From the NCBI RefSeq assembly GCF_055900595.2, contig NZ_CM148325.1: 64,000 nt of DNA; one strand, 5' to 3'. The translations under genes and the position numbers were made by a program. Each line of letters starts with the position of its first letter. Positions within the stretch are counted from its first letter, which is position 1. Below are positions 1 through 64,000 of this stretch, one piece after another. The notes under the pieces are model-generated. The model worked only from the letters and a program-made list of their open reading frames with translations. It did no database searches and was not told the origin of the DNA.

Positions 1-11066: not shown

Positions 11067-12527
11067 TTACAGCGCAGCCACACACTCGCGCGCACCGCGT
11101 TCACACAGCTGCTGATATGCCGCCGTCACCGCGCCAACAAAGTCGGCATTCTGCGGCAGATCATCGGCAAAAATACCGCTCAGGCCCAGCAGCGCTTTCA
11201 CGCGGTCTGCGCCCTGATACTGCGCGTTGATCTTCTGGAACTCCGCCAGCATCGGGTCGACCACGTCAATGGCATTCCCCTGCTCATCCACCCCCTGGGT
11301 GTAACGCATCCAGCCAGCCACGCCGAGCGCCAGGTGACGCCAGCTACCGCCGTTTTGCAAGTGCAGACGCACCGGGTCCAACAGACGCTGCGGTAACTTC
11401 TGGCTGCCGTCCATCGCAATCTGCCAGGTACGGTGACGCAGAGACGGGTTGCTGAAACGCTCGATCAGCAGCGTCGCATAGGCGTTCAGGTCCGTACCTT
11501 CCGGCATCGACAGCGTTGGCGCTTGTTCCTGCATCATCAGGGCAAAGGCCGCTTTGCGATAATCCGGGTTAGTCATGGTGTCGGCAATAGTTTCATAGCC
11601 GCCGAGGTAACCGAGGTACGCCAGGAAAGAGTGGCTGCCGTTCAGCATACGCAATTTCATCATTTCGAACGGCACAACGTCTGCAACGAACTGTGCGCCC
11701 ACTTTATCCCAGTCCGGGCGACCATTAACGAAGTTATCTTCAATGACCCACTGACGGAATGGTTCGCAGGCAATGGCGCACGGGTCGTAAACGCCCAGCT
11801 GGTCAGCAATTTCCTGCAACGTTTCTGGGGTAGCTGCCGGAACGATGCGGTCAACCATGGTGCACGGGAAGGTGACGTTCTCTTCAATCCATGCCGCCAG
11901 TTGCGGATCGCGCGCCTGAGCCAGCCCCAGAACAGCAACTTTTGCCACGTGACCGTTTTCACGCACGTTGTCGCAGGACATGACAGTAAACGCTTTCAGC
12001 CCTTTTTCACGACGCAGACGCAACGCTTCTACGATGTAACCAATCGCCGACTTCGGCGCAGTCGGGTTTTCCAGATCGTGCTTAATCAGCGGATTATTGA
12101 GATCCAGCTGACCGCTCGCCGCATCGGCGCAGTAACCTTTTTCCGTGACCGTCAGGGAGACAATCGCCGTCTGCGGACGCGCCATCGCGTTGAGAATACC
12201 TTCACAACCGTCGATTTCCGGGTGCAGCGCTTCTTTCATCGAGCCAATAATTTTCAGCTCGGTGCTTTCTGCGCCTTTTTCCGCCACGGTATACAGCAGT
12301 TGCTGTTTTTTCAGGTTTTCGATCAGCACGCGGTCGTTGCCTGGCATCAGGTTAACTTCGCAGATACCCCAGTCGCTGTCGGTGCTTTCCAGCAGATGAT
12401 GGGTGTACAGCGCCTGGTGCGCGCGGTGAAACGCCCCGCAACCGAGATGCACAATGCGTGATTCCAGACGAGAATGATCCCATGACGGGCGGGCAACCGG
12501 CAGATTGCTGTCAACAATAGTAGTCAT
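11067..12527 (-). CDS. uxuB: D-mannonate oxidoreductase (fructuronate reductase), mannitol dehydrogenase family
   Basis: 486-aa ORF, N-terminal Rossmann-type dinucleotide motif (VHLGCGAFHRAH); operon position downstream of uxuA. Confidence 0.85.
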   Translation of the reverse strand: MTTIVDSNLPVARPSWDHSRLESRIVHLGCGAFHRAHQALYTHHLLESTDSDWGICEVNLMPGNDRVLIENLKKQQLLYTVAEKGAESTELKIIGSMKEALHPEIDGCEGILNAMARPQTAIVSLTVTEKGYCADAASGQLDLNNPLIKHDLENPTAPKSAIGYIVEALRLRREKGLKAFTVMSCDNVRENGHVAKVAVLGLAQARDPQLAAWIEENVTFPCTMVDRIVPAATPETLQEIADQLGVYDPCAIACEPFRQWVIEDNFVNGRPDWDKVGAQFVADVVPFEMMKLRMLNGSHSFLAYLGYLGGYETIADTMTNPDYRKAAFALMMQEQAPTLSMPEGTDLNAYATLLIERFSNPSLRHRTWQIAMDGSQKLPQRLLDPVRLHLQNGGSWRHLALGVAGWMRYTQGVDEQGNAIDVVDPMLAEFQKINAQYQGADRVKALLGLSGIFADDLPQNADFVGAVTAAYQQLCERGARECVAAL

Positions 12528-12607
12528 CGTAAACTCCAGAATTCGTCTTCAGAGAGTGACGGCAAGGAAGAAGGAACCGGCACGGCGCGCAGCCATGCCG
12601 GTGGATA

Positions 12608-13792
12608 TTAACGGCTAAAGAAAGCGCGCTGGATCGCCATTTCGACACCGCGAACTTCGGCCAGGCCTTTCAGACGACCAATCGCGGAGTAACCTGGGTT
12701 GGTTTTCTTCTTCAGGTCGTCCAGCATCTGATGACCGTGGTCCGGACGCATCGGGATCAGGTCTTCTTTGCCTTCCGCTTTACGACGGTGTTCTTCTTCA
12801 ACAATCGCTTTCACCACTTCGTACATATCAACGTCACCGTTCAGGTGCGCCGCTTCGTGGAAGGTTTTCGGGTTATCTTCACGCATGGTGGAACGCAGAT
12901 GGGTGAAGTAAATACGCGGACCGAACTGCTTGATCATATCAACCAGATCGTTGTCAGCACGCACGCCGTAGGAACCGGTGCACATGGTGAAACCGTTCGC
13001 CATGCTGTTTACGGTATCAACCATCCACTGCATATCTTCAATGGTGGAAACGATACGCGGCAGGCCGAGGATTGGGCGCGGCGGATCGTCCGGGTGAACA
13101 GCCATACGCACGCCAACTTCTTCCGCAACTGGAATGATCGCCTTCAGGAAGACCGCAAAGTTTTCGCGCAGTTTGGCTTTGTCGATATCTTTGTACAGCT
13201 CCAGGTGCTTACGGAACTGGTCAAGGGTGTAGCCTTCTTCCGCGCCCGGCAGACCGGCAATGATGTTACGGGTCAGACGCGCTTTGTCTTCGTCGCTCAT
13301 AGTGGCGAAGCGTTCAGCGGCCTGAGCAATTTCTTCTTCGGTGTAATCCGCTTCCGCGCCTGGACGCTTGAGGATGTGCATTTCAAACGCAGCAAATTCG
13401 ATCTGGTCGAAGCGCAGAGCTTTGGAGCCATCTGGCAGCACGTATTCGAGGTCAGTACGGGTCCAGTCGAGCACCGGCATGAAGTTGTAGCACACGGTGC
13501 GAATGCCGCACTGCGCCAGGTTGCGCAGAGTCTGCTGATAGTTAGCGATCCACTGCTCATAGTTGCCAGTATGAGTTTTGATATCTTCGTGAATTGGCAC
13601 ACTTTCCACAACAGACCACACCAGGCCTGCGTCTTCAACGATCGCCTTGCGTTTGAGGATCTCTTCTACTGACCACACTTCCCCGTTCGGGATATGGTGC
13701 AAAGCGGTAACCACGCCAGTCGCGCCCGCCTGACGGACATCAGCTAAAGTGACCGGATCATTAGGGCCGTACCAGCGCCAGGTCTGTTCCAT
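12608..13792 (-). CDS. uxuA: Mannonate dehydratase
   Basis: ORF 12608-13828; start placed at the Met of [14 protein letters not shown] (394 aa), the conserved UxuA N-terminus. Confidence 0.85.
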
Positions 13793-14131
13793 GATTTTTC
13801 CTCTTTCACATAGTGGGTTCCACAGCAAAAAAACGCGGAATCCCGGAGTTGTTTAGGTATCCGGATGAACAACCAGACCGCAGCCGTGGCATTGCATCGG
13901 ATGAGATGGCGTATAAGTTCTACCTTTTGGTAAGACATGTCAACCCGAATTCAAAAATTGGTTAACCACATCACAAGATTTTCACGCGCACGCTCGTTGC
14001 TGCAAATTGCAGCAACGGGTAATTGATAGTTATTAATCAGAGGGTGTGACATTCATCGCAACAATGGTTGACCAATTTACATAACATGTCGCCCAAAATA
14101 ACAACGGTTCAACCAGGTAAGGTAAAACGTT

Positions 14132-15475
14132 ATGCATGTGCTTAACATTCTTTGGGTAGTATTCGGTATCGGTCTGATGCTGGTACTGAATTTGAAGTTC
14201 AAAATCAATTCAATGGTGGCTTTGCTAGTGGCGGCGCTATCCGTCGGGATGTTGGCGGGCATGGATTTGATGTCGCTGCTGCACACCATGAAAGCGGGCT
14301 TCGGCAACACGCTGGGGGAACTGGCAATCATTGTTGTGTTCGGTGCGGTCATTGGTAAATTGATGGTCGACTCCGGCGCGGCTCATCAGATAGCGCATAC
14401 GCTGCTGGCGCGTCTCGGCCTGCGCTATGTCCAGATATCGGTGATTATCATCGGCCTGATTTTTGGTCTGGCGATGTTCTATGAAGTGGCCTTTATCATG
14501 TTAGCGCCGCTGGTTATCGTCATTGCCGCCGAAGCTAAAATTCCGTTCCTGAAACTGGCTATTCCGGCAGTAGCGGCTGCTACCACCGCACATTCACTTT
14601 TCCCTCCGCAGCCGGGTCCGGTGGCGCTGGTGAATGCTTATGGTGCAGATATGGGGATGGTTTATATCTATGGTGTACTGGTGACAATCCCAAGCGTAAT
14701 CTGCGCAGGCCTGATTCTGCCGAAGTTCCTCGGTAATCTTGAGCGCCCAACGCCATCATTCCTCAAAGCGGATCAACCTTTGGATATGAATAATCTCCCC
14801 TCTTTCGGCGTTTCGATTCTGGTACCGCTGATCCCGGCGATCATTATGATCTCTACCACTATCGCCAATATCTGGCTGGTCAAAGACACCCCTGCGTGGG
14901 AAGTCGTTAACTTTATAGGTTCATCGCCGATTGCAATGTTTATTGCGATGGTGGTTGCATTCGTACTCTTTGGCACCGCGCGTGGTCATGACATGCAGTG
15001 GGTGATGAACGCCTTTGAAAGCGCGGTAAAAAGCATTGCGATGGTGATTCTGATCATTGGTGCGGGCGGCGTGCTGAAGCAGACCATCATCGACACCGGC
15101 ATTGGTGACACCATCGGCATGTTGATGTCCCACGGCAATATCTCGCCGTACATCATGGCGTGGCTGATCACTGTGCTAATTCGTCTGGCGACGGGTCAAG
15201 GTGTGGTTTCAGCGATGACCGCCGCCGGGATTATCAGTGCTGCAATCCTTGATCCAGCAACCGGTCAACTGGTTGGCGTGAATCCGGCGCTGCTGGTACT
15301 GGCGACGGCTGCGGGTTCCAACACCCTCACCCACATTAACGATGCCTCATTCTGGTTGTTCAAAGGTTACTTTGACCTGTCAGTAAAAGACACGTTGAAA
15401 ACATGGGGTCTGCTGGAGCTGGTCAACTCCGTGGTTGGGCTGATTATTGTGTTGATTATTAGCATGGTAGCGTAA
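14132..15475 (+). CDS. gntP: Gluconate/fructuronate transporter (GntP family permease)
   Basis: 447-aa polytopic membrane protein; K-12 synteny between uxuA and fimH. Confidence 0.85.
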
Positions 15476-15484
15476 AAGAACACC

Positions 15485-15507
15485 AGAGCCTGCCAATGGC
15501 AGGCTCT
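15485..15507 (+). terminator. Intrinsic terminator hairpin after gntP
   Basis: 10-bp perfect stem AGAGCCTGCC/GGCAGGCTCT with a 3-nt loop, 10 bp after the gntP stop, followed by a T-containing tract. Confidence 0.55.
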
Positions 15508-15528
15508 ATTCAGATTCGCCTTGTTTAT

Positions 15529-15608
15529 GCCAGATGCGACGCTGCCGCGTCTTATCTGGCCTACAAAGGGCTAACGTGCGGGTTTGTAGGTAGCGTAGCG
15601 CATCAGGC
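15529..15608. repeat. Pair of REP elements between gntP and fimH
   Basis: GCCAGATGCGACGCTGCCGCGTCTTATCTGGCCTAC plus an inverted partial copy (GTAGGTAGCGTAGCGCATCAGGC). Confidence 0.65.
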
Positions 15609-15647
15609 AATATTGCGTACCAGCATTAGCAATGTCCTGTGATTTCT

Positions 15648-16550
15648 TTATTGATAAACAAAAGTCACGCCAATAATCGATTGCACATTCCCTGCAGTCA
15701 CCTGCCCTCCGGTACGTGCGTAATTTGCCGTTAATCCCAGACTTACCGCCGAAGTCCCTACTGCTCCTAACGATACCGTGTTATTCGCTGGAATAATCGT
15801 ACCGTTGCGCGTTAACTGTACGCCGACGCCCTGTGCTGGTGAAAACGACGCGGTATTGGTGAAAATCGAGTTGCCCGCATCTGCGGTTGTGCCGGAGAGG
15901 TAATACCCCAGGTTTTGGCTTTTCGCACAATAAACGGTAAGAGGAATAGGTACCGAACCGGGATAGTCCGGCAGAGTCACGGTGACATCACGAGCAGAAA
16001 CATCACAGCCGCCAGTGGGCACCACCACATCATTATTGGCGTAAATATTCCACACAAACTGGAAATCATCGCTGTTATAGTTGTTGGTCTGTCGCAAAAT
16101 AAGCACGGCAATTAATGAGCCAGCTTTAATCGCCACCCCGCCCGCACTGCTCACAGGCGTCAAATAAAGCGCCACCGGCCACGGCTTATCCGTTCTCGAA
16201 TTATAAACAACGCGCGGCGTTTCGCTGGTGGTAGGAAATGGATAGCTACTGCCACTATATTTTACGGTCCCGGAAAAATGAGATAACACGCCGCCATAAG
16301 CCGAACCTCGTTGCAGTGTGACATAGTCTGTAATGGTTTCCGGGTAATCGTTATGGCAAAAGATTTGCGTCGAAAGATCTACGACCAGGTTTTGCCCCAC
16401 ATTCACGGCGGGCGCAAGGTTTACATAAACATTGGCGCTGCCACCGCCAATAGGGATAGCGGTGCCATTGGCGGTTTTACAGGCGAATGACCAGGCATTT
16501 ACCGACCAACCCATCAACAGTACAGCAAACAGGGTAATAACTCTTTTCAT
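15648..16550 (-). CDS. fimH: Type 1 fimbrial tip adhesin (mannose-binding)
   Basis: Sequence begins MKRVITLFAVLLMGWSVNAWSFACKTANGTAIPIGGGSANVYVNLAP, which I recognise as FimH signal peptide plus lectin domain; 300 aa. Confidence 0.9.
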   Translation of the reverse strand: MKRVITLFAVLLMGWSVNAWSFACKTANGTAIPIGGGSANVYVNLAPAVNVGQNLVVDLSTQIFCHNDYPETITDYVTLQRGSAYGGVLSHFSGTVKYSGSSYPFPTTSETPRVVYNSRTDKPWPVALYLTPVSSAGGVAIKAGSLIAVLILRQTNNYNSDDFQFVWNIYANNDVVVPTGGCDVSARDVTVTLPDYPGSVPIPLTVYCAKSQNLGYYLSGTTADAGNSIFTNTASFSPAQGVGVQLTRNGTIIPANNTVSLGAVGTSAVSLGLTANYARTGGQVTAGNVQSIIGVTFVYQ

Positions 16551-16569
16551 TACAATCATCTCTTCGGAT

Positions 16570-17073
16570 TCAGCTGTAGGTATAGGTGATGCTAATCACT
16601 GCCTGAATGGTTCCCTGAGTGGCTCCGCCATTTACCGTCAATGCTCTGACCTGTAACGGGAAGTGCGCTGATTGTGAGGAATCATCCACCTGAACTGTTT
16701 TGGTTGCGCCAGTATTCAATGTGTTGCCACTGTCATCCTGTAGCTCTAACTGGATGTTTTGCGCGGTCCCCTGGTTTTTATAATATCCGGTACTGTCGGC
16801 TGCCCCGCTGAAGCTGGCGGTGACCCTCGACGTTCCCACCGGACAATGAGTCAACTCAAGCGCAACATCATGCCAGGCCGATGCCGCCCCGGCAGACATC
16901 AGACTGAAAGAATAAAGATCGCCGAGATCTACCGTGGCATTGGTGGTGGAAACCGTGCACGGTTTGGCGACGACCTTACCGTTCACCGTGATGGTGACAT
17001 CGGCTGCCTGTATCGTCGCACTTGCGAGCGCCAACATTGTCGCCAATAAATACCCACGTTTGCGCCATTTCAT
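16570..17073 (-). CDS. fimG: Type 1 fimbrial minor subunit
   Basis: 167-aa secreted pilin-like ORF in conserved position between fimF and fimH. Confidence 0.85.
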   Translation of the reverse strand: MKWRKRGYLLATMLALASATIQAADVTITVNGKVVAKPCTVSTTNATVDLGDLYSFSLMSAGAASAWHDVALELTHCPVGTSRVTASFSGAADSTGYYKNQGTAQNIQLELQDDSGNTLNTGATKTVQVDDSSQSAHFPLQVRALTVNGGATQGTIQAVISITYTYS

Positions 17074-17085
17074 GAGCATCTCCAG

Positions 17086-17619
17086 TTACTGATATTCAAG
17101 AGTGAAGGTAGCCGTGGCATTGATATGCCCCGCAGTGACAGGCACCTGTGTCGCCATTAGCCGGGCGTAAAAATTCAGCGTATTTGGTTTACCCGGCGTC
17201 AGGGTCGTCCACGAAATCGCGGAGGATGGCGCATTAAGGGGGATCTGATTTTGTTGCTCATTCAGAAGCTGTATTCCCAGCCCCGCAGCCGCTGACACCG
17301 TATTTTCAAGTGCAAGCAGGTTGGCATTGTGACTATCTGCAACGCCGGTAAACCCAACCTTTACGGCAGAAACGGCATTACCACAGGGTGACAGCAAAAT
17401 ACGAAATGGAACGACAGGAGTCGTCGCGCCAATGTTGTTAAATTGCTTCGCCGCGTTTTCCATCAGATCAACAGTAAAATTGGTTGATTCAGCGGCCACA
17501 CTACAGCCGTTATCTCTGACATAGCCGCGGATAGTAATCGTGCTATCCGCAGCCAAAGCGTGACTTACCGCCAGCCACAAAAAAGCGCACAGAAGATAAA
17601 AAGGTTTGCTTTTCATCAC
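17086..17619 (-). CDS. fimF: Type 1 fimbrial minor subunit
   Basis: 176/177-aa pilin-like ORF with signal peptide; conserved position after fimD. Confidence 0.85.
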
Positions 17620-17625
17620 GCCCCC

Positions 17626-20262
17626 TTAACGACATTCAGCTGATAGCTGGGTTAATAACTGCTGCTGACTCTCTGGTGGCAGTTGATAATTGGCGACACA
17701 GTGAGCATTTTCCTCTTCTCCCCATTTCACCTGAACTTTTCCCGCTAAAGGCATCCCGCTGAGATAAACCTGACCATTATCCGCAACAATGCCGCTACTC
17801 TGGCTACTCTCTGATGTGACCATCGCCCCAAACGGCAGCGGCTTATTATTATGGGTTAGCGTCATGAGCAGTTTTATCCCAACACGCGCTTTAAACTCTG
17901 CTCGCACAATTGCCCCACGGGTGGGAACAACGTTAGCGACCGCGTTATCTAAATCGACGTTATCAGCCAGGGTATTGGTATCCAGCGCCACTCTATTTTC
18001 CCGATATTCTGTGGCATAAGGCAGCACGGCATAGCCGCGCCAGTCGGTACGCACCCCCGTCTGGTTTTCAACTTTTGCATCTTTTGCGCCGGGTGCTTTA
18101 ACAAGCACCACCGTATCGTTTAACGGCTGCCCCAGCGTTACGCCATTGGCATGAGCCAATACCCCACCGCTGATTCCGTAATAGAGCTGCTTAATATCAT
18201 CGCTATGGCTGTAACCAATGTTGGCATTGCCGTAGCCACCGCGATAATTCAGCGCGGCGTAGCCTGTACTTCCGCTATTACCATCGCCTCCCCCGGCATA
18301 GCCGGTTTGCACGCTATAGCTGAGGTTATTGTCTTCCAGCAACGTACCGTATACGCCCGCAAGGTTGGTCATCCGACCGTTGAGATCGTGTGACATGCTG
18401 TAGCTGGCACTGGCATGTCGCCACTGAGATTTACTGTCAGAACGCAGCCAGTGGCTGAAAGGAATATTGACGTTAAGAGCCAACATCTGATCCCGTCCTT
18501 TTTGCCACGCGTTTTTCGTCAGGCTATAGCTGAGCGTCCAGTTGATATCTTCGAAAGCAGTATTTAATCCAGCCTGGAATTGCTCATCGACATTACTCGT
18601 TCCCCAATAAGTTTGATGGCTACCACTCAAATACAGTGTTGATGTGCGCCCGAGTTGCTGAGTAACAGTGAGCTGTAATTTCCCGCGTTTGTTATAAGCG
18701 AGATTGTAATAGTCGGTAAATTTCGGCTTAACCTGAATAACACCATCCTGTGTTTCGATGTTGTAGCCATTCATTCGGCTGTATGTTGTATCAGCGAAAT
18801 TAAAATACCCGCTGGTCGAGTAACGGTAACCCACTAACTGAAAATTCGTACCTGACTCATTGAGCGATTTGTTATAGAGAAAACGCACCGATTGCCCGTC
18901 ATGCTGACTGTCATCAGGAAGTGTGGAATTAGCCTGCGTCATATCCACGGACAGAGCGCCCAGTGCCCCCATGTTTTTCCCGATACCGAAATTAAAAGCG
19001 CGATAACGATCCGCCAGTTGCGTTCCACCATATATTGTCCAGCCAGCCGGAAGGCCGTGGAGTAATGTACTCTGGAAAAAACGGGGTTTATCCTGTTGCG
19101 CATTTCCACTACGGTATTCTCCTGCCGTAATGGAATAACGAGTATGCCCTTCACGTTGCAAAAGCGGGACTGACGAATAGGGTACGGTAAAGATCTGCGT
19201 GCTACCGTCAGCCTCTTTAATCGTTACCTGCAAGTCACCACTATTACCTGCGGCATAGATATCGTTGATGGTAAAAGGCCCCGGTGGCACCGTACTATTA
19301 TAAATGTCATACCCATTTTGTTTAATAGTGACCTGTGCAGTACCACGCGCAATACCGTGGATCACCGGGGCAAATCCTCTTTGGCTATCGGGTAACATAT
19401 TGTCATCTGAGGCCAATTGTGCGCCGCGAAAGTTAATACCATCGAAAATATCGCCCTGAGTATAACCATCACCCAGCGTCAGCCGGGAACGTAACGGAAT
19501 TATGTCTCGCTCAAGCCAGGTATTGATATGCTGCCATTTATTTTTGCTACCTGATGAACTGTCGCTACTGTTATAACTCCAGGTGGTATTGTCGCGTAAA
19601 CGCCACGCACCAATATTTAACCCACTCTGTAGGTTTAAATATGCATAATGGCTGTTACCACCAATCCGATTCTGTACACTATTTCCGCTGAAATTATAAT
19701 TGAGCAATCCGGCATTAATACCGGGGTCCCATAACTCTGGAGGAATATAACCACGCGCGCGATTACTCATAAATGCCTGAGGGATCGTCAGATTGAGTCG
19801 CTGCTGACCCACATCCAGTTGCGCAGTAGCGTCCTGGATCATTGAGGTTAATGGCACGCAGGCATCATCCGCCAGCAGATTCATACCGGAGACAGAAGCC
19901 GTATTCAGCCCCATACTGGCAAGTTGCGCGCGTGTCAGGCAGGGAACAATCCCTTGTTCGCTGTCGCCCGTATTAAATGTGACATCACGCGTTGCCATAT
20001 AACCATTATTCAAATAGATATCAACACGATACGTCCCTGGCGGTAATTCTTGCCCATTTTCAAAACGCGATAAATCAGCCACAGCCTGGGGATCATCCGC
20101 TAAAAAACGCGGGTTAAAATAGAGTTCGGCAGATGACAAAGGTGCCTGTGTGGCAAAAACACAGGCAACAGAGAGCCGAACAAAAAAACCAGCCAGACGA
20201 GGCTTACGAATATGCAAGCTTTGTGTGTTTCGCTGGTAAAGTCTTAAATTCAGATATGACAT
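17626..20262 (-). CDS. fimD: Type 1 fimbrial outer membrane usher
   Basis: 878-aa ORF, size and position characteristic of the chaperone-usher pathway usher. Confidence 0.9.
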   Translation of the reverse strand: MSYLNLRLYQRNTQSLHIRKPRLAGFFVRLSVACVFATQAPLSSAELYFNPRFLADDPQAVADLSRFENGQELPPGTYRVDIYLNNGYMATRDVTFNTGDSEQGIVPCLTRAQLASMGLNTASVSGMNLLADDACVPLTSMIQDATAQLDVGQQRLNLTIPQAFMSNRARGYIPPELWDPGINAGLLNYNFSGNSVQNRIGGNSHYAYLNLQSGLNIGAWRLRDNTTWSYNSSDSSSGSKNKWQHINTWLERDIIPLRSRLTLGDGYTQGDIFDGINFRGAQLASDDNMLPDSQRGFAPVIHGIARGTAQVTIKQNGYDIYNSTVPPGPFTINDIYAAGNSGDLQVTIKEADGSTQIFTVPYSSVPLLQREGHTRYSITAGEYRSGNAQQDKPRFFQSTLLHGLPAGWTIYGGTQLADRYRAFNFGIGKNMGALGALSVDMTQANSTLPDDSQHDGQSVRFLYNKSLNESGTNFQLVGYRYSTSGYFNFADTTYSRMNGYNIETQDGVIQVKPKFTDYYNLAYNKRGKLQLTVTQQLGRTSTLYLSGSHQTYWGTSNVDEQFQAGLNTAFEDINWTLSYSLTKNAWQKGRDQMLALNVNIPFSHWLRSDSKSQWRHASASYSMSHDLNGRMTNLAGVYGTLLEDNNLSYSVQTGYAGGGDGNSGSTGYAALNYRGGYGNANIGYSHSDDIKQLYYGISGGVLAHANGVTLGQPLNDTVVLVKAPGAKDAKVENQTGVRTDWRGYAVLPYATEYRENRVALDTNTLADNVDLDNAVANVVPTRGAIVRAEFKARVGIKLLMTLTHNNKPLPFGAMVTSESSQSSGIVADNGQVYLSGMPLAGKVQVKWGEEENAHCVANYQLPPESQQQLLTQLSAECR

Positions 20263-20328
20263 TATTCCTCCGGTTTAAAATTACCCGGCAGTCAATTCTT
20301 TTTATTCAGGCGAAAAATTCCCCCTGCG

Positions 20329-21054
20329 TTATTCCATTACGCCCGTCATTTTTGGGGTAAGTGCGCCATAATCATTTATTGTTCGGTAAGTAATATTGCT
20401 TCCTGCATCAGAAGGCAATTTAACCGTGCTTTCGCCCATTGGAGGCACCAAGGCATTTTCAAGAACCCGAGTTCCGGCATTCAACTCTGTTACCGTCAGG
20501 TAATAGGGTGTCGGGTTAATCAGCGTCAGAGAATTCGCGCTACGACGAAATCTTAACTTTTCTGCGGCCTGATCGGGTGGCAACGCTAATTTAGCCGGGC
20601 GATAGTACAATTTAATGCGGCTGATAATTGCGAGCTGTAGCGTATTCTCAGTCAATTTTGATTTATCCATTGACGGAATCGCTTTAACGTTCATCCAGAA
20701 TAAACTTTCCCGATCCTGTGGCAATTGGTTATTTGTGGCATCAAGAATACGCAAGGTATTCTCTTTTTTCCCCTTCATCGCAAACAGAGGTGGTGTCACG
20801 ATAAAACGACCATCCTTTACACCATCGGCATTTTCTACCCATGATTGAATTAAATAGGTGCTATTTTCATCATTATTTGTCACGGCAAGTTGTACTTGTT
20901 TTTGCCCTGCCGGATAAATAACGCGAGTCGCACCTAAGGCCACTCCTGCTTCCGCGCGTCCGGCAGCCATCATTGCCATGATCATCAGGATACCTGCCAG
21001 CAAGCAGAATGTTATTTCCTGCAATTTCCTTACATTGACGTTTTTATTACTCAC
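20329..21054 (-). CDS. fimC: Type 1 fimbrial periplasmic chaperone (PapD-like)
   Basis: 241-aa ORF with signal peptide; conserved position. Confidence 0.9.
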   Translation of the reverse strand: MSNKNVNVRKLQEITFCLLAGILMIMAMMAAGRAEAGVALGATRVIYPAGQKQVQLAVTNNDENSTYLIQSWVENADGVKDGRFIVTPPLFAMKGKKENTLRILDATNNQLPQDRESLFWMNVKAIPSMDKSKLTENTLQLAIISRIKLYYRPAKLALPPDQAAEKLRFRRSANSLTLINPTPYYLTVTELNAGTRVLENALVPPMGESTVKLPSDAGSNITYRTINDYGALTPKMTGVME

Positions 21055-21090
21055 TGTCCTGTTCCTGTTATCACATTATCTGCTGAACAA

Positions 21091-21630
21091 TTACTGATAG
21101 GTTAAAGAGAACCAGGCCTGAGCATTGGCGATGCCGCCAGTAACCCGACGCCCGGTAGCACGATATTTGGCGATGAAATGTAACGACGTAGAGCCTGAGT
21201 AAAGCCGTTTCCAGTTTGCTGGAGGACGATTAATCGGTACAAGGTTTCCTTCATCATCAAACAACGCTACGCCAATATTGGTGGCAATCCCTGGCCCCTC
21301 TCCCACGGAAAGCACATCCGGATTTTTACCATCCGCGACACCGTGAAACGCCACACCCACACGTTCACTCACCACCGTGCTACATTCCCGTAAATGAATA
21401 ACAAAAGGCACCGGTGCGCTATCTTCCCCAACCGCATGAAACCGGTTACTGCTGATTTGCCCCATATTGACCGTCATTTGTTTATCACCAGCTTCAATCC
21501 GGCAAGCTTCTGCAATAATGACGCCCTGAAATTGCATATTTCCGCCGGGCAACGTGGTGTTCCATTTATTTCCGGCCAGAGCAAACATTGGCAGCAACGA
21601 CGCTAATAGAAATAATCTCTTCCTTTTCAT
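21091..21630 (-). CDS. fimI: Type 1 fimbrial subunit FimI
   Basis: ORF 21091-21762; start placed at the Met of [19 protein letters not shown] (179 aa) by recollection of K-12 FimI. Confidence 0.8.
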
Positions 21631-21694
21631 CGTTATTTTTATCGCACAAGGGTGGGCATCCCTGCCCATAATGACGTCCCTGAACCTGGGTAGG

Positions 21695-22243
21695 TTATTG
21701 ATACTGAACCTTGAAGGTCGCATCCGCATTAGCAGCACCTGGGGTTGCGGCACCGGTTGCAAAGTAACGCGCCTGGAACGGAATGGTGTTAGTACCGTTA
21801 TTCAGGGTTGTTTCTGCACTAAATGTCGCACCGTCCAGCGCCAGCGCAGCACCGGTTCTGTCCAGAATTTGCACACCAACATTTGTTGCGCTACCTGCAG
21901 CAGAACTCTGCAGAGCCAGAACGTTGGTATGAGTCGCATCAATCGCCGTACCTAAAAAGGCAACAGCGGCTTTTGATGCAACATTGGTATCGCAATCATT
22001 CAGCTGAATGTTAAAACCGACAGCAGAACTGGTTGCTCCGTCCTGTGCCAGCGATGCGGTACGAACCTGTCCTAACTGAACGGTTTGATCAACAGAGCCT
22101 GCATCAACTGCGCAAGCGGCGTTAACAACTTCCCCTTTAAAGTGAACGGTCCCACCATTAACCGTCGTGGCAGCGGCCAGAGCCGCTGTAGAACTGAGGG
22201 ACAGAGCCGACAGAACAACGATTGCCAGAGTTTTAATTTTCAT
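21695..22243 (-). CDS. fimA: Type 1 fimbrial major subunit
   Basis: ORF 21695-22393; start placed at [23 protein letters not shown] (182 aa), the FimA signal peptide; C-terminal ...[10 protein letters not shown] pilin motif. Confidence 0.9.
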
Positions 22244-22361
22244 GCTGCTTTCCTTTAAAAAAACTGTTTCTAAATCGACATGGGCAGTCGTTCTGTACAC
22301 TTTGTTTTGAAACGAATTGGACTGCCAACACTGCGCAGTTCTTCCCCAAAAGATGAAACAT

Positions 22362-22675
22362 TTGGGGCCATTTTGACTCATAGAGGAAAGCATTACGCAC
22401 GAACTTTCTTAGTTTATTATTTGGATTTATATTCTATTAATACATTCTTTTATAGATTTTTATATTGAGCGCGGTGGTTTTTGGAGAGGTGAATGAGGAA
22501 GTTGCTTCGAGACACAGAAACGTTAACTTTACCTATAGCGGAGGTGATGTGAAATTAATTCATAAGAGAAACAATTTACATATCAAACAGTTAGTTGCTT
22601 TATATCGTTTTTTTATATTTTTATGCTTGAGAACAAATACAAAACTTTTTTATGATATGGACAGTTTGGCCCCAA
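22362..22675. promoter_or_regulatory. fimS: fimS invertible phase-variation switch (314 bp) bounded by 9-bp inverted repeats TTGGGGCCA; carries the fimA promoter
   Basis: TTGGGGCCA at 22362-22370 and its reverse complement TGGCCCCAA at 22667-22675 are exactly 314 bp apart (outer edges) between fimE and fimA; sigma70-like TTGAGA-18bp-TATGAT at 22627-22656 lies inside the element. Confidence 0.85.
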
Positions 22676-22722
22676 TTGTCTTATATTTCTTTATCTTTTC
22701 ATATTATTATCAATAAGTTACA

Positions 22723-23319
22723 TCAGGCATCTTCTCTTTTTAATTTTTCGTTTATGAGATTATTTCTTTCCCATAATCCGGCAAAACGTGCAGCATTACT
22801 GGCGGTATAACGCACAGTATGGCGAATATTTCGATGCCCGAGATAATCCTGAATTAAACGGGTATCTGCACCACGCTCCGCCAGTTCATAACCGCAAGCA
22901 TGCCTTAACATATGAGGATGAGTCTGCGTCACGGTTCCAGCTTCAATACCGGCATCGCGAATAATGCGATAGGCCTGCTGGCGAGAAAGTCGACTCCCGC
23001 GGCGAGAAATAAATATGGCGTCGGTCTGGTCAGCGCCTTTCCAGTTAGTACGTTCCTGGGTCCAGCGCTCCACAGCTTCACGCTCATCAAAACGTAACGG
23101 GTGAACGGTAGAAAATCCGTTCTTCAGTCGGCGGATATTTATTCGACCTTCGTTAAGGTCAAGATCCTGATAATGCAGATCAAGCAGTTCACTAATACGC
23201 ATCCCATGCCGATATGCCAACAAAATTAGGCAATAATCTCTGGCTCCCGTTGCCCCGTAACAAACCGCCTGCATCATGTCCTGAACTTCTTTACCGGTAA
23301 GATAACGACGTTTACTCAC
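22723..23319 (-). CDS. fimE: Tyrosine site-specific recombinase (fim switch ON-to-OFF)
   Basis: 198-aa ORF with integrase-family catalytic residues (HxxR...Y: HMLRHACGYELAERGADTRLIQDYLGHRNIRHTVRYT). Confidence 0.9.
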   Translation of the reverse strand: MSKRRYLTGKEVQDMMQAVCYGATGARDYCLILLAYRHGMRISELLDLHYQDLDLNEGRINIRRLKNGFSTVHPLRFDEREAVERWTQERTNWKGADQTDAIFISRRGSRLSRQQAYRIIRDAGIEAGTVTQTHPHMLRHACGYELAERGADTRLIQDYLGHRNIRHTVRYTASNAARFAGLWERNNLINEKLKREDA

Positions 23320-23796
23320 AATAGTAGTACTCCTGACTGAGATATATTTGAATGAATACCTATAGGAAACCTCGATCGGTTAAAATTAGCCCAATAGATA
23401 AAAAGATAACCACACATGAAGTGATGTGGCTATCAGTCAATTACATTAAATATCATACAAAAATAAAATATCACTGATGTGACAACATCTATTTTCATTG
23501 ATTTGATTCAATATAACAATAGATTGCAGCGGATTAACTTCCAGTTGCTTAAAAAATAAAGAAAAAAGTGCAGAAACAGGAGAACTTGAGTGATGTGTAA
23601 ATTTATGAATGATTTTGTTTATTTATTTTGAAGAACATAAACCATTGTATTTTGTATGGATATGGTTAACTTAATGTTTATTATGATAATTAAGAATCAC
23701 ACTTACAATAACATCAATTAATAAATGGTTAATCATTTTTGATATATCGTAAGAATAATGTATTATTTAACACCATCCCTGGTATCTCATCTATCT

Positions 23797-24399
23797 CTAT
23801 AAAACAGCGTGATGCTGTCGTCCTCTGGCTCTATCCCAGATGCCGTAAAAACGCCCTGCATTGCTGGCGGTATACCAGACAGTATGACGAATATTGCGAT
23901 GTCCAAGATAATCCTGGATAAGTCGTGTATCTATTCCCATATTCGCCAAAGCAAAACCACACGAATGGCGTAACATATGCGGATGAATCTCCAGTGATAA
24001 CCCAGCATTACCACCAGAAGTCGAGATAATATGGTAAAACTGTTGCCGAGAAAGCGGGTTCCCCTTACGTGATAAAAATACCCACTCGCTCTCAGCATGC
24101 GGATAAGAAGTACGTATACTCAACCAGTTTTTTAAAGCCTGAACTTCTTTGTTCAATAGCGGGTGCGTTGTTGAAAAGCCTTTTTTTAATCGATGGATAT
24201 ATATACACTTTGCCTTAAGATCAATATCCGAAATCCTCAATCGACAAATTTCACTCGCCCGGAAACCATGAATAAAACAAAGCAAAGTCAGACAATAATT
24301 ACGTGCTGCATGAGGCCCGGTATTTGCTGCTTTAAGGAGTGACTCGATTTCACTATGGGTCAGGAAGTTCCTTTTTTTGTTATCAGCCTTATTCTTCAT
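23797..24399 (-). CDS. fimB: Tyrosine site-specific recombinase (fim switch, bidirectional)
   Basis: 200-aa paralogue of fimE (HMLRHSCGFALANMGIDTRLIQDYLGHRNIRHTVWYT). Confidence 0.9.
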   Translation of the reverse strand: MKNKADNKKRNFLTHSEIESLLKAANTGPHAARNYCLTLLCFIHGFRASEICRLRISDIDLKAKCIYIHRLKKGFSTTHPLLNKEVQALKNWLSIRTSYPHAESEWVFLSRKGNPLSRQQFYHIISTSGGNAGLSLEIHPHMLRHSCGFALANMGIDTRLIQDYLGHRNIRHTVWYTASNAGRFYGIWDRARGRQHHAVL

Positions 24400-25412
24400 C
24401 GTTTTCCCTTATAATTACAGACGCGCACTAGCTGTGCTGGGTTAGCAATAATCCAACATTTTAATCCTGATTATGTTTATAAAAGCGAACGTTTGCTTAA
24501 TAACTAACGTAAGTGGACCAGTTCTTCTGAGTGAACTTAAATGGAGTAGCGATAGTTACTTATAATAACTTTGCCATACAAACGCCATGCTCTTGCATGC
24601 TATGTACCTTTATATATTTATCAATGTGATACGAATCTAATAATAACCCTCATCATTAATGCAACTAATCTTATCTATATATCATGTGATATGTTCTGTA
24701 ACAAGTAAAATCAACATAAAAAATTCAGCAAAATTTAATATTCGTTCAACTAGCCGTCTCACATATGACATTATTAGTCAACTGCATTTGCCACAAAATG
24801 GCTATTTCATGGAACGCAGTAATTTCTTAGCGTCTATTATCATGCTAATTCTTAGGTCCCTAGCGATTATTCCTGTCTGGTTCGTCAACTCACGCCATGA
24901 GATTGTTATATTCCTTTTTATCATGGAGATATGGGGGAAAGCAGGCGACGCTTTTTCATCTACATTCATTGGTAAATATGGCTTTGGTCACTACGTCTTA
25001 AACCTTCTTCAATCACAGCTATTCGCCGGGCGCTACGGCAAACAAACTAAGTGAAGCATCATCCTGAAAACACCATCATCAACAAGCCTCTCCAGATCGA
25101 CTTCAGAAGTGACCAGTTACAAGCCACAAACCTGGAAACATATTTCATGATGAGAATTATGCTCAGCCTGATGGCGGGTAAACACTTATTTTCACCAAGC
25201 TCACTGAGTTAGCTTGCAAAGCTTTCCTTGTTTAGATTCTAAATAAATTATCTATAAAACAGATAGTTAAAAGAAAATCTTTAGTTTTTGAAGACCACCG
25301 CAAGTGTTCGTCTGGCTTCACATGGCATCTTCCTCTTAGAAAAAGATCGACATATTTTGTGACACGAATTGCAAATCTGGTTTTGTTGTATGGATTGCGT
25401 GATTTTTGATCT

Positions 25413-25433
25413 GGTATAACAGGTATAAAGGTG
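25413..25433. promoter_or_regulatory. NanR operator-like GGTATA repeat in the long fimB-nanC intergenic region
   Basis: GGTATAACAGGTATAAAGGTG matches the repeated GGTATA hexamer recognised by the sialic-acid repressor NanR; ~420 bp upstream of nanC. Confidence 0.6.
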
Positions 25434-25842
25434 CACCACGATAGTCAATGAGACTGGGCATCTCGAAATCTATGGCAAACATCACTTCAGTTCTTTCACA
25501 TCGGGTGATGAAAATGCACTTCAGTCTGAAAGGAATATGAAAATGAGATCAACAGACACTCTATTTTATGACTCTGGGTAAAATGGATTGAGTAAGTGAT
25601 ATCGCTTACGAACATTCAAATCAATCAAACATCAGAAGAGATTTTATACTCAGGTATTTAATCTGGATCTCTGTTTATTTAAATAATGTGGAAAGAGATT
25701 TTTCACAGGAGACATTATACAAAAAATATAAAATACAGCTATCGGTTGCCAAAGACACTATAAGCCTGGCAAAAAATATTACACAACATAAATGCTAATT
25801 GTTTATGCGGGCTTTGTATTGCTTTCTGTATCCTACAAATGA

Positions 25843-26568
25843 GTGAAATTTATGAAAAAGGCTAAAATACTTTCTGGCGTATTATTACTGTGCTTTTCGT
25901 CACCATTAATTTCTCAAGCTGCGACACTGGACGTACGTGGTGGATATCGTAGTGGAAGCCACGCCTATGAGACTCGACTCAAAGTCAGTGAGGGATGGCA
26001 AAATGGATGGTGGGCAAGCATGGAAAGTAATACCTGGAATACCATTCATGATAATAAAAAGGAAAATGCCGCACTCAATGATGTTCAGGTTGAAGTTAAT
26101 TACGCGATTAAACTTGATGATCAATGGACGGTGCGCCCGGGAATGTTAACGCATTTTAGCAGCAACGGCACACGCTACGGACCCTACGTAAAACTGTCCT
26201 GGGACGCGACAAAAGATCTTAATTTTGGCATTCGCTATCGTTACGACTGGAAAGCTTACCGACAACAAGACTTATCCGGTGAGATGTCTCGTGATAACGT
26301 TCATCGTTGGGATGGATATGTCACTTACCATATTAATAGTGATTTCACCTTCGCATGGCAAACGACGCTATACAGCAAACAAAACGATTATCGCTATGCA
26401 AACCATAAGAAATGGGCGACGGAAAATGCATTTGTTCTACAATACCATATGACGCCTGATATTACGCCATACATAGAATATGACTACCTTGACCGTCAGG
26501 GTGTTTATAACGGCAGAGATAATTTATCAGAAAACAGTTATCGCATTGGTGTGTCATTTAAACTGTAG
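25843..26568 (+). CDS. nanC: N-acetylneuraminic acid outer membrane channel (KdgM family porin)
   Basis: Signal peptide MKKAKILSGVLLLCFSSPLISQA then beta-barrel-like sequence ending in aromatic residue pattern (RIGVSFKL); start may be 25852. Confidence 0.8.
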   Translation: MKFMKKAKILSGVLLLCFSSPLISQAATLDVRGGYRSGSHAYETRLKVSEGWQNGWWASMESNTWNTIHDNKKENAALNDVQVEVNYAIKLDDQWTVRPGMLTHFSSNGTRYGPYVKLSWDATKDLNFGIRYRYDWKAYRQQDLSGEMSRDNVHRWDGYVTYHINSDFTFAWQTTLYSKQNDYRYANHKKWATENAFVLQYHMTPDITPYIEYDYLDRQGVYNGRDNLSENSYRIGVSFKL

Positions 26569-26587
26569 TAGACAGGAGACAGTCACA

Positions 26588-27694
26588 ATGAATAAAACAA
26601 TAACGGCGCTTGCTATCATGATGGCTTCATTTGCCGCAAACGCGTCTGTATTACCGGAAACTCCGGTGCCATTTAAAAGTGGTACCGGAGCAATTGATAA
26701 CGACACTGTCTACATTGGTTTAGGTAGCGCAGGTACGGCATGGTACAAGCTGGATACACAGGCCAAAGATAAAAAATGGACAGCGTTAGCTGCATTCCCT
26801 GGTGGGGCGAGAGATCAAGCAACCTCTGCATTTATTGATGGCAATCTGTACGTATTTGGCGGCATTGGCAAAAACAGCGAAGGCTTGACTCAGGTATTTA
26901 ATGACGTACACAAATACAACCCCAAAACCAATAGCTGGGTTAAATTGATGTCGCACGCGCCGATGGGCATGGCGGGCCATGTGACTTTTGTACACAACGG
27001 CAAGGCTTATGTTACTGGCGGTGTTAACCAAAATATCTTTAATGGCTATTTTGAAGATCTCAACGAAGCTGGAAAAGATTCAACCGCTATAGAGAAAATC
27101 AACGCCCACTATTTTGACAAAAAAGCAGAAGATTATTTCTTCAATAAGTTTCTGTTGTCTTTTGATCCCTCTACACAGCAATGGAGTTACGCTGGCGAAT
27201 CTCCCTGGTACGGGACGGCTGGTGCAGCGGTTGTGAATAAAGGCGATAAAACCTGGCTTATTAATGGTGAAGCCAAACCAGGACTACGAACGGATGCCGT
27301 ATTTGAACTTGATTTCACCGGTAATAATTTAAAATGGAATAAACTTGCTCCCGTCTCATCACCAGATGGCGTTGCTGGCGGTTTTGCGGGGATAAGCAAT
27401 GACTCACTTATATTTGCCGGAGGGGCCGGATTCAAAGGTTCACGAGAAAATTACCAGAACGGTAAGAACTATGCGCATGAAGGCCTGAAAAAATCATATA
27501 GCACTGATATTCATCTTTGGCATAACGGGAAATGGGATAAATCGGGCGAATTGTCGCAAGGTCGGGCCTACGGAGTATCATTGCCCTGGAATAATAGTCT
27601 ATTGATTATTGGCGGTGAAACTGCAGGCGGCAAAGCGGTAACGGATTCAGTATTGATCTCTGTGAAGGATAATAAAGTCACAGTGCAAAACTAA
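26588..27694 (+). CDS. nanM: N-acetylneuraminate epimerase/mutarotase (Kelch-repeat protein YjhT)
   Basis: Start at MNKTITALAIMMASFAANA (signal peptide) with RBS GGAGA upstream; 368 aa; nanC-nanM-nanS order. Confidence 0.8.
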   Translation: MNKTITALAIMMASFAANASVLPETPVPFKSGTGAIDNDTVYIGLGSAGTAWYKLDTQAKDKKWTALAAFPGGARDQATSAFIDGNLYVFGGIGKNSEGLTQVFNDVHKYNPKTNSWVKLMSHAPMGMAGHVTFVHNGKAYVTGGVNQNIFNGYFEDLNEAGKDSTAIEKINAHYFDKKAEDYFFNKFLLSFDPSTQQWSYAGESPWYGTAGAAVVNKGDKTWLINGEAKPGLRTDAVFELDFTGNNLKWNKLAPVSSPDGVAGGFAGISNDSLIFAGGAGFKGSRENYQNGKNYAHEGLKKSYSTDIHLWHNGKWDKSGELSQGRAYGVSLPWNNSLLIIGGETAGGKAVTDSVLISVKDNKVTVQN

Positions 27695-27731
27695 CGCTTC
27701 AGGGCCCCAGTAAAGGGGCTCTGCTATCAAT

Positions 27732-28559
27732 TTGCCATTTCAATTACGCGAAAATTATATGAACGCAATAATATCGCCCGATTATTACTATGTTCTTACC
27801 GTTGCCGGTCAGTCTAATGCCATGGCGTATGGCGAAGGACTGCCATTACCGGACAGGGAAGATGCGCCTCATCCCAAAATTAAACAATTAGCGAGATTCG
27901 CGCATACGCATCCCGGAGGCCCCTCATGTCACTTTAACGACATTATTCCACTAACTCACTGCCCACACGATGTTCAGGATATGCAGGGTTATCACCATCC
28001 TCTGGCAACGAATCATCAAACACAGTACGGCACCGTTGGCCAGGCACTGCATATTGCACGGAAATTACTGCCCTTTATTCCTGATAATGCAGGGGTTCTC
28101 ATCGTTCCGTGTTGCCGTGGCGGATCGGCTTTTACCGCGGGCAGCGAAGGGACATATTCAGAACGGCACGGAGCCAGCCATGATGCTTGTCGTTGGGGAA
28201 CGGATACTCCGCTATACCAGGATTTAGTCAGCAGAACGCGAGCCGCACTGGCAAAAAATCCGCAGAACAAATTCCTCGGCGTATGCTGGATGCAAGGCGA
28301 ATTTGACTTAATGGCCAGTGACTACGCGTTACACCCTCAACACTTTAATCATATGGTTAAAGCCTTTCGTAGGGATCTAAAACAATACCATTCTCAGCTT
28401 AATAAAATTACTGACGCGCCGTGGTTTTGCGGCGATACCACCTGGTACTGGAAAGAAAATTTCCCTCATGCGTATGAAGCTATTTATGGCAATTATCAAA
28501 ATAATGTTTTAGCCAATATTATTTTCGTCGACTTCCAGCAACAAGGTGAAGAGGACTGA
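27732..28559 (+). CDS. nanS: Sialate 9-O-acetylesterase-like SGNH hydrolase (YjhS/NanS); reading frame ends prematurely relative to a conserved C-terminal tail present in the +2 frame (28550-28738)
   Basis: SGNH-type motif VAGQSNAMAY near the N-terminus; the peptide RGLTNAPDEDPDDLSTGYFGSAYRSAENWTT...FWRER is encoded in a different frame right after the stop, suggesting a 1-bp indel in a short A-run at ~28548-28552. Confidence 0.7.
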   Translation: MPFQLRENYMNAIISPDYYYVLTVAGQSNAMAYGEGLPLPDREDAPHPKIKQLARFAHTHPGGPSCHFNDIIPLTHCPHDVQDMQGYHHPLATNHQTQYGTVGQALHIARKLLPFIPDNAGVLIVPCCRGGSAFTAGSEGTYSERHGASHDACRWGTDTPLYQDLVSRTRAALAKNPQNKFLGVCWMQGEFDLMASDYALHPQHFNHMVKAFRRDLKQYHSQLNKITDAPWFCGDTTWYWKENFPHAYEAIYGNYQNNVLANIIFVDFQQQGEED

Positions 28560-28791
28560 CGAACGCGCCTGATGAAGATCCAGACGATTTAAGCACGGGA
28601 TATTTCGGCTCAGCGTACCGGTCAGCGGAGAACTGGACGACGTCACTGCGAAGCAGTCATTTCAGCGCGGCAGCCCGTCGGGGGATTATTTCTGACAGGT
28701 TTGTAGAAGCAATTTTGCAGTTTTGGCGCGAAAGGTGAGCGTTCATTAATTTGATTTATTCGCATCCATCAACGCTTTTAACTGCTCCGGC

Positions 28792-29270
28792 GTGCGGCAC
28801 TATAATGGTTTTCACAACAAGGAGCCATTTTCTTATACCACTTTCAGAGACCATCCGCTTATGCCACCGCCCTCTACGCAACTGTTTGCAGAGCACCTTC
28901 CCACCGAGTGGATACAGCACCTCCTGACGCTTTCTGCTCATGCGACCATTTGTCGTCTTAACCTGAGCGCGGATGGCGAAGCGGGGATTAGCCTGCTGGC
29001 CCGCAGCGCTGTCACCCAGGAGCGCCAGCGCGTGGGGGCCCCCTGGTGGAATGGCTCTTCCGCCAGACCGCACAGACATGGGGCGCGGAACGTTACCTGA
29101 AGGATGACTGGCACGGCCTGCAACTTTTTGCCATTGATGGCGCACAGTTCAGGACACCTATGAACCTGAGTTGCGTGAATATTATGGCTCTGCCAACACA
29201 TCCACTGAGCGGCAGAGCGCCTACCCGGTCATGCGTCTGGTGGCGTTAATGAATCTGGGAATCACATTCG
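28792..29270 (+). pseudogene. Fragmented DDE-transposase-like remnant (IS element relic) at the left edge of the accessory island
   Basis: Three short consecutive ORFs in different frames (…LFAIDGAQFRTP…, …YPVMRLVALMNLGITFG) consistent with a frameshifted transposase fragment; family not determinable by eye. Confidence 0.35.
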
Positions 29271-29712
29271 GCTGAATGCCATGACCGCGGCCTACCGGCG
29301 GAGCGATACAGCGTGAGGCAACTAAAGCGGCGTCAGAAATCAGCTTTAAGTTCGCATTCCTGTTTATCGTGACAGAAATGATAGTGCAGGGAAATACGGC
29401 GTCACCAGGAACCATCCCGAAACGGCTGGAGCATCTGCGGGGTGCTCTGGAAGCGGTGTTCCCACGACTATCAAGGCCGAGGGCTGTTAAGGTATCAAAA
29501 ACCCGTTATCCGGTGAAACACAGTGCTGCCCCGCTTAAGTGACGGCATTGTGTTTCTGACTGGCCTTAACTTTCCCTGAATCTCTGACGATCCTCACCAT
29601 TGATATTTTCTTCATTCCTCACCAGAGAAATAAAAAATCACTATACTCATCAAAATATGATGATTACCTTTATTCAGGTGATCACCTTACTATTTTATAC
29701 GGAAAATAAATC

Positions 29713-30363
29713 ATGAATATCCGTCAATCATTACATGACCGAATCTATGCAGAATACCCTCAACAGGCTAAAGATATATTACTGTATTTCCCCACTTATG
29801 AAATTATGCCATCGACCATAAAAATGGTTATGATTAATGAGGTGGTAGCTATAACACCGCAAGAAGATTTTTATACACCAGAGTCTGGTTATTTTACGAC
29901 TGTCGCCCGACAGTTAGCGCTGGCTGGATTATCGGCAAGTAGTGGCGAAGTCTTACTCAACCATGGTATCTACCTGACCTCCGCACTGAAACTACCTAAA
30001 ACACAGATCACAGCCACACCCGCGGAGATCATTCTCTGGTCACCTATTGTAGAATGGGAGCTCGAACTCTTTGCCAATATAAAAGTTATTTTCGTTGGCG
30101 GCGATATCGCGCGAAAATGCCTTAACATCATCGCGAAAAAGCAAACACGTAAACATGCCATCCCTTCAACTCCGACGTACAAACTGATGAATAGCGAATT
30201 AGTCTGGAAAGGAATAAGCATACTTCCTGGATATATTCTTACCGGAAAAAACCTGCTCATTGAAAAGTCAAAAATCGAAATGAATGTCGAACAATTAAGA
30301 AAAGGAATTGCGATTTATCGCAATAGTAACAGTAACCATACGAATAATTCAGTTCATGAATAA
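29713..30363 (+). CDS. Hypothetical protein (216 aa), orphan gene in AT-rich DNA at island edge
   Basis: Uninterrupted ORF with plausible start context; no motif I can confidently assign. Confidence 0.45.
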   Translation: MNIRQSLHDRIYAEYPQQAKDILLYFPTYEIMPSTIKMVMINEVVAITPQEDFYTPESGYFTTVARQLALAGLSASSGEVLLNHGIYLTSALKLPKTQITATPAEIILWSPIVEWELELFANIKVIFVGGDIARKCLNIIAKKQTRKHAIPSTPTYKLMNSELVWKGISILPGYILTGKNLLIEKSKIEMNVEQLRKGIAIYRNSNSNHTNNSVHE

Positions 30364-30876
30364 GAGATGAATCATTAATAACAAGAAATCACTGACAAAC
30401 CACCTGTAAAAGGTCAATCATTTTAGTTCAATTTCCTTTGTCATGATTATATTTTTATCGTCCTGACGATACTATTAACAATTACAATATTTATACCCTC
30501 CCCTGAACAAACAGAAAAGAACTCATACATTCGTTTATAATTCTGGTAATCCTGGCATCATACGTTTAAAATTTAAGGTGTTTGTTTTATAATCATGGTT
30601 CCAAAGACTATTGGTCACCAGAAAATGCCAGCCTTTTCGTGCCAGCTATATTTGTCCAGTGTGTTACCCCATCCAAAAATCATCCACATCCTGATGTTAC
30701 GTTAGATATAGAGAAAACAGGTTGTACTGTGCAATATGCTAACCGCATAAGCGAATATAATTTCTAAGCTGATATTGTCTGGCTGTTGGGAGCTAAACAA
30801 TATAAATATCGCCAGTTGCCAGAACGGTTATATAGACCAGGAGCGTTTCGGCTCCTGGTCTGTTTCGGACATATTA

Positions 30877-32991
30877 TCAATCAGCCACTAATAGCGGACT
30901 AGGGATACCAGATGATGAAACAAACAGCCCTTTTACGGCACGGGTTGCAGCCACATGCAGTAACGCGCGCTCATTAAATAATGCATCACGCTGTTCAACG
31001 GGATCATCGGATGCTAATGCTTTTATTTCCGGCACAACGCCTTCGTTAATCCCCACCAGGAACACATACTGGAACTCAAGCCCTTTAATACGGTGCATCG
31101 TTGCAACTCGCACGCCTGGGCGTGCATCGCTGTCACCGCTATCATTGCCTAAATTAAATGTCTCAATTCCGGCGTCATTGAGTGCTGATGCGTAGCGGTC
31201 GCAAGCATGTTTAGTACGCGCAGTAATGCAGATATCCTGAGAACGAACCTGATTCGCCAGCAATGCCTGAATTTGCTTGACGAGCGTTGCAGCCTCTTCT
31301 TTGAAATCTGCCGCATGCGTAATCATGGGCTTTTCCCCGTGCAGTAATGACAAATAATCATTACTGGTATCCGCTTCGCCATCGAGGTTATCAACCTTCA
31401 CACCAGTTAACAGCCCAACAGCAAATTGACGCGTCTCTTCTGTGGTCCGATAGTTAATCTTCAATTTTTTACTGCGACGACCACGGACGTTAATACCACA
31501 CTGACCAAGAACGACCTTATTGCGATAAATACGCTGATGCCCATCCCCGACAATAAACAGATCGTTGGGCGACTCGGGAACCAGGCTGCGAATAAGAGTA
31601 AATGCCGGGGCACCGATATCTTGAGCTTCATCGACGACAATACTGCTATAAGGTAGTTGGACCTGCTTTTCTTTAAACAGAACAATAGCCTCATGCATGG
31701 CATCGCCCATTTCGCGCAGTTTGGCACGCGCCATTTGTGCTCTGAATTCTTCGAAAACTGGCCAGATTTTCGCCCGTTGAATACGGGATAACGCTGTACC
31801 ACGTCCAACCCGGCTGACTTTGAGGTATTCCTCCCGGGTGTAAACCGCATTTGGCTGGACAACGCGTTGCCACTCTTCAGCATAGAAATTGTCAGGTAGC
31901 CCCAGTTCGGCAGGTGCCTGCTGCAAGGCATAGTTCCAGCATTTACGTCGCCCTTCATCGCTGTCGTATACCACGCGGAAATCATAACCGTGGCGTTTTA
32001 GTTGGTCGCTCATCCAGGCATCAATGTTAACGACGTCAATACGCGCCATCTCTTCTCGCGTACACAACCGCTGGAGATTAGCGCGAATATCTGCCGCCAG
32101 GTTACGCGTAAAGGTCGTGAAAAGTACCTTCTTACCGGGTTTATCTACCAGACGCTGAGATAACCACCGCGCACGGTGCATTGCAACAACCGTTTTCCCT
32201 GTACCTGCACCGCCCAGTACTCGTACCGGACCATTAGCGGGCGACTCCACCAGTTTTCGCTGGCTCGGGTGCAGAAATACACGCCATTTTTCTAAAGGCG
32301 CATTAAGCATCTGCAATAGTTCCTGTTCATTTTCAACGACATGGAAGCGACGTTTACTTCGTTCAATCGCCTCCATAAAGTCGTTGGTATCAACAGGCTC
32401 ATCACGATGATCGTTAAACTCTTCCAGCACTTCCTGGTAATCCAGCCCTTCTGCCAGCCAGTGCAGAGGTTCCCAGGCTTCTGCTGGCATTATGCTTTCA
32501 AGTTGATTAAGCCCGGCTTCATCGGTAAGCGCCATCACCTGATCAATAAAGACAGGCGGCACACCCAGGGCCAGAATCTGTTCCGCGCTGTAAGCTGCGA
32601 AGAGTTTCGGTTTATCAACCACCGTTTCCGCTGCCGGTTTGATATAGCTAATATCAATGACCTGAATCGCGCCAGTAACCGGGTGAATCGAACAATCATG
32701 CCGCCGCGCCCAGTCATATGCTTCGTCGTGTTTATCCACCCACATCAGCATATACAGAGCACCCTGTTCAGGTTTCAGAACAATGCCGCGATAAGTTTGA
32801 TCGATTCGCACCGAATGGACATTTTTACTGCGCGCATCGTGGATCTTTTCATAGTTAAGTCCATTACTGGTCGGGTCCTGACGGAATTTGGAGATGAATT
32901 CCTGCACCTTTTTTTGCTGTGCTTTTGGGATCCGCGCGAATGCGCCCAGAAAACCATCAGAAAGTGCCACCTTGGGCGTTTGCACCGTCAT
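30877..32991 (-). CDS. UvrD/PcrA-like superfamily 1 helicase with ~230-aa N-terminal extension (YjhR-like); last gene of the DISARM-like operon
   Basis: Walker A VLGGAGTGKTVVAMHRA, Walker B IVVDEAQDI, C-terminal UvrD_C-like motif ATMHRIKGLEFQYVFLVG; start overlaps upstream stop (ATGA at 32988-32991). Confidence 0.8.
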   Translation of the reverse strand: MTVQTPKVALSDGFLGAFARIPKAQQKKVQEFISKFRQDPTSNGLNYEKIHDARSKNVHSVRIDQTYRGIVLKPEQGALYMLMWVDKHDEAYDWARRHDCSIHPVTGAIQVIDISYIKPAAETVVDKPKLFAAYSAEQILALGVPPVFIDQVMALTDEAGLNQLESIMPAEAWEPLHWLAEGLDYQEVLEEFNDHRDEPVDTNDFMEAIERSKRRFHVVENEQELLQMLNAPLEKWRVFLHPSQRKLVESPANGPVRVLGGAGTGKTVVAMHRARWLSQRLVDKPGKKVLFTTFTRNLAADIRANLQRLCTREEMARIDVVNIDAWMSDQLKRHGYDFRVVYDSDEGRRKCWNYALQQAPAELGLPDNFYAEEWQRVVQPNAVYTREEYLKVSRVGRGTALSRIQRAKIWPVFEEFRAQMARAKLREMGDAMHEAIVLFKEKQVQLPYSSIVVDEAQDIGAPAFTLIRSLVPESPNDLFIVGDGHQRIYRNKVVLGQCGINVRGRRSKKLKINYRTTEETRQFAVGLLTGVKVDNLDGEADTSNDYLSLLHGEKPMITHAADFKEEAATLVKQIQALLANQVRSQDICITARTKHACDRYASALNDAGIETFNLGNDSGDSDARPGVRVATMHRIKGLEFQYVFLVGINEGVVPEIKALASDDPVEQRDALFNERALLHVAATRAVKGLFVSSSGIPSPLLVAD

Positions 32992-35900
32992 TTGTCACCT
33001 CCGGACAGATGTTGCAATGTAATTTCGTCAATTGGCCCGAATGCAACGTGCCAACCCCTGGTTGTGAATAATGGAATAAATTCTTGATTATCAATAATCA
33101 ATGCCCATTTTTGTGATGGCCAGGCGAGATCGGCTTCCGCAATAATTTCACCTTCATCATTTTGCAATTCGTAGCCGAGAGTCGGCGCAGAGAGAGAATG
33201 AGACTGAAGCAACGCGATCTCTTCAGCGCTTAATAAGCCAAACTCAATAATCTCAGCCCAACTTTCATCAGTCTCTGGTACTGCCTCTGGCGTTGCCGTA
33301 ACTTTAACGTCAACGCTTTCCTGCGGTAAATGCACGGCTTTACGGCTGGTAAAGGTCATATCCGGCAGGAACTGTAACAGGTTTACCAGTCGCCAGAAGC
33401 CATTGAGTCCCGCTTCATAACCGTCATCCTGCGTATAGCGATCGTCAAAACAGATATGCAAACGCAGCCAGCTGCGCATTTGTGCGACACTGGTCGTCGG
33501 TTTAATGGCTTGTTGTGGCAACACCGAAGCCAGCTCAATAAATTGCTGCGATGAGTTACAGCTATCGAGTAAACCACCAAAGACAAACGGTTCGTCTGGC
33601 AAAAGCTCTGCTAGCCGCCAGGCTGGCGCGTTTTCCTGCATTTCATAGGCATACTTTTGTTTCGTTCCCGCGTCCTGTGACTTCTTCACATCCAACCACA
33701 CCCAGGCATGTGCAGCAGCCATTCTCTGCCATAACTGCGTTCTTCCGCCCGGATCGGCGAGATAATCCAGCAGCAGTGCAAAACTGTTGCGTTCCCGGAA
33801 CGACGCTTCAAGGGCCGCAAAGTTGGTATCGTGAAACAGGTTATAAAACTTAGGCTGTTTCATATCCGGGTTATGCCCAAGCCCCAGGACATCCTGAACA
33901 TGTTTAAGCCCAGGCTCTTTGAGATCGGCCCACGTGACTGTCCACACCCAGAAATTATCGCTATCCCGAATCGCCTGGCGTTTTTGCACATCCTCTGCGA
34001 CGCTATTTTTGTGAAACGCAAAGCCATCAAGGAAAATAGCTACCGGTTTAATGGCATCAGACTGCATAAGCGGATATAGCACGTAATCCGGGCGACAAGG
34101 GATCCCCACTGCCTCTTTAGCGCCTAAATCCACCTGAGCTTTAAGATGCCAGCTCATCATCGGTTCGCTGCGGGTGTTAATAATCCACCCAGCGCCCTGA
34201 TGCGCGTAACTGCGACTGACAATCAGGTTTTTATTTTCTTGCAGGCAGCTAATAAACCGTTTTTCCAGCTCACTGCCCATCATGGCTTCGAGGGAAATGT
34301 TTTTGATGGAATCAATTACCCGTATCGAATCTCTTGCCTGCAAAATTTTCGCCAGCAAGAGACGCGCCTGATCGCGGGAGACATACTTCATGCGCCCACG
34401 GTCACGGTAAGCGTAAACGCAACGATAACAACCATCTTTATGCGTATCATGGTTGCAACTGCATTCCACTATCGCCTGATAGGCCAGTTCAAGTAATTTC
34501 AGCAAATTGTCGGGAGTGCGCATCAGCTCTTTAAGAGAACCAGTCCCCCCCGGGACGGTATCGTAAATCACCAGATACTGCCGCCAGGATTCGCCTTCAT
34601 TTTCCGGCTCGCGGTACACAACGCCTTTCAGGTGATCGACATTCCCCTTGAAGTAATGTTTAAGGCCGAGCTGGATCGCCGCCCCAAGAGAAGCCTCCAC
34701 GACACGGTCATTACTGTAACTGCTTACCGGGAGCAGAATTCGCAACGCTTCTGACTCCAGCTGGCGATAGAGATAGAGATAATCTTCGAACTTCGCCTTT
34801 TCCGGTTCCGTGCGATATTTGCAGCTCAAATCATGACGTGGTTCATGATCGCGAGGACGCTGTACCATGCCGCACCCCAGGCAAACTTTAAACCCGGTTC
34901 GCTTCTTCGCTTCTCCGGCAATCATCAACTCATTGGCATCATCCGCCATTTTGCCGAAGTTGATATCCCGCAGGGTGACTTTGCTTAAAAATTCAAAACC
35001 AAACGGAACTTCGCCTTCCTCAATCGCGTATGCCGCCGATACATCTTCTTTTTCGAAACTAACCAATAGCTGACGCTGGAAGAAAGCAGGTTCACGGCTG
35101 TCGCTCTCGTCGCTGATCTGGCTATCACGTGCGCTGGCGCGGGCATACACCTGGCGAAGTTTCAGCAGCGTGGTTTTTTGTCCGGCGTCGGCCCACCCCG
35201 GTGTGCCACATTTCGGGCAATATTTATGCTGGTCGCCCGTCTGGTCGATATTTTCGCTGTAGTTACAGTGGCTACAGATACGCCAGTTCTCCGGCTCAGA
35301 GACCTTCAGGTCTATCTGCTCAATTTCAACTTTATGCCCACCGGCATAGAAATTATTCAGCGGAGCCAGCTCAGCCAGCGCCGTTGATGCCGGGCGTTCA
35401 TATTCGAAAGTGGTGTTTTGATATTCACGCGCTTCCCCGCCTTCTTTACGCCGCCAGAGCACAGAACGTAACGTAATACCGGCTTCCGGAAAGGCGTAGT
35501 TAGGCAGCAGACCTTCATCCGTGAGGAAATTCAGCGTCTGCTTATTGTTGATTTGATTGACTAGCGCCATCAGCGCCTGCCGTTCTGAAGTTAACTCGCG
35601 CATATCGCTGTCAAAGTTTTGATCGCGCGGCGCGTTCTCCAGCTTATCGATACTGCGCTTGAGTTTATCGATGCGTGAACGCAGAGATTTGCGATCTTCC
35701 ACCAGCAGTTTTAACGCCTCTTCGATACGCTGCACCAGAGAGCGTTGTCCTGGCGCGCCCTGAAGATAAGACAACAACTGTTGGCGAGTTTCTGCGGCAA
35801 GATCGGGGAAGATCGCCGTAAATTGTGCAGCAATCTCCGCATGATGCTGTTCGATATATCTCAGTAAGTTATACGGAAAACCCGATTTACGCCCGAACTC

Positions 35901-38900
35901 CAGCTCATCCAGCATCTGTTTGACGTTTTTACAGATAGCGGATTCTGGTACACCGGTTTTCACCCAGTTATCCATACAAAAAGCTGCCAGCTGGCGTTCG
36001 AGAATAGCCGTTGCATTGAGGAAGACGCCAGGAGCCTGCACCTGGCCCTGCATCATCTCCAGCGGTTCTTCAAAGAAAAACTGATCGTGCGGGTTCCCTT
36101 CTGCCACGGTAATGTTTAACGCGTTACCATCTTTACGACCGGCGCGACCAATACGCTGCAAGTAGTTGGCCTGAGCAGGTGGGACAGAACAGAGTAAAAC
36201 GGTGGAAAGATCCCCAACGTCAATACCCATCTCCAGCGTCGGTGTTGCCGACAACAGGTTGATATTCCACGGTTGGTTGCCGCGGTAGAACGATTTTTCG
36301 GTGGCTTCGCGATCTTCACGGCTAAGCAGCCCCGTGTGTTCTGCGCCCTGCACGCGCGCGATGTCCATGTTCTCCCAACGCCAGGTCGCCATATTGTCGA
36401 CTTCCTGGTAACGACCTTCACAACGTAAAGAGAGACAAGGCGCATTACGCCACTGCCAGCCTTGATCGGCCGGAGCCCGGACAACCTCACGGCAACATGA
36501 ACAATTAAGCTGAACGACGTCACGGCTCACCACCAGCGCAGAAGGCACCAGTCCCCAGGCTTCACGCCCTTTGGTGTCAAAATCTTTTACTACTCCGGCT
36601 ATTTTCAACGCCGTAAACAGGCGTCGTAACACTGTTTCCGCAACGCTACTGATAAACAGATTATTGCCGTTACTCAGCGTGCGATTGATCCAATGCTGAT
36701 ACCAACTGGGGTTAGACTTCGCGCCAATCAGGCGATGGAAACCATTAATTTTTTCAAACGACGCATAAGCCGGTTTACGCGTTTTCGGACCGATAGAAGG
36801 CATATAGCGCGAGGTACGCTCTTTTTGCGTCATCATAAAGGTCGTGCCATCACGGCGATAACTTTCGAACGTCGGATGCATAACGGCCCCGGCCTGGCGT
36901 TGATACCAAATAACCCCCAGCGCCAGGTGCGCGACCTGCTCGACGCTCACACCGGACATCTCATCACCCAGCTCTTCACAAAGCTGTTGATGCAGGGCGG
37001 TAATTGCCGGATTAAAGCGTTCTTTATCCACTCCGGCAACGGCATAACCGGTGGCTTCCAGCGTACGTCCGATACGCGCGCGCAGGGTAAATTCGCTGTA
37101 CACCTCCCAGTCGAGGCGCAGGGAAACCAGCTCCGGCAGATCGGAGTTCTCCGCCAGTTTGCCTTCATTTTTCAGTGTCTGATAATCATTCAGCCACTGC
37201 ATATTTGGTGCGATGAAGTTCGCTGCAAAATGAGCATCGTCCGGTGAACGTTCACGCGTTTGTTGGCAAACACGCGCCGCGAACGCATCCAGCGGTAATG
37301 TCTCTTTTTCGCCAAGAACACTGGCGATTTGCCCACGAATCATCAGCGGCCAGGTACGGGCAGTAAAGAAGCTGGCACGATGCGCGGCGTCTTGTACCGA
37401 GTCAGAAAACGTAATCAGCTTTTTATGTTCGTTGAACTGGCTGCCATAAAGCTGGTGAATCATCACCGCCGACAGACTGGCAGCCCGTGACCCCAGAATC
37501 GAAATCCCCTGTTTGCTGTTGCAGTACGGGCATTCATTAGCAAACTCCAGCTCGTCCTTACGCTCTTTGAGCATATCCGGGATCAGTACCTGCAACAGTT
37601 CCGTATGACCGCAATGTCCACACTGGACGCTGGACTGTCGGTTCAGTTTCAGACAGATAGGGCACAGTTTCTGGTGTGCGCCACTGACCGCTTTTTCGTT
37701 GTTATCCGGGAAAGCAAGGACGATGGAGCGCCCTTTTTCAAAGAACTGGCGATAAATGCCGTCGAGGTCTGTTTCCAGCTGAACGCTTTGCCCATGACGC
37801 AGGCTGGCCCAGCCGGTTGCGTGGCAGTCACGGCAGTGGATAACCGGCAAATAGTGTTCGCGATCTTCCACCGCCACATCATCGGCAAACACCAGTCTCG
37901 GCGTTTTCGCCACGCTGGCGACCAGACGACGCATCTCACGAAGCCACAACTGGGAACGCAGTTGCACAAACGGCAACACCGGGCGCGCTTTCTTCGCCTG
38001 GAGACGTTTTTGCCGATCGTGTTCCGTTTCCGGTACTTCGAGACGTGCCTGCGCGATCAGCGCCAGAATGCTTTGCAGCACGCGTCGGGCATGGTCGGCG
38101 CTTTCTGCCAGCATGACCTGGAGATTTTCCAGACACTCTCGTTCAGAGAGGATCCCGCCTTGCAGATCATGGAGTAAGACATGCATCACGCTGTGGCGGC
38201 GTAACAGTGACCCCAGCGCAATACGCTTTTCGCGCCCGTCGTCGCTCTCCAGATCGTCCGGGAGTTGCAAGTCGCTGTCGGAGAACCACAAAGGGATTTG
38301 TCCGTTGAGATACGCCACCGGGGTAGCGTAACTCTGCGGGTCCAGCGCCGAAGCGACCTCCGGCCCCGGATACTGACTGTACGCAATGGCGTAATCCTGC
38401 AAGTACTCCGCTGCCGTGTAGCGATCTTCGCGAATAACGGCGTCATCGGTAAACGGCTGGTCAAAGATTGTTTTTGCGTAATCGAGCAGTTGCCCCAGTT
38501 CGTCGCCGACGGTAGCTGATGTCCCGACGCAGGCGAATCGTTGGTTATCCACACCTATGTGATGCTTCAGACGTCGCACCAGACAGGCCAGATCCGACCC
38601 TTGCGCGCCATCAAACGTATGCAATTCATCCACGACCAGGTAACGCAATGAACCGGGCTGGTTGTAACGCCAGAGCGGCTGATCGCCAGGGCGCATCAGT
38701 AGGTAGTCGAGCATTTTGTAGTTGGTCAACAGGATGTCCGGCGGGCTTTCGCGCAGCGTGTGCTTACAGGTAATGACCTTTTCTGCCGACATTTTTTTGC
38801 TGGGTTCGATTTCGCTGTCGCCGACAAACAATCCGACGGTCACCTTGCCATGCAGTTGTGGATCGCTGGCGATGGTTTTGGCGAAACGGCTGGCCTGATC

Positions 38901-39329
38901 GGTTGCCAGGGCGTTCATCGGGTAGATGATAATTGCTTTAACCCCGGCTTGTGACGCGCCCGCGCAGTGGTTGAGCAGCGGGAACATAAAGCATTCTGTT
39001 TTACCGGAGCCGGTACCGGTAGCGACCAGTGTCGGCTGTGGCGCGTCGCATCCCAGACGCTGAAATGCCCGGGCCTGATGCGCGTGCGGCGGGAACGGCA
39101 GCGTCAGATTAGGGAAAAAATTCAGCGGTAAGTCACTTTTACGAAACGGCAACTGGGCGGAAAGGTATGGTCCTTTCAGCAGCGTTTCGGGCTGGGCCAG
39201 AAATTGCTCCAGCATTGAGACATTATCGTTATTCTCACCGTTAAACAGCGGGCTGTTTAGCGGGAACGCCGCCCGTAAAAAGGCGGCAACGCTGTCGGCG
39301 ACCTGCCGACTGACAACGGACGGCAACAT
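32988..39329 (-). CDS. Giant (2113 aa) DEAH-box helicase with C-terminal Cys-rich Zn-ribbon region (DUF1998/MrfA-like); fused DrmA+DrmB-type or DruE-like protein
   Basis: Motif I LVATGTGSGKTECFMFPLL, motif II YLVVDELHTF, motif VI QRIGRAGRKDG; Cys clusters CSHCNYSEN...CPKCG, CLGCGMV, CSCNHDTHKDGCYRC; start overlaps upstream stop by 1 nt (TGATG at 39327-39331). Confidence 0.8.
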   Translation of the reverse strand: MLPSVVSRQVADSVAAFLRAAFPLNSPLFNGENNDNVSMLEQFLAQPETLLKGPYLSAQLPFRKSDLPLNFFPNLTLPFPPHAHQARAFQRLGCDAPQPTLVATGTGSGKTECFMFPLLNHCAGASQAGVKAIIIYPMNALATDQASRFAKTIASDPQLHGKVTVGLFVGDSEIEPSKKMSAEKVITCKHTLRESPPDILLTNYKMLDYLLMRPGDQPLWRYNQPGSLRYLVVDELHTFDGAQGSDLACLVRRLKHHIGVDNQRFACVGTSATVGDELGQLLDYAKTIFDQPFTDDAVIREDRYTAAEYLQDYAIAYSQYPGPEVASALDPQSYATPVAYLNGQIPLWFSDSDLQLPDDLESDDGREKRIALGSLLRRHSVMHVLLHDLQGGILSERECLENLQVMLAESADHARRVLQSILALIAQARLEVPETEHDRQKRLQAKKARPVLPFVQLRSQLWLREMRRLVASVAKTPRLVFADDVAVEDREHYLPVIHCRDCHATGWASLRHGQSVQLETDLDGIYRQFFEKGRSIVLAFPDNNEKAVSGAHQKLCPICLKLNRQSSVQCGHCGHTELLQVLIPDMLKERKDELEFANECPYCNSKQGISILGSRAASLSAVMIHQLYGSQFNEHKKLITFSDSVQDAAHRASFFTARTWPLMIRGQIASVLGEKETLPLDAFAARVCQQTRERSPDDAHFAANFIAPNMQWLNDYQTLKNEGKLAENSDLPELVSLRLDWEVYSEFTLRARIGRTLEATGYAVAGVDKERFNPAITALHQQLCEELGDEMSGVSVEQVAHLALGVIWYQRQAGAVMHPTFESYRRDGTTFMMTQKERTSRYMPSIGPKTRKPAYASFEKINGFHRLIGAKSNPSWYQHWINRTLSNGNNLFISSVAETVLRRLFTALKIAGVVKDFDTKGREAWGLVPSALVVSRDVVQLNCSCCREVVRAPADQGWQWRNAPCLSLRCEGRYQEVDNMATWRWENMDIARVQGAEHTGLLSREDREATEKSFYRGNQPWNINLLSATPTLEMGIDVGDLSTVLLCSVPPAQANYLQRIGRAGRKDGNALNITVAEGNPHDQFFFEEPLEMMQGQVQAPGVFLNATAILERQLAAFCMDNWVKTGVPESAICKNVKQMLDELEFGRKSGFPYNLLRYIEQHHAEIAAQFTAIFPDLAAETRQQLLSYLQGAPGQRSLVQRIEEALKLLVEDRKSLRSRIDKLKRSIDKLENAPRDQNFDSDMRELTSERQALMALVNQINNKQTLNFLTDEGLLPNYAFPEAGITLRSVLWRRKEGGEAREYQNTTFEYERPASTALAELAPLNNFYAGGHKVEIEQIDLKVSEPENWRICSHCNYSENIDQTGDQHKYCPKCGTPGWADAGQKTTLLKLRQVYARASARDSQISDESDSREPAFFQRQLLVSFEKEDVSAAYAIEEGEVPFGFEFLSKVTLRDINFGKMADDANELMIAGEAKKRTGFKVCLGCGMVQRPRDHEPRHDLSCKYRTEPEKAKFEDYLYLYRQLESEALRILLPVSSYSNDRVVEASLGAAIQLGLKHYFKGNVDHLKGVVYREPENEGESWRQYLVIYDTVPGGTGSLKELMRTPDNLLKLLELAYQAIVECSCNHDTHKDGCYRCVYAYRDRGRMKYVSRDQARLLLAKILQARDSIRVIDSIKNISLEAMMGSELEKRFISCLQENKNLIVSRSYAHQGAGWIINTRSEPMMSWHLKAQVDLGAKEAVGIPCRPDYVLYPLMQSDAIKPVAIFLDGFAFHKNSVAEDVQKRQAIRDSDNFWVWTVTWADLKEPGLKHVQDVLGLGHNPDMKQPKFYNLFHDTNFAALEASFRERNSFALLLDYLADPGGRTQLWQRMAAAHAWVWLDVKKSQDAGTKQKYAYEMQENAPAWRLAELLPDEPFVFGGLLDSCNSSQQFIELASVLPQQAIKPTTSVAQMRSWLRLHICFDDRYTQDDGYEAGLNGFWRLVNLLQFLPDMTFTSRKAVHLPQESVDVKVTATPEAVPETDESWAEIIEFGLLSAEEIALLQSHSLSAPTLGYELQNDEGEIIAEADLAWPSQKWALIIDNQEFIPLFTTRGWHVAFGPIDEITLQHLSGGDK

Positions 39330-42300
39330 CAGGCGCTCTCCTTATCTTGTGCAAAGAACGCCCAGGCCACTTTGTAATCGTCTTCGCGATCCGGCTTGAT
39401 AAACGGAGCCTGCCAGGTGACGGTACGGCGCTCGCCTTCGTCGCTGCGGGTATAGTCATCAAAGGTGACGCTGACGGTACCGGTTTGCAGATGTTTGACA
39501 TCATCCCAGCCGATAGCCTGATCGGTGCAGTCACCGCCGGTCCAGTCCGGGCTGTCGACGTTAAAGACAAAGCCGTTTTTCAGGTCAGCTTTACGCGCAG
39601 TGCGAGGCAAGCCAACGCCCACCAGCCCTTTGCTTGGGGTAAAGATAATGCGACCGTTTTGATCGTACCAGGTATCCGCTTCGTACTGGCGCATCACCGG
39701 GAACTGAACGCGATAAATGGTAAGCAGTTCTTCGAGGGTTAACCCTAGCGCCTGCGCCACCAGTACGTCGATTTCCACCAGCGCCTGACGACGACTGTAG
39801 TCAGAGCGTAAGGCGCAGTTACGCTGCCACTCTGGGGTCAGATTGGTGAAGAAATCCTGGGGAAGCGGCGGGAGATCGCGGCTCCAGCGCTGGGTGTTGA
39901 AGTCTGGGGTGTAGCAGGATTGCCAGAGATCAGCGTAATCTTTCGTTAACACATTCAAAGCTAATGCTCTTGAGTTTGCACTCATTAACTCAACATAAGG
40001 GAAGCCACGCAATGTTGATTCATAAACATCCGCCCGCCCTGTTGTTTTCAAATAAAAATCAGCCACTATTGAATGGCAAAATGCAGAGAAACTTAGCAGG
40101 TTTATTGGCTCTCTAAATGTTGTTGAGAGTACAGGGTGTATATGAGCAACGTGCTTTGGAACTATGCTGGATATCATCGAGCGTTCTGATGATGCCCCAA
40201 ACATTCTTCGATTAACAAAACGATAATAGTCCGTCACCTTCCTCGGCTCGTCTTCATCCTGCTCTTTCCACGAAACCCGTGGGGTGCGCTTTGCATACTC
40301 CTGTGCATCACAGGCTGGAATATAGTTAGTGCGCGGCAAATAGTCGTCGGGCAGAGTTAGCAATTCTAGGTTATCGTATGCTTTATTCGTGTCACAAACC
40401 GCTCTAGGCGTATTGTAGAAAGGATTGCCAACAAAAAAATGAGGGCCAGACAAAACCCATTGTGATGCTTCTTCCGGGAACTGTGTATGTCGCTCAATTG
40501 TACCATCGCTTTGCTGATTAGTTTCATGCCACATTTCTAGAGAATAATATTGCCCCTGCAAATCACCTAATCGCCTAGGTTGTTTCGCAAACTTTTCAAG
40601 TACTGCAACCAATTGAGTAGCATGTAACGCAGGAAGACGGGCTTCATGTGCTGTAGTGCCAGCACTATCATAGAGACGCGAGAAAAGACCTAATTGCTTT
40701 AAATTTACATGCAAGACTCGATCGAAATGTCCCTGAAAATTCCATTTAACCTTTATTTTACCATCAATTTCAGTTTCTTCTTTTATCCCCGGAACAATGC
40801 CTTCCCCTTTATGTTCAAAACACGCATCAATAGTTTGAGGAATAAATAAATTTGCTATATTTGAGAATGCCACTATCTGAGAATAGGGGCCATACACATT
40901 AATGCTAAATAATGTCTGGTTATGCACCTCAGTGAATAATTTCGTTTCATTAATAAACTGAAAATGCGCCCTAAGCCTCGGATATACCGACGCACGCAGC
41001 TGCCCGCCTTTTGGGTCATCATAAATCCCTTCCGGGTGCAGGAACCCTGCCACGCCTTTCTCTGCCCCCAGACGCCAGGCCTGCGGCAGGAAGCATTTAT
41101 ACAAGTTGGTCTGCACCCCGCGCAGTACCGGGTAGTTCTGCTGCGCATTGAGGAAGTTTTGCATCCCTTCACAGCCTTCATACTCGCTGCGCCAGGCCGC
41201 TTCCAGCGCCGGGATCTGGTTAAAGGTATCAATACGCAACGTTGCCAGCTTCGATGCACTCAGCTTACGCAGCACAAATTCCGGCTCGTAATCACCCAGC
41301 ACGCCCGCTTCCTGCCATTCCACTTTCAGCCACGGCGGGTTTCCGAGCATCAGGTCAAAACCGCCACGCTCGGCAAACAAGTCGCAGAACTCCAGATCCC
41401 AGTGGAAGAAACGGTGCTGCTTTCTCAGGGCATCGACAATCGCCAGACGCGGCAAATGACGGAACAACACCTCGGTTTTCAGACGACCAGCAACGGAAAA
41501 CAGCGAAGACTCTTCTCGCAGCAGGCCGTCTTCGGCAAACAGATCGCCAGTGGTGTGCTCCGCAACTTCAGTGACTTTTTCCGTGATTACAATCCCGTCG
41601 AGCAGGGTTTCAATCTCAAACAACCAGGTGCCGCGATCCGGTAACTCATCGGCTTTGTCGATCGGCCAGAACCACAGCGCGCACCAGTAGTCCATCACCC
41701 AACGCAGCTTCTGGTAGGCGCTGTTATCTTCAAGACGACCGCTAAAGGTTTCATCTTTACTGCTCAGCGAAGAACGCGTCTGCTCGCTGTTTTCTGCCGG
41801 CCACACCGGGTAGCTGTCGGCGGTTTTCAGACGTTCTGCTTTAAGTTGCTGGCGATAGGTGTTCCACAGAGCTTCCACCTTTTCGCTGATACGCTGCACA
41901 TCAGCAATCTCATGCCCGGCAAAGCTTTTAATAAACTCTTTGCGCCAGCTGTCCAGGGCTTTGAAGTCATCCGGATAACGCTGCTTAACAGTTTTATCGC
42001 TGTAGTTAGCCATACCGCCGTCGGGCAGCAGGAAGTGAAAAATCTGCGTCTCTTCACGCGGCGTGTTCATCGCCAGTTCGACCGGCTCGCTGTTAAGCCA
42101 GCTCGGATCTTTGGCTTTTTTGTAGGTCAGTTCACTCTTGTTGAACACCTGACGGCGCGCGCCCACCAGTGAGTTACCGCAGTGCAGCTGGTAACCAAAC
42201 CACGGTACAAAGGCATCGCCACTGATGGCGTTCAACCACAGCGACACTTCCGCCAGTTCCACCGCCACCGGGTTTAAGTCCACGCCGAAAACGTTGTTGT

Positions 42301-44251
42301 CGGCAATGTACATTTTCACCCGCTGTAACTCCTGGGTGTAACGATCCTGCGGAATACGGCGACCTTCCGCCTGCTGCTTGTGGAACAGATACGCTTCCGC
42401 CAGCTGGTTGATGGCTTCGTTAAGGAACGCCGCGCTGCCCATCGCCGGTTCGCACACGGTGAGGTTTAAGATGGCATCAGCTTTGGCGTGCGGATCGCTA
42501 ATGGGATCAATCTGCTCCTTAAACAGTTCTTTCAGGGCATATTTAACCAGTGAGCGGGTCAGCACTTCCGGGGTGTAATAAGAGGCAGATTTCTCACGGT
42601 CGCGCCCGGCCATACGGTAGATAAAACTGCCTTTGCGGTGAATGCGCAGACTGCCGTCTTTCTCGTAGACCTTCTCGTCTTCGTGGTATTTGCCAATCTC
42701 ATCCTTACTGACGAAGTAACCCGTCTCCAGCTCGTTAAACTCTTCCCCGGCTTTCTTCACCTCGTAGAGATCTTCGCTGGCGAAGAATCCGCGATAGGAA
42801 AGCAGCGCCTCATACACCGCACCTAACTGGTTGATACCCAACTGGCGATAAGAAATACGTCCGCGGCGGTTAAAGCGCCCTTTGCCCGGGCGGCTTAACG
42901 ACATCGCCTGGATAATCTGTTGCAGGGTTTCGTTACGGAATACCACGCGGTTAAGAATGCGGGTGTTGTTGGCATCGAAAAGATGACTTTCCAGACGCGG
43001 GACGCTGAACTGATGACTATGGATGGTGATCCGGTCGCCGCTCTCCAGGTCACTCTGTATTTTCACGCCGCCGTTGTAGCCTTCGCGCACCAGTTTAAAC
43101 AGCATATTCAGGCTGTCGTGGAAGTAGCGCCCGTTGCGATCTTCTTCGCTGGTCAGCGGGATCATCTCCAGATCGCGCAACGTTTCCAGGCTGTAACCTT
43201 GCAGATAGGTTTTGGCGGTCATTGGCGCATAACCCAGCTCCGGGCGCGCTTCAATGTAGAACAGGAACAGCAGGCGGTACATGTAACGCAGACATTCGCG
43301 GCTCAGTTCATCCGGGTCCACCGCACGGTTACCGGTATAGTTTGCCAGGCCACGGTCGATCAGATAATGCATCGCTTCGTTGCCCAGCAGCTCAATACTT
43401 TCGCGCAGGGCATATTTCAGATCTTCCGAAACACCAAACGCATGTTTGTGCGAATTGTCATCCAGCGAGTCAAGATAAGGTGCCCCACTGCCCGGCAGCA
43501 GCGAATCTTTATGTAGCAACACTGCCGTCGCTTTCAGCGTATCCGTTTCACGACGACTTAAAATCTCTTCAAAATCAAAACGTAGCAGACGGTTTTGCGC
43601 CCACTTAGTACGGTCCAACAACAATAGCTGACGGTTACCGAGCAGCAGCACAAAACGCGGCGGTTCATTTTGAGTGAAGACCGCCGTAGAGAGCAGATCC
43701 TGCCAGCTGCGATATTCACCGTTGGCTTTTTTGCGCAGGCTGTCGCGCTTATGTTTGTCGGTATCCGCCGGGAATTGCGCGGTCAGTAAAGAGAGCGCCA
43801 GCGGATCCAGCGTTCCTTCTTCCTGATCGTGTGCTTCAACAATCCACAGCCACGGGCTACCGTCAGTGCTGTTGTAACGCGCCAGTACCGGCAGTGGTGT
43901 ATCGTCATCCAGCATTTGGATCTGCGGCGTAATTTCGTAGCCCAGCGCCTTTAACAATGGCTGCCAGCGATTACGTTGATCGGCCAGACGCTGCGGGATC
44001 TGACGCTGTTTTTCGTGCTCGGCAAGTTTGCGGAAAAACTCAGTCGCCAGACTGTTAAACTGGTTCCACGGAGCGCGGTATCCCGGCTCTACGTCTTTGC
44101 CCTGTTCACGAGCGGCACGCTCCGCTTCACGCGCTGCATTTTCCTGGGCTATCCAGGGTTCCAGCACATCGCGGATATCACTGGTGAATACCTCACCCAA
44201 ATAGTGGTTAGAGTAAAATTCGTTTTCGTTATTAATACCGACCAGCGCCAT
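39329..44251 (-). CDS. Large (1640 aa) N6-adenine (amino) DNA methyltransferase, DrmMI-like
   Basis: AdoMet-binding motif I CEPAMGSAAFLNEA and catalytic motif IV GNPPW (NPPW = N6A/N4C amino-MTase signature); starts 2 bp after the SNF2 gene stop. Confidence 0.85.
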   Translation of the reverse strand: MALVGINNENEFYSNHYLGEVFTSDIRDVLEPWIAQENAAREAERAAREQGKDVEPGYRAPWNQFNSLATEFFRKLAEHEKQRQIPQRLADQRNRWQPLLKALGYEITPQIQMLDDDTPLPVLARYNSTDGSPWLWIVEAHDQEEGTLDPLALSLLTAQFPADTDKHKRDSLRKKANGEYRSWQDLLSTAVFTQNEPPRFVLLLGNRQLLLLDRTKWAQNRLLRFDFEEILSRRETDTLKATAVLLHKDSLLPGSGAPYLDSLDDNSHKHAFGVSEDLKYALRESIELLGNEAMHYLIDRGLANYTGNRAVDPDELSRECLRYMYRLLFLFYIEARPELGYAPMTAKTYLQGYSLETLRDLEMIPLTSEEDRNGRYFHDSLNMLFKLVREGYNGGVKIQSDLESGDRITIHSHQFSVPRLESHLFDANNTRILNRVVFRNETLQQIIQAMSLSRPGKGRFNRRGRISYRQLGINQLGAVYEALLSYRGFFASEDLYEVKKAGEEFNELETGYFVSKDEIGKYHEDEKVYEKDGSLRIHRKGSFIYRMAGRDREKSASYYTPEVLTRSLVKYALKELFKEQIDPISDPHAKADAILNLTVCEPAMGSAAFLNEAINQLAEAYLFHKQQAEGRRIPQDRYTQELQRVKMYIADNNVFGVDLNPVAVELAEVSLWLNAISGDAFVPWFGYQLHCGNSLVGARRQVFNKSELTYKKAKDPSWLNSEPVELAMNTPREETQIFHFLLPDGGMANYSDKTVKQRYPDDFKALDSWRKEFIKSFAGHEIADVQRISEKVEALWNTYRQQLKAERLKTADSYPVWPAENSEQTRSSLSSKDETFSGRLEDNSAYQKLRWVMDYWCALWFWPIDKADELPDRGTWLFEIETLLDGIVITEKVTEVAEHTTGDLFAEDGLLREESSLFSVAGRLKTEVLFRHLPRLAIVDALRKQHRFFHWDLEFCDLFAERGGFDLMLGNPPWLKVEWQEAGVLGDYEPEFVLRKLSASKLATLRIDTFNQIPALEAAWRSEYEGCEGMQNFLNAQQNYPVLRGVQTNLYKCFLPQAWRLGAEKGVAGFLHPEGIYDDPKGGQLRASVYPRLRAHFQFINETKLFTEVHNQTLFSINVYGPYSQIVAFSNIANLFIPQTIDACFEHKGEGIVPGIKEETEIDGKIKVKWNFQGHFDRVLHVNLKQLGLFSRLYDSAGTTAHEARLPALHATQLVAVLEKFAKQPRRLGDLQGQYYSLEMWHETNQQSDGTIERHTQFPEEASQWVLSGPHFFVGNPFYNTPRAVCDTNKAYDNLELLTLPDDYLPRTNYIPACDAQEYAKRTPRVSWKEQDEDEPRKVTDYYRFVNRRMFGASSERSMISSIVPKHVAHIHPVLSTTFREPINLLSFSAFCHSIVADFYLKTTGRADVYESTLRGFPYVELMSANSRALALNVLTKDYADLWQSCYTPDFNTQRWSRDLPPLPQDFFTNLTPEWQRNCALRSDYSRRQALVEIDVLVAQALGLTLEELLTIYRVQFPVMRQYEADTWYDQNGRIIFTPSKGLVGVGLPRTARKADLKNGFVFNVDSPDWTGGDCTDQAIGWDDVKHLQTGTVSVTFDDYTRSDEGERRTVTWQAPFIKPDREDDYKVAWAFFAQDKESA

Positions 44252-44253
44252 GA

Positions 44254-47112
44254 TTAACCCTCCGCTCCGGTGATAACAGCAATTACCTGAATGTAGGGTT
44301 CTTTTTCAGTCGTCATGGTGTCCTCAATCCATTCGATATAGCTGTCAAAATTGTGTTCGATTTCGCGTTGTCTCTGCTCTTTACGGCTCTGCTTAACTGA
44401 CAATTGCTGTTTGTTATCGGCAAAATCCAGCTCAAGTTGGCTCAACTGCCGCCCACGCAAAACGTCCAGCTTTTGCAGATGCTCATTCAGTTGCTGGTTA
44501 ATGTGCGTTTCAAACGCATTCCGATCATGGATGAATACCTCCCGGGCATGAGCAATAGCCGCTTCCAGTAAATCCTGCTGGCGCTGGTGATTACGATCTT
44601 TACCGCCGCTGTTAGTCAGCTTGTTACTCAACTGCGGATGACGTTGTAAAAACTCAGCGAATGGCTGACTGCCGATTAGCGATTCACGGTTAAAGCTCAC
44701 CACTATCCACGGGTTCACCATCGGATGTGATTTACGGTTCGGGAATAACCCGGAAAGAATGAAGTGATCTTCATCGGGTTCAAGCAGGTATGGCAGACGG
44801 ATAACCGGTGCCTGATGACGACCAAAAGCCGAAGAGATTTTATCGTCCAGCCACTGCACTACCGGGTTGATTTGCCAGAGATACTGCACATCGGGCCAGG
44901 CATGTTGCTCACCGCGAGCGCGTGCAATCGCGTCGGTGATGACGGTTTTATCCTGACTTAAAAAGAGCTGCCAGTTCTCCGGGGCGATTTCAGGCGGTAG
45001 CTGGTTGAAGCGGCGGCGTAACTCCTCCGGTGCCACCAGCGACAAGGTATTATCAGGCAAGGTTTCATACTGGATAGTTTGACCACTGGCTTTCAGGTAA
45101 CCCAATGCTCTTTCACAGTACGCCTGTTCGCTGGCAAACAAGCTGGTGTCTGTTTCGATGACCATTGAGGCATCGCTGGAAACCGCACTGCATATTTCGC
45201 CAAACAGATCGTGTTCGGCGCTTTCCGAGACGTTGCTGTTCAGCAGTTGATCAAACAGGCTGGCACCATCATCCTGCATCATGAACTCTGCAACCTGCTC
45301 TTCTTCCTCTTCCTGGGTAAATTTGCCGGTAAACTCCGAACTGTCCCCAATGTTCTTCTGCGCCTGTTCGTCTTTGTTGATCAACACTTCCAGTACGCGC
45401 ATATCGCCATTGATCTGCGGTTCGCTGGCCTCGGTAAGCAGATAGCGGATTTGAGGCTGATGTTTTTGCCCATAGCGGTCAATACGCCCGTTACGTTGCT
45501 GGAATACCATCAACGACCACGGAATATCAAAGTGAATCATTTTGTGGCTAAGGTGATGCAGGTTGATCCCTTCAGATGCCACATCCGAACAAACCAGAAG
45601 ACGCAACGGCGACTGCGTTTTACCAAAGGCTTCTACGGTTTCCATCAACACCGTATCGCCCTGATCGCCGCGCAGCGTGGCGATCTGATCATCTTTCAAT
45701 TTCAGATCCGCTCGCAGTTGCTGTTCGAGGAACTCCAGCGTTTTAATGCTTTCGGTGAAGATCACCAGGCGATCTTCCGTGTTATTGGCTTTCCAGGCGA
45801 GGTCTTTTCGGATGGTGTCGAGCAGCAACTGGTATTTGCTAAACTGGCTGGCATCAATGTTATTCAGCGCCAACAGCAATGACTCCAGTTCGTTGATCTG
45901 GCTCTGGCTATTATGATCTTTACGGCTCTCAAGACGCTTCAGACGATTAGCCACTACGCTGGCACACGCCATCGGGCTGGAAAATAGCGCTTTTTCGAGG
46001 GTTATCTTGAACAGACGACCTTTGTTAGACTGGGCCTGTTCATCGTCATCATCACGGAACTGACTCTCAACCAGGCGACGGTATGCTTCTTCTTCGGCAC
46101 CGGATGCCAGGCGAGTCAGTTTGACAATATTGCGCTCGGGGAACTCGCCAGACATCTGATCTTTCACGTCTTTTTTGAAGCGACGGACAACCAGATTTTT
46201 ATCGGCAAAGTCGGCGTATTCATACTCTTTCGGGTTGGCGATCGCCGTCGGGTCAAGCATGTTCATCAGGCTGGCAAAACTTTCAGCTTTACCATCATGC
46301 GGCGTTGCTGAAAGCATAATCAGCGTATCGCTGCGCCCGGCGAGCAGTTTTGCCAGTTTACTGCGTAACGAACTGGTTCCACGTTCTGCGACGTTATGGG
46401 CCTCATCAATGACAATAATATCCCACCAGGCATTTTCCAGATGGTGACGATATTCAATATCTTGTTTCAGCGTATCGATGGAGATAATGGTCTTGTCAAA
46501 ATAGTGGAACGGGTTGTGGTTGGTAGGGATGCGGTTACGCACTTTTTGTAAACCAGCAGAATCCAGGCGGGTCAATGGGATCGCAAAACGGCTCCAGAAC
46601 TCCTTCTGGAATTGTGTCAGCATCGATTTAACCGCCAGAACCAGAATACGTTTTCCGCGCCCACGACGGATCAGTTCCGAAACCAGAATACCCGCTTCCA
46701 GCGTTTTACCCAGACCGACAGCGTCGGCAATGAGTATCCGCTGACGCGGTTGTGCCAGCGCCATCCGCGTAGGATCGAGCTGAAACGGCATGGAATCCAT
46801 CGCCGCCAGATGTCCAAAATGGACTTTACTGTCTGTCGGTACGCGTTGGCGTAACTGACTTTCAATATACAACTGTGCCGCCTGATAATTGGCGGATTCA
46901 TCTTCCACCAAATGCGTTTTTGCGGGATCAAGGATCTCTACTTTTTGTTCCAGTTTGGTCAGAAATAACCCTTCTTTACCGCGCACAAGCTCTGAAATAC
47001 CATCGCAGGTCAGCAAATACCCACCATCACCACTGTCATCCGCCCGGCGAATACGCCATTCGGCATCACGAATAACCACCCGCATACCAGGTGCATAATT
47101 TTGCTTATTCAT
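44254..47112 (-). CDS. SNF2-family helicase/ATPase (952 aa), DrmD-like
   Basis: Motif I LIADAVGLGKTLEAG, motif II IIVIDEAHNV, motif III LMLSATPHDG, SNF2-type motif VI FQQRNGRIDRYGQ. Confidence 0.85.
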   Translation of the reverse strand: MNKQNYAPGMRVVIRDAEWRIRRADDSGDGGYLLTCDGISELVRGKEGLFLTKLEQKVEILDPAKTHLVEDESANYQAAQLYIESQLRQRVPTDSKVHFGHLAAMDSMPFQLDPTRMALAQPRQRILIADAVGLGKTLEAGILVSELIRRGRGKRILVLAVKSMLTQFQKEFWSRFAIPLTRLDSAGLQKVRNRIPTNHNPFHYFDKTIISIDTLKQDIEYRHHLENAWWDIIVIDEAHNVAERGTSSLRSKLAKLLAGRSDTLIMLSATPHDGKAESFASLMNMLDPTAIANPKEYEYADFADKNLVVRRFKKDVKDQMSGEFPERNIVKLTRLASGAEEEAYRRLVESQFRDDDDEQAQSNKGRLFKITLEKALFSSPMACASVVANRLKRLESRKDHNSQSQINELESLLLALNNIDASQFSKYQLLLDTIRKDLAWKANNTEDRLVIFTESIKTLEFLEQQLRADLKLKDDQIATLRGDQGDTVLMETVEAFGKTQSPLRLLVCSDVASEGINLHHLSHKMIHFDIPWSLMVFQQRNGRIDRYGQKHQPQIRYLLTEASEPQINGDMRVLEVLINKDEQAQKNIGDSSEFTGKFTQEEEEEQVAEFMMQDDGASLFDQLLNSNVSESAEHDLFGEICSAVSSDASMVIETDTSLFASEQAYCERALGYLKASGQTIQYETLPDNTLSLVAPEELRRRFNQLPPEIAPENWQLFLSQDKTVITDAIARARGEQHAWPDVQYLWQINPVVQWLDDKISSAFGRHQAPVIRLPYLLEPDEDHFILSGLFPNRKSHPMVNPWIVVSFNRESLIGSQPFAEFLQRHPQLSNKLTNSGGKDRNHQRQQDLLEAAIAHAREVFIHDRNAFETHINQQLNEHLQKLDVLRGRQLSQLELDFADNKQQLSVKQSRKEQRQREIEHNFDSYIEWIEDTMTTEKEPYIQVIAVITGAEG

Positions 47113-47180
47113 CGGTTTTTCTGTCTATTTGGGGCAGTGGCGGTAACGTCATCCTGAAAAATGTGGCGCGGCACACTGCG

Positions 47181-47217
47181 ATAAAAAAGAGGGCCTTAAA
47201 GATATCATGAAGGCCCC
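47181..47217 (-). terminator. Rho-independent terminator between the Druantia-like pair and the SNF2 operon
   Basis: On the minus strand: stem GGGCCTT/AAGGCCC (7 bp, 12-nt loop) followed immediately by TCTTTTTTAT; located 120 bp after the 2107-aa gene stop. Confidence 0.65.
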
Positions 47218-47335
47218 CGGCAAAGTGACAAAATGGGAGGGAATGCGCATAATTTGCGCATGATTTTCAAACAAAAATTATTAAAAAGTGAGCTGGGTCA
47301 ACTCCCCTGGAAGATATCCCCAGGGGAGCAATTAT

Positions 47336-50300
47336 TTATCCAGCGATAACATAACTCCTAAGGTCATTACCCGGGGCAACAGCTCGCGCTCGCGTGTTTG
47401 CCAGCCGTTCAACTTGCTGCGGTACTCGCAGAGCAAAATCAAAGAAGGTGTCTTCAATACAGCGCCAGTAGCTAAGCCCCATGTCGAGCAGGACATAATG
47501 CTGACTGCCATCGCTGAAGGTGACTGTCAGTTCTCGTCCATGCTCCGTACTCTGGTTATCCCCCGTTAACCAGCTAATTGCTCCCGGCCACGCAGGCCCC
47601 AGATATCCTTCTTCAAGTAAAGTGGTCACAACCTGCTGACGATCTTCCTCATTAAGCCACGCGTTATAGAGAGCGTTGTGTTGGCGAGAGTTGTAATCCA
47701 ATTTTTTGACGCAAACAGTGAGGCTGGCGCGTTCCGCCATTCCCTGTTCAACCAGCTCGGTTAAGATTTCACCTAACATACGCGCCGTGAATGGGCTATT
47801 AAGATAACGATCGCTGTACTCAACATGCGTTATCTCTTTGTGGCGGGTAAATGCCTGCTTCCAGCCAGCGTGCTGTTGCGTGACTAACGACCAGAAACGC
47901 GAACCAAACCCTTCCAGCGGCCCGTCCAGTTGCTCGCAGAGGTTGATGCGCACCGCCCCGGTGGGTAAGGCGGGCAGTAAATCTTCTGCACTTAAGGTCT
48001 GACCCGAGAAGGTTTTTCCGGACGTTCCTTTAAGTGTCACTACTGGTGAGGACGCACTTTGTCCCCATAATTCACCAGGTGCAACGGTAGCGCTGTCGTC
48101 TGCGGCCCACTGTTGGCTTTGCCCTTCGCGAGTCACCTGCGCAAGCCAGCGCCCCTTTCCTTGCATGAGTTGCGCAGTGGCAATGGATTTCACTTGTAAG
48201 CGTCCTCCCGGCATCGCCGCCAACGCGGAAAGCTGATGTCTGGAGCTATCAGTTAAGTTTTCCAGCGGCGTGGCCACCAGCAACTCAACATTCCCACCGG
48301 AGGAGGCAAACTGGAGCAACTCTTTAAATAATGGCCATTGGGCAAAGTCCCACTGTTCCTGCGGCCCCGCAAGAACCAGCGAGCAGGAGTCATAAATCTC
48401 GCTGTTCAGGCATTGCGCAATACGTAAACTCAGAGGGTTAGTTTCAACCCGGCTACCATCGACGAAGTACTGATATTCTGGCGCGAGGTTAAGTCGCTGC
48501 AACCGTACATTGGTAAGCAGGGTTAATGCATGGTGACGATCTAATCTGTTGACATAATGCTGACTGTCGTAGCTGAGCAAGCAGTGGTGACAGAATTTAT
48601 CGCAACTGCAATCGAGCAATTTTCTGGCGTAATTAAAGACATCAGCCCAATGGTCGATCAATTGCACTGCATAACCTGCACCACCCGCATTATTGTCGTA
48701 AATGAAGATGGAATATCCGGTATAGCCATTGATATCGCGCGCTTGCTGCGTCGTCACGCCCAGCTCAGTATTTTCGATACCCAATTTATGCGCTAACCCT
48801 TCACGCAAAGCGACCGCAAGGGAACGCGCGGCAACCTCATCACGGATCAACAGGCCATTATCATCATTGAGTTGCAGCTCAACCATATCTGTACGACTGC
48901 TATACCCCAACCACAGATCTTTATGCACATGACCGTGGCACAATTTATTGCTCCCCTGACGATCGTTACTGCCCCCTCGCAACAGGTAATGCGTATTTTC
49001 CCGCTCTGGGTTCTTTAGATTTTCAGGGGTACGCTGGGGTTGAGTTTGAGATTCTGCCCGACCACATGAGAGGCAAATTGCGTAGCCGTGCCCAAATTCC
49101 CCTTCACTGAAGTGGAACAATTCCCCACTATGGCTAAAACGGTAACGTCCTAGCCCAGCATCGGGTAAAGAAACCCACACCGAAGACGGTACAAGAACAC
49201 GTGGATCTTTCCAGGGAAGTTGTGCAGGCATGGATACATCATTATGTGCCTGATAACGAATATCTGTCGCAAAACCAACAGGCTGTAAATAACGCTTCAC
49301 ATCAAGTTGCTGTATATCCGCTTTGCAGTGACTACATTCGACAGGATGGGTAGCACTGGTTGCCCCCGCACCACATTTACGGCAATGCCAGAACCACGGA
49401 ATATGATGATCGCCTGACAGCTCCTGCCCGCTGGCAAGTACCTTGCCAAGCATAATGCCCGAGGAACGATATACTTTTCCGCCCAATACCACATCTGCAC
49501 CAGGCGCATACTCGCGTAATGCTGTAGGTAGATCACGGCAGGGCAATTTTTCAATACGACGAGAAAAGCTTTCTCCCCCTTCATTAGGGTCAGCCTGAGT
49601 AGCTTTTATTGCGCGACGTTTTTCCAGCTCATCTGCCGTCAGATAATTGAAATTGACGACACCAACCGGGAAACCATGCCCTGGCAGGAACGCTTCACTA
49701 ATGAGTTTAGAAAACAGATATGCACCGCGATAATCACGAAGCTGATAAGCGATGGCTTTACCTGCTGGCGTTTCTTCCCACGCGCTGTTATCCGCTTTCA
49801 ACGCTTCGATATTTTCCAACAGTATCGCAAGTTGGCTTCTCCAGCGGATATCAACCTGCTGCATCATTGCTTGTGTGCGGGTCAAGAGCTGGGTTGCCGT
49901 CAATGACATCAGGACGGTTCCCTGAGTAAGGCGTTTAAGTTTATCCGCCAGCTGATCGGCCTGGTTATTTAACCAATGGAGAAAACGAAGACACTGGCTC
50001 TCATCACCTTCAAAGAACCATTTGCAACTCAGTTTTGTCGCATCAGGAACTTCAGCTCGTAAAAACAGACCTAAAACCAGGGCATTAACATGTCGTTGAA
50101 CAATACTGCTGCTCCCAAAACGAACCCGTGGCGCACTGGCAGTAGTGTTGAACGCCCAGAGGGGGTCTTTGAATACCTCCATTCCATGCGCCGTGTTTTT
50201 ACATAACGTAATGGCAGCAGATGCACTCTCTCCACGTCGACCCGCGCGGCCTGCACGCTGCAAATAATTTGCCGGAGCTGGAGGAACGTTGTTCATTGCC

Positions 50301-53300
50301 ACCAAACTCATACCACCAATGTCCACCCCCATCTCCATGGTCGTGGAGCAGTTCAGCACATTAACTTTGCCTGACTTAAATTGTTTTTCATTAAACTGGT
50401 TCTGCTCAGGCGTTCTCTGCGCAGAGTGTTCCTCCAGACGATACCAGCTATCTTTCAGGGCCAGTCGGTCGCTGCGAGTAGACCATAATCCTTCCTCGCG
50501 GGCATGTTGAATCAGCGCATTACTTTCCAGCCACTCCAGGCGTTCTTCTCGGGCGATTTCTCCACCACCAGACAAACGCCAGTGACGTACAGGAAGCTCA
50601 GGCATTTCAATCAACACTGCTTTTTCAGGTGCAATTTCTTTGCTACCCGGCAAATACGGAGAGTATCCCAGCAACGTGACGTCTAACGCACGTCGAGTAT
50701 AGGGGCAACGCCACACTTGCTTTGGACTGTAAAATTCAGCCTGTTGTTTAATATCCAGCTGATAACCCGACTCAAACTGACGTAAGCAGGGTCGAATTGC
50801 ATCCCAGACCTCAATCATTAAGTGGTTAACTAACGATTTCCAGTGAGCCTGCTCAGGTTGTATTGCCGGAAAGACTGCAATTAATAGCTTAATGACCCGG
50901 TTATAATGGCGATCGCGTATTTGTGGCCAAAGTTGATCACGTTTCTGCCCTTTGTTTTTTTTATCTGGACCCTGGAGCATTTTTACCGGGAAACGAGCCC
51001 CCATCCAGCGAGGGTATTGCTCGTTTTCGTAAAAAACGGCACTGTTTTCACGTATAAAGAAATCAAGAGTAATCTTCAATAAATTACGCCATTCCGCTAA
51101 TTGCTTATCGGGATCGGGTAATAATGTCTTCCAGTCCTGCGGGCAGGTTGTAACTTTATCAATAAATGGATAGTGAATGGCTACCAGACCCAGACTTTCG
51201 AGGGTCCAGGCATTTTTAGGGCGGCGACCAAATTCACTGTATAAACAAAAATCTGCAAACTGTTGTTTAGTAAGATCAAGCCCAGACAATTCTTTAAAAC
51301 TGCCTCTCATTCTATCGGCAAGGTCCACACTGCCAACCAGCTGTTCAGACAGTGTTTGCCATGACATGGTTTTCTTCTGCTGATTGCCAGAGTTAGCCTG
51401 GAGTATTTGCATCGCTTCAGCATGATCCGGGCTTAAGGAACTCACCATCGGCTCGATAATTTTAAGTGCCTGAATGTCCGCCGGGCTAAGCTCTTCATTA
51501 GCAACCATCGATTTTTTCAGCGCGTCAATAGAGTTTTTTAAAGGAAGGATAGAAAACTGGGCAATAAAACTCTCTAACAATGCGCAGTGTGCCGGGCTGA
51601 GCTTTGCTGATGGCTCATTAATATTGGCCAACTCCTGGTAGCAAAGAGCTCGCAACGTCGCTTTATCGGCATCCTGCTGTAAGCGGGCAGAAATGCGGGC
51701 AGTGCCCTGACGTGAATCCGTAAAGGTGAGCAGACGTCGACCATTAAACGGTCCTAACTGCTCTTCTCTTGTCTGCGGTAATGGTGAAAACTCCAGCAGA
51801 GTAGGAATAATTTCATTTAAAAAAAAGGGCGCGCCAAGTCGAAGCGGACGGAATAAAGGATTATTTTTTCGTTGGGTGTCACCACAGCAAACACAAGCAA
51901 AGGAATTATTACGTCCCTCACCTCGAGATTCCGGTCTTAACAGGTTTATTTCATAGTGCTTTTGCGCTTCACTATCAATTTTCCCCGCCGTCGTTTCTTC
52001 CAGTGAAATGATATATTTTTCACCATCGCTCGCAATCAGACGATCAAATTGAGAGTTATTGTCTAATTCGTCGTTGTCTTCATCTTCAGAATAAACATCT
52101 ACATCAAGAGCAAACTCATCCACTTCGGCAGCGGCGGGTTGCGCTACCAACCAGTTCGTTCCATCACCGCGCATCTCCTCTTTGGCAGACAAATAAGCTG
52201 AACCACACCCGGAGCAACGTAAAACTTCAAATACCGGCGCACCACAGTCACAATATTGGCGCTGCTCAAACCATACCTGACCAAATGGCCAGTCACTCTG
52301 ATTTAATTCATGTGCTTTATGTGAGCATTGTTTGTTTGAACATGCCCATAGACCCGCCAGTGTTCTGATAAATCCATGCATACGTAATGGCGTAAAAGCC
52401 AGTTCACCTTCTCGCGATCTTGCCATTAGATCGAGGAGTTGCAGTAGCTCACGGTGATTAATATCTGGCCAGGTTCTTCTGGCAACATTGAGCAACTCAC
52501 TCAAACGTACTGCCTGCCGTCCGGGATGAGTTAACGCCTGACGCAATTGCTGGGCCACACGGTAATGACAAAGCTGTTGGTAAAGATCCTGAGGGCTCAG
52601 AGATTTAAGAGAAGTTAAAGATGTGGGGTATTCATGACGAATCAGCGACTCCGATACCCGCGGTATTTGTCGATAGCCGCGAACCACTTTGACATCACGT
52701 TCTGTAACGCCCGCAAGATCAGCGACAAATTTAGCAAGCTCCTTATTACCTTCAGGAGAGTCTTCACCAATAGTGGCAGAGGTCGCGATAATCTGCACAG
52801 GTTTATCTGTGCCAGGTCCAACATTGAAAGCCTGCATAACACGACGTAAAAGCAGCGCTAACTCAGCAGCCTGAGAACCAATATAACTATGGGCTTCATC
52901 CAGGACGATATACTTTAACATCCCCTGAGACTTTTCGATGATTGGGGCATCTTTACGACGAATCAGCATATATTCCAGCATGGTGGTATTCGTCACCATG
53001 ATGGAAGGTGGTGCTTCGTAAATGGCTTCCCGACTCAAAGCTTGTTCAGGTACTTTCAACTGATCTTCCTGAACTTCGTATTTGGTATGCCGGGTTTCGC
53101 CATTATATAGCGCGAAGCGTATTTTCCCCTTAAATCCGCGCGTCCATTCGCGAAGCCGCTCCTGTTGGCTGTTAATTAATGCATTTAACGGATACAAGAA
53201 AATAGCTTGTGTCCCTGTTAGTGACTGACGGGTCGATTTTTGCTGACGAATAAGATCTTCCAGGACCGGTACCATAAAGCATTCTGTTTTCCCGGATCCC

Positions 53301-53659
53301 GTACCGCTGCTCACTAACAAGGATTTTTTGTCTTCCAGAATTGTTCGCCACGCAGTGAGTTGATGACGAAATGGCACTGGCGCTTTGCTCAATGCATCAA
53401 CCTGCGGGCTGGAGATCAGCTTGTCCCGCAAATCCTCCATTGTTTCATCCGCAGGCATCCAGCCGAATGTACTTTCGAATACCGGGCCTGCAAGCAGTGA
53501 CCCCTCCTGACCGGGAGGCTGAAAATATTGTGATTCCAGATAATGAGTCAACGACTTGCTCCGCAATGCCAACTGACTTACCACCGACCTCACCGCACGC
53601 TGATGAAGCTGATTTAGAAGTGGCGCATAATGCAGTTGCTGAACGTCCATCAATGACAT
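47336..53659 (-). CDS. druE: Giant (2107 aa) DEAH helicase with DUF1998-like Zn-ribbon C-terminal region; Druantia DruE-like
   Basis: Motif I LVSSGTGSGKTECFMVPVL, motif II YIVLDEAHSY, motif VI QRAGRAGRRGE; Cys clusters CRKCGAG...CSHCK, CLSCGR, CSCDKFCHHC; start overlaps upstream gene by 10 bp. Confidence 0.7.
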   Translation of the reverse strand: MSLMDVQQLHYAPLLNQLHQRAVRSVVSQLALRSKSLTHYLESQYFQPPGQEGSLLAGPVFESTFGWMPADETMEDLRDKLISSPQVDALSKAPVPFRHQLTAWRTILEDKKSLLVSSGTGSGKTECFMVPVLEDLIRQQKSTRQSLTGTQAIFLYPLNALINSQQERLREWTRGFKGKIRFALYNGETRHTKYEVQEDQLKVPEQALSREAIYEAPPSIMVTNTTMLEYMLIRRKDAPIIEKSQGMLKYIVLDEAHSYIGSQAAELALLLRRVMQAFNVGPGTDKPVQIIATSATIGEDSPEGNKELAKFVADLAGVTERDVKVVRGYRQIPRVSESLIRHEYPTSLTSLKSLSPQDLYQQLCHYRVAQQLRQALTHPGRQAVRLSELLNVARRTWPDINHRELLQLLDLMARSREGELAFTPLRMHGFIRTLAGLWACSNKQCSHKAHELNQSDWPFGQVWFEQRQYCDCGAPVFEVLRCSGCGSAYLSAKEEMRGDGTNWLVAQPAAAEVDEFALDVDVYSEDEDNDELDNNSQFDRLIASDGEKYIISLEETTAGKIDSEAQKHYEINLLRPESRGEGRNNSFACVCCGDTQRKNNPLFRPLRLGAPFFLNEIIPTLLEFSPLPQTREEQLGPFNGRRLLTFTDSRQGTARISARLQQDADKATLRALCYQELANINEPSAKLSPAHCALLESFIAQFSILPLKNSIDALKKSMVANEELSPADIQALKIIEPMVSSLSPDHAEAMQILQANSGNQQKKTMSWQTLSEQLVGSVDLADRMRGSFKELSGLDLTKQQFADFCLYSEFGRRPKNAWTLESLGLVAIHYPFIDKVTTCPQDWKTLLPDPDKQLAEWRNLLKITLDFFIRENSAVFYENEQYPRWMGARFPVKMLQGPDKKNKGQKRDQLWPQIRDRHYNRVIKLLIAVFPAIQPEQAHWKSLVNHLMIEVWDAIRPCLRQFESGYQLDIKQQAEFYSPKQVWRCPYTRRALDVTLLGYSPYLPGSKEIAPEKAVLIEMPELPVRHWRLSGGGEIAREERLEWLESNALIQHAREEGLWSTRSDRLALKDSWYRLEEHSAQRTPEQNQFNEKQFKSGKVNVLNCSTTMEMGVDIGGMSLVAMNNVPPAPANYLQRAGRAGRRGESASAAITLCKNTAHGMEVFKDPLWAFNTTASAPRVRFGSSSIVQRHVNALVLGLFLRAEVPDATKLSCKWFFEGDESQCLRFLHWLNNQADQLADKLKRLTQGTVLMSLTATQLLTRTQAMMQQVDIRWRSQLAILLENIEALKADNSAWEETPAGKAIAYQLRDYRGAYLFSKLISEAFLPGHGFPVGVVNFNYLTADELEKRRAIKATQADPNEGGESFSRRIEKLPCRDLPTALREYAPGADVVLGGKVYRSSGIMLGKVLASGQELSGDHHIPWFWHCRKCGAGATSATHPVECSHCKADIQQLDVKRYLQPVGFATDIRYQAHNDVSMPAQLPWKDPRVLVPSSVWVSLPDAGLGRYRFSHSGELFHFSEGEFGHGYAICLSCGRAESQTQPQRTPENLKNPERENTHYLLRGGSNDRQGSNKLCHGHVHKDLWLGYSSRTDMVELQLNDDNGLLIRDEVAARSLAVALREGLAHKLGIENTELGVTTQQARDINGYTGYSIFIYDNNAGGAGYAVQLIDHWADVFNYARKLLDCSCDKFCHHCLLSYDSQHYVNRLDRHHALTLLTNVRLQRLNLAPEYQYFVDGSRVETNPLSLRIAQCLNSEIYDSCSLVLAGPQEQWDFAQWPLFKELLQFASSGGNVELLVATPLENLTDSSRHQLSALAAMPGGRLQVKSIATAQLMQGKGRWLAQVTREGQSQQWAADDSATVAPGELWGQSASSPVVTLKGTSGKTFSGQTLSAEDLLPALPTGAVRINLCEQLDGPLEGFGSRFWSLVTQQHAGWKQAFTRHKEITHVEYSDRYLNSPFTARMLGEILTELVEQGMAERASLTVCVKKLDYNSRQHNALYNAWLNEEDRQQVVTTLLEEGYLGPAWPGAISWLTGDNQSTEHGRELTVTFSDGSQHYVLLDMGLSYWRCIEDTFFDFALRVPQQVERLANTRARAVAPGNDLRSYVIAG

Positions 53660-56600
53660 ACTCCTGCTTGTTCAAAATAATATTGATAGATTACCCCTAA
53701 TTGCTGTGGGGCTTGCTGATAGTGAAATTCAAAAAGCGCAGACAGTTGATGTATCAGGTTATTATCTTTTTGGGTTAACAGCGCTGCGACTAACATCAAA
53801 TTAAAACGTTTTTCAAGCCGTGAGTGATATTTATCTTCAATCCAAAGCTTATTAAAAACAGATTTTAACTCTGGAGTAATAGCACTAGACCAAAGTTCTT
53901 TAGGGAAGATACTGATACGCCCAAAGCTGTCGGGGTTCCTTAATAGCATCTGTTTAGCTTCATTAAACTGCTCACGACTAACAGTTGGCAATACATCACA
54001 ACCGGTTGGTAGGCTCTCACTATATGTAAGTAACATATTCGCAATGGGAGCCAGCCGACGATCGATATGTGCACGATGGTTCATAAAAGCAATAAAGGGT
54101 TGCAATATATGTAATGCTAATGTTTTATCGTTAATCTGTTTTTCCAGATAAGCCCAACATTTTTGGAAAACATCTTTCCAGATTGAAACGGGAATCCATC
54201 CCCATGAAAAGGGTAATTCTTCCTGTATATCATAAATCGTATCGCTATCACCAGAAAGACATGATGATATTAACAACTGAACAACCACGCGGTAATTACT
54301 CGAAATACCTCTGAACAAGTCCAGATCCAGCAAGGATAAGCCATTATTCATTTTGTATTTCTTAATATACTCTGTTAATAAACAGCAATAATTTTGCAAT
54401 GGGTTGTTATCTATTTCAAAAATTAGCTCATTAAATTTTTTTTTGCGCTGTTCTGGGTCTGCTTCGCATAGAGCATTTAGTAATAAATCATTTGTCTGCA
54501 ATACAGGTAGCATCCATTTAATTACTGGTGCAATGCGAGCTGTACCATCAAGTTTTCCCACAATTAACCATGGACTATCCTGAACATTCAGAGCTGAAAG
54601 ATCATAAGCAAATTCATCTTTTTTTAGCAATGATTTGTGTAAGCCAGGATCCTTAAGAGAAATAGCATCAACAACCAGTTCGTCTATTCTATTTGCAGGA
54701 AAAACAACAGAATTTTTTATATCAACCAGCAACCCTTGATCGTGTTCAATAAAACTACCATCGTAGCGTTTAATATTGAGTGTTGCTTTATCCTTTCCAA
54801 ATCTGTCAGAGTAAAAATCAACACATAATGTACTATTGCTGTTCCATGCACATGCCAGCATAGAATTTAGCAAATTATAGTTCTCATAAAGTGAAATTTG
54901 TTGTAATTTGTCATTGCGTCCTGATAAAAGAGGAAGGTCGGCATGTAAATAACGGAATTTTTCAGCTACTGGATTTTCATCCAATAACTCGATATTAAGA
55001 TATCCTCTTCCAGCACATGACATGGTTAATAACTCAGCATCTATTCCATGCAAATGTGCTATAGATGCCACACCATCAAAATGAACAGAACCATCATTAG
55101 TTACAAATCGGCCACCGCTAACCGGCTTAGGTAATAATAGTTTAAGATTAGAACCATCTTTCCAGGAGACCCGTAAATCAACGGTATTTTCCAGCATCTG
55201 CGATGAATTATAATAAATAGCACACTCGTTTTGTGAATAATCGGACTTAAGTGTTACTTTTTCATTGTTTGTATATTTGTCAATTCTAGTATCCGTTATA
55301 CCAGAAAGCATTATGATGCCTTGCTGAGCACTCTCAGGTATAATATTAATATCGAAGTCTGCTGGTAAAACTACAACTTTACCGCTAAATAAAACCTCAT
55401 CATTAACTATTCGTCTGACTTCTATCTGTCCTTTTGGCATTTCTGATGCGACAGAATACCAGGCATTGTTACCTGAACGAATGGAACGCCAAAAAAGTTC
55501 TTTCTCCGGTACAATGCCATATTGCAGATCCTTTTTCCAACCGATCTTCGGCCAGGCTCGATGGACAGGATAATCCGATTTAACCAGTTCAACTTCTGTC
55601 GATTTAATATAATATTCAATCGCAGAATCATAAAGTTGCTGGGTGCGAATTGTACAAACTGCACCATCATGTAAAACAACACTAAATACTCCACTTATTT
55701 TAGTTAAGCTGCGTTCACTGTTTTTCAGCAACCTTGGGATATCAAACTCACCTTCTCCACTAATATCTAAATGGCTATTTTTCGGTAGCGAAATAAACAG
55801 AGCATTTAGCCTGGAACTCACAGACCCCATACCGACAAGTTTTAGCTGCGATTCACTCTCATTCATCGCTTCAAAAACCCAGGGGAGTTCTTCAGTAAGT
55901 TCATAACCGCCTTTTGGAATTGTGTGGCCTAACAGAATTGGACCTTCATGAAGCGACAACGAGATTTCGGCCATTGCATCTGCACCAGAGAGCTTTTGCA
56001 TCGCAATAGGTAATAACTCGACCCGCCAATCTTGCTGCTCATAACGGCTTAGCATTGCCAACCTTGCCCCGCCATTTCTCCATTTTCCTGAAATGATGAG
56101 TCGGGTCTGCTCCGGCTGAATATTGCATTCAAACAAAGAGGTTAACTGTTCTGTACGCATTGTGGCCGGGAATCGGAACCGGGCATCACAATACCAACTG
56201 TCATCAACATCGACCCAGATTCTTTCAACCTGAAGACTACTTGCACTGCGTATTTCAGAAGATTGAGAAAGTAATCGCCTTACAATCTCTGCAGCATTCG
56301 CTTCGGGGAGAACGAGTGGAAGTTGAAGATGCCAGTCTGGAGAGAGCTTACGTAATGCAGAAACGGGATCACTGCTTTGAGGTGGATGCTCACTAAGTAA
56401 TCGGCAGAGAGTCTCGCAGAATTCACCGGCTATTTCATAGACCAGTTCGTTTTGCATTGTGACAGGAATCGTATCGCCTAATTTTTGTGCAATTTTAGCG
56501 GCAGGATATTGAGATGCTTGCCCACGAAGCGCCTGATATATCCTTCTGAAATAGGTAATCAAATAACCGCTCTCATTTTCAATCATGCGGATAGGTAAAC

Positions 56601-57009
56601 CACCTTCACAAGCCAGTGTATGCAGATAACCCGAAGCTTGCCCCAGGTTTCTTATCTTTCTTTTCCAGTAGCGAATGCCATCATTAACCAGCTTCTGTCG
56701 ATGAACATACGGAACTTTCCAGTCAATAGAATCTAAAATTGTGTCCCATTTAGGGTGTCCGACCGTATGAGTCCGGCGGATAAACTCTGCGGCATATATG
56801 CTAAATAGAACATCGCTATAGGAAATGAATATCGTTCTTGGATAACTACGGGGGGCATATGTACGCAGTAGTTCTGCCAAACTTTCGTACTCTGTATCAG
56901 TACAACGGTAAGCATATAACGCCCGTCCATCAGCTCCGGATAATGAACGGCGACTAAAAAACATGTTAAGCCATTGCAAAAGTGGGTTAACTGGAGTTTT
57001 CACAAGCAA
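53650..57009 (-). CDS. druH: Large (1119 aa) protein without recognisable catalytic motifs; Druantia type III DruH-like partner of DruE
   Basis: Long uninterrupted ORF, no P-loop or nuclease motif visible; translationally coupled to the DruE-like gene; size and pairing match what is described for DruH. Confidence 0.55.
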   Translation of the reverse strand: MLVKTPVNPLLQWLNMFFSRRSLSGADGRALYAYRCTDTEYESLAELLRTYAPRSYPRTIFISYSDVLFSIYAAEFIRRTHTVGHPKWDTILDSIDWKVPYVHRQKLVNDGIRYWKRKIRNLGQASGYLHTLACEGGLPIRMIENESGYLITYFRRIYQALRGQASQYPAAKIAQKLGDTIPVTMQNELVYEIAGEFCETLCRLLSEHPPQSSDPVSALRKLSPDWHLQLPLVLPEANAAEIVRRLLSQSSEIRSASSLQVERIWVDVDDSWYCDARFRFPATMRTEQLTSLFECNIQPEQTRLIISGKWRNGGARLAMLSRYEQQDWRVELLPIAMQKLSGADAMAEISLSLHEGPILLGHTIPKGGYELTEELPWVFEAMNESESQLKLVGMGSVSSRLNALFISLPKNSHLDISGEGEFDIPRLLKNSERSLTKISGVFSVVLHDGAVCTIRTQQLYDSAIEYYIKSTEVELVKSDYPVHRAWPKIGWKKDLQYGIVPEKELFWRSIRSGNNAWYSVASEMPKGQIEVRRIVNDEVLFSGKVVVLPADFDINIIPESAQQGIIMLSGITDTRIDKYTNNEKVTLKSDYSQNECAIYYNSSQMLENTVDLRVSWKDGSNLKLLLPKPVSGGRFVTNDGSVHFDGVASIAHLHGIDAELLTMSCAGRGYLNIELLDENPVAEKFRYLHADLPLLSGRNDKLQQISLYENYNLLNSMLACAWNSNSTLCVDFYSDRFGKDKATLNIKRYDGSFIEHDQGLLVDIKNSVVFPANRIDELVVDAISLKDPGLHKSLLKKDEFAYDLSALNVQDSPWLIVGKLDGTARIAPVIKWMLPVLQTNDLLLNALCEADPEQRKKKFNELIFEIDNNPLQNYCCLLTEYIKKYKMNNGLSLLDLDLFRGISSNYRVVVQLLISSCLSGDSDTIYDIQEELPFSWGWIPVSIWKDVFQKCWAYLEKQINDKTLALHILQPFIAFMNHRAHIDRRLAPIANMLLTYSESLPTGCDVLPTVSREQFNEAKQMLLRNPDSFGRISIFPKELWSSAITPELKSVFNKLWIEDKYHSRLEKRFNLMLVAALLTQKDNNLIHQLSALFEFHYQQAPQQLGVIYQYYFEQAGVCH

Positions 57010-57220
57010 CCTGCCTTCCTTTGATACAATTCGTAACAGGTTACTATCATCATAAAAAAGCTCAACCCGATGAACTCGCTAAAAATGAGACAAATCATTT
57101 ATATCTCGAAAAAACTTGTTACAATCATGAGCGCTACACCGAACTTAACCATATAAATTATGTGCGTTTTGTTTATTTTTTAAACAATTACAACTATCCA
57201 TTATTTACACAGGTATCAAA

Positions 57221-58873
57221 ATGTTAGCGCAGCTTTTTGAGCAGTTGTTTCAATCGATAGACTCTACACTGATCACCAATATTTTCATCTGGGCTGTTAT
57301 ATTCGTATTTTTATCAGCGTGGTGGTGTGACAAAAAAAATATACATAGTAAGTTTAGAGAATATGCTCCAACCTTAATGGGGGCATTAGGTATTCTGGGT
57401 ACTTTCATTGGTATTATTATTGGGTTACTCAATTTTAATACTGAAAGTATTGATACCAGCATCCCCGTATTATTAGGCGGCCTAAAAACAGCATTCATTA
57501 CAAGCATTGTAGGTATGTTTTTTGCCATTTTATTTAATGGAATGGATGCTTTCTTTTTTGCCAATAAACGAAGTGCGTTAGCAGAAAATAACCCTGAATC
57601 TGTTACACCTGAACATATCTATCATGAATTAAAAGAGCAGAACCAGACTCTGACTAAATTAGTCTCGGGTATTAACGGTGATAGTGAAGGTTCTCTTATT
57701 GCTCAAATAAAATTACTACGTACTGAGATTAGCGATTCCTCGCAGGCACAATTAGCTAATCACACTCATTTCAGTAATAAGCTTTGGGAACAACTTGAAC
57801 AATTTGCAGATCTAATGGCAAAAGGTGCTACAGAACAAATTATTGATGCTTTACGACAAGTCATTATTGATTTTAATGAAAATTTAACTGAACAGTTTGG
57901 TGAAAACTTTAAAGCACTTGATGCCTCTGTAAAAAAACTTGTTGAGTGGCAGGAAAATTATAAAACGCAAGTTGAGCTGATGTCAGAACAATATCAACAA
58001 AGTGTCGAGTCTCTGGTTGAAACAAAAACTGCGGTTGCCGGGATTTGGGAAGAATGTAAAGAAATTCCTCTGGCTATGTCTGAACTGCGTGAAGTGCTTC
58101 AGGTGAACCAACATCAAATCAGCGAACTCTCCCGCCATTTAGAAACCTTTGTCGCTATCCGCGATAAAGCTACAACCGTATTACCTGAAATACAGAACAA
58201 AATGGCTGAAGTGGGTGAACTGCTGAAATCCGGAGCTGCAAATGTTAGTGCATCTCTTGAGCAAACCAGCCAGCAAATACTTCTTAATGCAGATTCAATG
58301 CGCGTGGCCCTGGATGAAGGTACCGAAGGATTCAGACAATCGGTTACCCAAACACAACAAGCATTTGCCTCGATGGCACATGATGTCAGCAATTCCTCCG
58401 AAACTCTAACCAGCACGTTAGGTGAAACAATTACTGAAATGAAACAAAGTGGTGAAGAATTCCTGAAGTCACTAGAGTCGCACTCGAAAGAATTGCATAG
58501 AAATATGGAACAAAATACGACTAATGTAATTGATATGTTCAGTAAGACTGGTGAAAAGATTAACCATCAACTATCCAGTAATGCCGATAATATGTTTGAT
58601 TCAATCCAGACATCATTTGATAAGGCAAGTGCAGGGCTGACTTCTCAAGTCAGAGAATCAATTGAAAAATTTGCTCTATCCATCAACGAGCAGTTACATG
58701 CTTTTGAGCAAGCAACTGAACGTGAGATGAACCGTGAAATGCAATCATTAGGTAATGCTCTGCTTTCAATCAGCAAAGGTTTTGTCGGTAACTATGAAAA
58801 ACTTATTAAAGATTACCAAATAATTATGGGGCAGTTACAAGCATTAATTTCTGCTAATAAACATCGAGGGTAA
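57221..58873 (+). CDS. zorA: MotA/ExbB-like membrane protein with long C-terminal coiled-coil tail; Zorya ZorA-like
   Basis: N-terminal TM helices (LITNIFIWAVIFVFLSAWW, LMGALGILGTFIGIIIGLL, AFITSIVGMFFAILFNG) followed by ~400 aa of heptad-like Q/E/L-rich sequence. Confidence 0.75.
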   Translation: MLAQLFEQLFQSIDSTLITNIFIWAVIFVFLSAWWCDKKNIHSKFREYAPTLMGALGILGTFIGIIIGLLNFNTESIDTSIPVLLGGLKTAFITSIVGMFFAILFNGMDAFFFANKRSALAENNPESVTPEHIYHELKEQNQTLTKLVSGINGDSEGSLIAQIKLLRTEISDSSQAQLANHTHFSNKLWEQLEQFADLMAKGATEQIIDALRQVIIDFNENLTEQFGENFKALDASVKKLVEWQENYKTQVELMSEQYQQSVESLVETKTAVAGIWEECKEIPLAMSELREVLQVNQHQISELSRHLETFVAIRDKATTVLPEIQNKMAEVGELLKSGAANVSASLEQTSQQILLNADSMRVALDEGTEGFRQSVTQTQQAFASMAHDVSNSSETLTSTLGETITEMKQSGEEFLKSLESHSKELHRNMEQNTTNVIDMFSKTGEKINHQLSSNADNMFDSIQTSFDKASAGLTSQVRESIEKFALSINEQLHAFEQATEREMNREMQSLGNALLSISKGFVGNYEKLIKDYQIIMGQLQALISANKHRG

Positions 58874-58879
58874 TCGATC

Positions 58880-59587
58880 ATGGATAAGATTATAGGGAAA
58901 CAATTACCTAAAAAAGATCAAGATAATGAACACTGGGTATCCATGTCAGACCTAATGGCAGGGCTGATGATGGTTTTTATGTTCATATCTATTGCTTATA
59001 TGCACTACGTACGTATTGAAAAAGAAAAAATTAAAGAAGTTGCCGTAGCCTACGAGAATGCTCAGTTACAGCTTTATAATGCTCTGGATATTGAGTTTGC
59101 AAAGGATTTGCAAGACTGGGATGCAGAGATCGATAAGCAGACTCTGGAGGTTCGATTTAAATCACCGGATGTTTTATTTGGCTTAGGAAGCACAGAGCTT
59201 AAACCAAAGTTTAAACTCATTCTTGACGACTTCTTTCCTCGCTACCTAAAAGTTCTTGATAATTATCAAGAACATATTACTGAAGTCCGCATTGAAGGTC
59301 ACACAAGTACTGACTGGACTGGAACAACGAATCCTGATATTGCTTATTTTAATAATATGGCACTATCACAAGGTCGTACACGTGCAGTATTACAATACGT
59401 TTATGATATAAAAAATATCGCGACACACCAACAATGGGTTAAAAGTAAATTTGCCGCAGTAGGTTATTCATCTGCACATCCCATTCTTGATAAAACCGGC
59501 AAGGAGGATCCTAATCGCTCTCGTCGTGTCACCTTCAAAGTTGTAACAAATGCCGAGTTGCAGATTAGAAAGATTATTCAGGAGTAA
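58880..59587 (+). CDS. zorB: MotB-like protein with single TM helix and OmpA-type peptidoglycan-binding domain; Zorya ZorB-like
   Basis: TM segment MSDLMAGLMMVFMFISIAY, C-terminal OmpA-family motif (NMALSQGRTRAVLQYV); 6 bp after zorA stop. Confidence 0.75.
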   Translation: MDKIIGKQLPKKDQDNEHWVSMSDLMAGLMMVFMFISIAYMHYVRIEKEKIKEVAVAYENAQLQLYNALDIEFAKDLQDWDAEIDKQTLEVRFKSPDVLFGLGSTELKPKFKLILDDFFPRYLKVLDNYQEHITEVRIEGHTSTDWTGTTNPDIAYFNNMALSQGRTRAVLQYVYDIKNIATHQQWVKSKFAAVGYSSAHPILDKTGKEDPNRSRRVTFKVVTNAELQIRKIIQE

Positions 59588-59590
59588 GAG

Positions 59591-60694
59591 ATGAAATTAT
59601 CTATCGACATTTCAGAACTTATTCAATTAGGGAAGAAAATGTTACCAGAAGGAGTCGATTTTTTTCTGGATGAATCCCCTATTGACTTTGATCCTATAGA
59701 TATTGAGTTATCCACGGGTAAAGAAGTTAGTATCGAAGATCTTGACCCTGGTAGCGGGCTTATCTCTTATCATGGCCGCCAGGTTCTTTTATATATTAGG
59801 GACCATTCAGGGCGTTATGATGCGGCTATCATCGATGGCGAAAAAGGAAAACGTTTTCATATTGCCTGGTGCAGAACTCTTGATGAAATGCGCCATAAAA
59901 ATCGATTTGAAAGGTATCATGCAACTAACCGCATAGATGGTTTATTCGAAATTGATGATGGTTCAGGTCGGAGCCAGGATGTTGATTTACGGGTATGTAT
60001 GAATTGTCTGGAACGACTTAATTACAAAGGAAGTATTGATAAACAAAGGAAAAGAGAGATTTTTAAATCATTCTCATTAAATGAGTTTTTTTCAGATTAT
60101 AGTACCTGTTTTCGTCATATGCCTAAGGGTATCTATGACAAAACAAATAGTGGGTATGTCGAAAACTGGAAAGATATATCAAAATCAATACGAGAAAAGG
60201 CCAAGTATACTTGTAATGATTGTGGTGTGAATTTATCAACCGCCAAAAACTTGTGCCATGTCCATCATAAAAATGGCATCAAATATGATAATCACCATGA
60301 AAACCTTCTTGTTCTGTGTAAGGATTGCCATCGTAAACAGCCCCTCCATGAAGGTATATTCGTTACCCAAGCTGAGATGGCTATCATTCAACGTTTACGT
60401 TCCCAACAAGGGTTATTAAAAGCCGAATCCTGGAATGAAATATATGACCTGACTGATCCATCAGTACATGGTGATATTAATATGATGCAACATAAAGGCT
60501 TTCAACCTCCTGTTCCTGGGTTAGATCTTCAAAACTCAGAACATGAAATTATTGCAACCGTAGAAGCAGCATGGCCAGGCCTTAAAATTGCAGTTAACCT
60601 TACTCCCGCCGAAGTCGAAGGATGGAGAATATATACCGTGGGTGAGCTGGTTAAAGAAATACAAACAGGAGCCTTTACGTCAGCAACGTTGTAA
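59591..60694 (+). CDS. zorE: HNH endonuclease-domain protein; Zorya type II effector ZorE-like
   Basis: HNH motif CNDCGVNLSTAKNLCHVHHKNGIKYDNHHENLLVLCKDCH plus an upstream CMNCLERLNYKG Zn-ribbon; 3 bp after zorB stop. Confidence 0.75.
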   Translation: MKLSIDISELIQLGKKMLPEGVDFFLDESPIDFDPIDIELSTGKEVSIEDLDPGSGLISYHGRQVLLYIRDHSGRYDAAIIDGEKGKRFHIAWCRTLDEMRHKNRFERYHATNRIDGLFEIDDGSGRSQDVDLRVCMNCLERLNYKGSIDKQRKREIFKSFSLNEFFSDYSTCFRHMPKGIYDKTNSGYVENWKDISKSIREKAKYTCNDCGVNLSTAKNLCHVHHKNGIKYDNHHENLLVLCKDCHRKQPLHEGIFVTQAEMAIIQRLRSQQGLLKAESWNEIYDLTDPSVHGDINMMQHKGFQPPVPGLDLQNSEHEIIATVEAAWPGLKIAVNLTPAEVEGWRIYTVGELVKEIQTGAFTSATL

Positions 60695-60705
60695 ATTCCG
60701 AAACT

Positions 60706-60729
60706 CCGTGAAAGTTAAGACTTTCACGG
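60706..60729 (+). terminator. Hairpin after zorE (9-bp stem CCGTGAAAG/CTTTCACGG, 6-nt loop)
   Basis: Perfect inverted repeat 12 bp downstream of the zorE stop; the downstream tract is A/T-rich but not a clean T-run. Confidence 0.45.
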
Positions 60730-60803
60730 AAGATAAATAAAATTTTCCTGATTTGTGACTCAAATTATAAAAGTCGTTTATGGCATAACTTGTCTGTTTT
60801 TTT

Positions 60804-60822
60804 GGTGTAATAGGTATAAAGG
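60804..60822. promoter_or_regulatory. Second NanR operator-like element (GGTGTAATAGGTATAAAGG) upstream of the nanM-like remnant
   Basis: Near-copy of the GGTATA-repeat element at 25413-25433, here ~80 bp upstream of the nanM-like start. Confidence 0.5.
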
Positions 60823-60903
60823 CATATGCTATGGTTAGCCTTATATTTAAAACTTTCCTCATACGGGTGAAGGTTAAAGCTTGGTAGATAGGTTACAGTC
60901 ACA

Positions 60904-61513
60904 ATGAATAAAGCAATAACGGTGCTTGCTATAATGATGGCTTCATTTTCCGTAAATGCGTATGTATTACCGGAAACGCCTGTGCCATTTAAAAGTGGTA
61001 CCGGAGCAATTGATAACAACACTGTCTACATTGGTTTAGGTAGCGCAGGTACGGCATGGTACAAGCTGGAGAAACAGACCAAAGATAAAAAAATGGACAG
61101 CGTTAGCTGCATTTCCTGGTGGACCGAGAGATCAAGCAACTTCTGCATTTATTGATGGCAATCTGTATGTGTTTGACGGCATTGGCAAAAACAGTGAGGG
61201 CTTGACTCAGGTATTTAATGACGTTCACAAATACAACCTCAAAACCAATAGCTGGGTTAAATTGATGTCGCACGCGCCGATGGGCATGGCGGGTCATGTG
61301 ACATTTGTACACAACGGCAAGGCTTATGTTACTGGCGGTGTTAACCAGAATATCTTCAATGGCTATTTTGAAGATCTTAACGAAGCTGGAAAAGATTCAG
61401 CGTACCGGTCACCGGAGAACTGGACGACGGCACTGCGAAGCAGTCATTTCAGTCGGGGGATGATTGTAGACAAATTTGTTGACGCTATTTTGCGGTTTTG
61501 GCGTGAAGGGTGA
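60904..61513 (+). pseudogene. Degraded nanM paralogue fused to a nanS-like 3' tail (frameshifted nanM'-nanS' remnant)
   Basis: 60904-61399 aligns by eye to nanM 26588-27082 with substitutions and an extra A in a poly-A run (frameshift); at 61400 it switches to sequence matching the nanS 3' end (28614-28738), including a 12-bp deletion. Confidence 0.7.
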
Positions 61514-61520
61514 GCGTTCA

Positions 61521-62171
61521 TTAATTTGATTTATTCGCATCCATCAACGCTTTTAACTGCTCCGGCGAAAACGGTGGTTTGCGTCGGTGCAACATCGCAT
61601 GGCAATTAGGGCACACAGGAAGCAAATCATTAACTGGACCCAGCTGGTAATCCTCTTTAATGGCTGAAAGCGGGACCAGGTGATGCACATGGATAAAGCC
61701 TTCAGCGATATCACCATAGATCTTCACCAGATCAACGCCGCATACTTTGCACTGGCATCCATGATGTTCGACCGCTTTATCTCGGGCCTTTTTATCGCGT
61801 TCATAGCGGTTTACTGTCACTTTTATCGCCGCACCTTCAAGGTATGTCTCCTGCGACGGCAACTCATCCGGGAACAGAACGTCGGCTATGGGAGCCGCAG
61901 CGGCTTTATCCTGATGAATATGAAATCCCTGCTCTATGAGTAGTTTGACGCATTTAGATTTTATTCCGCCGGTGAAATCCGCAGGGGTAAATTGCGTCCC
62001 CGTCATCAATGTCGCTGCGATGCCAGCAATCGCCTTCGAGGGGTAACGTCGGCCATGATATTCAATCTCATACAACCGCGCAGGCTGGAACTGATGAGTT
62101 TCTCCCGCATCCCATAAATGGATAGCTTCGATGATATACCGCCGCGGAAGATGATCAGGGAGTTTATTCAT
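61521..62171 (-). CDS. HNH endonuclease-domain protein (216 aa) with N-terminal ~130-aa domain of unknown type
   Basis: C-terminal HNH/Zn-finger motif CQCKVCG...HVHHLVPLS...CPNCH; the last 40 bp of the gene are also present as a copy at 28744-28792. Confidence 0.65.
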   Translation of the reverse strand: MNKLPDHLPRRYIIEAIHLWDAGETHQFQPARLYEIEYHGRRYPSKAIAGIAATLMTGTQFTPADFTGGIKSKCVKLLIEQGFHIHQDKAAAAPIADVLFPDELPSQETYLEGAAIKVTVNRYERDKKARDKAVEHHGCQCKVCGVDLVKIYGDIAEGFIHVHHLVPLSAIKEDYQLGPVNDLLPVCPNCHAMLHRRKPPFSPEQLKALMDANKSN

Positions 62172-62250
62172 GGAGAATGTCCTTATACGTTCTCAGAACA
62201 GGCAGCAAAAAAACAAATGAGATCAAGGTAATATATCTTCACTTGCAGGC

Positions 62251-63180
62251 TTGAACAGCAGAAAATTTGCGAGCATGATCGCAATTATTTCACTGCCAGG
62301 GATATCAATGGCTTCCAGTAAATCGCTACAGCAGGCAATTGCCAATATAAAAATCTGGCACAAGGGTGAACAGCGCGCGCCGCATAAGCCATTGTTATTG
62401 CTATACGTATTAGCGGGATACCTGAATGGACATCCGCGCCTTTTCGATTATGGCTCGGAAATCTACGAACCTCTGCACAGTTTACTGGAACGTTTTGGGC
62501 CACAGCGTTCACAGTACCGACCTGATATGCCGTTCTGGCGATTACAAGGCGACGGATTCTGGCAATTACACAATGCCGAGCTTTGCTCAACAGCAGGGAG
62601 CAGCCGACAACCGCCAGTGAAGGAACTGAACGAATACCACGTTGCAGGCGGTTTCGATGAACAGCACTACGCCCTGGTAACCGGCAATAAAAAACTCATC
62701 AATACTCTGGCGCAACAGATACTCGAAGCGCACTTCACCGAGAGTATTCAGGAAGAAATTGCTGACGAGCTGGGTTTTGATCTCCAGCAAATCCGTAAAC
62801 AGCGCGACCCGTTATTTCGCAAAAATGTATTACGCGCTTATAAATACCAGTGCGCGATATGTGGCTTTAATATGCGCCACGATGACACCACCGTCGCGTT
62901 GGAAGCGGCGCATATAAAATGGAAACAGCACGGCGGTCCTTGTGAAATTCCTAATGGCCTGGCGCTTTGCGCAATTCACCATAAAGCCTTTGATAAAGGA
63001 TCGATTGGCCTGGATGAAAATATGCGGGTACTGGTCTCGGATGCGGTAAACGGCGGAGGGATCGTTGAGAAACTATTCTGGGATTTTGACGGGAAAACTA
63101 TTGCGTTGCCGCAGGTGCGTAAAAATTACCCTTATGAGGGGTTTGTGGAGTGGCATCGGAAAGAGGTTTTTAGGGGGTGA
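62251..63180 (+). CDS. HNH endonuclease-domain protein (309 aa) with ~200-aa N-terminal domain
   Basis: HNH motif CAICGFNMRHDDTTVALEAAHIKWKQHGG...NGLALCAIHHKAFD; divergent from the 216-aa HNH gene across an 80-bp intergenic region. Confidence 0.65.
   Translation: MNSRKFASMIAIISLPGISMASSKSLQQAIANIKIWHKGEQRAPHKPLLLLYVLAGYLNGHPRLFDYGSEIYEPLHSLLERFGPQRSQYRPDMPFWRLQGDGFWQLHNAELCSTAGSSRQPPVKELNEYHVAGGFDEQHYALVTGNKKLINTLAQQILEAHFTESIQEEIADELGFDLQQIRKQRDPLFRKNVLRAYKYQCAICGFNMRHDDTTVALEAAHIKWKQHGGPCEIPNGLALCAIHHKAFDKGSIGLDENMRVLVSDAVNGGGIVEKLFWDFDGKTIALPQVRKNYPYEGFVEWHRKEVFRG

Positions 63181-64000: not shown

Follow-up and report, generated by a model that had tools for sequence, protein, structure and literature searches.

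Two divergently transcribed genes, each encoding a protein that ends in an HNH nuclease motif, border a defence island in the 64,000-nucleotide stretch of DNA analysed here (hereafter the window; NCBI RefSeq assembly GCF_055900595.2, contig NZ_CM148325.1). Their position raises the question whether they encode modification-dependent restriction enzymes and, if so, whether the two act together or separately. An earlier, sequence-only reading of the window had suggested type IV-like, modification-dependent enzymes. For the plus-strand gene (gene B) this suggestion held, since the protein belongs by sequence to the EcoWI family of nucleases that combine a sulfur-binding domain (SBD) with an HNH domain; for the minus-strand gene (gene A) it is plausible, if unproven. 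The evidence presented below points, with fair probability, to two autonomous, single-polypeptide, modification-dependent restriction-type HNH nucleases arranged back to back, with gene B resembling EcoWI and gene A organized as reader, linker and cutter. This interpretation draws on domain assignments, intact motifs, purifying selection, distribution and independent loss established here, and on EcoWI-family biochemistry taken from the literature.

The open reading frames listed for the window comprised gene A at 61521–62171 (minus strand, 216 aa) and a longer gene B frame at 62251–63180 (plus strand, 309 aa). Both are real reading frames that end in intact HNH/zinc-finger motifs, as originally claimed, with a Pfam HNH domain in gene A and an HNH_2 domain in gene B. 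The 309-aa frame of gene B is present but was over-extended, and its start was corrected from the TTG at 62251 to the ATG at 62308, yielding a protein of 290 aa. Gene annotation of the locus was read from a 99.7%-identical strain. The RefSeq orthologue of gene B is annotated as a 290-aa protein whose ATG corresponds to window position 62308, and in other genera the start codons of orthologues lie no more than a few codons from the matching position. End-to-end alignment with the NCBIfam profile begins at residue 25 of the 309-aa form. An AGGGA Shine-Dalgarno sequence lies 5 nt upstream of the ATG, whereas the TTG has none and sits within a conserved −35-like hexamer. Because gene B starts at this ATG, the divergent promoter region, previously put at approximately 80 bp, measures 136 bp (Table 1). 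Conservation of the 25-codon reading frame that overlaps the stop codon of gene A was limited to E. coli.

Table 1. Coordinates, strands and supporting evidence of features at the locus (positions are those of the window)
Feature	Position	Strand	Evidence
Relic: last ~15 codons (45 nt) of a second (resident) gene A copy, left junction of island	28746..28790	-	Direct repeat; alignment shows homology break
25-codon ORF overlapping gene A stop (TAATG)	61444..61521	-	Counterpart of K-12 YthB C-terminal part
Gene A: ScoMcrA_N-head / McrA-type HNH nuclease	61521..62171	-	ORF; RefSeq orthologue WP_001403934, annotated 'HNH endonuclease'
Gene A beta-beta-alpha-Me HNH with CxxC...CxxC zinc finger, residues 122-216	61524..61808	-	
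Gene A acidic linker, predicted disordered, residues 91-121	61809..61901	-	pLDDT <50, pI 4.05
Gene A ScoMcrA_N head, residues 1-90, alpha-beta-beta-alpha-alpha-beta, putative DNA/modification reader	61902..62171	-	
Divergent intergenic region, 136 bp	62172..62307	.	Follows from corrected gene B start
Inverted repeat TTGCGA-N6-TCGCAA in conserved 29-nt block	62267..62284	+	Conservation upstream of gene B
Gene B: predicted SBD-HNH phosphorothioate-dependent restriction endonuclease, 290 aa	62308..63180	+	RefSeq orthologue WP_001403935; NF045808; PF26340 + PF13391
Gene B SBD	62317..62733	+	phmmer alignment to ScoMcrA SBD structures 5zmo/5zmm
Gene B HNH_2 catalytic core	62851..63015	+	Pfam HNH_2, TagI 6ghs match

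The two N-terminal domains, which the sequence-only reading had left unassigned, were identified as a ScoMcrA_N head in gene A and an SBD in gene B. Pfam scans performed in this study returned the HNH domains only; the head and the SBD were assigned from PDB matches, NCBIfam and precomputed Pfam labels.

By its sequence, gene B was assigned to an already published kind of enzyme, the SBD-HNH phosphorothioate (PT)-dependent endonucleases of the EcoWI family. It scored 437.9 bits against NCBIfam NF045808 (cut-off 180) over profile positions 2–284 of 284, which makes it a full-length member, and its architecture consists of an SBD and an HNH_2 domain without an SRA domain. An SBD was recognized by a pocket with H116, R/K117 and P165, in which position 164 is variable, and by a hydrophobic core of F166/W167. 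Alignment to the ScoMcrA SBD identified H26, K27, M74 and P75 as pocket residues of gene B and F76 and W77 as its core. According to the rules published for the ScoMcrA SBD, H116 and P165 are most conserved, R117K is tolerated and K is usual at position 117, while Y164M binds better; the H/K/M/P combination in gene B agrees with these tolerance rules. Pfam HNH_2 was detected at residues 201–255 (309-aa numbering; E 1.3e-9), and the catalytic and zinc residues C182, C185, H202, N216, C221 and H224/H225 were present in the sequence.

The gene B product and the protein of E. coli W were identical at 285 of 290 positions (98%). Residues 1–155, which include the part that aligns with the ScoMcrA SBD, were fully identical, and all five substitutions were located in the linker and the HNH half. 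The mass of the gene B protein is about 33.2–33.31 kDa, compared with 33.4 kDa published for EcoWI. PT-dependent cleavage by this allele, as well as its exact specificity, would follow from the 98% identity to the E. coli W protein. Genes for dnd or ssp PT writers were absent from the screened ORFs of the 64-kb window.

For gene A, homologues carried PF26345 (head) together with PF01844, and the Pfam HNH domain of gene A itself covered residues 141–197. C141, C144, H163, H164, C187, N189, C190, H191 and H195, which form the pattern CxxC...HH...CPNCH...H, were invariant across 26 homologues. In the head, H26, Y34, Y43, K46, S72 and K73 were identified as surface residues that do not vary. The HNH domain resembled that of EcoKMcrA, with similarity to structure 6ghc restricted to gene A residues 123–198. 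A dN/dS of 0.14–0.18 between E. coli alleles, based on few substitutions, indicated purifying selection; this ratio was estimated within E. coli only, because dS between genera was saturated.

Grouped at 90% identity, the homologues of gene A made up more than 7,200 clusters, whose members typically have ~210 aa and combine PF26345 with HNH; a search with the head profile yielded 3,073 50%-identity clusters. Among 84 longer clusters scanned, the head was fused to HNH (35), HNH_2 (18), EVE (11), NOV_C (9), McrB-like AAA_5 (6), SRA (2), MrcB_N (2) and AspBHI_N (1). By their domain assignments, nearly all of these partners, which match PADLOC restriction-enzyme models, are readers or nucleases of the restriction type. 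Where relatives have several domains, the head was usually accompanied by another recognized reader (EVE, SRA or SBD); it could instead have an accessory, clamping or oligomerization role. The gene A-type HNH module elsewhere bears many other N-terminal domains, including Mrr_N and EVE-like domains; as judged from these architectures, such swapping of N-terminal domains on one HNH module is the modular pattern of type IV enzymes. Genes found around gene A homologues included the defence genes hsdR, Mrr_N-HNH, Wadjet, GmrSD_N and SymE. Architecture and context make a modification-dependent, type IV-like function of gene A plausible, and the architecture suggests a putative reader role for its head.

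Between genera, the intergenic region was poorly conserved except for one 29-nt block that contains an inverted repeat. A −10-like CATGAT (62274–62279) overlaps this repeat and is preceded at 17 nt by a −35-like TTGAAC (62251–62256), although a sigma-70 consensus scan of the intergenic region returned nothing above threshold. With no more than one mismatch, the element precedes gene B in E. coli, Citrobacter, Klebsiella, Raoultella, Enterobacter and Salmonella, also at loci that lack gene A. As indicated by its conservation, it is probably a promoter/operator of gene B.

The sequence-only reading had placed the pair immediately outside the defence island, a description that can now be refined. 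The island is flanked by direct repeats (28677–28792 and 61452–61567), and its left junction carries a relic of the 3′ end of gene A. A 216-aa ORF at 29713–30363, considered as a possible gene A duplicate, was rejected: its translation was unrelated and without a family match. In the comparative picture, the restriction locus adjoining nanS decays via independent deletions and provides an insertion site for large defence islands.

Among 5,426 E. coli genomes, 1,238 (23%) encoded full-length gene A, 1,706 (31%) encoded gene B and 325 encoded both, compared with ~389 expected under independence, so that co-retention was not observed. Traces of the locus were found in 93% of complete E. coli genomes, regardless of island content. 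Presence of both genes as core genes in all E. coli, which the sequence-only reading had named as an observation that would count against a defence role, was not literally the case. E. coli K-12 lacks both genes and retains a gene A relic, YthB, and E. coli W has gene B with gene A reduced to a stub. In E. coli, genes A and B are being lost, or are decaying, independently.

The divergent pair, with a spacer of 136–180 bp, was found in E. coli, K. aerogenes, Klebsiella sp. R445 and three lineages of Citrobacter, and its flanks differed from case to case. In Citrobacter and Klebsiella it occupied at least five genomic contexts. An E. coli integrative element carried another, deeply diverged pair (58 and 51% identity) within a span of 4 kb. 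Gene B was the divergent neighbour in about half of the sampled enterobacterial lineages with gene A orthologues, and linkage of the two genes, seen from gene A's side, is far above chance. This linkage and the second pair leave room for functional coupling. Solo copies were also found, of gene A in Klebsiella pneumoniae, Atlantibacter, Pseudescherichia, Pantoea and Shewanella, and of gene B in Salmonella, E. hormaechei and E. coli W. Such intact solo copies in both directions do not fit an obligate two-gene system, for which co-occurrence and co-retention would be expected.

The linkage bears on an alternative in which genes A and B are halves of one system that together supply the head, SBD and HNH of ScoMcrA and cooperate, as a heteromer or sequentially, against PT-modified DNA. 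The union of head, SBD, SRA and HNH in the single ScoMcrA polypeptide would agree with such cooperation, as would the recurrence of the pair with different flanks across E. coli, Citrobacter and Klebsiella and the diverged pair on the integrative element. However, EcoWI-type enzymes act alone as homodimers, in vitro as well as in vivo, E. coli W keeps gene B beside a mere stub of gene A, and either gene occurs intact without the other. Co-retention in E. coli is absent (325 versus ~389 genomes), the conserved upstream element accompanies gene B with or without gene A, and a jackhmmer search started from the SBDs of E. coli and ScoMcrA found no fusion of head and SBD among the 150 top-ranking cluster representatives with a head domain. 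Cooperation of the two proteins was therefore considered unlikely.

Still less probable is a role of gene A outside defence, as a selfish or homing-type HNH nuclease, as a toxin, or as a nuclease for DNA repair or housekeeping that happens to lie in a variable region. HNH domains have many roles, PHROG HNH families match the C-terminal half of gene A, one relative follows lon-hupB in a context that does not look like an island, and the 58%-identical paralogue resides on an integrative element. Against this stands a survey of 50,697 phage records, in which full-length relatives of gene A (at least 80% coverage) were absent and the HNH half only was found, in 8 records; the homing-endonuclease alternative of the sequence-only reading is disfavoured for this reason. 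Furthermore, gene A occurs in chromosomal defence islands, without intron, intein or immunity-gene context, and the fusion partners of its head are restriction-type readers and nucleases. Its patchy presence (23% of E. coli) and repeated deletion argue against housekeeping. A similarly low probability was assigned to the head being a generic DNA-binding or regulatory module, with gene A a sequence- or structure-specific nuclease kept in check by, for example, low expression or phage-protein sensing. An accessory role of the head is suggested by larger relatives, which pair it with the bona fide readers EVE, SRA and SBD. However, in the minimal and very common head-HNH form an active HNH would have neither a further domain nor a conserved immunity partner to hold it in check, and sister architectures place known readers (EVE-like, Mrr_N) at the position of the head.

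In the preferred interpretation of two autonomous nucleases, the SBD of gene B would dock on the Rp sulfur of DNA that was PT-modified by foreign dnd systems, most likely in the context GpsAAC/GpsTTC. The C-terminal HNH_2 domains of a gene B homodimer would then cut both strands a few bases away, destroying incoming PT-modified plasmids or phages and sparing the PT-free host genome. In gene A, the head would be tethered by a flexible acidic linker of ~30 residues to an EcoKMcrA-type HNH. We infer that this head serves in DNA targeting or modification sensing and that gene A encodes a type IV-like restriction enzyme, whose target modification probably differs from that of gene B. The pair would then form a recurrent cassette of Enterobacteriaceae, a miniature 'immigration control' unit in which each gene acts alone.

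Gene B would add one more allele of a characterized PT-dependent enzyme, and from its presence the strain is expected to exclude dnd-modified DNA. Gene A offers more for further study: it is the minimal form of the ScoMcrA head, a domain with a crystal structure, and its function would be cheap to test with a single 24-kDa protein and K-12 as a natural double-null host. A bolder proposition, given somewhat less than an even chance, is that the ScoMcrA_N head is a so far unrecognized reader of DNA modification or PT-related features, and that head-HNH proteins of ~210 aa constitute a large, uncharacterized type IV family. K-12 would have lost the E. coli member of this family, with YthB as its remnant, and the family would be recurrently packaged with the PT-dependent SBD-HNH enzyme as a two-gene 'modified-DNA exclusion' cassette. 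Should the head be a modification reader, this would name the specificity of thousands of genes annotated as 'HNH endonuclease' and might add a new modification-dependent enzyme to the tools of epigenomic mapping, as was the case with EcoWI for phosphorothioates.

Among known systems, gene B is closest to EcoWI, which as a dimer of SBD-HNH chains cuts GpsAAC/GpsTTC at N7/N6 and by itself restricts dnd+ plasmids (PMC7461809). Both have the same two-domain architecture, size class, species, chromosomal locus and NF045808 membership (PMC7461809, PMC9521924), with the equation of EcoWI and the E. coli W protein resting on enzyme name and size. In contrast to E. coli W, the present strain has an intact head-HNH gene beside gene B. 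Gene B also has the SBD-HNH architecture, and its predicted PT dependence, in common with the PT-dependent enzymes SprMcrA, Ksp11411I, Bsp305I, Mae9806I and Sau43800I, but these show only ~28% identity to EcoWI and differ in metal preference and cleavage distance. ScoMcrA, the type IV enzyme of Streptomyces coelicolor (PDB 5ZMM), is a single chain of 560 aa with the order head-SBD-SRA-HNH. At the locus studied here its domains are divided between two genes, both of which encode an HNH, though of different Pfam type (HNH and HNH_2, respectively), and neither of which encodes an SRA; gene A has head and HNH only and gene B has SBD and HNH_2 only, and neither is a four-domain orthologue of ScoMcrA. 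EcoKMcrA, the e14-encoded McrA of E. coli K-12 (PDB 6GHC), comprises 277 aa, as opposed to 216 aa in gene A, and starts with an NEco domain that binds 5mC/5hmC; gene A starts with a ScoMcrA_N head, lacks NEco and falls outside the EcoKMcrA family. Mrr_N-HNH genes adjoin SBD-HNH genes in Citrobacter portucalensis, Raoultella, Enterobacter and K. aerogenes. In these proteins a winged-helix Mrr_N domain takes the place of the head, and profile-profile comparison (hhalign) of Mrr_N and head revealed no relationship (probability 0.3%). Their McrA-type HNH modules share 54–55% identity with residues 97–216 of gene A, and, like gene A, they are encoded close to gene B orthologues and hsdR, but in a tandem arrangement with gene B where gene A is divergent from it.

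The sequence-only reading had both proteins of the divergent pair ending in HNH motifs, and this was borne out: residues 141-197 of gene A matched Pfam HNH and residues 201-255 of gene B matched Pfam HNH_2. Its 309-aa plus-strand protein was over-called. The real product of gene B is 290 aa long and starts at the ATG at window position 62308, as does the RefSeq product in strain SCPM-O-B-12142, whose locus is 99.7% identical. In the 309-aa form, an end-to-end alignment with the NCBIfam model began at residue 25, Citrobacter and Klebsiella orthologues started at most a few codons from this ATG, and an AGGGA ribosome-binding site was located 5 nt upstream of it. No such site preceded the earlier proposed TTG start at 62251, which sits within a -35-like TTGAAC. 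Because gene B starts at the ATG, the divergent spacer measures 136 bp (62172-62307) rather than the 80 bp first given. The intact A-B pair is situated directly past the right-hand one of the direct repeats that bracket the defence island. With coordinates corrected, the original observation is confirmed.

Coordinates of features in the window and in comparison loci (L-numbers, outside the window)
Feature	Position	Strand	Remarks
Short ORF in YthB	61444-61521	-	overlaps gene A stop (TAATG)
Gene A ORF	61521..62171	-	216 aa, mechanical ORF list
Gene B as listed	62251..63180	+	309 aa, mechanical ORF list
Gene B, corrected	62308..63180	+	290 aa
Conserved block	~62265-62293		upstream of gene B
Inverted repeat TTGCGA-N6-TCGCAA	62267-62284		inside block, ~25 nt upstream of gene B ATG
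Palindrome	63733-63776		downstream of gene B
Direct repeats	26533-27070 matches 60849-61387; 28677-28792 matches 61452-61567		bracket the island
Relic of former gene A	28746-28790		in left repeat
Fragment of a second nanM copy	60904-61513		frameshifted
DruE-like helicase	32988-39329	-	2,113 aa
YthB	L003 6045-6143		K-12-like strain; deletion-fusion relic
Gene A deletion of the EC93/E. coli W type	L004 4134-4238 vs window ~61607-62228		EC93 and E. coli W
SBD-HNH then Mrr_N-HNH	L029 5680-6378; L090 3260-3919; L018; L031
Head-HNH paralogue and dnd-like genes	L110 4001-8651		Citrobacter freundii

Against NCBIfam NF045808 ("phosphorothioated DNA-binding restriction endonuclease"), which has a cut-off of 180, gene B scored 437.9 bits, and its homologues are already annotated with PF26340 (DNA-SBD_ScoMcrA) and PF13391 (HNH_2). 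Crystal structures of ScoMcrA's sulfur-binding domain (SBD) (5zmo, 5zmm) aligned with its N-terminal 140 residues, which placed H26, K27, M74 and P75 at the sulfur-pocket positions, with F76 and W77 next in the chain. The ScoMcrA paper describes H116 and P165 as the most conserved pocket residues, replacement of R117 by lysine in most homologues with binding kept, and improved binding of phosphorothioate (PT) DNA by Y164M. Through membership in this characterised family, the proposed type IV-like nature of gene B was upheld, and its type is already known. No dnd/ssp PT-writing genes were found among the window ORFs screened.

Gene A combines an N-terminal ScoMcrA_N domain (PF26345; hereafter the head), in which residues 24-87 matched residues 29-93 of ScoMcrA, with a McrA-type HNH, residues 123-198 matching that of EcoKMcrA. 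Matches to gene A comprised more than 7,200 90%-identity clusters, mostly of ~210 aa with PF26345 and HNH, and all zinc and catalytic residues were invariant across 26 homologues. It is reasonable to regard gene A as a type IV-like restriction enzyme; by domain content it appears to be a new member of a modular kind of HNH restriction enzyme, with a function that is only predicted.

A head-only profile recovered 3,073 50%-identity clusters, the proteins ranging in length from 90 aa to over 1,500 aa. When 84 of the longer head proteins were scanned against Pfam, co-resident domains included the nucleases HNH (35) and HNH_2 (18), as well as EVE (11), NOV_C (9), McrB-type AAA_5 (6), nSTAND3 (5), DUF3427 (4), SRA (2), MrcB_N (2), and AspBHI_N (1). 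A PADLOC scan of ten of these proteins yielded matches to restriction-enzyme models (REase_II, methyl-directed mREase_II, and mREase_IV). Among 99 relatives sharing the gene A-type HNH, the N-terminus was a head in 21, Mrr_N-like in 6 and of other types, some EVE-like, in 67. Such domain swapping is the modular type IV pattern, in which a "variable reader" is joined to a "constant cutter", and from it we infer that the head is the targeting module of the minimal head-HNH form. Since larger proteins pair it with recognised readers, the head could also be an accessory domain. In Citrobacter freundii, a head-HNH paralogue had dnd-like genes for PT modification (Aminotran_5, DNA_S_mod_dnd_assoc_4, and an SMC/AAA_15 DndD-like gene) ~2.5 kb away. 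PT-targeting by the gene A family would be self-toxic in this strain, a hint that its PT marks are not what the head reads.

The spacer was poorly conserved across genera except for a 29-nt block, TTTGCGAGCAT(G/C)ATCGCAATTATTT, which occurred upstream of gene B, identical or with one mismatch, in every genus fetched (six genera), with gene A present or absent; the inverted repeat within it was perfectly conserved ahead of all the SBD-HNH orthologues looked at. The block overlaps a -10-like CATGAT, 17 nt downstream of the -35-like TTGAAC. As a consensus scan of the spacer did not flag it as a promoter, only its conservation suggests reading it as gene B's own promoter/operator, with the inverted repeat as a possible operator overlapping the -10. 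The palindrome beyond gene B has perfect 21-bp arms (GTTATTCACTGATTATATTAT-ca-ATAATATAATCAGTGAATAAC) and precedes a long minus-strand gene that leaves the window and, in the matching strain, encodes a hypothetical protein of 678 aa.

A trace of the locus was detected in 5,044 of 5,426 E. coli genomes, always beside nanC-nanM-nanS', which indicated that the region is ancestral chromosome and not island cargo. It decays through several independent routes. In EC93 and E. coli W, the 5' part and promoter side of gene A are gone, by a clean deletion between ACAGG(A/C)AGCAAA microhomologies, and gene B is followed by McrBC. This deletion is distinct from the K-12-type one, and E. coli thus lost gene A on at least three separate occasions. 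O26:H11 has gene A and a gene B truncated past ~50 codons, an O157-like strain has the order Zorya, nanM fragment, gene B without gene A, and in AR_0149 the 3' half of gene B alone remains. K-12-type strains have a frameshifted stub of gene B, and K-12 YthB (MNKLPAHLSRQNCKIASTNL...; MNKLPAHLSRQNCKIASTNLSEIIPRRAAVLK) consists of the first five codons of gene A plus a short ORF. YthB has been seen as a tagged protein in K-12; this implies a functional promoter and ribosome-binding site for gene A.

Direct repeats containing the 5' part of nanM, and the small ORF with the 3' end of gene A, bracket the ~32-kb island, whose cargo includes Druantia III and Zorya II as well as a DISARM-like/type IIG module. 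The left repeat breaks off inside a former gene A, after 45 nt of its 3' end, which suggests that the island arrived via recombination within this locus, either homologous or Campbell-type. Between zorE and gene A lies the fragment of a second nanM copy, which the annotation of the matching strain lists as a kelch-repeat pseudogene; the same fragment lies between zorE and gene B in the O157-like strain without gene A. Residues 2021-2096 of the DruE-like helicase of the DISARM-like module matched the ZorE HNH model, and this C-terminal stretch would add a further HNH nuclease to the window.

Beyond the window strain, the divergent pair was seen with spacers of 136-180 bp beside a methyltransferase and tnaA (Citrobacter sp. 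Cu233 and FP75), beside an FGGY kinase and T6SS genes (C. farmeri), beside an Mrr_N-HNH gene and hsdR (Klebsiella aerogenes), and between Wadjet and SymE (Klebsiella sp. R445). With the E. coli nan setting included, the flanking contexts number at least five; such recurrence indicated a cassette that either moves or persists as a unit, and would fit the main rival reading, a cooperative "split ScoMcrA" system. Of the sampled enterobacterial lineages that have a gene A orthologue, about half have gene B next to it. Obligate coupling is disfavoured by solo gene A in K. pneumoniae, Atlantibacter, Pseudescherichia, Pantoea, Shewanella, and others, by solo gene B in Salmonella and E. hormaechei, by E. 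coli W, which kept gene B and only a stub of gene A, and by the SBD-HNH enzyme EcoWI, which functions alone (PMC7461809). In C. portucalensis, Raoultella, and Enterobacter, gene B has an Mrr_N-HNH partner instead. Of 5,426 complete E. coli genomes, 1,238 had gene A and 1,706 had gene B at a coverage of 80% or more; the whole pair occurred in 325, near but a little under the 389 that independence would predict, which also speaks against obligate coupling. A split system is considered unlikely, and the pair probably represents two modification-dependent nucleases, each autonomous and often travelling with the other. Within E. coli, both genes are under purifying selection where intact: dN/dS, based on few substitutions, was 0.14-0.18 (gene A) and 0.11-0.28 (gene B).

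Related arrangements were observed elsewhere. An E. coli integrative element (L087-L089) with integrase, AbiEi, TraI_2, and ArdC has, on it or at its edge beside a GlgS-family gene, a second pair of diverged head-HNH (58%) and SBD-HNH (51% identity) genes, ~4 kb apart. In C. portucalensis, K. aerogenes, Enterobacter, and Raoultella, SBD-HNH is followed by Mrr_N-HNH, whose HNH is 54-55% identical to that of gene A, and then by hsdR, with 2-3 HNH restriction-type genes in a row.

Gene A is the uncharacterised member of the two, and gene B is known. We tentatively propose the head as a new modification reader; if true, this would define a large type IV family. EcoWI, a dimer from E. coli that depends on Mg2+, cleaves GpsAAC/GpsTTC at N7/N6 and, acting alone, prevents transformation with dnd+ plasmids (PMC7461809). 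As a comparison, the E. coli W protein was used, the EcoWI paper being without accession. At the same locus, E. coli W encodes an intact 290-aa protein, to which window gene B is identical at 285 of 290 residues, including all of residues 1-155. We took gene B to be an EcoWI-type allele, predicted to have EcoWI's specificity and, presumably, its biochemistry. It shares the SBD-HNH layout of EcoWI, and the calculated mass of the E. coli W protein, 33.31 kDa, compares with 33.4 kDa for EcoWI.
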